In this document: piece by piece, positions 1 to 64,000 of the stretch
How positions within the stretch are numbered: position 1 is the first letter of the stretch
Layout of the letters: each line of letters opens with the position of its first letter
Source of the DNA: Hyphochytrium catenoides
Lineage: Eukaryota > Protista > Hyphochytriomycota
Direction of reading: 5' to 3'
Assembly (NCBI GenBank): GCA_900088475.1
Contig: FLMG01002723.1
Coordinates: 1 to 64,000 of the forward strand
DNA: 64,000 bases
Notes under the pieces: generated by a model
Database searches by the model: none
The model's input: only the letters and a program-made list of their open reading frames with translations
What the model was told of the DNA's origin: nothing
Translations under genes and position numbers: made by a program

Positions 1-1056
1 CGGTGTCCTCTGTATCGCACTACCGCAGAGCGACGCCAGCCCCTCTGGGGTATTCCCTTCACCATCCACCGCCATCTTCCTCTCCACCTCTTCTAAATCT
101 CTATCTAGAACTATCCCTGTCCTTTATAGAGCACGGAAGATAATTGTTTATAGCTAGCTGACTGATATATGAAGAGTATCGGAAGTGATAGTGCTGATCA
201 ATCCTGCAGGCATGCCGACGTACTCACTGGGAGCTGTACTCTGAAGACAGAATGCATTGCAAGTCGTCAATGATCCTAGAAGAGCTATGATAGCTTTAGG
301 AGGGAACAAATAAAGATGAGCTTGTCCCACTTCATTTGATAGCTTGAACTAGGCAGAGTCTGGTCCACTTTGGCTCACCAACCATAAAGGAAGATCTACT
401 ACAGAAAGCGGAACGCTGTGGTTCTATAATAGTGAGCCCAAGAGTATAATATAAATGGTCATTCTATGGTTCTACAATGAGCCCATGAGTTAGGAAGAAG
501 TGGTAGCCGGATTATAGAGACCTGAGTCATCGCGACACGGGTTGTCGTTCAAAGGAGCCTATCTCCAATCCAAAGAAAGCTTGGAAGCACAAGCAAGAAA
601 CTCGCACTTAATCCCGTGAACCGTAATATCTCCCTCTTCTACCTCTTGAGGACGTCTGCCTAGACATCTGTCTACCCAAAAAACTTGTTGAACACTGAGC
701 CTTGTCATCATCTAGTTCAACTGCCCCTGACTTAGTGAATGAGCACACACCGCGCTGTTTGCGTCTTGCGTGTTCAGCGCTCCACTTCAGCTTAAGCAGT
801 CCGAATTGACCGCGATATCTGAGAACTGTATCTGTTTTCTGTGCATCTGCAGGTGCTTCTCTATCAGTGTCGTGGCAGAAGTATCGAGTTTCTTACTTTA
901 TCTCGAGTCTATTGGAACTATTCTGATGATCCCCTTCCCTGGGGTTGACCGATTCCTCACCTCAGCTCTCAGCTGTTTGGTGACTGACGGTACGCGGTGA
1001 TCAGTCTCAGCCTTTATCAGCAGCATGCTAAGTCCAGAGTAGTGGAGGATGTCCAT
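1..1056 (-). CDS. Possible multi-exon hypothetical gene running off the left edge (partial)
   Basis: ATG at 1056 opens MDILHYSGLSMLLIKAETDHRVPSVTKQLRAE, which ends at a GAG|gtgagg donor. An in-phase exon (ctgcag|MHRKQIQFSDIA|gt) follows near 850-812. No recognisable domain. Confidence 0.25.
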
Positions 1057-1226
1057 GTGCTATGACCCATGCGCAGAGATGCTAGGGACGCGTCTATAAG
1101 ACGTCATAGTGTTCAGCAGAAGGGCCTAGAGATAGTCGTACGGCGACTTGGCGATAAGCGACTCCTTTACACATAGTGCTATCCGCATGTTGAATATAAA
1201 TAAGCTTGTCATCGCACCAGTCCGGG

Positions 1227-4200
1227 TTAGAGGTGGGTGACCGCATTGTTGACCAGGCCTGAGCTCTCTGTAGCTCCACCCAACCGTCTGTTGTCCTCAT
1301 CTGGTGGAAGGTCGAAGAGCTCACAGAAGAACTTGTTGTCTCCATAAGGCGATGAGTATCGGTCCATGATTTCGTCAATAAGCCTTTTGCGCGTGGGGAA
1401 TGGTGGAAGGTAGACTGCCGCCTGCATGAGTGATCCAATTAATCCCCAATAAGAAAGCTCCTCACTCTTGCTCAAATATAATCTATCTCAAAAGTTTCTC
1501 TGGCTCTTCCTGCGTTTTCTCTTTCAAAGTCAGCTTAACCGTTAGCCCATTCCGTTTGGCATTATCCCTTCAAACTGGTTTCAATTGTTCTTGCCCAACT
1601 GCCCTCTATCAAATGCCACCGCTTTTGCTCAGGGACTTCATTGCCCGCCAGCGACTTACCTTTCGACGACAAACTCGATTCGCACTGATTGCAGTCTGCG
1701 GTGTGCGGACAGAGAGAACTTAGGCTCTTCTTCAACCCTGAACATTACTTCAAGAGGAGCCAAGAGACAGCCATTGAAAGAGGAGAAAAGCGAAGAAAGA
1801 CGGAAGAACAGGCAGAGCTCAGACTTACCTGCCGCACGAACGTTCCAAGAAGGTTTCTGCCGACCACCATGCCATCCATAAGGGGACCAAAACTTCGCAG
1901 CTGTTGCAAGAACAAGGTGAGGTGTAAATGGAAGGTACAGGTTAACTAATCAGGGCACGCATGCTTCCTTGCACGACTTTCCGCATGTGACATCCTATCC
2001 TTCTTGTCTTATATCCTCCTCTTTCCCACACACAGCACTCCGAGAGTAATGTGGTGAGTCCTATCGTCATAGCATAAACTATTCTACTTTTCTCACTGCC
2101 GTTATCCTGCACCTTACCTCGCTCTTGGTAACAATCTCTATTCTATAGAGCCCGTTGTGGTACTTCTTCAGGGGGTATATTATAATTCGGACCTCGTTGA
2201 ATTTACTGCACAGAGAGAAGGAGGCGTGTTAAGGCTGCGATTTTAAGTGAGGGTGCTTGACAACCAGTCACCGGGCTTGCGATGCTATGCTGAACCCAAC
2301 ATTCTTGCGCATTCACTCCCGGATGTCAACCTTCGCACACCTCTTCCTTGGATGTGACTGTCTACGTCTAGCCTGACCCTTGCGAATCCTTTACTCCTTA
2401 CTAGGTTCTATCTAATTATTGCGTACCTCGAGATCGTCTCAGGGTTGTAAGGCCGGTCGTCGTCGCTCCAGATTATCGTGACGAAATCATTACCGACATG
2501 CCGTTTCTGTAAGAACAATCATCGCGCTACGTCAGACGACTTCAGGGTAAGAAAGTTGTTGTTGATAGCACGCTAGGCGCAGAAAGGAAAGTATGGTCAT
2601 CAGCTTTGGCCGTGACAAAAACAGTTTGGAGCACGAACGACGTATAATGACCACGCACTTGCTAGTTTCGGGAAAGGGACAGCATGAGTAGCAGGGGAAA
2701 AGGCACAATCCTAGATTATAACGATAGGATCCACGAAAGCTTGTGTGTGACACCAGCGACCCTCGGGTGAGAAATAGAATGTGTTGGAATACCTTATCTA
2801 TCTGCTTTGTATCGCCCGGCTTTGTCTTCATCATCGTAACCACATGGAACATGACCTCCACTAAGGCAGTAGCATAATAAATGGACTTTTTGCCGTTTGC
2901 AAGAGATCCAGCGTTGGTGTCCAGCCCACCAGAAAACCCATCGTGCGTCCCGAGATCGACCTGCAGAAGGTGGCCAGAAGGTCAGCGGCACAAGAGAGGG
3001 TAAGGAGGTTGCCTTGTGCTTGGGTAGGTGAGAGCAAGGGAGGCAGCTGAGTGAACCGCAGGATTCCGATATCCTCATTTTTCAAAAGAGAAGACGACCA
3101 GAGCACAGAGAGAGAGAGAGCAGACGAGAAAGAAGTCTGGCAGGGACAAAGGAGGCGTCACAGTTAAGGATGGAGGAGGACAAAGCAAGCAAAGACTTAC
3201 TTCCCAGCCTAGAGATTTAAGAAATTCCTCGTAATCTCGTGACCCTGACGTATTCTGCAGAATCTCAGACTGCTCGTGCTGCCCCTTGCCGACATAAACT
3301 ACACCGATCTTCACTGTCTCTCTCGCTGGAGACTGGTCCAAGTTCTTTAAAGAACGCACGAGCTTGTCGTCTTTACTATCCAAGAGGCGAAGGTTCCTAC
3401 TTTTGATTGGAGGAAATATGCCCAAATGTGCAACCAGCATTCTACACATATCCAGGGCATTGACCGCTCCTCGCTGGGCTGGGAACGAGAGGGCGCTCTT
3501 AGCTACTGGATGTTGTTGGAAGAACTCTCTGGCCATTCTATTGAATTGTATGCCCGTGGACTCCATCTGAACCAACTCATGGTAGAGCTTAAGTTGCGAA
3601 GGACAAAGCGAGCTGCACAGCAAGAAAGGGATAGTAGACAGTTAGCATATGAGATAAAGTAAGGCATGAAAAGATCTAGCAGGAAGGGTATCAAAGGTTG
3701 CACAAATTGTCAAGGACACCAAACTCGAGGCTCCAGAGATAGTAGTCCCTTTGTCCTGGCAATGCTATTGCGTTACCTTTTCATGAATCCGGGCATGTAC
3801 GTCGACTCAATCAGCTGCAAGGCATCCAGCTTCAACTGATTGAAAAGTTCCTTGCTCCAGTGGCAGAAGTCATTCCGGATGCCCTTCTTCCGCCCCAAGT
3901 CATCGTTTTCTGTTTCCTTATCCCTCAAGTCAGCTCTATCTGTTACTTTCCTGTCCGCAGTCGTCTTCCCATCAGCCTGGGCTTCTTTATTTTCATCCAG
4001 CTCTGTAGCCTTCATCCGCGCCAGGAGCTCTTGATTGAGATGAGGATAGGATGTGTGGTGGAACTTTCCAGGGAGCAAGAAGACATCGATAATCTGGGAT
4101 GCTATCCTCTTCTCGTCGTCGTCTTTCTCAGCTCTGTTTAAAGCATTTACTTGTTGGCTGCATAAGAGGGAAGAGATAGAGGCGGGCAGGCAGTAACCGA

Positions 4201-7200
4201 GAAAGGGTTAGACGCCTAGTAGTACTGAAACAAGGCGAAATTAGCTGCTGGGTTGACCCAAGACAGAGTGACTGAAGGTCAGTTCAGAGTAGAGAGTATA
4301 TCACGGAGAAAGAGCGAGGAAAACAGAGACCGACCAAAAGGGCAGTAAGCCTTCCGCTCTGAACGTTTGGAGGTAGCCAAAGAGTCCATGGCTGACTTCC
4401 TTGTCATTTAGAACTCTCTCCATGAAGATCGGCCCGGTACTTGCCAAGAACTGCTCTATGTAGAACTCAGATGCAGAGCGGCTTGGAGACTTCCTTGTCT
4501 GTGGCTAAAGATGTGTATACAGAGACACCAGCATTCAGCGTGGAGAGGGCAAGGAAGTCAGGAGGCGTAGACACGGTATCGATTCCCTCAACCAACAGAC
4601 TTCACCCTTACTTCCACCCCACGATGCCAGCCAGCGTCTAATCTTTCAGTGCCAATGTGCAACCTCCGGCTCTCGCCCTCTGTCGCTCGTTCACTTGTAG
4701 TAACGTTCCGCCCTCCACCAGTACTGCCACTCTATGTTATGGACACGCTTTTATCAAAGGCGCTCTACACGTTGCTCCGTCAGATTGTTTACCTTTTGTG
4801 CATCGTGCTCCTGTCCCACTGTGAACGAGCCCCCTAAAAGTGTTGCATCCTTGCTGTCCATCTTGCAGTCAGGGAAGCGTTGATGGATGTGCTTCAGGGT
4901 GAGACTGAGGATGTCTCTCTCTCCTTCCATTGCTCCTATGCCCTCTTCTGTCTTTGAGACAGAGAATAAGCCCAGCACCGAGATGGGAGAGTTGGCCTCA
5001 GACGAGATTCGAGCACTGTCCAGAGGAGAGGGCGAAGAGGTAAAGTAAGGCTTTACATGTGATGCTCATATAAACAGATAGACGCAAAGGCAATGAACGC
5101 GGACCAAACCGAAGCAGATTTGATTGAAAGTAGTGCTCAGCTCACTCACCGGATCTCTTCTTCATCGTCCACCGCTCGCGACAACTGCACTCTCCTCCCT
5201 CCTTCAATTTGGTCTGCTCGCAAGATCTCTAACTTCAATCCATCAGCGCTTGCTTTAAAAGTAGCTGCGGTTAGATATAACAGTGGCTATTTTTGTGCAT
5301 ACTTAGACCAGCCCATTCCAGCTTATACCGTTTGCTAAGCTATCCATGAGGTTGCCCTCCGACTTGTAGGACTTTAAACTTCGTCTCCTTGGGCTTGTCT
5401 TCCCAGCATCTAAGGAGCATATAGGGGGAAGAGAGGACAGGATAAGCCGAAACGAATGGCTGTGCCGAGTTCTCAGGGAAAAGAATGATAATAGAACCAG
5501 ACTGCTCGATTGCTTGCCCGCAGACAGGGAGTAACCTCAATTTTACTATAAAACTTCAAACACGCCGTACTAGCAACGGGCGTAGGAGAGTAAGAAAACA
5601 CGGTCCAAACTGTACTCACTGAGGCTTGAGGTGAGATTCTCTCGAGTAGGGGTCAACGGCATCTCTGACTTGGCGGACTTGAACTCTGGAGAATTGTCAG
5701 GCGAGTTGTATTCCATCACGCTCTTTGCTTGACTTAGAGAGCTAGCCCTGGTCCTCTCTCTCTGCGCACTCTGCGCTAGGTTTGGCGAATGTTGGATTTT
5801 GAGCTGCTCCTTCGCACCAGGGCCCTTGGGTCCCATTGCTTGTCTTGCTTGCGACCTTCCCCTCCGTTCGTCGTCCATGCTCGAATCCTTCAGCTGGGTG
5901 GTGCGACTTTGAGGTGGTGTTCGAGGAGGGCGAGGACTACCGATAGAAGAACCGTCTTTCAGCCCCCCTAGGGCAGCGCTGACAACCATCTCTAGCGAGA
6001 GAAGGGCCACGTATTCCCCAACCTGTCCCATCATCACTCTCTTAGCGCGAGACTCCACTTCCACCCCTAATTCATTTTCCTCGTAGGCTTCTTCCGTAGG
6101 GAAATCTTCCGTTAGGACCTCCAGCAAAGAGTTGCCTCCCCCTTGGCTAGGAGGAATGACTTCTTCCCCGGATTCCGAGTCAAAGAGACTTCCCCTTCTC
6201 CCTCTACTATTTATGTTCTCAAGTATCTCCTTCTCAACGAAAGTTAGGGGTTGAATCTCCCAGGAATAAGTGCCTGTGACGTCTCTCATCACCAGCTGTG
6301 CCCTGTCACCTGCTCCCCCTATGAGGGAGACAATGCTAGACTTCATATAGCTGAAGGTTAAAACTGGATGACCTGGTAAGCGACTGCCACTATCTGTAGG
6401 ATTTAGAAACGGATTTCCAGAAAACGGGGCTTAGCATGGTTGCCGATGGGCAATGACGATATAATACGAGCACTAAAGGGACTAAGCTGGAAGACAGGGT
6501 CACCAAACCAGAAGCAGACATCTCATACCAGAACAAACAATTGACACGGCTAAGTCCTCTACAAGTTCCAAAGCGTGGTGCTACCATCTCTTTGCTCCAT
6601 CTATCAACATATCCGTTCGGGCACCCAGCTCCCTTATCACTCACCGTCATACTTTCCATCCGTGAACTCTGTCATGCTGGAGTGTATTTTTGCAGATGAA
6701 GCTGACCGAGGGAAGTTGTGGTACTGGTTTATGATAAAATGAAGAAACGCCTCGGCTGTTTCAGCCATGGGCCTCAAATTGTCCAACTGAGGGGTCCGTC
6801 GATCTCCAGAGAGTCTCTCTCTCAGCTCCAAACCAAACTCTAGAACAGATTTTTGTCTTGTCCCAGCCATCCTGCACACAGAGCGGTTAGCTGCTCTTAG
6901 GTGTACGATGTCCACCTACTAGTGACTAACAAAACCCACCTCTCCTGCCACTTTCCTCCTGGAATCTGTCCGCTCATCGCGCATTCAACAGCATAGAAGA
7001 CAGCACGAGCGGTGTCCGGTTCTTTGAAGACTGAAGAGGTGTCCACCATGATCCAGGTGGAGAGAGCGTCGAATAATTGAACAATCCGGTTGCTCAGTCT
7101 CTCTACCGAACGGAAAGGAAGACTTGCTCCTCCCTCTCCCACTCCTCCTTCGGGGGCTGATGGAGGACGGGAACTCGCAGTAGAGAGGGGCCTACCAGCG

Positions 7201-10200
7201 CTGATACTATCAAGATCACTTTTTATCTCTCTAAGAGCGGTTTCTACCTGATACCTCACACCATCAGCGAGAGAAAGTATGATAAAGGGGCGTAGACGGC
7301 TATCCTTCTTCTGTAAAAGGACGTGGTATTCTGACAAGCACTTCAAAATTTCGATCGCCACTTCTCCCATGTCATCCAAACGGTTAAGGAAAGAGCAGAG
7401 CAGCTCCATCCATTCCTAGGTGGATAGGGGGCAACAAGTACGACAAGGCCTTCCTCAGCGCGGGTGTGTTATGAATGCGAAGAGCGAAGGACTAGAGTAC
7501 CAGGAGTACCAAGAGGTGACCAATAAGAAGATAGGCAGAGGAACCGATGCACTCAGCAACAAGAGACACTCGACGATTGACGGAAGTAGACATGAGAGAT
7601 GGTTAGGTGTTGTCTAACTTGGTTCTTTACCTGGAACAGCGTCAGTTCCAGCCTATCACCGGGTGTTTCATTGTGCGGCATATCAATGGAATCATCTCTG
7701 GCGGAAAGCTCATCTGCCATCAGAAAGTAGAGCCCCCAGAGTGACATGTTTTTCATCTCTAGTGTCGCGGACGGAATATCAAGGGAGCGGGCAAGAGTCT
7801 TCCCAATGAACTCTTTCAGCTGGGGCCGTTGCTTTGTCTGAAGCACCATCTGGCGGAGCTCCTACCCACCCAAGGAAAAAGGGGCCAAAAATCAGTCAGA
7901 TTCCTTGAGACTTGGAAGAAAAGACAGCCAGGAGACAAGCTGAGAGAGTGGAATAGGCCGCTATCTCCCCATCTTCCCTCGTTATGAGATTCCATAGAGG
8001 AAAAATGAAGAGGTCCTTATACTATGCGCGAGGAGATGAAGAGGTAGATGACAGCTTTGACTTACCTTGCTCAGCGTCGTGCTGCTAACAATAGCTTCAT
8101 TCTCAAAAAAAGCGCTCCAGGAACCGTATTCCCGGCCGGCATAGCGATTGGGAAATGGAATAAGAGAGAAGAGAGACTTCAGCGCTGCCATAGTCGAGTT
8201 CTTGCCTACAGGATGCTTAGATTCAAACGTGGGATTCAGCATCTCCCCTAAGACATGCGCGAAGGGTGCTATCAGGAAGTTCAGGCCCGGGACTTCCCGC
8301 AAAAAGAGGTCTTGAGAGTGTCGGACAACTGTTACCCATAACTCTGTCTTGTTGGACGACAAAGCGCCGTACAGGACACTGGAGAGGACATGTCAATTAA
8401 CCAAAGGTAACAAAGGAGAGCGAATATGGAGGACTCTTGACGACGCTATAGGGAGAGACTAGAGCTTAAGGCGTACGGAGACGATAAAGGAAGAAAATCA
8501 AGAAGTGATATTGTGAGCGCAGGGGATTCAGTAGACTTCGGATAACACTTCTTACCTCGTGAGCCTGAGGAGGTGATCACTCCTAAGGACTGTGTCTGTT
8601 TGGACAAGAGAGAGCCGCAGCAGAGTCTCTACCGCCGCCAATCTGCTGTTGAGATACTCTTCGTCCATTCGCTCACAAGTAGGCAGCACCCACGGGGACA
8701 GGACTGCAATGATGGTACTAGGATTAACCTTCTGCAGTGGCCCTCCTCGCACTGCCCGCGCATGGTCCGAGCCCTTAGCTTCTGGGGCGATACCGTCCTC
8801 TATCCAAAGGCGGGCGACGTCAAGCAGAGAACGGATTACCAAGGCGTGTAATTTGGGGTCCAGACTGCCAAGAGTGGTTGGAGGAACAATGTGAAGAAGG
8901 CGGTCAAAGAGGATGAAGACCTCCTCAGTCGTATATGCTCTGAGAGTAAGAGCAATCTTCTCTAGCTGCTGGAGATACTCTTTAACCGTGTCACCACCAG
9001 CGGGCGTTCCGGGACTTGAGCTGTCTTTAGGAGAAAGCATAGAGAACTTGCCAGGCGTCTGCTGTCTTCCCTCCTCATCTCTAGCGTCTGGCGGCCCAGA
9101 TCTTGCAGCGTTTAACATTCTTGAGAATATTCGGCTCGGAGGAGTCCTGGCCGCCGCTATTTCATCAGACAGTATAGCCTCTTCCATGCTCATTCCTTCT
9201 GGTAGGGGTTCTCTTTCTCGTTCTGCCATTCCTCTTGTCCCAGTGCCCGCTGCCAGTAGTTCATCTACCGCAAAAAACTTTAGAGCCGCTATGCGATGAT
9301 TATACATTCCAGGTTGAATCTTATTCATCATAATCGCGGTTAGACGAAGGAGCTCCTCCCTCCAGCAGAGGAGAATCTGAAAGCCAAGGTTGTTAGCGCA
9401 GGGCCAGGTAAGCCAACCCTTCACAGCCTGCGTGAGCTGGCTCCAAACCTGATGCTGAGACCTGTCCGGACTTCTCATCCAGGTATAAAGCATCAGCATA
9501 ACGAACTCATGCTGTGTTTCGACATAGATTGGCGAGTCTATAGACCGATAAGTGTGATCTATGATAGCAAGAACTGTCGCACGGAGTCTATCTGACGTCT
9601 CACTTTTCATAGAACAGCGGGAGAGAGCCTCTAGCAGAGATATGCTTGCTCGAATAAGGGATAATGGGGCTGCCTTGTTGACAAAGACAGTACTGACAGT
9701 CATCATCATCATCATGTACATTGACTCCATGTTATCCAGCATCCTGGCGGGCCGGGGCAGCGAACCGTGACACCATTGGCGGTACATGTACAAGGTATCG
9801 CCTAGGATCTCCACGTCTGTCATCTCCATTCGCTGTCTCAACATGTCCATCATTATGGCCGCATACTGCTGACTGCTCCATAGAATGTCAACCTTGCCTT
9901 GTGAGTCCCTGCATCTGGTGAACCATCGGGAGAGTTCTTTCTGTATGGCCGGCGGGCATAGGTTATAGAAGCCAATGCCGCTCTCAGTGGTTAGCTTTAC
10001 CACCTTAGCAGCCACAGGATAGAACAATGGCATAAAGTAGTGCATCAGAATGCCCCCCCAATAGGCAAATCTCTCATCGTCCTCCACGCTCCTCTCCCCT
10101 TCTCGCCCTTCCGACGGCCTCACGTTCATGATAGAGAAGTCGAGAATCATACGAAGCAACTGGACACTATCTTTTTCGGTAGGCGCATCTCCCCGAATAA

Positions 10201-10756
10201 GCGTCTCAGAGGACTCTGTCTTAGGTCTGAGAGGCAGCTTGGTGGTTCGGTCGGTGACAAATGGAGTGTAGTCGACATAGTTCGCAAGGAATTGGATGTG
10301 AGGGCCCTCAGGAGAAGCAAGGCGGATGGCGTCACTGTACAGCAGAAGACTCCGCAGCGTTCTCTCCCTTATATACTGCAAGTGGCCCGGAGAGCCCAGC
10401 TTAGCGAGGACTACCAAGAGACCGTTGTTCTGCCATCCTTTGGCGATCTTATCCTCGTTGGAGATCAACATTATGTCCATGAGGTCGAAGAGCTCCGTCC
10501 AGTCCTCCGCATTGGCATTCTTGGTGGATACTATCTTGAACAGACTGTCACTGGACTTGACGACTTGGTCAAATTGTCCAATGGTGGACACGATAACAGA
10601 GAAGACGGTGGGGCCATACTCCGCCATGAAGAGCTTCCGTGAATCGTCTGACGCTGAACGAAGGAAGTCCAGCGCCACCTTCAGCCGCTTTCGGGGGACG
10701 TTGGCGGTGGCAAAAAAGCGCTGAAGCTTTTTGTTATCAGCAAAGTCCGGTTCCAT
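1227..10756 (-). CDS. RALGAPA: Ral GTPase-activating protein alpha-like / tuberin-family Rap-GAP domain protein (multi-exon)
   Basis: The first exon (ATG 10756 to ~8556) is long and helical, with a RalGAPA-like start (LQRFF..RKRLKVALDFL..KLFMAEYGPTVFSV). The C-terminal Rap/Ran-GAP domain splices from exons RETVKIGVVYVGKGQ..EILQN..GS.DYEEFLKSLGWE | VDLGTHDGFSGGLD..SIYYATALVEVMFHVVTMM..QIDK | KRHVGNDFVTIIWSD | FNEVRIIIYPL..GLYRIEI | FGPLMDGMVV | TAISANR | PFPTRKRLIDEI, stop at 1227. Middle exon boundaries are not all resolved. Confidence 0.88.
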
Positions 10757-13128
10757 GGTGTGAACGAAGCCAAAGCGATAGGGCACGCCACTCCGTCAGA
10801 GAATTGGCTACCTTGGTCTAAGGCTCCGAAGAGCAAGCCTCAAGCATTAGAGGTGGTTTTCAATTCCGCTAGTTTGGCAATATATCAACTCCCAGGCCTT
10901 TCGCGTGCTGCTGGCCCTGGCGGATGGGTCTCTGCAGGCCGTCTCGACTGCACCATCATCCTCTCATGGACTCTGTCCCATGCCTGCAGTGCCTCTCGAC
11001 GCTTGAAGGATGATGCTCTCTCCATTGGCTCAATCATCATCTATCATCGCATCAGAAGCCCATGAGTCCTGAAAAGCTGCAAGAGAGACCATCAAGCGAT
11101 GAAGAGAGCCCCTTTCTCAACATCTCTCTTCGTTCTTCGCAATGACATCTCTCTCATTCTCTGTCTTGTCTTCTTGAGTCACACTCACATGGCTCTTTTA
11201 AGAGTGAAGCGTAGACCAACCTCCATCTCTTGGCTTCTCTATGTAGCCCTCTCACTGTTCTCACTCACTGCATTGGGAACAGGTACGACATACATCCCAT
11301 GGCCGTCACCGGCTATTAAGGCCGTTACTGGCTCCTCAAGCCATCACAAGCTCCAGCTGCACTTTCTGAAGTTGCAGTCAAGTCAAAGCGCACGGACAAG
11401 AAGAAGATGAAAGGTTTGAACTATCTGCTGTCTTTCTTCACTGCCATCATCAACGGGCGACGGAGTCAGATCCTATGATACTATTGAATCTCTTAGATCA
11501 TGCGTTTTAGTTGAATGCCAGGCCCCACCAGCCCCATCGTTGAGCTTTAGAGCAACTACAGGGTTAGCCTTAGCACTGACTTTGGATCACAAGAGTTCTT
11601 GACGACTAGAACTTGCAGTCAATTATATGACTAGACGTGTGGCTGTACAAAACTTTCTTAGCTTTTAACCATGATTCATCCTAGAGCTTTCTACCACCTT
11701 ATTACTATCTAACAATCGCGTGCCGCCGGCTCGTTGCAATGGCTCTACATCTCATTCGAGAAGAAGCAGTACTGCCAAAATTATCTGGCCTGCTGTTATT
11801 GGTCAGCAGCGTCCATTTGCTCTCTATTTCTAGACTAGGCCGGCAACTACAAGAACGAGCTTATTTCGCCATCCGCCAGCTGCAACTCTCCAGCATAGCC
11901 ATGAGGTCCCTCTATATTTGCCTCTGCCCTTAACATATATGATATCAAACGGTCGTGTGCTCCTCAAGAAGGAGAGATAGCAGGAAGTATGAGACTACTA
12001 GGGGTCGCGGCAAGCACTAAGAAAGATCATCTCTCCAAAATCTCTAATGATAGAAACCCATATATATCCATGTGACGCCAGGGGTAAAGCTCAGGAGAAA
12101 AAGGCTTATTACACAGACTGATCCAGACAATGTCACCCGGCTTGGGCACGAACTTCCAGTCCATCTTAATCACGCTCTGATGCAGCTTTTTTTTGAGCTG
12201 TCCGCTGGCAAACAATCTCTTGACCTCAGAAGCTCAGCCTTTGCTGTATAAAACGCTAAGATTCCCTGCAGTTTACAGGCTCATAACGGGTGCAGACATT
12301 GCCGAAAATAGGAATCTTAAGCCATTTTTGCAGCGTTTTCACTGGTTTTCTATCCTCTGTAACTTTCACATACACTACCATGAGGTATTTACTGGATGGG
12401 TATATTTCGTTCAGGGAATCTTTCTGGATGTAACGACCGATCCGAACCAATCTCTGTTATGTAACTTCCCTGTCTTGAGCTTCTGATGGACCGGTGTCTA
12501 TTGCGTTCTAAGTTTCGATGCGTGGGTGAGAGAGTAAGATGAGTTTACACCGAAAAAGCTGTGATTGTGTAAGGACAGTGAATCGTGGGTTTGACCAACT
12601 GTGTGGGTTTGTCGGTTTGGCGCGCATCAGTCCATATCCCTGGCCGTGGTCCTGCAGATGACTAACTCCCTGGAAGTAATGCTAGCGGAAAGGAAGGCTT
12701 AGAGTCATTGTGCTGAAGCCCGCAGAGCGCTAGGAACTAGCCGTAGGCACCCGTTGGCCTCTGGGAATGGGGCCATACAAGTGCTTTCTATCTCTTGCAG
12801 GTGATGCCATCAGGGCTCGGACACGTGAGACTGGACGAGTGTTTCGTTCCCGTCGTGGCTAGCTGTCAGCAGGTGGCGGGAACCAACTTTTTAGCGGCAA
12901 GTAGTCTTAGTCAAACAGCGCCTTGTACTGCTACTGAGCTCGCTCGGATCCGGCTCAGAGGCAGTCCGCTGTGTCGTTTCGGTTGGAGAACGGAAAAGCT
13001 TCAAATTGGCTGACATGGAACTTAGTCACAGAAAGGCCAAGCTGCTCTGAAGACGAAGCTCCTGGAAGACAGAATAGCATTTTCCTAACAACGAAACAGC
13101 TACCTGTTGGCTCTCCAAAGCTAGGACC

Positions 13129-15629
13129 ATGGGGTTTCGCTGGTCAACGTTGCTACTTACTTTAGCGGCCACGGTGTTGCCAGTCTCCTGTGCGGAACGA
13201 CAACCGTCAGCTTCAATCCGAGGTAAGGCCCGCTCGCTCTCGCTCTATACTGGGACTTTGGTCTCTAATATAACCACCGAAGGCCTCCAGTCTGCCGAAC
13301 TGGATCAGAGCGGCCCTTTCCACTCAGCACTGCAGCAGACGATAGAGGTCCTCAACCTACAGAAAGAAGCCGAGGGCGACAGTGCAGTGTATGAGGCTGG
13401 CAGCATCACTGGCGGAACAGTCCATGCTCAAGAAGACGGAAATAGGTTCATATCTGCTCATAAGTGCTTCTCTTTCTCCCTCAGAAGCCTTTTCCATCCA
13501 TAGATCTCCTATGGGTTCTTGGCTTGCCGAGGCCGTTGACTTGTCTCTGTAGTCTCCCTCTGCCGCTCCTGGCTCTCCACTATGCGCTCTCAATCTCTCG
13601 GCCAGCCTCCATCCTTGCGCTATGACTAACATACTCTTGGGTACCAGATTTGTCCTCTTTGCCTTTGTGAAGGACTTACAGACTGAGGAGACCGCCGAGT
13701 ATCATATTGTTACCAAGTGCTTCTTCAACCGCCCTGCGCCATCATGTGTGGCGCAGAGCATGAAGCCTTTGAAGGCTAACATACAACAACCCCAAGATGC
13801 TGTTGTTGCTACCCCGGCACCAAAAGAGTCAGGTGCGAGAAATCGAGCCCTTTTCTCTATTGCTTGCTTACTAGGATATTGTCATCTCCTACAATGTTGC
13901 CGCCTCTAATTCAGCGCTTACTCCTGTTGGCGTGGTGATAGGTCATTGTCTGTCCTTCAGCCCATCTATTCTTGTCGGCGTTCGTCTATTTCTGACATTA
14001 TCTGCTGCCTCTCTGACTCCTCTATGACATGCAGGGCACGGGAGCACTCTCCTGCTTGCCATCGGCATTGCTTCAGGCGCAGCCGCTTTTCTGGTCATTG
14101 GAGCCATAGTCACTTCTGCGCCTCAGCGACGGCAGCTTGCGGAGGCTTTCGCAAAGCTACGAGGCAAAAGGAGACATTCCGACCTGGAGGAGGTGGAAAT
14201 CGAGTCTGCTCATGACGGGTCCATACATAAAGACAATTCAGACGGCCCTCCTTCCCGTGCGAGAGAGACGTTTCAAGACGCTTCTGACAACAATGCTCTC
14301 ATCATCAACGACAAGGAGAGACCCCAACACTCCTCATCTCCTCCCAAAAAGAAGATTGAGCTCTCCCTAGTGGCAGGTCAGGTGCACGGCACCCCCAAAC
14401 CCTTGGGATTGCATGATAGCTCTGCCGATGCTGGAACACTATTGTACAAGAACCAAACCGCCATCCTCTCGCCGGGCAAGAAAGCTCTCATCCTCGCTTC
14501 AGCGAAGGATGCCAGACTTCTGTCTCCAGTCGACAAAAGAAAGCAAATGCTATCACCTAAGAAGACTTCGGACCGGCCGTCTGCCAAAGGGAGCGAAGAA
14601 GCCGCTTCGCACCTGCCAGATGGTCTTCTGTCCTCGCTGGCTATAGCAGATCCCTCGACCGAGGAGTATGAGAAATTTTTGCACCACCTAAGGACCTCTG
14701 GATTGGACCTTATTAGGGTGAGGTTCTGTCTTCAATTATGCAGCTCTCTCTACTTCTACACCCATGACCTCGTTAAGGCTGAGATTCCTCCGCTCTCACA
14801 TTCGACGTGATTACCTATCTCTTACGCTTCTTCTCCTTCCCTCTCCACCGTCTGGTAGCATCGTCGCAACAAGAAAGTCAAGCGTATCAATCTTACTGCT
14901 GATGTGGGCCTGAATAAGCTCACTTGGGGGAAGAAGAAGCATAAGAAAGGCTCTAAGGTCAAGGAGATGAAGGCTGTCTGCAGAGGCCTCTCCACGGGAG
15001 TCTTTGAGAAGACAGGAGATAAAACAAAGGAAGCAGTCTATTTCTCTCTCATTTTCCCTGATACCTCACTTGACTTCGAAGTTACGTTGGCACAGGAAGC
15101 GGCATACTATGCGGGCTGTTTCAATAGGCTCATTCAGAGCCAAGAGCAAGCTATCCAACAAGGCGCCCAACCAGTCCTCTCTCCTCGGTCCTTAGAGGGC
15201 ACGGACAGTCAGCAGAGCCATCAGAGGGTAGAACATACTGATTTAGAGAAGAAGAGACGAGCGTCTCACTGCCTTCCTAAGGGCTTTGATGCGTTCGTCT
15301 CACTCCTTACCGCTCCTGAAGGGAGACCAGTGAAGAAACACCCCAGGCATGGAGAGCCAGAGGACAGAGTTCTCAAGCTGGACAGTTCTATGAAGCATCT
15401 TATCTGGTGTGATGGAGAAGGCAGCAAGAAGCACAGCATCCCAGTACTTAGCATTACTGAGGTGAAGCACGGACGGAGTACACAGGTGCTAGAGAAGACT
15501 GGAACATCAGAACGTGATCATCTCTACTTTTCCATTGTCTCGGAGTCAAGGACTTTGGACTTAGAGGTCTCAAGCAAAGAGGAGAGAGACTTTCTCGTAG
15601 CAGGATTTTCAACCCTCATCGAGTTAGCG
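13129..15629 (+). CDS. Type-I single-pass membrane protein: signal peptide, small ectodomain, TM helix, disordered linker, two tandem PH domains (3' end in the assembly gap)
   Basis: Signal peptide MGFRWSTLLLTLAATVLPVSCA. In-phase splices GNR|FVLFAFV (~13446-13648), KESG|HGSTLLLAIGIASGAAAFLVIGAIV (TM, then RRQ..KLRGKRR) and LIR|HRRNKKVKR. PH1 is LTWG..VKEMKAVCRG.STGVF..YFSLIF..SLDFEV. PH2 is KHPRHG..RVLKLD..LIW..SITEVKHGRST..YFSIVS..RTLDLEVSSKEERDFLVAGF. Confidence 0.75.
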
Positions 15630-15686
15630 NNNNNNNNNNNNNNNNNNNNNNNNNNNNNNNNNNNNNNNNNNNNNNNNNNNNNNNNN
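15630..15686. other. Assembly gap (57 N)
   Basis: Run of n in the sequence. Confidence 1.
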
Positions 15687-16741
15687 CACCGCATTTGTTA
15701 TCTACTATTTGTCACTCTGTGAGGGAGGTCTGTCAAGAACAACTACTGTCGATACTCTAATCTAATCAAAACACTTCTCCACGAGCATGGTACGCTTTCT
15801 GTTCCATCATAATATGCAAGGCAACCCTTGACTGGCTCTTCTATTGCTTGAGTTCCCGGAAGGCGTCTGCCCTTCCTACACTCTGTCTCTTCTGTACTAA
15901 GCTATTACCCTCCTCCCAAGCCATGCCCCTACCTCAGCATCTCTCTGAGTCTCCCTTCCTCTAATATCCCCATGCTAAGTGCGCTACCCAGTCCTTTATC
16001 CTATCCTCTTCGCTTTGGTCTGTCCTTCCGATTGTTTCGAAGAGTCCTATGTCACATGTAGCTGCCAGCCTTCTATAATGCTCAGAGGAGCGCATCTAAC
16101 TATCGGCCACACGGAGTAGTCTATTACGGCCAAGGGGACCACCGTCCAGTCATCTGTGAAAACTTTTTGCCTTCAAGAGGATCAGCAGATACTCTCACGT
16201 AGGCCTGTTTGAAGGATGTGGCCAGGAAGTGAGGTCAAGCGAAGCACAGGTTAACAAGATCATCAAGACTGCAGCGCCATACAAAGAACTAAGACCCCAC
16301 CGAATACCAGATCACACTTAAAACACTAAGGCGATGAGGCTAGTAGCAAGCTGAATATTCTAGATGTGGAGGAAGCGCCAAAGACAGATGAGTCGGTTAG
16401 GCTGCCAAAGGATTGGCTCGGTGACTGAAGCTCCGACCTCCCAGTTGGCTGCCCGCAGCTGGTCGCGGCCCTGGCGCCAGAGGCATGAGAACCAGACAGA
16501 GCCATCTTCTTACAGCTGGGATGAACCCAATTTAAATCATGTCGAAAACCAAACCCTCATGACTTTACCTCGAACTAGGCGATCCTGAGATGAATAAAAT
16601 GGTGATTACATTCAGATCTGTAGGAGGTCTTGGACCTTCTGGGAAAGGAGAGAGAAAAGGTTTGTAACGGCCGTGGGAGGAAGAGAAGGATTGTCCGTCA
16701 CGGGCTTCAGCAGCAAGGGAGCGGGACCGACAATGGCGCCC

Positions 16742-16742
16742 A

Positions 16743-16774
<32 letters not shown>

Positions 16775-16870
16775 AGAGAGAGAGAGAGAGAAAGATATAG
16801 AGAGAGAGACACAGAGAGACACAGAGAGAGAGACAGAGAGAGAGAGAAGAGAGAGTGATGATGATGATGA
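16742..16870. repeat. (GA)n microsatellite followed by short (TGA)n
   Basis: Directly visible imperfect AG dinucleotide tract. Confidence 0.95.
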
Positions 16871-17306
16871 AAGAGAGGAGTTGAAGGAGAAGAGAAAGTG
16901 AGAGGTCGAGTAAGAGAGGGAAAGCCTCGGGAAGGAGGCCTCTTTGTCATGAAGAGAAAGACAAGAGTAAACAGCGGAAAGGAAAATAGAAGAGTATTTG
17001 ACGGAGAGAATGGTGCAGTGTAAGGCAATGGATGAAGAGAGAAGAGAGATAGGGAGGTCAATATGAGCAGAAGGGGAACAAAGGCAAGGGAAGCTTCTGA
17101 TTAGCCTTCGACTAGCTCGCCCTCTTAGTTCCTACCTTATGGTGCCTGATCATCAAGCAACCTTTCCAGAGAATCCTGTCACATCTTTGCTTTGCTAGTG
17201 TTTTCACTGTTGCCGACCGCCAGGCAGAATGCTATAGCCATTGCCGGAGAAAACTGCATCACCTCACCTCACTAACCGCCAAGTAAACTGCAGCTCCTCT
17301 TGCGCA

Positions 17307-19876
17307 ATGTCTGAAGCTATGACGAGCCAGACAGTGGTTGATATAAACGCTCTAAGACGTAAGTGAGCTAAGCAATGACGCTCAATGGCTGGGCTCTAAC
17401 GCTTCTTCCCATCGGGTCACATTATCTTCGGCCAAACAGAGGCATTCGATGCCTTTGATCCCGAGCAGACGAATGCCGTCAACATTAGCGACCTGGAAAG
17501 CATCTGTGTCGCTGTCAATAAGACCAAGGAAGATGGTAACCACCTTGGAAATTTCGATACGTTCTCTGAATCTTTGTTATTCAGTCTTCGCTTGATTCCC
17601 ATCATCTCAGTCTTTACCGGCTTATTGGGTCTTCCTCGCGTTTTCTACACTGTGGCATTTCTATGCCCTCGCCCACAGTCAATCTTCCTGGACGAACACT
17701 TTAGACGCCGTTACCTCTTTGGTTGGGTCCCTCGGTGTTCGCTGTTTATCTTCTCAATCTGTTTCTCTCCTCTTTGCCTCTCGGTTATTGATCCTGCTCG
17801 TCCAGTCACGATAATGCTTTCGAGAGGCAGAAGTCTACTAGAGCGCGATGACGGGAAGATCACGTTTGAGGAACTATTGGAGATGCTAAAGCTTGTCTCC
17901 GACGGTATAATAGATGCTTTGCATGTCACACTTTCTCTTAGTGGTAGGTGGATTCTTACTCTTGCCTTTAGAACCCCAGGGATACGACCCAGACCCAAAA
18001 GTGGTTGAGTTCCTGGGCATTCTAGAGCAGTACCGAGAGAAATGTGAAAGTGAAGGCAATTACTTGGAAGCTGCAAAGGCCGACGAGCAGCTGAAGACAT
18101 TGAAAAAGCAGGTGCGCTGACTTTGTCTGCCGCGGTAGAAACGTCAAAATAGCTCACTTGGCTTCACTCTTTCTTTTCTCACTTCACCTTCGATTGCCGG
18201 CATGCCATCGTTTAGGAGGAGAAGCGCCGGATCAAGTCCTTGAAGGCGAAACAGATCTCCGAACGCCAGGATGTACAGATAGCGCATAACATGCAATTCC
18301 AAGGTACCGGCTTACTTTTAGAAGTTCAGAGCCAAGCAAGAGGAGGGAAGGGGAAAGACCATGTGGAGAGGCTAGTCTGCTTATTCATCGGCCTCCCAAA
18401 ACCACCTCTCCCCTCAACGTGGCCTACATCCTTCTTATCCTTGGTCGGGTCCTCCTGTCCTCTTCTGTTCGGATTGAAAAGGCTTTGCACTTGCAGGCGT
18501 TGTGGCATTTATCTTTGTCAAATTTCCGATATCCCCTCCCCTAACTTCCAGCCCAATCTGACCATTCCTCCCCGAACTCTACTGACTCGATTGCTTCATT
18601 AGAGTTCAATAATGCCTGGGATAACTATATGACTGAGTTTGATACAATGGCACAAGTCTACGTGTTGCAAATGCAGGAGAAGCATAAGAATGAGCTAGAG
18701 GAGATACAGCACAAGCTCCAGCAAGAGGTCCGATTGAGCCGCTTGGTGGCCTTACAATGTCCCCAGATGTCATATCTTCTCCTTGAGACGTACTTTGCCT
18801 TCGCTAGCTTTCTCAATCATTCTTTCACCACCTTCCTTACATATGGACGTGCTTCGCCTAAGGTGCTTTTTTCAAGTTCTATCTCTTTATGGGTGTTCTA
18901 GTCTCCTACCTTGCTTCCCACCTGGTTCTCGTTGCTTGGCGCCTTCCTCCTGAGTGACTTTGGTTCTCACGCCTTCATTGTATAACTTTCTTCTCCTGCC
19001 GCACAGATTCTTGAGCGACCTCCCAAGTTCTCTAAAGAGCTTCTTGAATGGAGGAGGAGAGAACAGCTATTTGCCCGGCAAAAGAACTATGCAGAGGCAC
19101 AGCGGATAAAGAAGATTGCTGATGCCCTGGAGGAGAAAGAGCTTGATGACTTCAATAACGAAAATTCACAGATATTTGCAAGGAAAGAGGTAAGAGCAGT
19201 CTTCTGAGGCTTGTAATAGAGGAACATATAGGGTGAGAAGCAACCGCGGAGGGAAAGGCCGGATGGAAGGTGGTCAAAGGCGAAAGGGTTGGGTTTGGAG
19301 GTATCGAGAGCTCACCGTGCTAGAAGAAATAAGAGTCACAATCGGGTGTCGCACAGGCCAAAGCACGACAGAAGCAGCAGACAGAAATGGCCGCACTTCT
19401 TAAGCGTATCGATGCTCGACGGAAGGAGCATACCAAGCAGAGAACTCTGGATTCCAAGAGGTATTACTGCTAGTTTCCAACTGGGGGTAGAATTCTCTCA
19501 TGTCTTTGGCGTTTCTAGGCTGCTGCAGCGTAACCGTAATGTGCAGGCCGTGCTGGAGTCCAAGCAGGTAAGCTGGTGCCCTCATTCTCACCTACTGTTA
19601 GCCCGCTAGACATAGGAACGAAAGAAGGCAGTCTTTCCTCGATTTGATAACCCGTATCAATCTATCTTGCTCTTCTTTTCCTCTCTCTCCAAGTGTCATC
19701 TTCCCTACGGACCCGTGTTCATTACTGATACCAGCTCCCTTTAGGCGGTGGAAGGCCAGAAGCACATCGCCCAGATTAAAGGCGATCTTCTCCCTAAAAG
19801 AGGTGTGTCAAGCACAGCGGTAGATCTCTCCAACGTCAGCACGAAGCTTAGCGCACTTACACCGCCCAGCAAGTAG
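17307..19876 (+). CDS. EF-hand pair plus conserved protist coiled-coil protein (multi-exon)
   Basis: Spliced product: MSEAMTSQTVVDINALR|QAFDAFDPEQTNAVNISDL (EF-hand)..ERDDGKITFEELLEML (EF-hand)..EQYREKCESEGNYLEAAKADEQL..AHNMQFQEFNNAWDNYMTEFD..PPKFSKELLEWRRREQLFARQKNYAEAQRIK..RLLQRNRNV..PPSK, stop 19874-19876. Confidence 0.8.
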
Positions 19877-20706
19877 TAGCTCCTCTGTATCACCTAGCAA
19901 ACCTGAAAAAGACTTTTCCAAAGCAAGGGCTCTCACCGTCTTCCGGCCGACAAATCGAGGAAACAATGTGGCATTCATTGTAGAGTATCATCCAAACTCT
20001 TATTTAACGTAGCTCTATCTTTCACCTTAACTGTCATTCTAAAAAGAGTCTGCTAAAGCAAGCAAGGGAAACGCCAGTCTGCGTAGAAGGTCCTCCATAC
20101 AGTCTGGTGCTGCATGCACGGGTCTGCCTCTACTTGCGCTGAAAAGACGGCCGTACACCCTGTCAGAAAGAAGGAATCTTGAGATCTAATAGAGATCTGA
20201 AGAAGCTTCAGAATCCTGAAAGTCCGAAAGTTCCAAAGCCAATCTTTCATGTTTTCTGGGTGGGAGACAGAACTGGATTCCCGCAATAATATAATGGCGT
20301 TTTCCACCACCCACGGAAATGTTTCCAGGAATCTTTGATGGGAAGCTTTCGATAATCTTTGAAGTGGCACACACACTTCACTTCAAGAAACTGCTGATTG
20401 TGAACAGTTTGAGTGCCTCGGTACATCACCGTTCTTTCCTTTTCAAGCGAGCAAAGACGCAGGAGCAGCACAGAGTCAAGCTTTAGGAAGAACAGGGAAC
20501 TCTTCCTTCAGCGTGCTTTTGGCGGAAGAAGAGGTCATATCAAGCCTGTAAATCTTAGCTGTTCGGGCTGTAGTGAGGTCATTTCAAGGCGTCGTGTAGC
20601 TGGTGTTCGTTGGAGACCTACCCTCGTCGTGGTTAAAACTCCTCCAGTTGGAGAGCGAAAGACCTACCATTGCTTGGTGATCAGGGAAATACTTGTTTCT
20701 GGGGCC

Positions 20707-21248
20707 ATGCTGAGGTCATGTCTTCGAGTCATTAGACCCTCTGTCAGTTTCCAGGGCCGAAGAGCCCTCTCCAGCAGCAAAGAGGTAGAAGGGCCAATCC
20801 ATGTACTCAGCGAGAGAGTGATGTCCCGAGGGTTTGAGCCTTCGGTCGACCGCATCATGGAAGAGGTGAGAATGGGCTCTATAGCCTGGGAACTATCAAA
20901 CTGGGATTTTTGGAATTCTAGCTTCTGCTCTCGTTAATCCTCTCCTTCTAGGTACAGGAGAGGGTTACTTCTTCGCCTGGACTCCTCTGGGTGGAGACAC
21001 TTCGAGACTCTGAAGACCATCACAAGTACATAGTCCTATCAAAGGTAAGCAAGAAGTAGACAGTCGACCCCGGCTCATCCTTGTTAATCAACTTTATCTA
21101 TTAGTGGCAATCCAAGCGTCACTACGATGAGTGGCTGAAGTCGGATACATATAAGGAATGCACTGCCCAGATCGATGAAGTGCTTGACCTCCCTGGGAAA
21201 AAGACACGGATCTTCTCAGAAGATCATGACGATATCTTTTTGCTCTAG
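20707..21248 (+). CDS. Antibiotic biosynthesis monooxygenase (ABM)-like protein with mitochondrial presequence, 3 exons
   Basis: Presequence MLRSCLRVIRPSVSFQGRRALSS. Mature part IHVLSERVMSRGFEPSVDRIMEE|VQERVTSSPGLLWVETLRDSEDHHKYIVLSK|WQSKRHYDEWLKSDTYK fits the ABM dimeric alpha/beta-barrel pattern (PG..., y.v.s.W.s...f..w..S). Stop TAG 21246-21248. Confidence 0.72.
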
Positions 21249-21351
21249 TACATATAAGGAATGCACTGCACAGATCGATGAAGTGCTTGACCTCCCTGGA
21301 AAAAAGACACGGATCTTCTCAGAAGATCATGACAATATCTTTTTGCTCTAG
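21146..21351 (+). repeat. 103-bp tandem duplication of the 3' end of the ABM gene
   Basis: 21146-21248 is repeated at 21249-21351 with three substitutions (GCC>GCA, GGG>GGA, GAT>AAT). Confidence 0.95.
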
Positions 21352-21387
21352 CCCTGGCTTCACCTCATCCTGTGGTCAGTGCCACAA

Positions 21388-22574
21388 CTATTTTTCGGCT
21401 TTAGATCTAGCACGAAAGCGATCATAATAGCGTACAAGCTGATCGCCAAAAAGCTCAGGAGTAGACTCAGGCAACTCCATCAACAGCTTTCCTGTGAGAG
21501 AAGCATTGGATCAGTAAAATGTCATTATCTTGAGTATGTGTGTATCTCATCACCTGGTTTGCCTGAAACACGACTGAATGGTGGAATGACGGCATCTGGG
21601 GGCACGACTGTGTCGTCATCGATGTAGCAGCAATCATGAATAACAGCTCGCTTTGACTGTTGAAGAGGTAATGTTAGACAGCACAAACTATGCGAGGAGA
21701 TCAGCGGTGAAAGGTAGTGAGGCTGAGATGTCTCTTGAAAAGAAGGTGCAGTGGTGGGGATGGGTGCAGAGCGAAAAAACACCACGCCCGTCGTTTTTAG
21801 AGAGAGCTCGCAACATCAAGCAAGAGTAAAGACTCATAGAATGACTGCTTACTATGACGCAGTTGCGACCGATTTGTACGGAGCAGCCAATGCTAGCCGC
21901 CTCAACGATACTTTGGGCACCAATGTAGACGTTGTCACCAATGGATTGGGGAAAGAATGCAAAGCCACTGCGGACAATAAAGAACGAAGGGGAGCAAAGA
22001 GAGTCAGGGATCCAGGCCCAGGCAGACGCTTTACACTGGAGGTGCCCGTCGGAAAGAGTGTCATAGAGAGTAAATTCCAGCTAATAACCTTTCAAAGAAT
22101 CCTACCTACCCTTTGAAGATCTTGTAGGGAGGCCGAAGCACACAATCCTCTTGTATGACGCAGTAACGTCCCATGCTCACCCGCGCTAGGTCACCCCGGA
22201 TGATGACACCCGGCTTGATAATATTCTGACCAATTTTGTCCAGAAGGCCAAGAACATTGCGTTAGTTTAAAGGACCAAGACCGCCCTGATATGCACATAC
22301 CACCAGATGGAAACAGTACAGCCAAGGCGAGCAGGCAGTGGATTGATAACCTTCCCTATTTACCCATGTCCTAGTGCTTACCTTCCCATTTAGATGGATA
22401 TTTTGGCTGCCACAAAGGACAGATTTGCGGCTGACCTTGTTACCCGAAGTAGTCTCTATATAGTCCTCCCTAGCGATGTGCAGAAATATTAGACTACCGT
22501 CGGAAGAACAGGGCTATGCTGTGGCTGGCGTACTTGTTATAGAGAACCTCTGAGTTCTCTAGGTAAGGGTCCAT
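21388..22574 (-). CDS. DCTN5: Dynactin subunit 5 (p25), multi-exon
   Basis: [14 protein letters not shown]|[29 protein letters not shown]|[39 protein letters not shown]|..[30 protein letters not shown]|[34 protein letters not shown]|[17 protein letters not shown]..stop. This is the typical p25 left-handed beta-helix. Confidence 0.93.
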
Positions 22575-22960
22575 GAGTAAGGTCCACGCATTGGGCCCAG
22601 CCAGCTGACCGCGAGCACCACACTAGTAGGCGGAAGCCAAGAAGGCCTTCCAGTCCTGCTTCGTGCCCGCCCTCGTAGTGCAGCAGGCAGGCTAACACGT
22701 AACCCTTCCTTTTGGCGGTGATAAGTACAGAGAGTCCCAGAGTTTTCTACAGCCCCACTAAGACCGACCGCAGAGCTGGCGATGATGGAGTTCTTATGCC
22801 GTTAGTGCTTATCATAGGAGGAGAAGGCGTTGGTCTCTGCTATTGCTTCGTATCATTGGAGCTGCCTTCCTCGCCGTCTGACTCGCACGAATCCCTACGA
22901 ATACTGAGGCTGTTTCAGGCCGAATGTCAGGTGGCAAAAGGGCTAGAAAGTAGCATTAAC

Positions 22961-23018
22961 AGATTCTATGAGGCAAATTACCGAGACTAGATTCTATGAG
23001 GCAAATTACCGAGACTAG
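22961..23018 (+). repeat. Perfect 28-bp tandem duplication
   Basis: agattctatgaggcaaattaccgagact repeated twice, plus a trailing ag. Confidence 0.95.
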
Positions 23019-23215
23019 CTGTAGAAGGCATAGTAGTTTGGGAAATAGAGATGTCCAAACGCCCCCCACGACAGGGGATCAAGAAGTAAGATATTGTTCC
23101 TCAAACCTTCTCACAGACGGCGCTGATGATGTGGACTCATCACTGCTGCTGTTGAGCTCTTCGTCTCCTAGGATCGCGCATCACCTCGTGGGCACCACAA
23201 CCGAAGATTTGCTCT

Positions 23216-24058
23216 TTGTTCAGGCGCCTTCGGAAAGCGGCAGCAGATAAGGAGGTGACAAACTCCGGGCCCTGGTGGGGAGACTCGTTAGGCCAATACG
23301 TGAATATGAGCAGCCTTCTCTCATTCAAAGAGGCGGTGCTTGCTACTTATGGCGTTGTCAGTGCCATTCTCTTCGTGCACTATGCCTCTATGCCCCTAAA
23401 ACCGCCAGTGGAAAACCCCACGGAGCTCGATGACCTGAAGCAGGCCGTGGCAGTGACAATTGAGACGTGCCTCCTTGGTGGAATAGCCTATGATAACTTA
23501 ATCCTGAGCTTGGGCAGGATGATTAGAAAAGGGAAAGGGACAGCAGTGAAAGAGAGGAAAAGCAGCAAACCCAAGAAATGGCAACCAGATCTCCTGCGCC
23601 TCCTCTCTTGGCCCCGATTCTTTCTACATTCTGCGGTCCTCCCGTTCAATTTCCTTAGTCTGGCTATTATTGGCCAGCGTGAGGGTGTCATCTGGCTATC
23701 TGATAACAGTGTTATCGTAGCTATCGGGATAGCATCGGCAGCACTAAGTGCCTATGGCATATACGAGAGCTTCTATCTGAAGCTGATACTCTCAGAAAAA
23801 GGGATTGTCCGGTATCGCATTGATGGCCCCGGGGCCTTCGTTGGAGTAGCAGTGGCGATCGGGGTCACTATCTTCGCCATTCTGGTTGGAGGCTCAATCG
23901 CCTGGATGCACCCAAGGGACAGGAGCGTGTTATACGGAGGTATAGCTATGCTCTTATTAGCTTCTCTGCCAGAGCCACTGGCTCTCATTACGGCCAACCT
24001 TGGTGAGATCATCTTCATCACCACACAGATCGGAGCCCTGGTGGAGATTCACGCTTGA
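23216..24058 (+). CDS. Intronless polytopic membrane protein (about 7 TM) resembling an uncharacterised bacterial family; first ATG at 23306
   Basis: Uninterrupted 280-codon ORF with many hydrophobic segments. The motif GIAYDNLILSLGR..LLRLLSWPRFFLHSAVLP resembles a YDN..a.G..L..l..PRf.lHa..tP motif I recall from bacterial hypothetical membrane proteins. Confidence 0.7.
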   Translation: MFRRLRKAAADKEVTNSGPWWGDSLGQYVNMSSLLSFKEAVLATYGVVSAILFVHYASMPLKPPVENPTELDDLKQAVAVTIETCLLGGIAYDNLILSLGRMIRKGKGTAVKERKSSKPKKWQPDLLRLLSWPRFFLHSAVLPFNFLSLAIIGQREGVIWLSDNSVIVAIGIASAALSAYGIYESFYLKLILSEKGIVRYRIDGPGAFVGVAVAIGVTIFAILVGGSIAWMHPRDRSVLYGGIAMLLLASLPEPLALITANLGEIIFITTQIGALVEIHA

Positions 24059-24684
24059 CCATATGAGAAAAGTCTTCTTAGTAATGGCGGGACTTTACAG
24101 TCAAGGGCTGCTAGCCTCAGGCAACTGATAGAGTTCTCATGAGATTCTAGTAAGGCCTTTGTTACGTTGGTCCATCAAGAGACACGCGGTATCAACTAAG
24201 CCGGCATAGGAATGTATAAAGTAACTTATCGACTGCCCTTCAACCCACTTATTACCACCATCGAGATCTTGCTTCTTCTTGGTCCCCTGCGGCCTTCAGG
24301 ACTGCAGCGACCTGATAATGGATGCGGCCCCTTGTTTCCGTCTGGGGGCATCGTCGCTCTCTGTAGACAGTCTTTTGGGCAATCTACCATTTTCCCAACA
24401 GACTTCAAAAGTTAGAGTCATTGTTCTGCCGCCAGTATTATTAACCATCACGTGACCTGTGTACTCACACCGAGAGTGGCCGCTGACGACGGAATTTTTA
24501 CAGACTGATTTATAAGGAAGACCAAAGAAAGCAGTCCAACACGGGCATCCCTAAAGACGAACTACTATAGGTCGCCAAGCCCTCACACCATAGCTCTGCC
24601 TAGCTTGCAGCTTCGTCCCCTGCTGCCATCAGCAGCTGCTCCACAGTAGAATGGAGTTGAAGGTACGGTGAGCTGCATGAAACA

Positions 24685-24726
24685 TAATGTCAAGTGAGTA
24701 TAGTGTCTAATGTCAAGTGAGAATAG
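24685..24726 (+). repeat. Short imperfect tandem duplication (23-bp unit)
   Basis: taatgtcaagtgagtatagtgtc followed by taatgtcaagtgagaatag. Confidence 0.8.
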
Positions 24727-26211
24727 CAGACTATAAAACCAGGTCCATGATTACATACTGTCATAGGAGCCTTTCTATAGAGAAGACATGCGTATAGTAG
24801 ACCCAAACGCCAACTCTTTGTGACGTGTTAGCCGCCGACGATGACAACGTACTCAGTCAAGAAAGTTTATTGTTTTCTGTGTATTGTTCGGTCATTTTTC
24901 AATCTTCTGTATGATAAATCTGAAATGGAGACGACTTCCCGCAGCTAGAGAAGCTTGTTCTAAAGTGCTCTTTCAGCCGATCGCAACTATGGAGCGCGGT
25001 TATGAAGTCGATTCTACTCGGGCAACCACAACACCATAACACAAAGAAGAAGAAGCCCTAATTAACTCTTCTGATCTTCCAGCAGCTGCAGCTGTCCAGC
25101 CATTTGCCACAAGAAGGCGACTCTACATTGTGTGTTGTTGAAGTTCTTGGCAAAACTGCCTGGTAGACTGGTGTTCTGGCCACTCAAAGTACCCCGTTCT
25201 CTTCATCAGTATTTCTCTGCTGCACATCTTGCTGATGCGTTTCTCTGAATGAAGGCTTTGTGACCGTTCTCTTCAGGTCATGTTCAGAACATGGAATGGC
25301 TCTTCAAGGCGTTTTTCCTGCGCGTTTTATGAAGCTTTCAACAGCAGAAGTACAAGCCTTTATTAGAGGTTCTTGGTACTGTCATTTTACAGAGAATGTG
25401 ATCGGTCCTATAGTTCCTCTTGTACCGAGGCATGGCTTCTGTGCAAAAAGGCGGTGTATTTTGGACACCGAATGATGCTGGGTCTGAAGTGCTCATACAT
25501 ACCTCGTACTGGAACTACGAGTACATACATTTTACTAAATAAGGGTACAACCGTTTATAAGAATTCCGTGAGAATGAGACCGAGCGAGTTCTAAAGCCTT
25601 TAGTGCTCTCATTTTTATAGCCGAGGAATTTTTTTCAGAAGCTGTTACAAGAGCAATGGCCATGACAGCTGCCAAGACTTATAGTGTTCTCTTTTCTGCT
25701 TTTACTGTTACTGGTGGAACTAGTCTATAGGTAGATTTCTCTGTGGTAATAAGTGTAGGGCAGCTTGGTCTATCCAGATTATTTACTATTCTCCACCTGT
25801 ACTGTGTACTCTGGTGTCATTTATCTGTAGAGCGGCCTTATTAGGAATATCGTTGTCCTCCCTGCAGTCCAAGTTGCATTTGTCAGAAGGATGGTCTCAG
25901 TTAACTGTCTCTAATTGAAACCTTCCTTTGAAACTATCCCAGAGCAAAACACGACATCATCCTCAAATAGCACTCATTGTATTTATACAGAAAGTAGGGC
26001 TCATTGAGTGTATTCTGAATACAGGGTTCATGGTGAAATCTATTGGAAGACTTCAGTTACTTTTGATGTATTTATTTCTTGCGTGTGATGGGCAAAGGTG
26101 GGTCTCACCCTCTCTCTCCACCTGCATCTCTCCCCCGCTCGCTTCACGTCCTCTCTACCCGCTCTGTCTTCCACTTCCAACCACCACTTCCCGTCTTTCT
26201 GCAGTCTGGTT

Positions 26212-26300
26212 TTCTCTCTCTCTCCTCTGTCTCTCTCTTCCTTTCGTTCCTTTGTCTGTCTCTCTCTCTCTCTCTCTCTCACCTCTCTCCCTCTCTCTCC
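26212..26300. repeat. (CT)n-rich microsatellite
   Basis: Directly visible. Confidence 0.9.
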
Positions 26301-26667
26301 CCCAGTCTCTCAGTTTCTCTAGCTTCCTTTCATCCATGAGAGTGAGTCATCAAGTATGTTCAACCCCGCTCCCTAGTCGTTTGGTGCCGAACGTCAACTC
26401 CGTTTCCTGCAGGAAAGTTAGAAGGACTTTGTTGAGAGCGAAAGCATAAGGAAGAGATTCCTCCTCCTGAGGCAATCTCGACACAGTCGCACTGCTCGCG
26501 CACCAACGCACAAAGGGCACCAGGAAGATGGCGGCTGGCCCAAGCTAGAAGAAGAAGAGCGCCATCCATCGCGGCCTCCTCTTTCTTCCCTTCTTGATCT
26601 TGGCTGCCTGTCTCTTTCTCGTCGGATTGAGCTCCTGCTGTTAAAGTCGGCCACTTCCGGTCTTCAG

Positions 26668-29600
26668 GGCTGGAGCGCCTGGTTCGGGACCCAATGAGCG
26701 CAGGAAGATGTAAGTCTGCTTTCTTTCTCTCCCCATGGGCTGTTAGTTAGTGATTGCGAAGGGTTTCCCGTGTATGTTATATCCGCGCAAAGCTGTCCCT
26801 GGCTCCCCACGTGCTCTCCAGTCTTCGTCCTCATTCCATATATTCTAATCGATGTGAGTTTCCTTAGTGATCATGGACACTTACAGTGACGGTGTCGCGC
26901 GAATACAATGCTTAGGCGACGAACATCTTGTCGTGTCCAAGCTGGAGATGGAGGCCATTCTTCTCTATCTTCCACGGTCAGAGAGCTCGTTGATTGCTCG
27001 TCCAGTAGCAGCTCGCTTTCGCTGATTCGCATCTCCTCTCTGTTTGCCCATTCTCTCAATGATGGTTTCAATTCCGTTACTCTTGCTATTGGCCCGATCT
27101 GCTTTTCTGACGGACACGGCATGTTTTCTTTCAGCTTTCATGAGGTAGAAGCCAAGCATCTCCTTTCGCAGCTTCCCAAGCTCGTGAAGTTCCATGAGGA
27201 GCAACTCAATGCAAAGAGCCCTCTGCTTCAGGTGCTTTCTCTTTTGTCATGGTGCACCTGCATTCCTGCTTCCTTCCGCATCCTCTCTTTCCGTTGTCCC
27301 CTTTTGACAATGTTAGTTCTCGAATGTTGTCCTAAGGCTTTCCCACCTGTGGATGTTGTCCTTTATTGCCGCCCTTCCCCAATGTTGCTCATATTTGCCC
27401 TCCTGGTTGACGGGGCCTCTCTTCCAGAGCTTTGGCTGGGAGAATGATTCAAATCAGGATGACCTCAGTTCCTTTGAGGACAACTGCACCACTGTGAGCA
27501 GCGTTTGTAGCGAGGGATACTGTGAGAACGCGCTTATGAGGGCTAAGCTTCGCCGTCAGGTAAGGAGGAAAAGTGTAGAAAGAGAAAGAGTGAAGTGAGA
27601 AAAGAGTGAAGAGAGATGTCAGTGGAGCAAATTACCGAACAACAATGCTTCCGGACGAGGGAGTAGCCGGAGAACCTACGACGGATAAGGCCAACTAGAG
27701 ACGGGCTATGCGGGATGCGTTCAGTTGGTGTATGGAGTACACGGGCCAGCAAAATTGAGAGAGCCGTTTATAGCATAATTGAATCGCAGTGGGAAGAGGA
27801 GATAAGAATGTCGTGTCTCGCTTGGACTGCCCCTACAGGTTCGAGAGCTGAAGAAGCAGAACGCCATATTGCAGAGTCATTTGAATGAGGCCATTAGGTC
27901 CTCTCTGTCTCTTCCTCCTACGAGGCCAGGATCAGCAGACGGGAGTACAAGCAACAGAAGCTCTCCAGTTAAGAGTGCAAGCTTTAGGAGCAACCGCCAT
28001 TCAAATGGCCGACCCCTGTCCGCCTCGTCATCTACGCCGTCGATATCTAAGCAGCTACAGCAAAAGTTAGAGCTAGCTGAGGCTAAAGAGGCAGAACTAC
28101 AAGAAGAGATTACCTCAACAAAGTCAGAGATCGCTGCTGCCCGGAGCAAGATCTCTGAAATGGAAAGTCGGGTTGAGGAGCTTGAAGCTCAGCTCGTGAC
28201 GACAGAACAAGAGCTGGTTGAGCTTCAAGGACTCTATGATGCACAAGTGATAGCGAGGAAAGAAGAGACTGAGAAGGCCAGGGAGGCTGGTCAAGAAAAA
28301 GATAAGAAGATAATGTAAGTTGCACAGGGTGACGGATTAGAGCTCTCGATATGGTGTACCCTTGACGAGTTGAAGGGCTTGAAGATGGTGGACAGGTCCT
28401 TACTGAATGAGATCATGACAGGCTATGAGATGCTAGAAAATTGGACCAAAGCTCTACCTAACAGCTGCTAATGATGGCGATGTGGTGACATAGGGAACTG
28501 CAAGCAGAGCACCTAAAGAAAGAGGAGCTGTTGTTGGCTACATATCGTGAGACGCAAAGGAAGATGGTCGCGGCCTTCGAGGATAAGGAGAGGTCTATGG
28601 TGACAGACTTTCAGGCACAGGAGGCGGAGCTAAAGCTCTCAATACAGACCCTCCACCAGGTACCATTTTTATCTGTTCAATGTGCTCTATCCCGCTATCT
28701 CTTTGTCTTCTATCGCTACGTCGAAATACCGGCACTAACATAATCATGGCTTCCTCCTTTTTTGCTGTGTGTCTCCCTTTATTTCTTCGCTGCACGCGTT
28801 TACCAGGAAATGGAGAAGATTGTAGAGGAATTTATGGAAGAAAAGGCTCAGCTTGAGGCAACGATTATTGATAAGGAGAAGGAGAATGAGGACCTGAACA
28901 CCGAAATCGAAGAACAGAATGAGTATGAGGACTGGCTGAAGGCAGAGTAAGTACTATACCAGATGATCCTTGAGGCCTGGTGTTAGCAGGGAAGAGTGGG
29001 CCATAAGCTTGCGTCGCATCATTGGGTTTGGCTGGGGAACTAGCCGTATATGGTACGACGACGTTAGCTGATTGATCTGTGGCTAGGATATGGCGTATGA
29101 AGCAGCACGCCATTCAAACTCTCAAAGAGGAACAGCGTTCCGTTCGCCAGGCTTTGGCAAGGACACTGGAAGAGATGAGAGGTGTCCTAGAGGAAACAGC
29201 AAGCAAATATGACAGTATAGTGCGCACCCTAGTGCACAACCGGGTAGGAAGATCTGCTTTTGGACCTCGTGCTGTACTATGTCTATCTCTCTACTATCTT
29301 TTTACACTTGCACGCTCCCGGACATTGCCTCAATGTTCTCTTTGATTGTCCCTGTTGCCTTCTCTAGGATGCACTTCAAGAGAAGTTTGAGGTCGAGGTA
29401 AGAGAGAGACGAAGAATGAACGAAGAGATCCACACCCTTAAGGGCAGGATTCGCGTGTTCTGCCGTGTACGGCCACAAGGTACGTCTCTAATAGCTGAGC
29501 GCTGTCTTTTAGGAGAAGTCTATCTTGGTTTCGTCGTGGTTCTTCTATGTGATCTTCCTTTCCTTTTTGTGATTGCTCTGGTCGTTGCTGTCTCACATTT

Positions 29601-32600
29601 TTCTTCTTGTAGTGGAGGCTGGCAGACCAGCTGTTCATTTTCCGTCAGAAAACTCCGTACTGATGAACTCGGACAAGGAATTCTCCTTCGACAAAGTGTT
29701 TGGGCCACATTCTACACAGGTATGCTACTGTTGTGGCACTTGCCATCGCCTGGCACTCTTTCCTGACGCTCTTCTTGTCTGTCTGGGCCTTTTTTTATGG
29801 CTTATGCTACAGGACGAAGTGTTCCATGAGGTGGAACCACTTGTTGATTCCGTGATGGATGGCTTCAATGCCTGTATCTTTGCATATGGCCAGACAGGTA
29901 ACAATGCCCTTTCTTTTTGTTATTCGTGGGCCCATGTTCATGAACTACTCTCATCGTAACCTCTGTCATGTTCCCCATAGCACTTTGTGTGATTGATATT
30001 TGGACTCCTTACTATCTGTACATGAGCCTCTAGGGCTGGTGGGTTAGCTTGTCTCTGGTACAATACCTTCCCTTAGCCTACAAATAGACTCTAGTTATTG
30101 TTATCGAGATCTTATCCTTTGGGTTCATCAACTCGTATCTTTGTCGCCCTTTAGGAACAGGCAAGACCTATACTATGGCAGGCACTGAGGCCCAACCAGG
30201 TGTTAATCCGAAGGCAGTCAAACGGGTCTTCAGCGTCATCGGGGAGCGTAACTCTATGTACACCTACAAGGTACAGAATATATCCTCTCTCACTTATTCT
30301 ACGCCCCAGAATCTGATGATCCTGAACGCCACGTATATGTTGCTATTGGGCTGTGCTCAAGAAATATGGTGGCCTACGGCAAAACGACTTCAGAAGCTCC
30401 CTAGTCCTTCTTCCGCCTATCTTCCTCGTGATCCTAGAGAAAATCTTCGCAGCGAGGACTGGCTTCCGTGTCTCACCGTTCCCCGTGATGTTTATGTAGA
30501 TAAAGCTCAGCATGGTGGAGATCTACAATGAGAAGGTTCGAGACCTACTCAGCGACGGAGCAACTAAAGGAGGAGGAGACAATCTGGAGCTTCGCATGAG
30601 GCAGAACCAGAGAGGAGGCACAGCACTGGGAGTAGAAGTAGAAGGGTTGACGAGTGTTGAAGTTCTTTCTCCATTGGATGTTGACAAGGTTGTCAATCAA
30701 GGCACTAGCAACAGGTAAGACTAGTATTCTAAAGGGAAGAGGGAGCACGACATAAACATGAATTAAGTTGGACCACGAAAATTTACGGGTTAACGGCCGA
30801 TGGTGGAGCTAAACGCAGCAATGCGAAGACCAACACGCAGCTTAGTGTAAGATAGATTGCGAGCTAACGAGCTGTCAAACTCTTCCTTGTAGATCGGTGG
30901 CCAGCACTCTGATGAACACTGAGAGCTCTCGGTCCCATCTTTTGCTCTTCTTAGATGTGGAAGGGACGCATAAGACCTCGTTCGAACGAATCCACGGCAG
31001 GCTGTGCCTTGCTGACCTGGCTGGCAGTGAAAGGTTATCTCGCTCTGGGGCCTCAGGTAGGGAGTGCCATTATCTTCTTATCTGTCTCTTTTCCTCCGAT
31101 TCCTCATGATCCTAACAACTGACATGCAAGAAGCTGCCATCCCTTGCGTCTAGCCTCCTAATAGCCTCCTCTGCTTCTTCAACGTCCGTTTAACCACAGG
31201 TGATCGCATGTTGGAGGCTCAGCATATCAATAAGTCTCTTTCAGCACTCGGCGACGTTGTCAATGCTCTGCAGTCAAAGGCGAAGCACGTCCCCTTTAGA
31301 AACTCTAAGTTGACCTTCCTACTTCAGGTTAGTTCCAGTCTCGTTGCGCTGTATTGGTTTTCCCTCTATGCACTCCGTAGCCGCTGGATTCTAGTCTCTG
31401 CATGATCCTTGTGGCCTGGGAGGTACTTGCTGAAGCCCTGTATGACTCCCCATCGCAAGCTTTTCGGAGTAGCTCCGCATTCTCATCCTTTGCAATCTCG
31501 GCTAACCATCGCTCTTTTAATTAGGATATGCTAAATGGCGGTGGCAAAGCACTAATGGTGTTACAAGTTAGCCCTGACCTTTCTGACGCATCAGAGACCC
31601 TGTGCTCCCTGAACTTTGCGGCCAGAGTCTCTCAGGTGACCTTGGGGTCAGTGAAGAGATCTGTGGAATCAGGTACGGATCGTGTTTTAAGAACCAAATG
31701 GCTCACTATTCCCTCTTCCTCTATGTTGGCCCTCTGCCAGTACTTTTATGAGTGTTGCTTGCGGTTGAGTTTGATGCTTGTCATTATCTGTTGGTTCCTT
31801 GGTGCAGGCTGAACGTATGTCTCGCCCTCCTATCCCTGGTCCGCTTACGATACATATTTGCTCATGTGACTTTCCTTCCGTTATCCTTGTGCACTGTAGG
31901 AGAACTTATCCGGCTACAAAGACAAAATGAGCAATTGAGCGCCAGAGAATCAGCGCTGAACGTAAGAGACCAACTTCTCCATTCTTCTGTCCTGTCCTTT
32001 TTAGCTTCTTCTGACCTTCGCCTGTTAATTGGCGCTTGCCTTTAGGAGCTGGTCCAAGAGCTTAAGGCGAAGCTGAGCTCAAAGGTATCACAAGAGGAGG
32101 AGAAAGATGCACAGGTCCGAGCACTTCTCTCGCGCATTAGGGCACTGGAGGAGAGAGAGACGAGCGAGTTGAGCGAGACAGGGAGCGAGCTCACCAGTGC
32201 TTCGACCGCCACCTTTGACCCTGATTACTCCGTGGACGAGGTAACTTCATTTTAGGGTCACCTCCTATCCATGTCCAGACGTCCAAGTCTCCATTTATCT
32301 GGCTTTTGCTCCCATCTTGCCTCGCGAATTGTATGGCCCAACAAAACCCGAACGTAAACTACTGGAACATAAGCTCTCCTGCTGTTAACGCCTCAATCAT
32401 GTTAGCGTTTTTTTCAATCCAACTTACCCAGCCTCTCCGACCATATCTCTTCCCTACCGTTTCGTTAATCTCCAGTCGGACTTGGTCCCTGTGCCTGTCC
32501 AAGCTGCTCCGAAGCTATCGCCTTCGTCTTTGAGGCAGCTGCAGACTTCCTACACGGACATCAGGCCCTTGCCTGGGTCATCTTTACAAGCATCTCTTAC

Positions 32601-33147
32601 AGGGCCAGTTGCTAGTAAGACCCCATCGGACAAGTCTAGATCAAGTGCAACCTCCAGCGGACAGAGGATTATTGCGAAGAGCACGTCCTCGAGACTTTCT
32701 GCATCCTCCTCGTCTTCCTCTACGGTGCAACGTCGCATAGAGACGATGAAGGCTAGACTGGCGGCAAACGAGCCCACACCTCCTCCCGTTCGCTCTAGTC
32801 TTCACAGCAGCTTGCAGAGCGGCCTCCAAAGAAGTGCTAATACATCTTCAGGAAAGAGCCCAGCACTACAAAGCACCAAATCAAAGTCTATTCCTAGCAG
32901 TTCCTCTTCTGCCCGGCGACCGCAGACCAAGCAAGAGGGAAGACACAGCCTTCCAACCAGTTCTTCCGCCTCTTCTCAATCCTCTACTACTGTCACCAGA
33001 ACAAAACGTCGGTCAGTAATTGACGCCACCACAGCTGCTTCATCTGCCAGAAAGGTTAATATTCCTGCCCGGAGCCCTCCGCTCGGTCAATCTTCCCTTA
33101 GAGCCTCTCTGGCCCGCAACACAACCACGACAGCAAAGTCTGCATAG
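26668..33147 (+). CDS. Kinesin-14 family motor (KIFC3-like) with long N-terminal coiled coil and Ser/Arg-rich C-terminal tail; 5' start uncertain
   Basis: Kinesin-14 neck [24 protein letters not shown], then [23 protein letters not shown]|TGKTYTM (P-loop), [23 protein letters not shown] (switch I), LADLAGSER (switch II), [21 protein letters not shown] and [12 protein letters not shown]. Coiled-coil exons lie at 27839-29400. Last exon ends at the stop at 33147. Confidence 0.92.
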
Positions 33148-33631
33148 TAAGGAGGGAAGGAGACAAGTGATCGCGGAAGAGATAATTTATGTCATTGTAG
33201 CTTATATTGTACAGAATCAGTAAGTCGGGAGACGTGGATTATGCATTGCATTTTGTTCCAGCTATGCCCTGGGTTCACTAGATAGCATTAGCTTCAAGCC
33301 ACAGTCCAGAGGTTTGCAGTACGGCAAAGAGACCCTCATTATTTACCTAAATATTTTTATAAAAGAACTGACAGAGCCAACGTAGCAGACATGGTGTCCA
33401 ACCGCTTTCTTGCTTGACTGCGATCCATGTTGCTTGCCCATTGTACAAGCAAGCCCAACGGAATACGTCAAACTCTTCTGAGACCCCTTCTCCTGGTGTG
33501 ACCTGAGCTAGTACTCCCGAGTATAACCGTATAAAGGAAGGTTAGGTTTAATAAGCTTCTCAAGAGAAAGCGAAGGATGGTCTAGGGTTGATGCGTCTAA
33601 ACGCGGTGACAGTATAAAGCCTTCATTATTA

Positions 33632-35753
33632 TTAGCAGGCGGTGTTCGGTGCTCTACAGGCAACTTTGCCCTTCTTGACGACCAGCTCAATGGGAGGGTC
33701 TACCATCTCATAGACAAGATGTTCCCACTTCGCCGCGTTAATCAGTATCATGTCGCCGTACTTCCCTCGCTCTAACGAACCGTACATTTCGCTGCGATTG
33801 ATACTCCCAGCCGCATTAATGGTTGCCGCTACTAGGGCCTCAGGCATCGTCAGGCCCATGAGGACGCAAGCCATGTGCATAGTGAGGGGCATAGAGAGGC
33901 AGTGGGCATTCGGATTGAAGTCACTGCCTACATGGCGGAACAGAGATTGTTTTAGAGGTTGATAACCGAGTATTTGAGGGGTCATGGTTTGGCCAGGGAA
34001 TAAGGGCAATGAAATGTTTGCAAAGAGATAAACGGAACTTCTAATAGAGGAGAGGAGTCGAAAGAGCTATGAAAACCCTACAGCAGACGGTGGAGATAGC
34101 AGAATACGAGGAAGGAAAGAAGAGAGCAAAAAGATGGAAAGATGAGGAAGTGACAGAAACAGCTAAGTTGATCTCCTAGACATCAAGGCGAGCGGCTAAG
34201 AAGCGGAGAGATTGGTGGATTTGATCAACAGGAGCTGAGGCACTTGACCTAGAGCTACAGGCACCCCAGCAGAGATCAGCTTTCTGGCTGGTGGACTTTT
34301 GAGCTTCAGAATGTACTTAGTGGTAGGAAGGAGCACAGCGAAAATGGGAGGCTCGTGCCGGGCCATGGCCTCTATGCCTGAAGAGCATATTAGACGAAAA
34401 GGCCCTAGACACAAAGGAAGACGCTAGTGTAGGCCAAAGGCGCAAAAGAAAGTCAGGCAGAACTCGAGCTCCAAGAGTTCTGATGAAGGTAAGAAACAGA
34501 GTCAACCACATGCCTATTCCAATTCGTTCTAACCTATGTCATCTAGCTCCTCGCAGTGTGATACTGCCGTTGCACCAAGTTTGGCCGCTAGAGCTCCAGA
34601 GTGGACATTATGGAGCTCATCTCCATGAAAATTGATTGCTAGGCCAAGATCCTTGCCTTTCTGAAGAATTTCCTCTGAATCTTCGGACTCGAAAACGCCT
34701 TTCTCACAGAAAACGTCCCTGTTGGTGGAGGAAGTTCAGAAAAGAATGCGTTTTTATCATAAGAAAGAAGTAGAAAGGCAAAGAAGGACGCGAGCTTGTC
34801 CGGGTGGGGCACATACTGTGCGTCTCACGAAAAGTGAAGTGTCGGAGATGCAAAGAACCACTGAAGGCAAAGAACGCCACGGGAAAGTAAAAGTGGGCGA
34901 CCTACAGGAACTCCGGAGATACCTCTCCCCTCTCTTTTGCCAATGCAATTTCTTTTAGCTGGTGCTCCACGATGTCTCTAGTAGCTTCTGCGGCTGTCCG
35001 GCCCTCTGGAGGTGTGTGGGCACCAAGATAGTTACCAACCACCTGCGTCGGATGTGAGGTCAGACAGCAGTCAATATCAAGAAGCGACTAGAGGATAAGA
35101 TTCAACAACAGGAAGAAGGACGTCCCAAAGACGAGCTGCCCCATAAAGTAGCACGCTGTTGATTCATTCGCCACGTTGAGCTGGCGTGTTTTAGAAATGC
35201 ACTCCCTTTGTAACACTGATCCTACCTCTACAGCATGCGGTACTTTGTGTAGCACTCTGAGCATCTTCATCTCCGTCTCAAGGTCCAGACCATAGCCTGA
35301 TTTGGCCTCAGCCAAAGTAGTTCCAAGCCTCAGCATCCGATCTAGACGGCCAAGAAGCAGCGAACGTAGACGATCTTCAGATGCGGCTCTAGTTGCTCTG
35401 ACGGTACTATGAATGCCTCCACCCTTCTGATGTACCTGGAAAGGTGAATGCAAACATAGTGAGCTGGAAGGAAGCAGGAGAAAGGGAAGAAGCAAACAAG
35501 GAGAGTAAGGGGACATTGATCGGATACCCAGTGGGCAATGCATAGGAAGGTCGGAGATAGGAATTATGAAAAAGGTACGAGGCTAACAACTGAAAGGTCC
35601 ACTGGTTAATTGCAGCGTAACCGGAGAACCAGCGGACAAGAGAAAGAAAACGAGGTGACCATTGGCAAAGTTTGGCGGGCTATATCTTGTCCACAGGAAA
35701 AGGGATAGAGATTAAGAGGCAAGTAGGAAGAGCTTTAAACTAACTAAAAAAAG

Positions 35754-35815
<62 letters not shown>

Positions 35816-36681
35816 AAGAGAGAGAGAGAAAGAGAGGAGAGAGAAAGAAAGAGAGAGAGAGAGAAAGAGCAGAACAGTTAGCACAACAAGAGCAAGACAA
35901 AAGCGCATTGGAAGTGAGAGGGAAAAAGAGAGAGAGAGAAACACAAAGCACCGAGCTCCTTCAAGGACGTGGCTTTAGCTTAAAACTGTACCTCCAGGTA
36001 AGTCGCTCCAGCCAACTTCATCGCAAACTCATCGACACGGTTGCCATCCCACACTGGATGAGTATGTCCGTCCACCAACCCTGGCAGAAGACACTTCCCT
36101 CTCCCATCAACGTCGACCTCAAAGTCTGCTTCCGTCAACTTCTCTCTTCTCATATAGTCAAGCACTTCGTCATCAGTCCCCACAGCTACCAGTGGATAGA
36201 AGCACAGTGGTGCGGGAAAGTGGACGGCAAAAGGTGAGAGAAGGAAGAGAATGCAAGGCCGACAGGGTGGAAGCCGGCAATAGAACAATAATTACGGAAA
36301 CGAACGGAGGTGGAGGAGAAAAGGCAGATAAACATGAAAGGAGAGCAAGCGAACGAGGAAGTGACGATGGTCAATTAGTATTCTTACCTTTGATCAATCC
36401 GTCAGCTCCGACAATAATCGATGCATTATGCATGATGGCTAACTAGATGGATGAAGAAAATGATGGTGGAGATGTGGGAAGCCAACATCATAAGCTGAAG
36501 CTATGGATCGGTAAAAATAAGCAGAGCAGCAGAGTAGACGTATAGATGTGGTGAGCGAAAGAGTGGAGAGGTATCTTACCTGTCCCTGGGCATCACCAGC
36601 CTTGAAGCGCTCACCTCCGTTGCAAACCTGCACCAGCTGCTCACAGTTCCGAATCCTTAACCTGCATTTCTTATTGACCAT
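33632..36681 (-). CDS. AMDHD1: Imidazolonepropionase (histidine catabolism; HutI/AMDHD1), multi-exon
   Basis: LPGLVDGHTHPVWDGNRVDEFAMKLAGATYLE|VHQKGGGIHSTVRATR..GTTLAEAKSGYGL, YLGAH, DVFCEKGVF, INFHGDEL, AVSHCEE, AVLLPTT, VALG|SDFNPNAHC, EALVAATINAA..GSLERGKYGD. Confidence 0.95.
35754..35868. repeat. Intronic (GA)n microsatellite
   Basis: Directly visible, inside a HutI intron. Confidence 0.95.
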
Positions 36682-37666
36682 ACTTTGCGTATCCGTCTCT
36701 CGGTTCAGGTCCCCGCCTCTTACGTAGTCTTCTCTCTCGCTCGCAAGCCAAGCGGCTTTGTCAGTTGACTTAGAAAAGCAAAAAGCTTTTTGTACTCCCG
36801 CGATGTCCAGTTTCAAAGGCGCAATAAGCTGACTGGATAGGCCACGATTATGGGATCTTCTGTAGGCAAAGACGCCAGCAAGTAGGTGATGATATGCTCT
36901 CAAAGCCCGGGAGGGAGCCAGGGCACGAGGATGCGACCAGAACAGCCAAACCTTCCCACCGAACCCTGAAGGCAGAAAGCCAGCGCCCAGGGGATAGTGA
37001 CGCAGAGGAAGTTCAACTGTAGGTAAGCTAACCAATCAGCAGGCAAGCTCCTGTGACAAGCAAGCAGCGGCCAAGCCGCGGCCACGCCGCAGCCGCCACG
37101 GCATTGGGTTCGTGTTGCCGTTCTGATGAGCTTCAGAAGTGTCTGAAGGTTGAAGTTGTCAAAGGAGGAGCCGTTGTAGAACTGTGCACACCATCAATGA
37201 GACAGTAGAAACACTGTTGTGCGTTGTACGTGTACAGCCGCTATTAACCCTATAGGTAGGCTCAAAAAGGATAGAAAAGTGAGTGTTGGCGCGAAATTTC
37301 TGTTTTTTGTCCTACAAAGATCGCCGTACCCAAGGACAAAAATCTAAGAAAGCAGCAGCACAGATTTTGAAGATCAGCTGCCTTGGCAATCCTTCTCTGT
37401 GTGAGCTCTGATGCCAGAGTCATGGGATGTCTGGACAGGACAGGCCGCAATCAGGCGGAAGCAGTTATGGAGTGGAGATTCTGTTCGGAACGTCCTGAGG
37501 GAGAGCTATTGACTGTCACTGCCTTCTCAACTGAGACACTACCGCGCGCTGAGCCGAGGCTCGTGTACCCTAAAGCAAACGCACACTTCAGCTGCCTTCA
37601 GCCGCCTTCGTCAGCCTCTAGGACCGGAAGTTACCTTGCTGAGAGAAGGAGGAAGATAAGGAGAAG

Positions 37667-40600
37667 ATGTGGTCCAGATCCTCAACCCACGGTATCAATG
37701 CGCACATGCGGGATGATGAAAGTGATGACGAGGCCTATGAAGATGCCAAGCTTTGTGCTTTGTTATACGATGGCATAGAGCCTGAAGATGACGCTGGATC
37801 ACTTGATAGTAACGGATGGCAAAGGGTGGAAAACATTGTGACCAGTATTGAGGTTGATGCCTGTGACAAATACCTCCTTGATGAGACTCTTGCTGAGACG
37901 GAAGCTGTGGTGAGTAGACTTGAAAGTCAGATGTTTCAACAGACTCCCGCTCCTCGAGAGCTAACGACGGTGGCTGAAGATGAGTTTGTTAGGTTTTGGC
38001 TAGACCCTGACTTCTTGGGGTGCATGCTCAGCTTTCTCAATCAGCACCTCCAGCAAGAAGCTTCTCGGGCTGAGCTTTTATCATTCATTAAGATCGAACT
38101 CTGGCTGATGGTCTACAATATCAGTGCTTCAGCCTTTTTTGACCCGGAAGCCTCCATGGGCTATCCAAGGGCTGCATTTGTGATGGCAGAGAAGCGCTAT
38201 TTCGAACTCCTGAAGGCTCTGGGTGGAGGGATGCTGGCTAACAGGGACGTTGCGGAGCCACAGTGGACAGAGCCCATAGAAGATGACAGGCACGTGGCAG
38301 AGGCGATGGACATAATCCGTAGGAAATGTGCCAGGATTGGCTACGTGAAGGGAATCTCAATTCTGGCGATAAATGATGATCTCATGCGGACTCGGAAACT
38401 CGAACGACTAAAACAAGGCCAGTGCATACAGTTTGGCATGCATGTTAATGGGTAATGACGCTGTACAAATGGAGAAAGGGTTCAATTGACAGAAAGGGAG
38501 AGAGAGAGAGAGGAGAGAGTTACGAAGAAGGAGAGAGACACAGAGGGACTGACGGAGAGAGAGAGACACAAAGAGACTGGCATAAAACCATAGGGAGTGG
38601 CTGTTGACAGGAAGGACAGGAAGCCCTGGCGACGACGGGGTGTAAGGATGTACTGGCTGCTGACTAATGGCTCTCCTATCACTCAACAGTTTGGGCGCTG
38701 TCCACCATGGGGCCGTGGTCTCCCTACGAACAGGGTTATATCTGGGAGGATTTGTTGATTCTGGGGTTGAGTCAACCTTGGATTGTGTGGAAGTCCTCCG
38801 AAGGTCTCTTGACAGCGCCAGTGCCAATGAAATCGTGGAGTTGCCTAACCTATTAGCTTGGGATCGGTGCTACGGCAACAACGCAGCGGGGATCACTCTC
38901 AAAGCTATAAAGAACGGCTTTGATCTGTTAGGGACGACCCAGCGTATCAACTCCTTCCCATTTACCTTCGGTCAAGGAGCGAGAGATTCCCAAGTTGAGG
39001 TGGAAGTGGCTGGAGGCCAAGCAGCGTACTGGTGCCGACGGGAGTTGGAAGGCCCGCAAGGGACACACAAATGGCAGTATGCTATGGCCTATCGGACAGG
39101 CGGGGGTAAGGTTGCGCTTGCGCAAACGACTCTTGAGCATCTCGCTGGTCCCGGGAAGTGGACCTACGTGCCTGCGTTTCAGGAGGATAGCGACGATCTA
39201 CCTTCTGAACCACTGTTCCGACTGTTTGAACTGAAAAAGGTCCAGCCTCTCACGGCGGCCCAGAGAACTCCCGACTGGTCCCTATTGCAAAAGTTCAGGG
39301 TAACGGAGTTGATTGCAGGTTCTATATGGCAAGCTCTAGCCAGTGTCGATCTCTTGAAGACCCAGGAAGAGCAAGATCATCAACTTAGGGAGGGACGGAG
39401 AGCGTGCGCTTCAGGAAGCCGAGAGCCCAACCGGTCATCTGCTGCTGGTAAACTCGAAGCATCCTATAAAAGGGTTCTGCAGATGCTACGGATAGGTATC
39501 CCGTCGACCAATACCCTAGATGCGAATGCTGAGCAAGATGCACCGTCCGTCACTTTAGAGGGGCTCCAGCAGTTGAAAGTTGATAACGGACTGGACGAGG
39601 TATGTGGGGTAAACACTATAGGGATCACCGGTAACAAAGAAGCTTTGACAGGAAGGATAATGAGGGCACCGAAGAGAGTTAGAGGTCGGAATGGTGAAAT
39701 TGAGGTTAACCTGGGACATACTTTCCTTAAGAAGTGGTTCCGAGAACCATTCAAGGGTTCCTACGTCTGCTCAAGAGAAGCAGAAGTGCGGTCTTTTAAT
39801 GAGGCCGAAGCCCTTAAGGACTTACCACGCTTCATTCGTCTCCACTGCCCGCGTCTGGATAGGGCTTCTGGATCTGGAACACATGTGATAGGTTGTGGAC
39901 TTCTGGTTAAAGCCATAAAGGAGTATGGGCTCCTCTCTACCCGCAATTGCCCGGAAGCGGCTTTCTCTCCCACTGCAATGATGATCATGGAGTCTTCTGA
40001 AGCCGGCAACTTTTTAGCTGGGGTTACGATACATTATACGAAGGGCATGAGAGACAGCAAAGAGGCGGAGGAACGTCGGTTGGAAAAGGAATATGGGAGG
40101 TATGTGAGAGCCTCTTTGTCTTTTGATCCGGAGCACCTGCAGCAACTAGTTCCCAATGTGGAGTATCGATCGCAGCTTCTGCATAGTATGGCCTGTGCTG
40201 GGGTGACGGACTGGTTCTATGTGGGTCTTTCACTCAACAATATCATCCGTGTGGTTCACGTGACCATCGGTGAAGAAGACATAGAACTTTACTCAGGTGC
40301 TGTTGCCTCCCTAAAAGAAAAGTACTTCCAGTGGGTGTATGATCCTGCTGCCCAGATTCCTGACTCGCTTTTGGCCGACGGGCGAAGTTTGGGAACTGGT
40401 GTAGATCGTTACACGGCCACAGAGACTCTTCATATGTGGCGAGTTCTCAATGAAATGGTCCTGGCGCGCGGACGCCCTTTTCCACCAGCTCTGCACCTGG
40501 TCCCGACCCTAATAGCGACACGGAGCCAAGTGGAGGCCGGCATTGAGCGGTTCAGACGCCACCGTGCTAACGATAGCATATTGCAAAGGAAGCTACACCC

Positions 40601-41540
40601 AATGGCACAGATATGGTTGAGAATGCTGAGGGCCCTCATTTATAACGCGCATCAGTCCCACATCCTCTTTCAGGTATTCCAGACACTCTCTGACCTCTAC
40701 TCTTCTTGTTTTCTCCAATTATAACACGTCCTACGTCCCATTGTTCCCCTTGCTATGTCTACCCTCGGACCGTGGCCAGACAATCGAGATGCTGAAGGAC
40801 TCCAGTCGATGTAAGAGCTTTAGGGAGTTCCAAGAAGCTAGAAGTCGTCCTCCGGGCAGTTTTATGCATTTCCTTGGGAAAGTGGTGCATTCTAGCGAGT
40901 TTGACGACTTCAGCATCACGCACAACCCGGGATCTCCGGACAGGAGCCAATTACGGCCAGCAAGGGTTAACGAAGCTCCTGCTTCCACTCAACTAGCTAA
41001 GGAGGTCCATGATTTGATGGCTAACTGCAAGTACAAGAAGGCCCAAGCGTTCAGCAAAGGCCCCTCTTATTTAAGGCTGACCGGGAGTCATCAACAGGTC
41101 AGAGTTCAAAGTTTCTAGTGCGTCGTTGTAAACCGAAACACTTACTTCAAATCTACTTCTGTTGCCTGACTTTGTTGGTGAATTAGGCATTACTTTCACC
41201 GGATATGGCGGCCAGGATACAGGCGAGATGTATCCTTTGCTGTGGTCGCCACCACGTAATCCGCAGCAGAGACCTTGATCCTTTTGAGACAGCACATAGC
41301 AGGCAAGGCTACAAGACCATGTTTGGTTGCGTCGAGTGTAAGGTCGCCCTCTGTGCGAGAAAGGAGAGGTGGAATGGAAAGAGTTGCTTTGACATCTTCC
41401 ACTCTGAGGAATCTTTGCCGAATCCCTGCTTGCGTCCAGAAGGGAATAGCGGGCTGATACAGAGTGACAGTACAACACACCATCCCCGCTCTTCCGGCCC
41501 TCCTTCTGGGAATCGAAAGAGAAAAGCGGGAACTAGGTAG
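37667..41540 (+). CDS. piggyBac-like (DDE_Tnp_1_7) transposase-derived protein with inserted YqaJ/lambda-exonuclease-like domain, SAP-like motif and C-terminal Cys-rich domain; 4 exons, about 1134 aa
   Basis: Exons 37667-38451, 38690-40673, 40780-41097 and 41223-41540 join in phase through GT-AG introns. piggyBac-like blocks: ELLSFIKIELWL, RYFELLKAL, ILAINDDLM (D1 region), LAWDRCYG (D2), LLGTTQR, IATRSQVEAGIERF (YN..KGGVD equivalent), LIYNAHQ and RCILC..KTMFGCVECKVALC..SCFDIFH. YqaJ-like blocks: QRTPDWSLLQKFRVT, EYGLL..P.AAFSPTA, YRSQLLHSMA..WFYV. Confidence 0.75.
38495..38575. repeat. GA-rich low-complexity tract in intron 1 of the transposase-derived gene
   Basis: Directly visible. Confidence 0.8.
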
Positions 41541-42449
41541 GGAGAAAGAAAACGGCGAAGAAGAGGATAATAGAAGACGAGAAGCAATTTCTGGCGAATT
41601 TTATGGATGCAGATAGCTAAAGGAGTCAAGGGTTAGATTCGTTGGAGGTTGTTGCCTGCAGACAGCACCGCCTAAGCCCCTACGATGAATATTTATGTCA
41701 GTACCAGGCTGGTCAAAGAGGGCTTCTCTGGCTGATAACGGCAGAGTGGTACTGTCTTCTGGCGTAGTGGACTTTAGACGATAAGTACAGGGTTATCTAT
41801 GAGTAGCTTGACGCTAAATCAGTCAAAGCTCAATGCTATATCCACATACTACCCTTTCCTGATCTTCCTAGCAATAGAGGTATTCTTACAGAGACGAGAA
41901 GTGAAGCACTCAGTCAAACCAGTCCTGCAGTAAACAGGAACCTGACGATATTGTGTCTCCGACAATAGCTGACGCTGGACCATCCCCAGCAGTCACGACA
42001 AGCTTGCAAGAGTGTATGCCCTTTTCTGTGAGAGGAATCAGTACCCCAGCTAATTTTAGGACTTATGACTCAGCAGCGAGCCCGTGTACCTTTCGCAATT
42101 GTGGGAATAAATGCAAAGATAAGAGGCTGGACGAACACTTTCTCATAACTCTTGAATAGTAATCGTGTCTTTTTGCTTTCTCCCCGCCGCGCATACCAAT
42201 TCCTGGAAAGGAAGTTGTCAGTAAAAAGCCCTTCCTTCTGGTCCTGCTTGACCTCCTCGACCTGCTGTTCACAGTCGGTACATGGTGCTCAAGCGCCGTC
42301 ACTGGAGGTATCAGTGGATTCTATTTTAGAAGCCCTCCCAGAGATCATGTGCTCAGCATGAGGGAACTCGGACGACTGCACTGATACAGATACAATTAGC
42401 AATAACATAAGTAGGGACCCACAAGGAGGTAATGCCTCCTCTATCATAT

Positions 42450-43606
42450 CTATATAACATTTCTCTTCATGATGAAGTGATTGGTCCGCTCATAATAAGG
42501 AAGTTCCCTGTCTCGGCGCTCCTGGTCCTCGGTATCAAGACGCTTTATCTACAGTGACAGCAGTCAAGGCCTATCAGCTGACAATCGTCGTTCCCATGAC
42601 AGTATGGATAGAACCTACCAGATTTCGGGACAGGATGATGAGCAGCGTTGATAGGAAGACCAGACCTGTGGCACCAATAATAGCAAAGAAGCCATAGCCA
42701 TACTTCCAGACCGTACAAGAAGTCCCAGAGGCGGCACAGGACTTTTCAATGAGCTCCTTTAATGTGAGAAATGTTGTCCGGCTACCCGCGTTGTTGATGA
42801 GTTCTGAGATGGGAACCTCACCCAGGTTCGTGTGCATGAGGTACCATGTAACTATAGCCCCTGCACCAGCAATGGCTATGGAATTGAACATCAGCATTAG
42901 AGGCGGAAATCAAGGAGAGAAAGCCTTGAAGTCTCATGACGGGATAAAGTGAGAATTCAGGCAATGGTTACGCCGAACATGTAAAAAGAGATAAAGTGGA
43001 CGGAGTACGTACTTGCCACGCCGCCTAGGAAGTAGATGCATGAAAGCCGCACAGTGACGCTGCTTATATCATTGATAATGACAAAGATGATGGCAGTCAT
43101 TACAGCAGTACAACATACGCCTATTATGGCGCCAATGAGAGGGGCTAAGCGGACATTGCAAGCCGTGGTGATCGCATCACTCTCTCCTTCTTCGGAGACT
43201 TCGGCAAAGGAGTCTCTAGCAGAAGTGATTGGAAAGTTATCACTGTAGAATTGACAGTGAGTTAGTCTGGGGCCCCATTGGCTTTACATATAGTAAGACG
43301 CTTACCAAAACGCGTTCCACTTCTCGGACTTCTTCTGGTCTCCAAAGAACCTGAAAGGAAGTCCAACCTGAGGGACCACGCACTGTTCAACTCCCATAAT
43401 ATTACTCGTGTTCCAAAGGCCCCAGACATCCAAATGTAGCTTATACCCCGTGGGGCAGCTGTCTATAGGGGGCATGTCCATCCCCACAGTCCAGACTGGA
43501 GAGATCGTGGCTGCAAGGAAGGCACCAAATGCCAGAAGCGAGAACGTGAAGGCTACGGAAGGGTTACTATCCATACAGCAGCAAGCGAATGGCACAATAG
43601 CATCTA
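42450..43606 (-). CDS. Claudin/PMP22-like four-TM protein (5' exon(s) unresolved)
   Basis: TM1 VAFTFSLLAFGAFLAATISPVW, then WGLW...C (claudin W-GLW-C signature). TM2 LIGAIIGVCCTAVMTAIIFVII, TM3 LSCIYFLGGVA|TIAGAGAIVTWYL, TM4 YGYGFFAIIGATGLVFLSTLLIIL. The final exon RNL|IKRLDTEDQERRD..RNVI has its stop at 42450-42452. Confidence 0.65.
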
Positions 43607-45594
43607 CCTAATAGCAGGCTTGGGGTGGTGAAGACCTTTTTAACGGGTGTACAAGCTGAATTCACCATCTTCCTGGGCGCCGGAGCAACGAAGAAACTTC
43701 CAGTGTACGCTCTACGAGGAGCGTTTTGGGTTGGTTCACTTGCTAAGGATAGCTCTGCCAGTTATAGAGCAAGCCCTTTACAGAAGAATGCCAGCTTCAA
43801 GCCACCGTCGGCCTCAGTAAGACTTGCATCGATAAGGGGCAGCAATATCTACTTTCTTCTCGGACAACTAACTCTGTACAAGAAACTCGCGCAGCACTAC
43901 ATGCAGGTGTACTGGGCGCGACTGTTTGACACACTCCCGCACACACCACAGGTAATCAGCTGAGGCTCCCTGCGCCAGACAGTAACAGTGCTGCCCTCCA
44001 GAGACAATAGCACATAACGAGGAGTGCTTGTGCTTGTGAATCTGACGAGCGTGCGCATTAAAAAGCTCTGTTGTTCTGTTTGCAGACCGCGCGCCCCGAG
44101 GCTTCATCAGAAAGAGACAGAGTTTTTATGGGAAGGTGCTGCCAATGACAGGGTAAGGGTAACGTCGCCCACCCGCAGTAGGCGGTGCCCCCAACCCAAC
44201 TTTCATCATAACCCAGATGGCACTACTTTCATGACCCTTATGACCCATTACCCGTATTATTTACTGGCATTATCGTTTAGATGATCGAGGTTGGATTATG
44301 GTTCTTAATTATGGGTACAGCTCAGTTTAGTATCCATAACAGGGGAGGTGAGGGACGACGTTGTGGTTACAGCAGTTCATTTTGGACTGAAGACCTTCCC
44401 CGGCAATTTTCCAACCTGTCAGTAAAAAAGGGCCAGTTTGTGATAACAAGGCTTCCTTCCTGCACACCCATCCTCTGTCTAACCCACAAACCCAGGGTAA
44501 TAATAAGCCCCGAAGGCTCACCCCACCCAACACTAGTAAGCTTACCCATAAGCCTCAAAGCCTATTTTGACTTACCGAGGTTCAGATCTACACTTCAAAA
44601 CTATTGTGGGAGCGCTTGGAGGGCAATAAAGTTGGGGTTTTGCTATATTAAAAAGAATAGACCCCGTTTTACTATCTTACTATGTTTGATCCCCTCAGCC
44701 TACATTCCTTAACGGCCAGTGCAAGTGGCTAAACATCCTCTAGGTAATAAATAGCGTTCGGCAGACTCAGGTGTGTTATGATCATGATGATGGCGTTCCA
44801 CATTTTATTGCGTTCTGGGTCTCATCATCCACCATCATCCCCTGGTACAAGTATCAACATACAGGGGCCATTAGTCAATATAATACCATTCCAGACATTA
44901 GCAGCAGAGGTTTGCTGCACATGGCGGTACACTGCTTGTGCTGTTGTCATCCAGAGGTGGTACTACTGCAGCTATTATTGCAGTATGAGAGGCTGCTTCT
45001 TTTTCGATCGATCATCCCTACTAATATTATCTTTTCTATAAAATTATGAGCACCTGAATGAGCAACAACAGGAGGGAAAGCACCAAAGTCATCTTCTTCA
45101 GAAGTATCAGACGTGATGAAAGCTCAAGATAAAGCTTTAATACAGAATTAGCAGATGAAACTTCTAGGACGACGCGGCAATAATGTGAAAAAGCAAGAAT
45201 ATTTCTCACCGTTCTTCGTCGTGGTAACAACAATGCCGACCGCCGATACCCTCTTCTTCTTGTTTAAAACATTAAAATAATCCGGTGGAATACTACTAGA
45301 GCCGGACCCCAAGAAGGACGCATGTTGTTGTAGAAGAAAGAGCAGCGGGGAGATATAAAAGAAGAGCATTTTGATGACACTGCTGCTGTCGTTTCCTTGG
45401 AAATGATTCTCTTCCAAATGTTGCTGTGCTATCTCCTTCTGGTGATGAGTTTTCCTTGTAGTCAAATGGGATGCGTGCACGTACGTAGTAGTTGGGTTTG
45501 GGAGCTGGAGGGTATAATTATGTCACGAGTCGAGTCTCTCCCTGCTGGAAGATTCGAAGAAGAAAAAAGCAGCAGAAGAAATACTACTACGATC

Positions 45595-45665
45595 AAGGAG
45601 GAAGAAATAAGAAGAACAGGAAGAAGAAAGAAGAAGAAGAGGAAGAAGAAGAGAACAAGAGCTAC
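45595..45665. repeat. (GAA)n-rich low-complexity tract
   Basis: Directly visible. Confidence 0.8.
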
Positions 45666-46150
45666 AAAGCCTTGTTGAGCTCTTCCTCAGCTCTACCACC
45701 ACCACCATCATCATCAACTTCTCTCCTTGTTGGTGGTTGCTTGTCATTACTGCTTTGTTAGAAGTGGTGCTGCAGTTACTGTATTTGTATAGCTCCAGGG
45801 GTAGGGAAGCATCTAGGATATCAGGCCTGATATACGGAATGCATAGATGCTGGGCTAGCCGTATTCAGTATGTGGCCCGGTGAGGGATGGAGGAGAGAGG
45901 TGTTTATGTGAAGCCATTCTTTGACCGTCCTTGTCCGTAGCAATCTGTGTCATTGCGCTTCAGCTGCTGTAGGTGATGCTGACCTCTTGAAGCTCTCAGG
46001 ACAAGTCTTCTGAACGTTGAGCCTCACAGCAGCAGAGCTAGTAAGCCTAGCTTCCTAGCCTGAGCGCCACGAAAGAGTTTCCAGGGCTGGGGCAGATCAA
46101 TGCGCCTGGTGAGGTAACTCCCAGATTGACTCCTCGTGCTGTGCAGAAAC

Positions 46151-47296
46151 ATGAATCGAGCATATGGTGTGCTGCTCTCAAGATCGCTTGGGACTAGAAG
46201 AAGTGTTGGCACGATCATTGGTCTTAGACAGGTGGCTAGCCCTGCAATATTGCACAGAGACCACGCTAGCCGCTCTTACGCTTCTTGCTCCTCTTCAGAC
46301 GTCGGTCAGTGTTTCATTTAGATCGAGTCGATGTATCTCGGATACCACTAACGGACACACTGGGGATTGGCTTTGGAATGGATTTACTAATTCAGGAAAA
46401 GAGGTAGGTAAAGAACTCTTGTGTATGTACAAGGTCGTCCGCTCATTAAATAGTGGACAGGCCACATCGTTGTTTGGCAAGGACCCGGGCCCACTAGGCG
46501 GGTTTGAAGACGGCGGGGCATCCAATAAACATGAGATGGATCATGAAGTCAAAAAAGCACCCAGCCTAAAGGACGAACTCTCTGAGGAGGTCTACGATGA
46601 TATTAGGGAGATAGCTCTCAAGGAATTATCGCGGGGCCTTCGTAAGGGGAGAACACCTGAAGAAGAAGCGATGCTGGAGAGGACGGTATGTATATGAAGT
46701 ACTGCAGGAAAATTGCATGGTGTAAGGTCCTCAAATTCCTCGCTCTGCCAGCAACTTCGGACCCGCATTAAAGAAGAGGCCCGTGCACGCCTGGAGCGAG
46801 CTAGCGCTCTTAACGACCCTATAGTCGCAAAGATGGTCAACAGAATGATGAAAGCGGGGAAGAAATCAGTTAGTGAACGCATAATCCTGGAATCATTTAG
46901 AATTATCAAGGAGAAAATGCAGAACGAGCCGCGTACAGTTTTTCGGCAATGTGTAGAGAACATCTCTCCTTATGTGGAACTAAAGTCGACAAGGCGAGGA
47001 GGGGTCAACTTGCAGGTAAGAAAGTTTGTGGAAGAGTTTAAGGCCTTTGAGCTCTCGTCAAATCTTTAACTTCATGCCTTTAGGTTCCAGTCGCAATAGC
47101 GCCACAACGGCGGAGTTATTACGCGTTGACTTGGCTCGTCGCGGCGGCACGCAGGCGTTCCGGACGGGGAATGGCAGAAAAATTGGCAGCGGAGATCATG
47201 GATGGCTATCAGAAACAGGGTGGGGCGTTCAAACGACGAGAAGAGCTGCACGAGCTAGCAGCCATCAATGTGGCAAACATGGGGATGTTGAAATAG
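46151..47296 (+). CDS. rps7: Nuclear-encoded organellar (probably mitochondrial) ribosomal protein S7, 4 exons
   Basis: Arg/Ser-rich presequence MNRAYGVLLSRSLGTRRS..HASRSYAS. Bacterial-type uS7 core DPIVAKMVNRMMKAGKKSVSERII..CVENISPYVELKSTRRGGVNLQ|VPVAIAPQRR..ALTWL..RSGRGMAEKLAAEIMD..GGAFKRREELHELA. Stop 47294-47296. Confidence 0.9.
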
Positions 47297-47552
47297 CTCT
47301 CTACCATGATTCATCGCCACGGCTCGAGCCATAGTGAATGTGCTCAATAATGTGGAGCAGTCCACATCTATTAAATATAAAATGCTGCGGCAGCAGACAT
47401 GGACGACAAGTTGTGGTTATTGTGCTATTCTAGGTTCAGTGAAGAAGGAGCTTATGCTTTCGTTTGTGACTCTATTGTATATACAATGGCCTGACACTAA
47501 GTGGCAGATTTAGTATACTGATATATATATGTCTATCCCAGATTTCGGCGGC

Positions 47553-48371
47553 CTAGAAGCACTGAGAAGTGGCAACTAAACTCATGGCGATCTCTGCCAG
47601 ATCAGCGTCATCAATAGTCTCAAACAGTAAGAGACTATCGTCAGTATTAACGTCTGGATCGATGAGATTTGGTTGTTCACACTGAGAGAGCTCCACTACT
47701 CTGAATGGGCTTTTTTCTAGCTCTCCTTGAGCCCTAGGGAGAGAAAGTAAGCCTGAAGTGAGGCCACTAGTACTGCTTACATCTTGCTGGTTTTGGATAC
47801 TTGAGAGACAGGGGGCCAGGAAATCGTCGTCACATCCTGTCAGGAGATAATCCCACAGGGCAGCGGTTGATGGTGTCCGGACTAACTCTGACTTGACAGT
47901 TACGGGACTGGAGCAGATCAGTGAATCTTTGAACTGCCTTTTAGGCGCTACTGTCTGTTCTGGAGATAATACTGCAGCGAGAGGTCTCTTCCTTGAGCCT
48001 TTGTTTCTCTTCGGATACTCCCGCCCGCTGCACTTGACGCACAAGCTGCCCGCAACTTGTGGGCAATTCTTATGGCACTTCCGGCACTTGGGCTTCTTAT
48101 CAGGGGAAAGATGTCTTTGGCAAAGACCCTCTCTTCCTCTTGCGACCCTGCCGCAGTCTGGCACTGAGCACAGGGTGCGGCCATTCTTGACCAGTCTTTG
48201 CATTCTTTGTTGTGGTTGTTCGGCTCCAAAATCCTGCATAACGCTAGTGGGGCTTGCCAATGGTGATGTGCACCCGCTTTCCAATTTTATAGGGCAGTAG
48301 TGTACCGTAGGGATCTGAATGTTAGCTTCAAAGAGATAATTTGTAACTGGGAGGAGGCATGATTGCGCCAT
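47553..48371 (-). CDS. WRKY19-like Cys/His zinc-finger protein, putative transcription regulator (intronless)
   Basis: CSVPDCGRVARGREGLCQRH and CRKCHKNCPQVAGSLCVKC, followed by the basic NLS-like PKRNKGSRKRP and an acidic tail. The first ATG of the long ORF is at 48371. Confidence 0.6.
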   Translation of the reverse strand: MAQSCLLPVTNYLFEANIQIPTVHYCPIKLESGCTSPLASPTSVMQDFGAEQPQQRMQRLVKNGRTLCSVPDCGRVARGREGLCQRHLSPDKKPKCRKCHKNCPQVAGSLCVKCSGREYPKRNKGSRKRPLAAVLSPEQTVAPKRQFKDSLICSSPVTVKSELVRTPSTAALWDYLLTGCDDDFLAPCLSSIQNQQDVSSTSGLTSGLLSLPRAQGELEKSPFRVVELSQCEQPNLIDPDVNTDDSLLLFETIDDADLAEIAMSLVATSQCF

Positions 48372-51300
48372 GGTGATGGTTTCGTCTGGGTTAGACTGCT
48401 TGAGACGAGCTGAGGTTACAGAAGAAAGCTTTCGAATGGTTGGGTTTCCCACACGCTGGTTGCGCTGTCCCAAGATATTCAACCTTATGCGTTATTCTTA
48501 GAGAGCAAGTGTCTGGATCATGGCAATTGAGAGAATGAGCAGAGAAGGTTTGGTCCTCCTCTCCTGCGTTCTCGATCCACTGCCTAGGTAGAGACAGGGG
48601 AGACGGCGCAGGTGCCTCTTTGACCAGGAACATGGGAAGATGCATCCATCATCACGTCAGCTCCATCGAACCTCGATATTCATACTAATCCCTGCTGTAG
48701 CAGTGCCGCAAAGACCAGTTGGACACCTTTCTTCTTCTTCTTACCCTTCCATGGGTCCCTTCTTCCCCCAGATCATCTCAAGATCTTATGTCCTATAGAA
48801 CCCCTGACAATAATATGCCTGTCTTTGTCATCTCCTGCTAGCGTTTCTTCCTCCCCCTTCATAAAGATGTCCTGTGTAACCAACAAGGCTCTTTCTCTGT
48901 AAGCACTGCTTGCTCTTCCTCTCTCTTCTAGGCCTCTCTCTTCCCCTTCCTTGGCCCCGCAAGAGCTCTGTACAGTATAGAGTCAAACTGTCAGACAGGC
49001 CTGACAGTCGTAAGAGTGGGTGGGCCTTTTGATAAATACAGGTAATAATCTATGAGGAACTTGGGTAGGTAGCAGCAACCTAATAAAGGTTGCGGGACAA
49101 TAAATCCAATCAAGTTCACCCTTTTAGCCTCTATTTCCCTGTACCGAATTAGTACTTTTTAGAACTGACCAGTACCCTGACAAGGCCATCAAAAGGACTT
49201 AGATCCCTGCACTCTGATTGGCCGTAAATAAATTTCTGGACGTGTTGGTGTTCTTCTTTGGCGACACCCTCTCAGCATAGTGAGTATGACAGTTCTAGAG
49301 TTTGGGGGTCTAGTTGTTCTAATTCTGTACCTCTCTTCGCATGTAATAACCCTTTTGCTGTCCAGATGCTGGGCCTCGAGCACGGGAATAATCACCATAA
49401 AGTAGAGCGAATAAGCAAGAAACGGCACCACTGTCACTTTGGCTCTCAAAAATTCACTTTCTTCCAATCAGCGCCCAGCACAACTGATCTTGATTGATCA
49501 GAAGAAACTTAGGTTCCCCGTTAGCGGCTATGTTCTGTGAAACCTAGCATTCCGATTGGCTAATAATCGTCTTAGTCGCGGGAACAGGCTGGTCAAAGCT
49601 CATCGTTTCCTCCCCAGTTTCCCTTCCTCCATTTTTTGCATCATAGTGCCTCCTAACGCTCTCGCAGAGAAAGACTGCCGTAGGAGATAGAGGTGGATAA
49701 AGTAATAGCTATGGACTAGACTGAGACAGAGACTTTACCAAGGTACCCAAACAACCAAGTTCAAACTGCCCTGTTGCTTAGTTCTTTGTCGTCATCCATG
49801 TCCAGGAGATGGAAAGTCACCTGACAACAACAGGGAAGGACAGGGACCGATAGCAGGAACCACAGGTAATAGCCGTTGCTCGGCCGCTTTCATAGAACTA
49901 CGACTCTAGAGAAGTGGGGGAGGTGAGAGAGGCGATCTGATGACGAGCTCAGTGAATGAAATGGAGAATCCTCTTTCCTTGACAAGAAATCTTCTTCAAG
50001 CTGAATGATGGTCTCCGTTCCGACCATCATCTTGAACGCATCATTAAGAATCAATCTCCAGTAATACTTCCTGCAACAGTTCATTATGAGGTGCAATTTC
50101 TGTGCTCCAGGCTCCAGACAGCACTACTTGCTAGTCAAATCATGATCCTGTTCTTCTGGTCATTATCGACCATCTAAGAACCTTGCAATCTGGGATGAGG
50201 TTCTTTTGAGGCTCTAACCCAGATGCAGAAGTGGATTGAATGGCTCTTACACTGCTCACTAAGGACTGTAGCTTCCTAGTAGTGTAACACCACAGTCGCA
50301 CGCAGGCACCAGCATCAATAAAAAAATGATAGCTCGATCGACCTCAACGTCTGACTTGCATGGTCAAGATAATGAGCATAAACCAGAGTCAAAGAAATAC
50401 GGAGACACTGGACTTATCACTTAGTTTCCTGAGCGGCCCGGGAGTAAGAGCCGTCTTAGCTCCATTAGTTGCAAGGACGCTAAATAGAGCTAACTTCTTG
50501 TGGCCTCCTGCCATTGATTCAATTGTATCCCTCCAATCCTGGATATACCTCGAGGGCTAAGATTCTGGTTTGCAGGGCTTTAGCAGAAGAAGAGAAGAGA
50601 TAGAAAATGACTGCATGACAGGAATTCTGGTGATAGAGCACATGCTGTTAAGAAGAGGTACGCCTGAGTACTCCCAATGGGATGCAAGCAGAAGATGGTG
50701 ATACCTCTGAAAGGGGGTGATCAAAGCAATGCTTTGCCAGCTAAGGAGCTCTCTTACAAATAGGGCACTGCTTGCAAACCCTTCAGCCGGTCTCTGAACG
50801 AAGTGAAACTCTATTTATTATTTGTAAGCATGCGAAGCTAGAGGAAGTAGCTAGATTCTCGTTGATGCGTCATCTTCTAAAGATGCTCTTCAACTAGTAA
50901 TTTCGGGGCTTGTGCAGGTGGCATTAGCGCCAGAAACGGTTACTACCTCTCCAAGGCGTCGTAAAGGACCGCTGATAGAAAGAAATCTGAAGAAGAGCCG
51001 AGCCATTATGGCAGATCTTTGCAATTAGACTAATCTTCCGTCGTGTTAAGAAGCATGGAGTAGGGGGAACGAAAAAACGTGTCTGAGAGTACCATCAAGG
51101 GAAGCAGTTGACTCAAAAGCGTAAGCCGCTAATAAGAGAATTTATAACCTGTTCCCCCCAACCCACCCCCAACCTATTAAGAGTCGAGAGGCAGCATCTG
51201 TAGGGATCTCCTCATAAATGATGGGAAACTGGATACACTGAGGTAGAAGAAAGGACCTTGTCAGGGAGTTGGCATAGAGAGGAGACTCTTTCTTCCTTTT

Positions 51301-52502
51301 GTGTGCAAGAATGAATCAACCTGCCTAGCTGCAGAGCTACAATTATTTGTATGTCTACATTTTATTTCTTCAAAATGCTTCTTGTATGTGCACAATGCCT
51401 GACTTTCACAATGCATGCCCTCGAAGTTCGATTCCTCATAATGCACCTGACAGGCTGTGTTGGATAAATAAGCCACTCCATCTAACTGAATGATCGAATG
51501 CTACAAAGCAAGGAGAAAGGAATGCTGACGCCGAAGTGCTTTCGAAGGTCCTGCTATTATGACCCGGCCGGCTGTTTCCTCTTCACTCTTCTTGAGCGGC
51601 TTCTGCATCAAAGAGATTGTTAGATGAATGTAGGTGTGTCTACGTCTTGTCGCATGGTGGCCATTTTTTGCACTGAACACTGCGCTTCACAAGAAATTAA
51701 CGTAACCCCATCTATCAATTGGAGCTCTTCTCCTTCGGGCGCTCAGTCTCTTTCTGTATCCAATCCTTCATCGGCAGCTCCTCACCTTTTGTCTTTCATA
51801 TTCATTATCAAATGAAGTTCCATATGATTCTTCGTTTCTTCTTCAGAAGAACAGATAATAAGGAGATGCTACTATGTCAGCAGTCGGTACTCGATAATAA
51901 TAATAGGCTTCTTGTCTTCATGATTCTATCCTTCTTCTTCCTCGTGTTCTTGTGTTCTTGTGTGTGTCCTCTTTGTTCGCTTTCTTCTGTCGTCTTCTGA
52001 TCTTCATCAACTCTCTCTTCCTCTCCGTCTCTTTGGCCTGTGTGTCCGTGTGCTTTCTTCTTCACAGAGATCAAGGGGAAAACTTGAAACACAATCAATA
52101 AAGGTAAATAACATCAGGAATCCCATCTTGACAAGTAAAAGAAGGTAAAGTTGACAATACCTTTGGGAAAAATGATTTCCAACGTCAATCTGAGCTGCTG
52201 TCGTCCTTTTTGACTGTGAAATATCATTCAGCGCCTGCTTCTCCAGATCTGGACCCATCTGCAGGATTCTGTACTTTTGAGGATGTAACTTGCAGCGCGC
52301 AGACCCACGCAGCGCCACTTCGAAGGAATGCCTCTTCCGCATTAGTTAATGGGAAATCCAATGGCTCCTTTCTGAGCACCACTTTGAAGACGTTGTGCAG
52401 AGATCAAAGGCAATTCCTCGCCATCTACTCATACTTCCTAGACCACTATTCAGCTAGAATAATAAACGACCAACGAAATTGCCTGAACTTCCTACAGGAA
52501 AC

Positions 52503-53484
52503 ATGCATAGCATTTGGATCCGTCTCAACACGGTGGTCTTCTTTGGACTGAGCACCTTGCTCGTAATGACAGTTTCTATGGCCCTAAGGTACGTATTCGT
52601 TTACGACAGACAGTTTTTCTCAACAGGAAGAGCGAAACCTATCTAACAAGCTTTTCTCCAGCACGTACCTCCACACCCCTAGGCCAGTAATCCGTGAACT
52701 GAAGCTCAATAGTCTCAGATCCTTGTAAGCTATTTACCCTACCACTTAGATCTAGCCCTATTGCTGACAGTCCCATAGGAGGAGCCTTGGTCGCTATGAA
52801 CGAGCCAGCATGACGGTTGATGTTGATCTCGGTACCTTCTACCTCTTAGGCATCAGTGACGCCAACTCTAAGCCCTTTCTATCTGTAGACCTTGCTTCCG
52901 AATTCAACTGGAATACAAAGATTATTTTTGCCTTCATCTACGCGGAGTATCGCACCCAGCACCCCAATGTATGGAAAAGTTGAGAGACGATGATGTACCC
53001 TTCTGGTTGCTAAGCTTTGTCGCTGCAGGTGCTGAACCAAGTTGTTATCTGGGACAACATCATGCGCTCTTCTGAAGATGCGACGATCGAGTTCACGGAT
53101 CTACTGAATAAGTATGAGTTGGCTGACCCTTATGGCGACCTGCGGTAAGCAACAATACGATAGATCACCATAGTAGGGTTTATGCTGTCCCTCTTCTGTC
53201 TGCTGACGATCTTGGAACTTATTGGCCCAGTTCCCCTGTCTTTGGGCCTTCCTTAGTCCAAAGAAGTTGTGACTTATAATGAACGACGCCCAACATTGCC
53301 CTCATTGGTGCATTTTTGTAGTGGCCGGGACGTAGAGCTAAAGCTTCGCTACGAGACAATGCCCATCGCTGGCAGGCTCTTCCTTAAAGATCTGCCAACA
53401 AACCTCTCGACTACCTTCACAATGCCAACTAGATATGTCAAAGCGGATACAAGGCGCAACGCCCGGGACCGCTCAAGAGGTTGA
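52503..53484 (+). CDS. SPCS3: Signal peptidase complex subunit 3 (SPC22/23), multi-exon
   Basis: MHSIWIRLNTVVFFGLSTLLVMTVSMALS|..DLASEFNWNTKIIFAFIYAEY..|VLNQVVIWDNIM..NKYELADPYGDLR|GRDVELKLRYETMPIAGRL. Confidence 0.92.
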
Positions 53485-53569
53485 AGACGCATCCTAGAAC
53501 CTTCCATACCGCGATACTATGATTCAATAGAACCTCGTGTCTTAGCATTGACACCCATACCATATGAGC

Positions 53570-54982
53570 TCAGTAGAACCTGGTGTCTTTGGTTGAATGT
53601 CTATGCAATGGGCGGTACTTTGGATCTTTGCCTACTTTCCAGAGATAATAGTCCAGTTGCATGGCGGTGAACTTGCCCTCGGACCTTCGCACCAGCTCCT
53701 CACAGGCTACCACTGAAGCTGCTCTCAGTTCGCTCTCCTCGTCTCCTGCCGGCAGGTCTTCGGGAGTGTCAACCTTTCGTGCCAAATCTGGGGAGAGCTG
53801 GAGGATGTCGTTAGCTCGAAGGACGCAAGGTACCACATTATCGGGAAAAATCGTCAGCTCATGGGCATCCGAGAATCCGAATGTACTAGGATCTGACTGG
53901 CGAAAACGCAAGTAGAGATCAGCTGCTAATATCTGTGCCTTTTTCAAAAAGATCACTTCTCTGCCTCTGCAAACTGCTCGGTCATCAAATGCCGGAAAAG
54001 TCTCCGCGAAAGCCTTAACCAGCGCTAAAGCAGAAGGAGAGTTTGAGTTTCCTTCTGATAGCACTTTCTGCCGCACGAAAGCAGCAAAGTCGCGATAGCC
54101 GTTGTCCCCTAGAATCTGTCCCGCCTCGTTGAGAGTCTGATGAATCATTTCTGCCAAGGGTCGCAGGGGACCCGGCTTGGACATGTAGACGCCTGGCATC
54201 ACTTGTTCATCCTTGTCAATAACGAGATCAAAATAGTTGGCAACCTGGTGGCTGGGTGGTCAGATGCTCCATTCCTGAGGTGAGGTAAGCTAAACAATCA
54301 CCTGCGCCAGAGTGATACTCCTAAGAGCTTCTGAGGTAAAATTGTTGCCAGCAAGGTACATTCCTGTCAATAGCAAGGCGAAAGAGAAGGCGAGGAAATG
54401 GATCAGTACCTGCTGAGAAAGACGGCACGATACGCTAGATGTCCCCCATCAAGCAGCTTGCGTACCAAATACGCCGTAAAGAATGGTCTCATAGGCTCCT
54501 CGACCTCCTTGGGCATGAAGCTCACGGCGAAAGCCACTGCCGAAGTTGAGCAGGTTAAGAACCGAAACGAAGTCAATTTCGGAGTCTTCATCCTGGAACT
54601 GCAAGGGAAATTTTTGACATTCTCCGCCTTCTGTCTGTATCCTGTGCAGCTCGTCCGGAGTCAGATCAGCAAGAAATTTATCTATCGCAATGGTGTTGAT
54701 GCACACGGCGCAGTCTGCCTGCTCCGAGACAGCTCTGCATGTGACTCTGCAAGAAAGATAGTTAAGTAAAAAGGAAGGTGTTATTGCAGTTGTCTGTGTA
54801 GAGTTAGGACGGAAAATGAAAGCGTACTTCACATTCTCTACCGTCGAAGGCAAGCTTCTGCTCCCTGTCGTAGTTGCAGTCATCCCTCTTGTGCGACTTT
54901 CAATGCTAGTGTTCAGAGGCCAGGCTTTGTGACGTCGGCTGAGTAATCGAGTGCAGGATCTGAAGCTCCGCTGCAAAAGCAT
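53570..54982 (-). CDS. QNG1: Queuosine 5'-phosphate N-glycosylase / queuosine salvage protein (DUF2419, C9orf64)
   Basis: LNLLNFGSGFRRELH, FPAFDD, FLKKAQILAADL, LTIFPDNVVPCVL, EESELRAASVVACEEL, MQLDYYLWKVGK..RH....FY terminus. N-terminal Arg/Ser-rich extension. Confidence 0.88.
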
Positions 54983-55579
54983 CAGAAGCTTCGGTGACCG
55001 GCAGCCCGCAGCACCAGTTGGAGTTGGTCACAAGGCTTGAAAGAAGAAGAAAGGGTGACAAAGCTGACTGACACTGAAGGAAGTCGGCACTCATGATCTC
55101 ATGATGATCTGGGGTTCCAGTCTGTATCAAAGGAGCAACCAAAGCAAGGAATCAGAACCACTGATAGCCGTTATTACCGGCTCTACTAATATTATGACTG
55201 CCCACAACAGGTTCTAAGGCTTGGACGGACAACTGTTGATGATGATGGCCAAGATGATGGCACGATTATAACTCAAGATTATTGACATCATCCTCTGCCA
55301 GCGTTGGCTCGGACTGTGAAAAGTATGCCGTTCTCACTATAAAGGCAGACACTACGTGGGCAGGAAAGTCCCCTGATGGCGCTACTTGTAAGGTCTCCAA
55401 CACCTCCATGTACTTTGAACTCGCGACAAGTTTCAGATCGTGAGCGATGGTCATCGGGACTAAAGAGAAAATATATTCATAGCAAGTAAGAGCAATGAAA
55501 GTAACCGGATTATAGAGTGTAACATTGGCTGTTAGAGCGAGAAAAGTTTGGGCGACAATTGGGGCGACTGAGGATTGAT

Positions 55580-56617
55580 CTATTGAACAAGCGGCTGCCT
55601 CTTGCCGCTTTGCCGATTTTGTTTATTAGTCTTCTTTACAAAGCTCCCTTTGTTCGTACTACCTTCAGCCGAGTTCTTGGACTGTCTTGCAATGTCGTCG
55701 AGAGACATGTTGAGTCTGTCCAGCACGTCAGGCACTGCCGACGGCTCAATTCGCTTCTCTCCCTGGTGCTTAGGACCTTTGATGAGCTTCTTGTTCTCTG
55801 CTTTGGACCGCTTCTCACCCTTTCCTTTTCCCAGGCGCTCAAAGATACTGCTGCGTCCTGTCAACTTGACTACTTTGGTCTCTCTTTGGGCTGATTCACG
55901 ATTGACCTGTGGCCGTTTCTTGCCATCGCTGCCTGATCTCCCATTTTGGTTATATTCCTGCAGAAAAGTGACAACGATGATAATTTTAGTGCATGTGTTG
56001 ATAATAGCAATGCCATGGACAGCAACTGGTCGCATGAGCATCATGAAATGGAATGGCGGAGGGAAACTGAACCACTACCACCCCGGTTGACAGAAGGCAA
56101 AGATGACCACAATGACGGAAAGTGACGGAAAGTGGGAACAGTGCCGGGACAATAATCTCGGAGCTACAATGCCGGAGCCACAGATGAGTATAGAAGTTAT
56201 GTAATATGGAATCCTTCCCCACAACTTACGTCACTGAGGCTCACAGTGTCAATCTGGTAGTGGTGAGGCCGCGGATGGTTCTTCTCGTAGACTGAAAGTG
56301 GTGAGCAGATATGAGTTCGGAAGGCAGCTAGTAAGGGTATAAGTGGCACGCACTGGCATCGTTCAGAGCCTTAAGCTCTTGAGCTGTCAGCTGCTGGCCT
56401 TGTTCTTGTTTTCTGAGAAGGAACTTGCGCACCGCTTCTGCCTTGTTACTGACAAGCTTACCGCCTGGCCAGGCGATTCTAAGGTGGCAGCCCTAAGTTG
56501 CAGCATCGCGTGCTTTCCACGTAACAGGCCCTACCTCTTCCCTTTTGTCTCGGTTGCTTCTTTCTCCCACGAAGCCGGTTCAGTGTCCTTTAGATGGCTC
56601 AGACTAACCACTGACAT
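55580..56617 (-). CDS. Basic nuclear protein with a C-terminal L(D/N)MSLDDI UAP56-binding-like motif, 4 exons
   Basis: Spliced model: MSVVSLSHLKD..KGKR|IAWPGGKLVSNKAEAVRKFLLRKQEQGQQLTAQELKALNDA|IYEKNHP..SLSD|EYNQN..SIFERLGK..LDRLNMSLDDIARQ..stop 55580. Confidence 0.55.
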
Positions 56618-56685
56618 TGAGAAGATGATCAGCCAGAAACTCTGAGGCCTTTCTGTGTCCCTGTTCACTTGACCAACAATTGTAT

Positions 56686-58317
56686 ATTAAAGCTCTTCGC
56701 AGAGATTAAGAGTTGGAAAGATCCTGAAATTCAAGAGAATAGGCTCCTTATTAGCGTGGGCGGGAGAAAAGAGAAGGATGAATACTGTGCAATCATTGCC
56801 CTTCATTACCCTGTTCGTACTCTCTGCAATCTCCACTCGACGTCAAAGGTCTTGCCTGTTGCCTGTTCTGTAAAAGGCTCAGCGTCACTTCACTATCAGA
56901 CACCGCTAGAGTTCTACTTGCCATGCAGAACGAGGATTGACAGTTGACGTTTGTGAGTATCAGGAATCGGGTCCTCCTACCCAACAGCTCTCCTGTACTG
57001 TAATAATAAACCCTTGCAGGACGATCGGGACCTCTTTGCCTCGTAGGGACGTTACAAATAATCATCGAGATGTCCGGAACAATTACTTCGCTTGTGAGAA
57101 AACTCCACTTCATTATTATTCATGTCTCCGCTACAGATGAAGAGGACAAAGTTCTTTACTGAGTACTCCGTACATTTTTTCAGATACAGTGCTCCTGGGG
57201 CCTAGTCAACCTTACATCCAGCCGCGACATCGCACTTTGCCTACTGGTCTAGAAGCCTGACTAGTGCGATTTGTAGGCCGCTCACTGCTGCTTCATCATC
57301 CAACATTAGCCAGTCCTTGAAGATACTCCGAATTATATAACTCCTCCTTCATCAGACTTCTCGGAGGAAGAGGCGTTTTCAACCTCACCGAGGAAAACCT
57401 TGTATTGAACATAGAAACACACCACATGGGTAAATGCTAGCAGCAGGGAAGACACTGCTGCCACGTTCGTGGGTAGCTCATGACGACGCGACACTTGCTG
57501 GATTGGAGGTCGTAAGAAGGACCACCACAGATAGCAGCAGAAGACACGAGAGTCGTTGTCCAAACAATGGAGGAGGAAGAGTAGCAGAAGAGGCCGTAGT
57601 CCATGATGCCGCACAGAAGAGCAAAAGGAACCCCCTCACACAGTGGGTGGAGAGCCAGATGTCCTTTTGCTGCTGGCAAGGATTGACATCTCCCTTCAAA
57701 CACAAAATAAGAAGTAGAAGCAAAGCCTCAGCTCACCACCACCAGTCCGGCGATGAATTGTGCCGTGTATCTATAAACCCAATAGTAGGCATGAGCTGGA
57801 AGTGGCTTGGTCCACTTTTCAGGTGTACAGACAAGCCTAACTTGACGCCCCGAAGTCGGGTGACGGCACCCTAATGCTGTTGAAGAAAACCCCGGAAACG
57901 AGCCAGCAGCATTCTGGCCACCAGCAACTTTATCAGTAGTCAATCCTCATTGAGGGGCGACATGACGCCACTTTTCCTCGCCAAATTCTCAGTGCCCTTC
58001 AGCATAGCAGTGAGCTTTTGCATTTCAGGTGTCTCGTTAAGCTGTGGGTGTCGGTGCACGTGTGCCATTAGTAGTTTCATCTTCTCTGTGAACTCAGCAA
58101 AGGACGCTATGAGCTGCAATCTAGCATCAGTACTGGAGCCAGTTTGCCGCATCCCTGACAATCGCTGCAGGGATTTGGAAGCCCTCCGTCGAGTATGTCT
58201 TGCAGCCCGTCTGGCCTGGTTTGGCCCATCTGCAGAGGCGTCTGCACGAGGCCGCTTTCTTCTCTTCTGAGATCGTGGCTGTTCCTCAGGAAGCTGTTCC
58301 TTTCCCTCTGCAGGCAT
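56686..58317 (-). CDS. Hypothetical protein, probably multi-exon (model uncertain)
   Basis: The ORF from ATG 58317 (MPAEGKEQLPEEQPRSQKRRKRPR..helical segment) is protein-like and carries an NLS-like basic stretch. Several short GT-AG-bounded segments follow downstream, but the joins are not secure. Confidence 0.3.
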
Positions 58318-59087
58318 AGCAAGAGAGCTTTGGATTGACAGGAGATGGGGAGTGCGTGGCAGGCTCAACCCCGTGTCCTTGTTTAAGCTTCATCAGAGAT
58401 CCGCGATTTCAAGAATGCAAAGGCCAACGCAAGGCATCAACTCTCTGCTTTCAAGAACTTCTTAGCAAAGAGCAAAGTGACGTCAAAGTACAACCAGTCT
58501 CTTCTACAGTTAGAGTCCCATGTCCCATGTAATTATTGAAAGTACTGTAAAATAATAATAATAAAGGACCAAACCAAAGACTCAATCCTTCAAGGCTCAT
58601 CCTGTCCCTAATAGGTGAAGGTATTAGTCCATATATCCCCAATATCAGGCTTCTCATGCAGAATGTGATCTGTGTATAGTGTATCTGTATTATCCTGTAT
58701 GGGGCTGTCTGATTCGTAAAGTAAAATCGGTAAAAACCAAGGAGATTTGTAGATAAATCTGTACTGTCTTGCTGTAGAACTACAGGACAACCCAAGGTGA
58801 CGACGATGGGCGACTGCAGATTGGATACTCTCTGCCTTGCCGATAAGTTATTGCGCCTGCATCTCCATCCAGGCAGCCGCAAACGCAGCTTGTCGTAGCT
58901 TGTTCTAGTCGACCTTAAGGCTTTTGACGGCCTAGTTCCCCTCTCGGTGGCTGCAGCGAACGGATAGTGGGGCTGATGACAGTACTTCTGCAGTAAAGAG
59001 CTCTATCGGCGTGATTACGGGCCCCAGTTGGCACAGTCGCGGACGACGGCAGGCACTAGCACTGTCGCTCTTAGCTTACATAGAAAG

Positions 59088-61241
59088 ATGGTGCTCTCCG
59101 CTCTCTTCTTGACTGATCTCAAGGGCAAGATCATTATCTCTAGAAACTATAGAGGGGATATCCCGATGTCCGTCTTTGAAAAGTAAGAACTAGTAGCCCT
59201 GGGGCGTCTAAAAGAGCTATGGAGCCTGACGATAACTGCTGCAGGTTCTCTCACTATGTGCAAGAGAAAGATGAAAGCGAACAAAGACCAGTATTCACTG
59301 AAGATGGCGTGACGTTTGTCTATATTAAGGTCAGTGTTCTCCCATCAGTGTGTGTAAGGCAGTCACCCATTTCTGCCCTTTACTACAGGTAAATAATCTC
59401 TATGTCCTGGCTACCACCAAACGGAACTCCAACGTCATGCTCGTGCTGCAGTATCTGTACAAAATGGTCTCGGTACGAGAGACGCCTCGCCTAGTAGTTT
59501 CTTCCCCACGATCTGACGTACGACACCTCAATCATCTCTGAGAACAGGTTTTCCAAGAGTACTTTGGAGAGCTCGAAGAAGAGAGCATACGGGATAACTT
59601 TGTGGTCATCTTCGAGCTACTTGATGAGACTATGGACCATGGATACCCGCAGACTACTGAGGCCAGAATTTTAAGAGAGTGAGAGCCCAAAGATCCTATA
59701 ATGTGGAGAGATGGTTCCGTCTAATATTCTGGGGCACTTCTAGGTACATTACACAGACAGGGAACCGGATGGAAGCGCCTCCAAGACCGCCACAAGCTCT
59801 GACAAACGCCGTCTCATGGAGGCCAGACGGCATCAAGCACCGAAAGAATGAAATATTCCTAGACGTGGTATGGCCTCTTGGAACCTTTCCCACTCTAGTT
59901 AGCCATGCATCTCCGTTTTCATCACCTTGTAGAAAACTAGATTCAAAGTGATGACACCGATACACTGTGCCCGACTTCTACTCTTTCTTGTCGTGGGTAA
60001 CGCAATCCTTCTACACCTTGGCTGTTGCAATAATCTGCAGGTAGAGCGGCTGAACCTGCTGGTAGCAACAAACGGCACCGTCCTTCACTCAGAGATTCTG
60101 GGTGCAATCAAGATGAAGTCTTTTCTGAGTGGCATGCCAGAACTGAAGTTGGGGCTTAATGACAAGGCGATGTTTGAGGCAACTGGACGTTGTAAGTTGC
60201 ACTTCATTCATCACCTTTGGTCGCCTCTCTTGCATATTCCCTTTCTGACAGGGGTTCTCCTACCTATGTCCCTCTTCGGACACCTCAAGCTTATCTAAGT
60301 ATCTCTTTTGACACCCCTTCAGCTATCTCGAAAGGCAAGGCCATAGAAATGGAAGACATAAAGTTCCATCAGTGCGTGCGGCTTGCGCGCTTTGAGACAG
60401 ACAGAACGATATCGTTCATCCCGCCTGATGGCGAGTTTGACCTGATGACTTACCGGCTAGCTACTCATGTCAAGCCCTTAATATGGGTAAGGTCCTTACT
60501 CAAAACCTCTTGGATAGTCTTGAACCGAACGCCAACTCAATCTGACGTCTGACGGCTTTTGAACCCGACCTTTACTTAAGAGATGTCTCCCTGTTTGGCC
60601 CCGTTTAACAATGCTCCCACGTTAGGTCGAATGTGTGGTTGAGCCACACTCAAGAAGCCGCATCGAATACATGGTGAAAGCCAAGAGTCAGTTCAAGAGC
60701 CGATCCATCGCTAATAATGTGGAGATTATTATTCCCGTACCCAACGATGTGGATTCTCCTTCTTTCAAGAGTAGCATCGGCACAGTCACTTATGTACCAG
60801 ACAAAGATGCGTTCGTATGGACTATCAAGCAATTCAATGGCTCTAGGTAACAGAGAATGTGTCGGTCCTGGGCCGCTTACTATCGTTTAACTGTTGCCCA
60901 TCTTACCACTGGTCAATCGCAACCCTAACCTTTATGGCGAACGTTCTCAGGGAGTATCTGATGAGAGCACATTTCGGCCTTCCCTCTGTTGGGGAGGACG
61001 AGGATGATAGCTGGAAGAAGCCCATTAGAGTCAAGTTTGAGATTCCTTACTTCACGGTTTCTGGAATTCAGGTGCGTTCCTTGCAAGCTGCTTAACTCGA
61101 TTGCAGATTTTCATCACTGTCTATGATGTTTGCTCCGAGTAGGTTCGATACCTAAAGATCATTGAGAAGAGTGGCTACCAGGCACTGCCTTGGGTTAGGT
61201 ACATCACACAGAATGGAGACTACCAGTTGAGGATGGCCTAG
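59088..61241 (+). CDS. AP1M1: AP-1 adaptor complex mu subunit, multi-exon
   Basis: [140 protein letters not shown]|[32 protein letters not shown], stop 61239-61241. Confidence 0.97.
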
Positions 61242-61508
61242 ATTGCAACGTCCATATGAGTAATTATATCGGTTGACCACCTTCCCAACGTCCTTGTCAC
61301 ATCTTGCTCCTCTCTAGACTCCTTCCTGCTCTGTAGGCTCTAGATGCTCTAGCACTTCTAATCCACTACTTTGTCCATTGTTTTCTTCGGTCTCGAGTTT
61401 CTTTGCCCGTTCGCTCCCCTTCTGTAGCTCTCTAGCGCGTTACACATACCTCGTGCTGTCTTATACTCTTGGACCACAATAAATACATTATTTTGACGGT
61501 GATTATCT

Positions 61509-64000
61509 CTAATCCTTCTTCTCTTCATTTTCTGTGTGCTCTTCGAGCTGCTTATGCTTCTGTTTCCTCTTGTTAACGAGGTCCCTCATCTTTTTCTCCT
61601 TCTCCTTCCTGGCTTGCGCTTCTGCCTCCAATTTTTCCCTTCTTTCTCGGGCGGTCTGCTCATCCTTCTCTCGCTTCTCCTTTAGCTCTTTCTCTTTTTG
61701 AACTTGCTCATACTGCTCCAGAGCTTTGTTCCTCTTGTCAATTTCAGCCATCCTACAGCCAAACGAACGTGAGTCTTGAGCGCCAGAAATACGCCTTTCG
61801 CTTCGCTTTCCGTTCTCTTTCAGTTCCACTAGTTTCGGGTCGGGTTTAGGGCACTATCTTCCTTACCTTCTCTTGAACTCTTCTGGGTCTGTTTCCGCCA
61901 AGAGGTTCAGCTCTTGCTGCTCAGCTTTCTTTGCGTCCAATTCCCGTTGGAGAGCTGCTGCTCTAGCAGCATCCTCTTCGGCCTTCTTCGCAGCAGCTCG
62001 TTCCTATGAAGCAACCATTATGTCTCTGACAACTCTCAACATCTGATATTCGGCCGTGAGGGTTGTACCTGTTCCGCTTTCTTGTGAGCAGCTCTTCGTG
62101 CTTCATCCTTCCTTTTGTCCTCTTCTATTATAAGTTGGTACTCTTGAGGACTTGTCTGGCGCAAGTTTTCAAGCTTGAGAGCTCGTTCCTACATCAAAGA
62201 AGAATGAGACATTAGGCAAGAGCTTTATGCGATACTAAGGCTGCAAAGTAAGAGCTCTGCCAAGTAAAGACGGGTCGTTCCCAGAATAAAAACGGTTAGA
62301 TGTACCTGCTCCAATTGCTCCTTTATGGACTGGTTAAAAGCTAAACTGACTTCTTCCTCCTTTCGCATCTGCAGCAGGGCAGTCATCTACGAGGAAGCAG
62401 AGATTAATTAGAATCTTATGCTTCTGCTTGCTACCGCACCCTACCGTCGTCTACGAGTTGAGCCGCAGTCTCTGTTGAAAATACCATCATCCGATGCTGC
62501 TTCTTACCTCGTCTTGGCGCTGATCATCCAAAAAGGCAGCATACTTGAGAAGCACAGCTTGCAAGAGTACATGTCTCACAATACTAAGGAAGGTACCCTC
62601 CTCAACAGGTTCTCCAGGTCTGAGGAGTTCACCAAGTGGGTACACCGAGAGCTGCTCCCGGTAGCATAAGTTGGTAACAAACTCGTCATCCAAAACGCTC
62701 ATTATCTTGCAAGTAGAAAGAGAAGTTAGAGGCTGCGGAAGGTGGCGCTTAACGTAGCAATAGCGGAAGGACTTTGGTTCCGCTAGACAGACCTAAGATT
62801 AACAATTTCTATTCGTCTATTAGGCAGTTTTAGTCTGGACGGGCACGTAGAGGTGGAGAAAGAAATCACCTTTGTGAGAGACTGCGGAAGTTTGCGATAT
62901 ACGTGCTTTATCGCTTGCTCCACCTGCGGGTGCAAAGTGTCCTCGGCTGACAGGTCAAGCGTGCGGATCTCGGGCGGGCGAGTAGTGTCTTGGATGTGGT
63001 AGTCCGCGTAAGCGAGGCGAATAATCTCTTCCACCTCCATGCTCTTAAATGATGCCTGGAATGACTGATAGAATAAGGATTCTGGAGCTGAGAGTAAGAG
63101 TTCATCCTGCCATCTTTGGATGCAAGTCGCCCGGAAGCAGATGGAGAATTGAAGTTAGATATGTTTACCACCTTCTTCCTTCGTCCCTTCTGCCGATCTG
63201 CTTGTCTCTCTTCTTTGCGCCATATCTAGTATCGTCGACCTAAACCGACTCTACTGGGGAAACCCAATGATCTCCAACAACAAGGCAGCCAATCAAGCGT
63301 ACCTTAGCGCTCCTTGTCTAGGAGCAAAAGATGCTAGCCATGAGGGCGGCGAGCTTGTATGGCCAAGAGGATGAGCGGTGCTTTGATTGTCAAAGGTAAC
63401 ATGGGTTGCCTCCAGAACAGGCTGTTGGAGAGCCTGGAATGACGACGGAATTGGTTCAGATAGCTTAGGCATCCTTGCAGTGAGCAGCACATAGTTCCGA
63501 CTGTGAAAAAAGGTGTGCTTGAATAGATACACGTCAATAGCACCATCAGTCGGCAATGTCTGGGTGTCAAGGACGTAGTCTGCGACGCGTGAGACAATGG
63601 AGTGGGGCGGAGTCATGCGCCAGACGCAGGGGAAATGCGCAAGGCGGTAGGGTGTTAGATGTACAGCCAGAGTTCTAGATGGCAGGGAGAATTCACCTGA
63701 CAATGGCCCGGAGACAAGCTGCCTGCCCTGGAGGATGCTCAGTGCACTGCTGATGGAGGTGCTGGCTGCTATTCCCAGCCCTCCCGATAACAATACGAAG
63801 TCGCGGCCCTCACCCTATTACAGTGAGTATTGACCTCGGTTATTTGCTAGCTGTGGACTCCCAATTGCCTCTTCTGGTCTGTTACCTTTGCCTTCCACTC
63901 AAATAGGGTCGAAATAACTTTGAGCAGTTGCTTGGGAGAACGCGACCATCTAAGGAGCTGAGGATTGGTCTGGGAGATAAAGTTTACAGAAGTGTGGGAT
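61509..64000 (-). CDS. Unknown multi-exon protein with a long charged coiled-coil C-terminus (5' part outside the window)
   Basis: GT-AG-bounded exons ..MEVEEIIRLAYADYH..LTK | IMSVLDDEFV..DDQRQDE | MRKEEEVSL..EQ | ERALKLENL.. | ERAAAKKAEED..KRR | MAEIDKRNK..EEKKD, stop at 61509. Confidence 0.7.

What the first reader, a model, noticed from the sequence alone, without database searches (positions are those of the whole stretch)
37667..41540. piggyBac-type transposase with a YqaJ/lambda-exonuclease domain and SAP motif nested inside its catalytic core
Seen: four ORF fragments splice in phase into one ~1134-aa protein. The order is: piggyBac N-terminal helices; D1 block ILAINDDLM (~38360); D2 block AWDRCYG (38862) and GTTQR; an insert of about 350-400 aa; D3 block IATRSQVEAGIERF (~40510-40555); LIYNAHQ; and a C-terminal CxxC..CxxC..LC..CF..FH domain. 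The insert begins QRTPDWSLLQKFRVT (39261, cf. YqaJ Qrs.eW...R..riTaS). It contains a SAP-like LQQLKV..LDEVC..IGITGNKEALTGRI (~39560-39660), then EYGLL..P..AFSP (39921-39971) and YRSQLLHSMA..WFYV (40164-40223), the later YqaJ motifs. Established: ordinary piggyBac transposases are DDD enzymes with a Cys-rich C-terminal DNA-binding domain and no exonuclease; YqaJ/lambda exonucleases are 5'-3' resecting nucleases used in viral recombination. Inference: this derives from a transposon lineage that couples strand transfer to end resection in one polypeptide. It may belong to a divergent piggyBac group already in repeat databases; I cannot check that here.
Basis: partly seen in the sequence, partly recalled or inferred. 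Interest (0 to 1): 0.85.

Follow-up and report, generated by a model that had tools for sequence, protein, structure and literature searches.

The report
Dead piggyBac transposase with built-in exonuclease
This four-exon gene descends from a widespread and apparently undescribed group of piggyBac jumping genes whose cutting enzyme has a lambda-exonuclease-type nuclease built into its core, but this copy has lost both active sites and its transposon ends while staying under selection, so it is most likely a domesticated DNA-binding protein.

Summary
Four + strand exons (37667-38451, 38690-40673, 40780-41097, 41187-41540) join through three in-phase GT-AG introns into a 1146-aa protein. It is colinear with intronless relatives (32% identity, E 2e-168).

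Structure models show a lambda-exonuclease/YqaJ fold nested inside a piggyBac catalytic core:
- Lambda exonuclease: Z 14.4 for the window's exon 2 and 15.0 for relative P0001.
- piggyBac: Z 25 for P0001.
- A SAP motif sits inside the exonuclease domain, and a Cys-rich domain lies at the C-terminus.

Intact relatives number 333 clusters at E<=1e-30, including Plasmodiophora and a chytrid. They are real piggyBac-type transposons with CCC...GGG inverted ends and TTAA-type target duplications at different insertion sites.

The window copy is different:
- D1 is N, and D3 is E in a wrecked motif.
- The exonuclease D, E and K are T, T and H.
- No inverted ends were found.
- The reading frame, both folds and the zinc ligands are kept.
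- Strain differences are 26 synonymous to 13 non-synonymous (27 non-synonymous expected, P about 1e-5), and clear indels lie only in introns or the UTR.

Best reading: a domesticated, non-catalytic derivative.

The scan noted this same stretch before (s1-333919). It also noted similar genes on two other pieces of this genome (s1-331043, s1-333878). No RNA run could be listed.

The parts
37667..38451 (+). Exon 1 (aa 1-261 plus 2 nt). It holds an acidic N-terminus, the piggyBac N-terminal helical (DNA-binding/dimerisation) region and the D1 block ILAINDDLM.
   Evidence: ORF; weak PF13843 match, E 1e-3; colinear with P0001; the P0001 model aligns to piggyBac 6x67 from residue 61.
38452..38689 (+). 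Intron 1, GT-AG, 238 nt, with a GA-rich microsatellite.
   Evidence: It is the only in-phase donor/acceptor pair. A GA insertion at 38554 in other runs lies inside it.
38690..40673 (+). Exon 2. It holds the rest of RNase-H core part 1 (D2), the piggyBac insertion domain, the nested exonuclease domain with SAP, and core part 2 (D3 block, LIYNAHQ).
   Evidence: AF2 model mbc1ee9cf16fb has pLDDT 82.4. VIA gives Z 14.4 to 1avq and Z 11.0-11.3 to 6x67/9c0f.
40674..40779 (+). Intron 2, GT-AG, 106 nt, phase 0.
   Evidence: An 8-nt deletion at 40703 in run X3 lies inside it.
40780..41097 (+). Exon 3, a linker region (CKSF...F motif) between the core and the Cys-rich domain.
   Evidence: It aligns to the same region of P0001, P0005 and P0006.
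41098..41186 (+). Intron 3, GT-AG, 89 nt, phase 0.
41187..41540 (+). Exon 4, with the C-terminal Cys-rich domain, a basic tail and the stop codon.
   Evidence: All Cys/His ligand columns of the family are kept. The neighbouring ORF of relative P0002 carries PF13842 zf-Tnp_2.
38372..38374 (+). Codon 236, the D1 position of the piggyBac triad. It is Asn here.
   Evidence: The column is Asp in 33 of 33 relatives; block table.
38862..38864 (+). Codon 320, D2 of the triad. It is kept as Asp (AWDRCYG).
   Evidence: Invariant column.
40545..40547 (+). Codon 881, the D3 position. It is Glu here, and the flanking WN..KGG motif has become RS..EAG.
   Evidence: D, N, W and K are 94-100% conserved in relatives and all four are changed here.
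39237..40454 (+). Nested lambda-exonuclease/YqaJ-type PD-(D/E)xK domain (aa about 445-850).
   Evidence: Window model residues 188-593 of exon-2 ORF numbering match 1avq, 3slp and 6m9k at Z 14.3-14.4, with 203-206 of about 228 residues aligned. The family insert profile matches mimivirus R354 at E 6e-5 and LHK-Exo at E 1e-3.
39570..39680 (+). SAP-like helix-turn-helix inside the exonuclease domain. It is degenerate in this copy.
   Evidence: Pfam finds no SAP in the window ORF. The stretch aligns to the SAP of relatives: PF02037 in 19 of 36, best E 2e-10. The family profile matches the Ku70 SAP at E 2.4e-11. Conserved L563 and K578 are kept.
39972..39974 (+). Codon 690, the Asp of the SPD motif of the PD-(D/E)xK site. 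It is Thr here.
   Evidence: Asp in 33 of 33 relatives. It aligns to the SPDG motif of R354.
40026..40034 (+). Codons 708-710, the ExK of the PD-(D/E)xK site. It reads T-I-H here.
   Evidence: E and K are invariant in 33 of 33 relatives.
39288..39290 (+). Codon 462, the invariant Arg of the N-terminal QRTPEWF.LR motif. It is Gln here.
   Evidence: Arg in 33 of 33 relatives. That it corresponds to the 5'-phosphate-binding Arg of lambda exonuclease comes from my memory and was not tested.
41214..41387 (+). Cys-rich zinc-binding domain (CxxCC...H...CxxC...LC...C....H).
   Evidence: Ligand columns are kept relative to 24 relatives. The P0001 model aligns to piggyBat through residue 1056.

Best explanation
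The locus is a single four-exon gene for a 1146-aa protein. It descends from a lineage of piggyBac-superfamily transposons with an unusual transposase.

In that lineage, a lambda-exonuclease/YqaJ-type PD-(D/E)xK nuclease is inserted after the piggyBac insertion domain and just before the element that carries the third catalytic Asp. The nuclease itself is interrupted by a SAP DNA-binding motif. Intact members keep both active sites and move as TIR elements with TTAA-type target duplications.

The window copy has lost catalysis in both nucleases:
- piggyBac site: D1 to N, and D3 to E within a destroyed motif.
- Exonuclease site: D to T, E to T, K to H, and the conserved Arg to Gln.
- It has also lost its transposon ends.

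It keeps both folds, the zinc-binding C-terminal domain and an open frame under purifying selection. It is therefore most likely a domesticated, non-catalytic DNA-binding or scaffold protein.

Inferred, not shown: it may act on or with the intact sister elements reported elsewhere in this genome. That could be as a partner, as the catalytically dead PiggyMac-like proteins are to PiggyMac in Paramecium, or as a repressor that competes for their ends.
For: Gene model:
- Three in-phase GT-AG introns; the protein is colinear with P0001 over 1127 residues.

Folds:
- The P0001 model (pLDDT 81.8) matches piggyBac 6x67_C at Z 25.0 over model residues 61-935 and lambda exonuclease 1avq_A at Z 15.0 over 431-816. 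Foldseek gives E 9e-7 and 9e-4.
- The window exon-2 model (pLDDT 82.4, pTM 0.82) matches lambda exonuclease at Z 14.4 and piggyBat/piggyBac at Z 11 on both sides of the insert.

Profiles:
- PF13843 E 3e-9 and SAP E 5e-7 in P0001.
- The insert profile matches Ku70 SAP at 2e-11, R354 nuclease at 6e-5 and LHK-Exo at 1e-3.

Relatives are transposons:
- P0001 element: TTAA|CCCCAATAAATT...AACTTATTGGGG|TTAA with different flanks in L008-L011.
- P0009 element: CCCCAATCC ends with different flanks in L003-L005.
- P. brassicae copy: TTAC|CCCTGGC...GCCAGGG|TTAC.

Loss in the window copy:
- 13 of 41 family-conserved columns are changed. These include 7 of the 14 columns that are invariant in 33 relatives, namely all catalytic ones except D2.
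- No TIR, no subterminal motif, and a single copy in the window.

Selection:
- Of the strain/allele differences listed, 26 are synonymous and 13 non-synonymous, against 27.2 non-synonymous expected (P about 1e-5).
- Clear indels lie only in introns 1 and 2 and 6 nt after the stop.
- Zinc ligands are all kept.
Against: - No RNA run could be listed, so splicing and expression are not shown directly.
- The differences come from assembled contigs of 2-3 DNA runs under one species label. Twelve further differences were not displayed, and a close paralogue cannot be fully excluded as their source.
- One low-depth contig (X3, depth 2.2 of 10.5) lacks one base at 39725 inside exon 2.
- No orthologue in a related species was found, so the age of the inactivation is unknown.
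- N-D-E could in principle retain some activity, since non-canonical residues have been proposed for PGBD5.
- A TTAA|CCC site 420 bp upstream (37244) could be a relic left end, which would also fit a transposon copy inactivated not long ago.
Confidence: 0.68

Rival explanations
1. It is a transposon fossil: a copy of the piggyBac-exonuclease element that was inactivated fairly recently and is decaying neutrally. Its frame would still be open only by luck.
For: Catalytic residues and ends are lost. A possible relic left end, TTAA|CCCTATAGG, lies at 37244, with an inverted 10-mer pair at 37304-37342. One low-depth contig has a 1-nt deletion in exon 2.
Against: The 3441-nt frame is open across three in-phase introns, although 7 of 14 invariant positions have changed. 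There is a two-fold deficit of non-synonymous differences (P about 1e-5), and clear indels lie only in introns or the UTR. All zinc ligands and most structural residues are kept. The terminal branch (1.24) is at the median of the family tree, not extreme.
Confidence: 0.18
2. It is an active autonomous transposase that cuts, pastes and resects DNA ends with both nuclease domains.
For: All domains of the intact family are present in the right order and are predicted to fold. D2, the exonuclease NE motif and the Y.xQ..H motif are kept.
Against: D1 is Asn, D3 is Glu with the WN..KGG context lost, and the exonuclease D/E/K are T/T/H. All of these columns are invariant in 33 relatives. No terminal inverted repeats, target duplication or further copy were found in 64 kb.
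Confidence: 0.04
3. It is a domesticated gene that keeps one non-canonical catalytic activity. For example, N-D-E or other residues could still cleave DNA, so it would act as a host nuclease rather than a pure DNA binder.
For: D2, the neighbouring DD of the D1 block, and a carboxylate at D3 (Glu) remain. There is purifying selection on the whole protein. Domesticated piggyBac proteins with atypical residues have been proposed to be active (literature knowledge, not tested here).
Against: The residues around D3 that are 94-100% conserved in the family are all replaced. The exonuclease site lacks three of its four acidic/basic residues.
Confidence: 0.1

Closest known systems
piggyBac superfamily transposases (Trichoplusia ni piggyBac, PDB 6x67; piggyBat, 9c0f; Pfam DDE_Tnp_1_7 PF13843 plus zf-Tnp_2 PF13842)
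   Same: Shared features are the N-terminal helical domain, the RNase-H-like DDD core with insertion domain, and the C-terminal Cys-rich domain. Relatives have CCC...GGG ends and TTAA-type target duplications.
   Different: A domain of about 400 aa (exonuclease plus SAP) is inserted just before the D3 element. The window copy has N-D-E instead of DDD, has no ends, and scores below the Pfam threshold (18.9 against 22.4 bits).
Lambda exonuclease / YqaJ family (PDB 1avq, 3slp; LHK-Exo 3syy; mimivirus R354 5yet; Pfam PF09588)
   Same: The same fold over about 205 of 228 residues (Z 14-15). In intact relatives the motif order is also the same: the N-terminal W...R...T(S/T) helix, then G..NE, S(P/V)D, E.K and Y..Q..H.
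   Different: Here it is not a free toroidal exonuclease but a domain nested in a transposase. It carries a SAP-containing insert of about 100 aa after its first helix. Pfam YqaJ is only weakly matched (best E 0.02 in 3 of 36 members). In the window copy D, E, K and R are replaced.
[quoted passage not shown]
   Same: A cut-and-paste DDE transposase is associated with a lambda-exonuclease-like nuclease. Kolobok also targets TTAA.
   Different: These belong to different superfamilies. There the nuclease is a separate protein or a C-terminal addition, not nested inside the catalytic core, and no SAP is reported.
Domesticated piggyBac genes: PGBD1-5 in vertebrates, PiggyMac and the catalytically dead PiggyMac-like partners in Paramecium (table in PMC5381638; the PgmL point is from my own knowledge)
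   Same: A transposase-derived host gene with introns, lost ends, altered catalytic residues, a retained Cys-rich domain and purifying selection.
   Different: None of those carries a nested exonuclease or SAP. Orthology, expression and function are not established here.

Membership tests
piggyBac superfamily (transposase) | RNase-H-like catalytic core with the piggyBac-specific N-terminal and insertion domains (fold) | tested here: met
   The P0001 model matches 6x67_C at Z 25.0, rmsd 3.4 over 373 residues, spanning model 61-935. The window exon-2 model matches 9c0f_D and 6x67_C at Z 11.3 and 11.0 on both sides of the insert.
piggyBac superfamily (transposase) | Pfam DDE_Tnp_1_7 (PF13843) above the gathering score | tested here: inconclusive
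   Window exon 1 scores 18.9 bits against a cut-off of 22.4 (E 1e-3). Relative P0001 scores 37 bits (E 3e-9). Seven of 36 members match, best E 2.4e-10.
piggyBac superfamily (transposase) | Catalytic DDD triad | tested here: not met
   The window has N236, D320 and E881, and the WN..KGG context of D3 is lost. Relatives are D-D-D in 33 of 33.
piggyBac superfamily (transposase) | C-terminal Cys-rich zinc-binding domain | tested here: met
   All Cys/His columns are kept. PF13842 is on record for the ORF next to P0002. There was no direct Pfam hit on the window exon 4.
piggyBac superfamily (transposon) | Terminal inverted repeats starting CCC and a TTAA target site duplication | tested here: not met
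   None was found around the window gene. The only trace is a lone TTAA|CCC at 37244. The feature is met in relatives L002, L003-L005 and L008-L011.
Lambda exonuclease / YqaJ PD-(D/E)xK nucleases | Lambda-exonuclease fold | tested here: met
   The window model matches 1avq_A, 6m9k_B and 3slp_A at Z 14.3-14.4 with 203-206 residues aligned. P0001 matches at Z 15.0.
Lambda exonuclease / YqaJ PD-(D/E)xK nucleases | Sequence-profile membership (Pfam PF09588 or significant match to solved members) | tested here: inconclusive
   Pfam YqaJ is below threshold: best E 0.02 in 3 of 36 members, and no hit for the window. The family insert profile matches R354 at E 6.4e-5 and LHK-Exo at E 1.1e-3 in the PDB sequence set.
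Lambda exonuclease / YqaJ PD-(D/E)xK nucleases | Catalytic Asp and Glu-x-Lys | tested here: not met
   The window has T690, T708 and H710. Relatives have D, E and K in 33 of 33.
Lambda exonuclease / YqaJ PD-(D/E)xK nucleases | 5'-3' exonuclease activity on double-stranded DNA ends | not testable with these tools
   This needs a biochemical assay, for the intact relatives as well.
SAP domain | Pfam PF02037 match | tested here: inconclusive
   There is no hit on the window ORF at E<=1. Nineteen of 36 relatives match, best E 2.2e-10. The family profile matches Ku70 SAP at 2.4e-11. The window stretch aligns to it with L and K kept.
Domesticated transposase gene | Immobile single locus under purifying selection with an intact frame | tested here: met
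   It is a single copy without ends. There are 26 synonymous and 13 non-synonymous differences, P about 1e-5, and clear indels lie only in introns or the UTR.
Domesticated transposase gene | Syntenic orthologues in related species; expression | not tested
   No close orthologue was returned (best 34% identity). No RNA run could be listed.

The most novel reading that the evidence does not exclude
The gene marks an undescribed and widespread clade of two-nuclease piggyBac transposons, found in plasmodiophorids, chytrids and many environmental eukaryotes. In this clade a lambda-type 5'-3' resection module with its own SAP DNA clamp is built into the transposase core. That would couple TTAA excision to end resection and recombinational repair. 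The window's copy would be a host-recruited, nuclease-dead paralogue that partners with or restrains the active sister elements of the same genome.
Probability: 0.3. Interest if true: 0.8.

Novelty: new variant of a known kind. Interest (0 to 1): 0.66.

Why it matters
piggyBac is a model cut-and-paste transposon and a widely used genome-engineering tool. It is known for seamless excision that needs no end processing.

This lineage has a lambda-exonuclease-type nuclease and a SAP motif folded into the catalytic core. It is conserved over hundreds of sequence clusters and still mobile. That suggests a different way of handling the double-strand breaks of transposition, by resection toward recombination. 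It joins ISL2EU and KolobokE as a third, structurally distinct case of a DDE transposase recruiting this nuclease.

The window's copy adds a likely domestication event in which both nuclease sites died while the DNA-binding scaffold was kept. This resembles the catalytically dead partners of PiggyMac. It gives a concrete pair of proteins, intact and dead, for testing what the nested nuclease does.

I found no description of this architecture in the papers I could search. Public records call members only 'hypothetical', 'SAP domain-containing' or 'YqaJ viral recombinase domain-containing' proteins. Repbase and Dfam could not be checked.

Tried and rejected
- Pfam on the four window pieces gave only a sub-threshold PF13843 hit on exon 1. 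It gave nothing for YqaJ, SAP or the zinc finger.
- A single-sequence search of exon 2 against PDB sequences gave only noise.
- The whole-protein family profile against PDB sequences found only SAP domains. The insert had to be profiled on its own.
- The ESM Atlas look-up gave no usable hit; scores were at most 0.66.
- RNA runs: none could be listed for 4 kb or for the 2-kb exon.
- Inverted-repeat searches of 13 kb and of the near flanks of the window gene gave only chance-level pairs.
- A directed search for CC-starting ends with equal flanks gave nothing convincing.
- The subterminal TTATYCYW motif of relatives is absent near the gene: one match in 64 kb, at 15995, against 3.8 expected.
- I tried to place the organism from neighbouring ORFs by Pfam. 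The results were uninformative, and the organism stays coded as 'organism A'.
- Whether the dead chytrid member P0031 is the window protein's sister could not be resolved; the tree shows an open polytomy with long branches.
- I considered an assembly chimera and rejected it. The locus is held by three DNA runs, and the domain order is shared by more than 30 relatives.
Full report
**1. What is in the sequence.**
Four open pieces lie on the + strand at 37667-38455, 38667-40724, 40741-41118 and 41205-41540. Reading the three frames at each gap shows canonical introns:
- GTAATG...CAACAG, 38452-38689, 238 nt.
- GTATTC...GGCCAG, 40674-40779, 106 nt.
- GTCAGA...AATTAG, 41098-41186, 89 nt.

For intron 1 only one donor/acceptor pair restores the frame. 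The spliced CDS is 3441 nt and encodes 1146 aa.

The protein aligns end to end with the intronless 1117-aa relative P0001 (residues 17-1143 against 7-1084, 32% identity, E 1.7e-168). It aligns similarly with the Plasmodiophora brassicae protein P0007. The exon model is therefore supported by colinearity across all three junctions.

**2. The family.**
A word-indexed search with exon 2 found six proteins at 31-34% identity over 96-98% of the query. An exhaustive profile search of 1.84 billion cluster representatives found 2183 proteins at E<=1e-3, 1071 at E<=1e-10 and 333 at E<=1e-30. Many are 1000-1400 aa long and cover the whole profile.

Named members:
- 'hypothetical protein PBRA_003430' / 'SAP domain-containing protein' of Plasmodiophora brassicae.
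- A hypothetical protein of the chytrid Dinochytrium kinnereticum.

In AlphaFold DB clusters the best structural neighbours of the P0001 model include an 881-aa unnamed protein (E 9.5e-74). They also include a 1022-aa 'YqaJ viral recombinase domain-containing protein' aligned over model residues 59-1117. Automatic annotation has therefore seen pieces of this architecture.

**3. Domain identities.**

Pfam:
- P0001 matches DDE_Tnp_1_7 (E 3.1e-9), SAP (E 5.5e-7) and, weakly, YqaJ (E 0.16).
- Over 36 members, SAP hits 19 (best 2.2e-10), DDE_Tnp_1_7 hits 7 (best 2.4e-10), YqaJ hits 3 (best 0.02) and zf-Tnp_2 hits 1.
- The ORF following P0002 on its contig carries zf-Tnp_2.

A profile of the insert alone (31 members) against PDB sequences:
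- Ku70 SAP domain, E 2.4e-11.
- Mimivirus R354 nuclease, E 6.4e-5, aligned over the EYGLL...SPDG...EIK stretch.
- LHK-Exo, E 1.1e-3, aligned over the N-terminal motif.

Structure of P0001 (AlphaFold2 model, pLDDT 81.8, pTM 0.76):
- Foldseek finds piggyBac 6x67_C (E 9.4e-7), piggyBat 9c0f and lambda exonuclease 3slp/1avq (E about 1e-3) as top PDB hits.
- VIA-align gives Z 25.0 to 6x67_C, with 373 residues at rmsd 3.4 and model range 61-935.
- VIA-align gives Z 15.0 to lambda exonuclease 1avq_A, with 208 of 228 residues and model range 431-816.

Structure of the window's own exon-2 ORF (pLDDT 82.4, pTM 0.82):
- Lambda exonuclease at Z 14.3-14.4, ORF residues 188-593.
- piggyBat/piggyBac at Z 11.0-11.3, over ORF residues 2-675, on both sides of the insert.

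By sequence alignment the insert follows the piggyBac insertion-domain strands and precedes the WN..KGG.D block that carries D3. The SAP-containing segment lies between the exonuclease's first helix and its G..NE motif.

**4. The intact relatives are transposons.**
A directed search for CC-starting ends that are reverse complements, checked for equal flanks, gave the following:
- The P0001 element is bounded by TTAA|CCCCAATAAATT ... AACTTATTGGGG|TTAA (L008 118-4360, 4243 bp). Its flanks differ among L008, L009, L010 and L011.
- The P0009 element is bounded by CCCCAATCC ends, with flanks that differ among L003, L004 and L005.
- The P. brassicae copy is bounded by TTAC|CCCTGGCTTTTT ... AAAAAGCCAGGG|TTAC (L002 7736-11566). 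It sits between ordinary host genes.

These are the hallmarks of the piggyBac superfamily. A published survey also records rare non-TTAA sites such as TTAT and ATAA (PMC5381638). Inside the ends lie inverted pairs of a TTATYCYA motif, and their arrangement is conserved between L001 and L002.

**5. The window copy is different.**
In a 35-sequence alignment, 41 columns are at least 85% conserved among 33 relatives. The window keeps 28 of them. Of the 14 columns that are invariant in the relatives, 7 are changed:

| Position | Role | Family | Window |
|---|---|---|---|
| 236 | piggyBac D1 | D | N |
| 881 | piggyBac D3 | D | E |
| 874 | N of the WN motif | N | S |
| 462 | Arg of the exonuclease N-terminal motif | R | Q |
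| 690 | SPD Asp | D | T |
| 708 | ExK Glu | E | T |
| 710 | ExK Lys | K | H |

The W and K that flank D3 are also replaced. In contrast, D2, the structural Gly/Trp/Ser/Pro/Leu columns, the NE and Y.xQ..H motifs and all zinc ligands of the C-terminal domain are kept.

No terminal inverted repeats, target duplication, subterminal motif or second copy were found. A lone TTAA|CCCTATAGG at 37244, with an inverted 10-mer pair 60 bp further in, might be a relic of a left end. It has no right-hand counterpart.

In a maximum-likelihood tree the window protein sits in a well-supported 12-member clade (100/99). That clade includes the P0001, P0009 and P. brassicae elements. The window protein's terminal branch is 1.24, against 0.79-1.21 for those intact clade-mates.

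**6. Selection.**
Three DNA runs under the same species label hold the locus. Their contigs differ from the window at 52 places, of which 40 were listed. Against the exon model, 26 are synonymous, 13 non-synonymous and 1 intronic. There are 787 synonymous and 2651 non-synonymous sites, so pN/pS is about 0.15. Placing the same mutation types at random in the CDS predicts 27.2 non-synonymous changes, and the chance of 13 or fewer is about 1e-5.

Indels:
- A GA unit in the intron-1 microsatellite (38554).
- 8 nt in intron 2 (40703).
- One C six bases after the stop (41546).
- One single-base deletion at 39725 in a low-depth contig (2.2 of 10.5).

Caveats: these are assembled contigs, not reads. 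Twelve differences were not shown. A very close paralogue cannot be strictly excluded as their source.

**7. Interpretation.**
Shown:
- The architecture and both folds.
- The transposon nature of the intact relatives.
- The loss of catalytic residues and ends in the window copy.
- The deficit of amino-acid-changing differences.

Inferred: the gene is a domesticated, non-catalytic derivative that works through DNA binding (SAP, Cys-rich domain, N-terminal helices) or as a scaffold.

A role as partner or antagonist of intact sister elements is suggested by two things, and it is untested. The first is the earlier scan notes of complete copies elsewhere in this genome (s1-331043, s1-333878), which I did not verify. 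The second is the precedent of dead PiggyMac-like partners, which I know from the literature.

For the intact lineage, a lambda-type 5'-3' exonuclease inside the transposase most plausibly resects donor or transposon ends toward recombinational repair. This too is inference. [quoted passage not shown]

**8. Novelty.**
Full-text searches found no description of a piggyBac with a nested exonuclease. The term combinations were piggyBac with YqaJ, with lambda exonuclease, with SAP domain and with exonuclease domain, and YqaJ with DNA transposons. The 2017 survey of the superfamily states that sequences with long insertions were not retained (PMC5381638).

Repbase and Dfam could not be consulted. 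I therefore rate it a new variant of a known kind, not categorically new.

The same stretch was noted once more by the scan as 'both nuclease active sites eroded ... likely domestication' (s1-333919). I tested that reading here and it holds.

Noticed in passing
L001 8383-8470 and 11953-12290; L002 7749-7835 and 11324-11549; L003 1196-1270: Just inside the ends of intact relatives lie inverted pairs of an 8-11 nt motif (TTATCCTAGA, TTATCCCA or TTATTCTA). In L001 and L002 the upstream arrangement is identical: one pair spaced 13, then a second pair spaced 23 that starts 55 bp later. One pair plus single sites lie downstream. In 18-19 kb the motif clusters almost only in the gene's flanks. They are probably transposase (Cys-rich domain?) binding sites.
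   Followed up: partly
window 37244-37259 and 37304-37342: TTAA|CCCTATAGG lies 420 bp upstream of the ATG. TTAACCC occurs only 3 times in 64 kb counting both strands. An inverted pair TTTTTGTCCT/AGGACAAAAA lies 60 bp further in. Together they could be the relic of a left transposon end. No right-end counterpart was found; the best candidate, at 43470, is at noise level.
   Followed up: partly
P0031 (Dinochytrium kinnereticum, KAJ3209788.1): This is a second family member with both active sites degraded: D1 block DGD, D3 to S, SPT instead of SPD, and MIR instead of ExK. It has also lost the Cys-rich domain. Whether it is sister to the window protein is unresolved, so it may be an independent inactivation or domestication.
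   Followed up: partly
L002 (P. brassicae CP145414.1 1116100-1135377): The P. brassicae element is 3.8 kb with TTAC duplications and all catalytic residues intact. It sits in a gene-dense region between an RNase_T gene and other host genes, in a very compact genome. It may be a recent or still active insertion.
   Followed up: partly
window 38480-38580: A GA-rich microsatellite inside intron 1 varies in length between sequencing runs (a GA unit is inserted at 38554), and contigs break there.
   Followed up: no
L012 699-3734 (NCBI assembly GCA_965193775.1, contig CBCZYV010000290.1): A copy at least 90% identical to the P0009 element is split into two adjacent ORFs of 815 and 195 aa. It is therefore a broken copy of an otherwise intact element family.
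   Followed up: no
window 47553-48482 (-) and 14904-15722 (+): The ORF at 47553-48482 has a sub-threshold WRKY19-type zinc finger match (E 3.6e-5).
   Followed up: no
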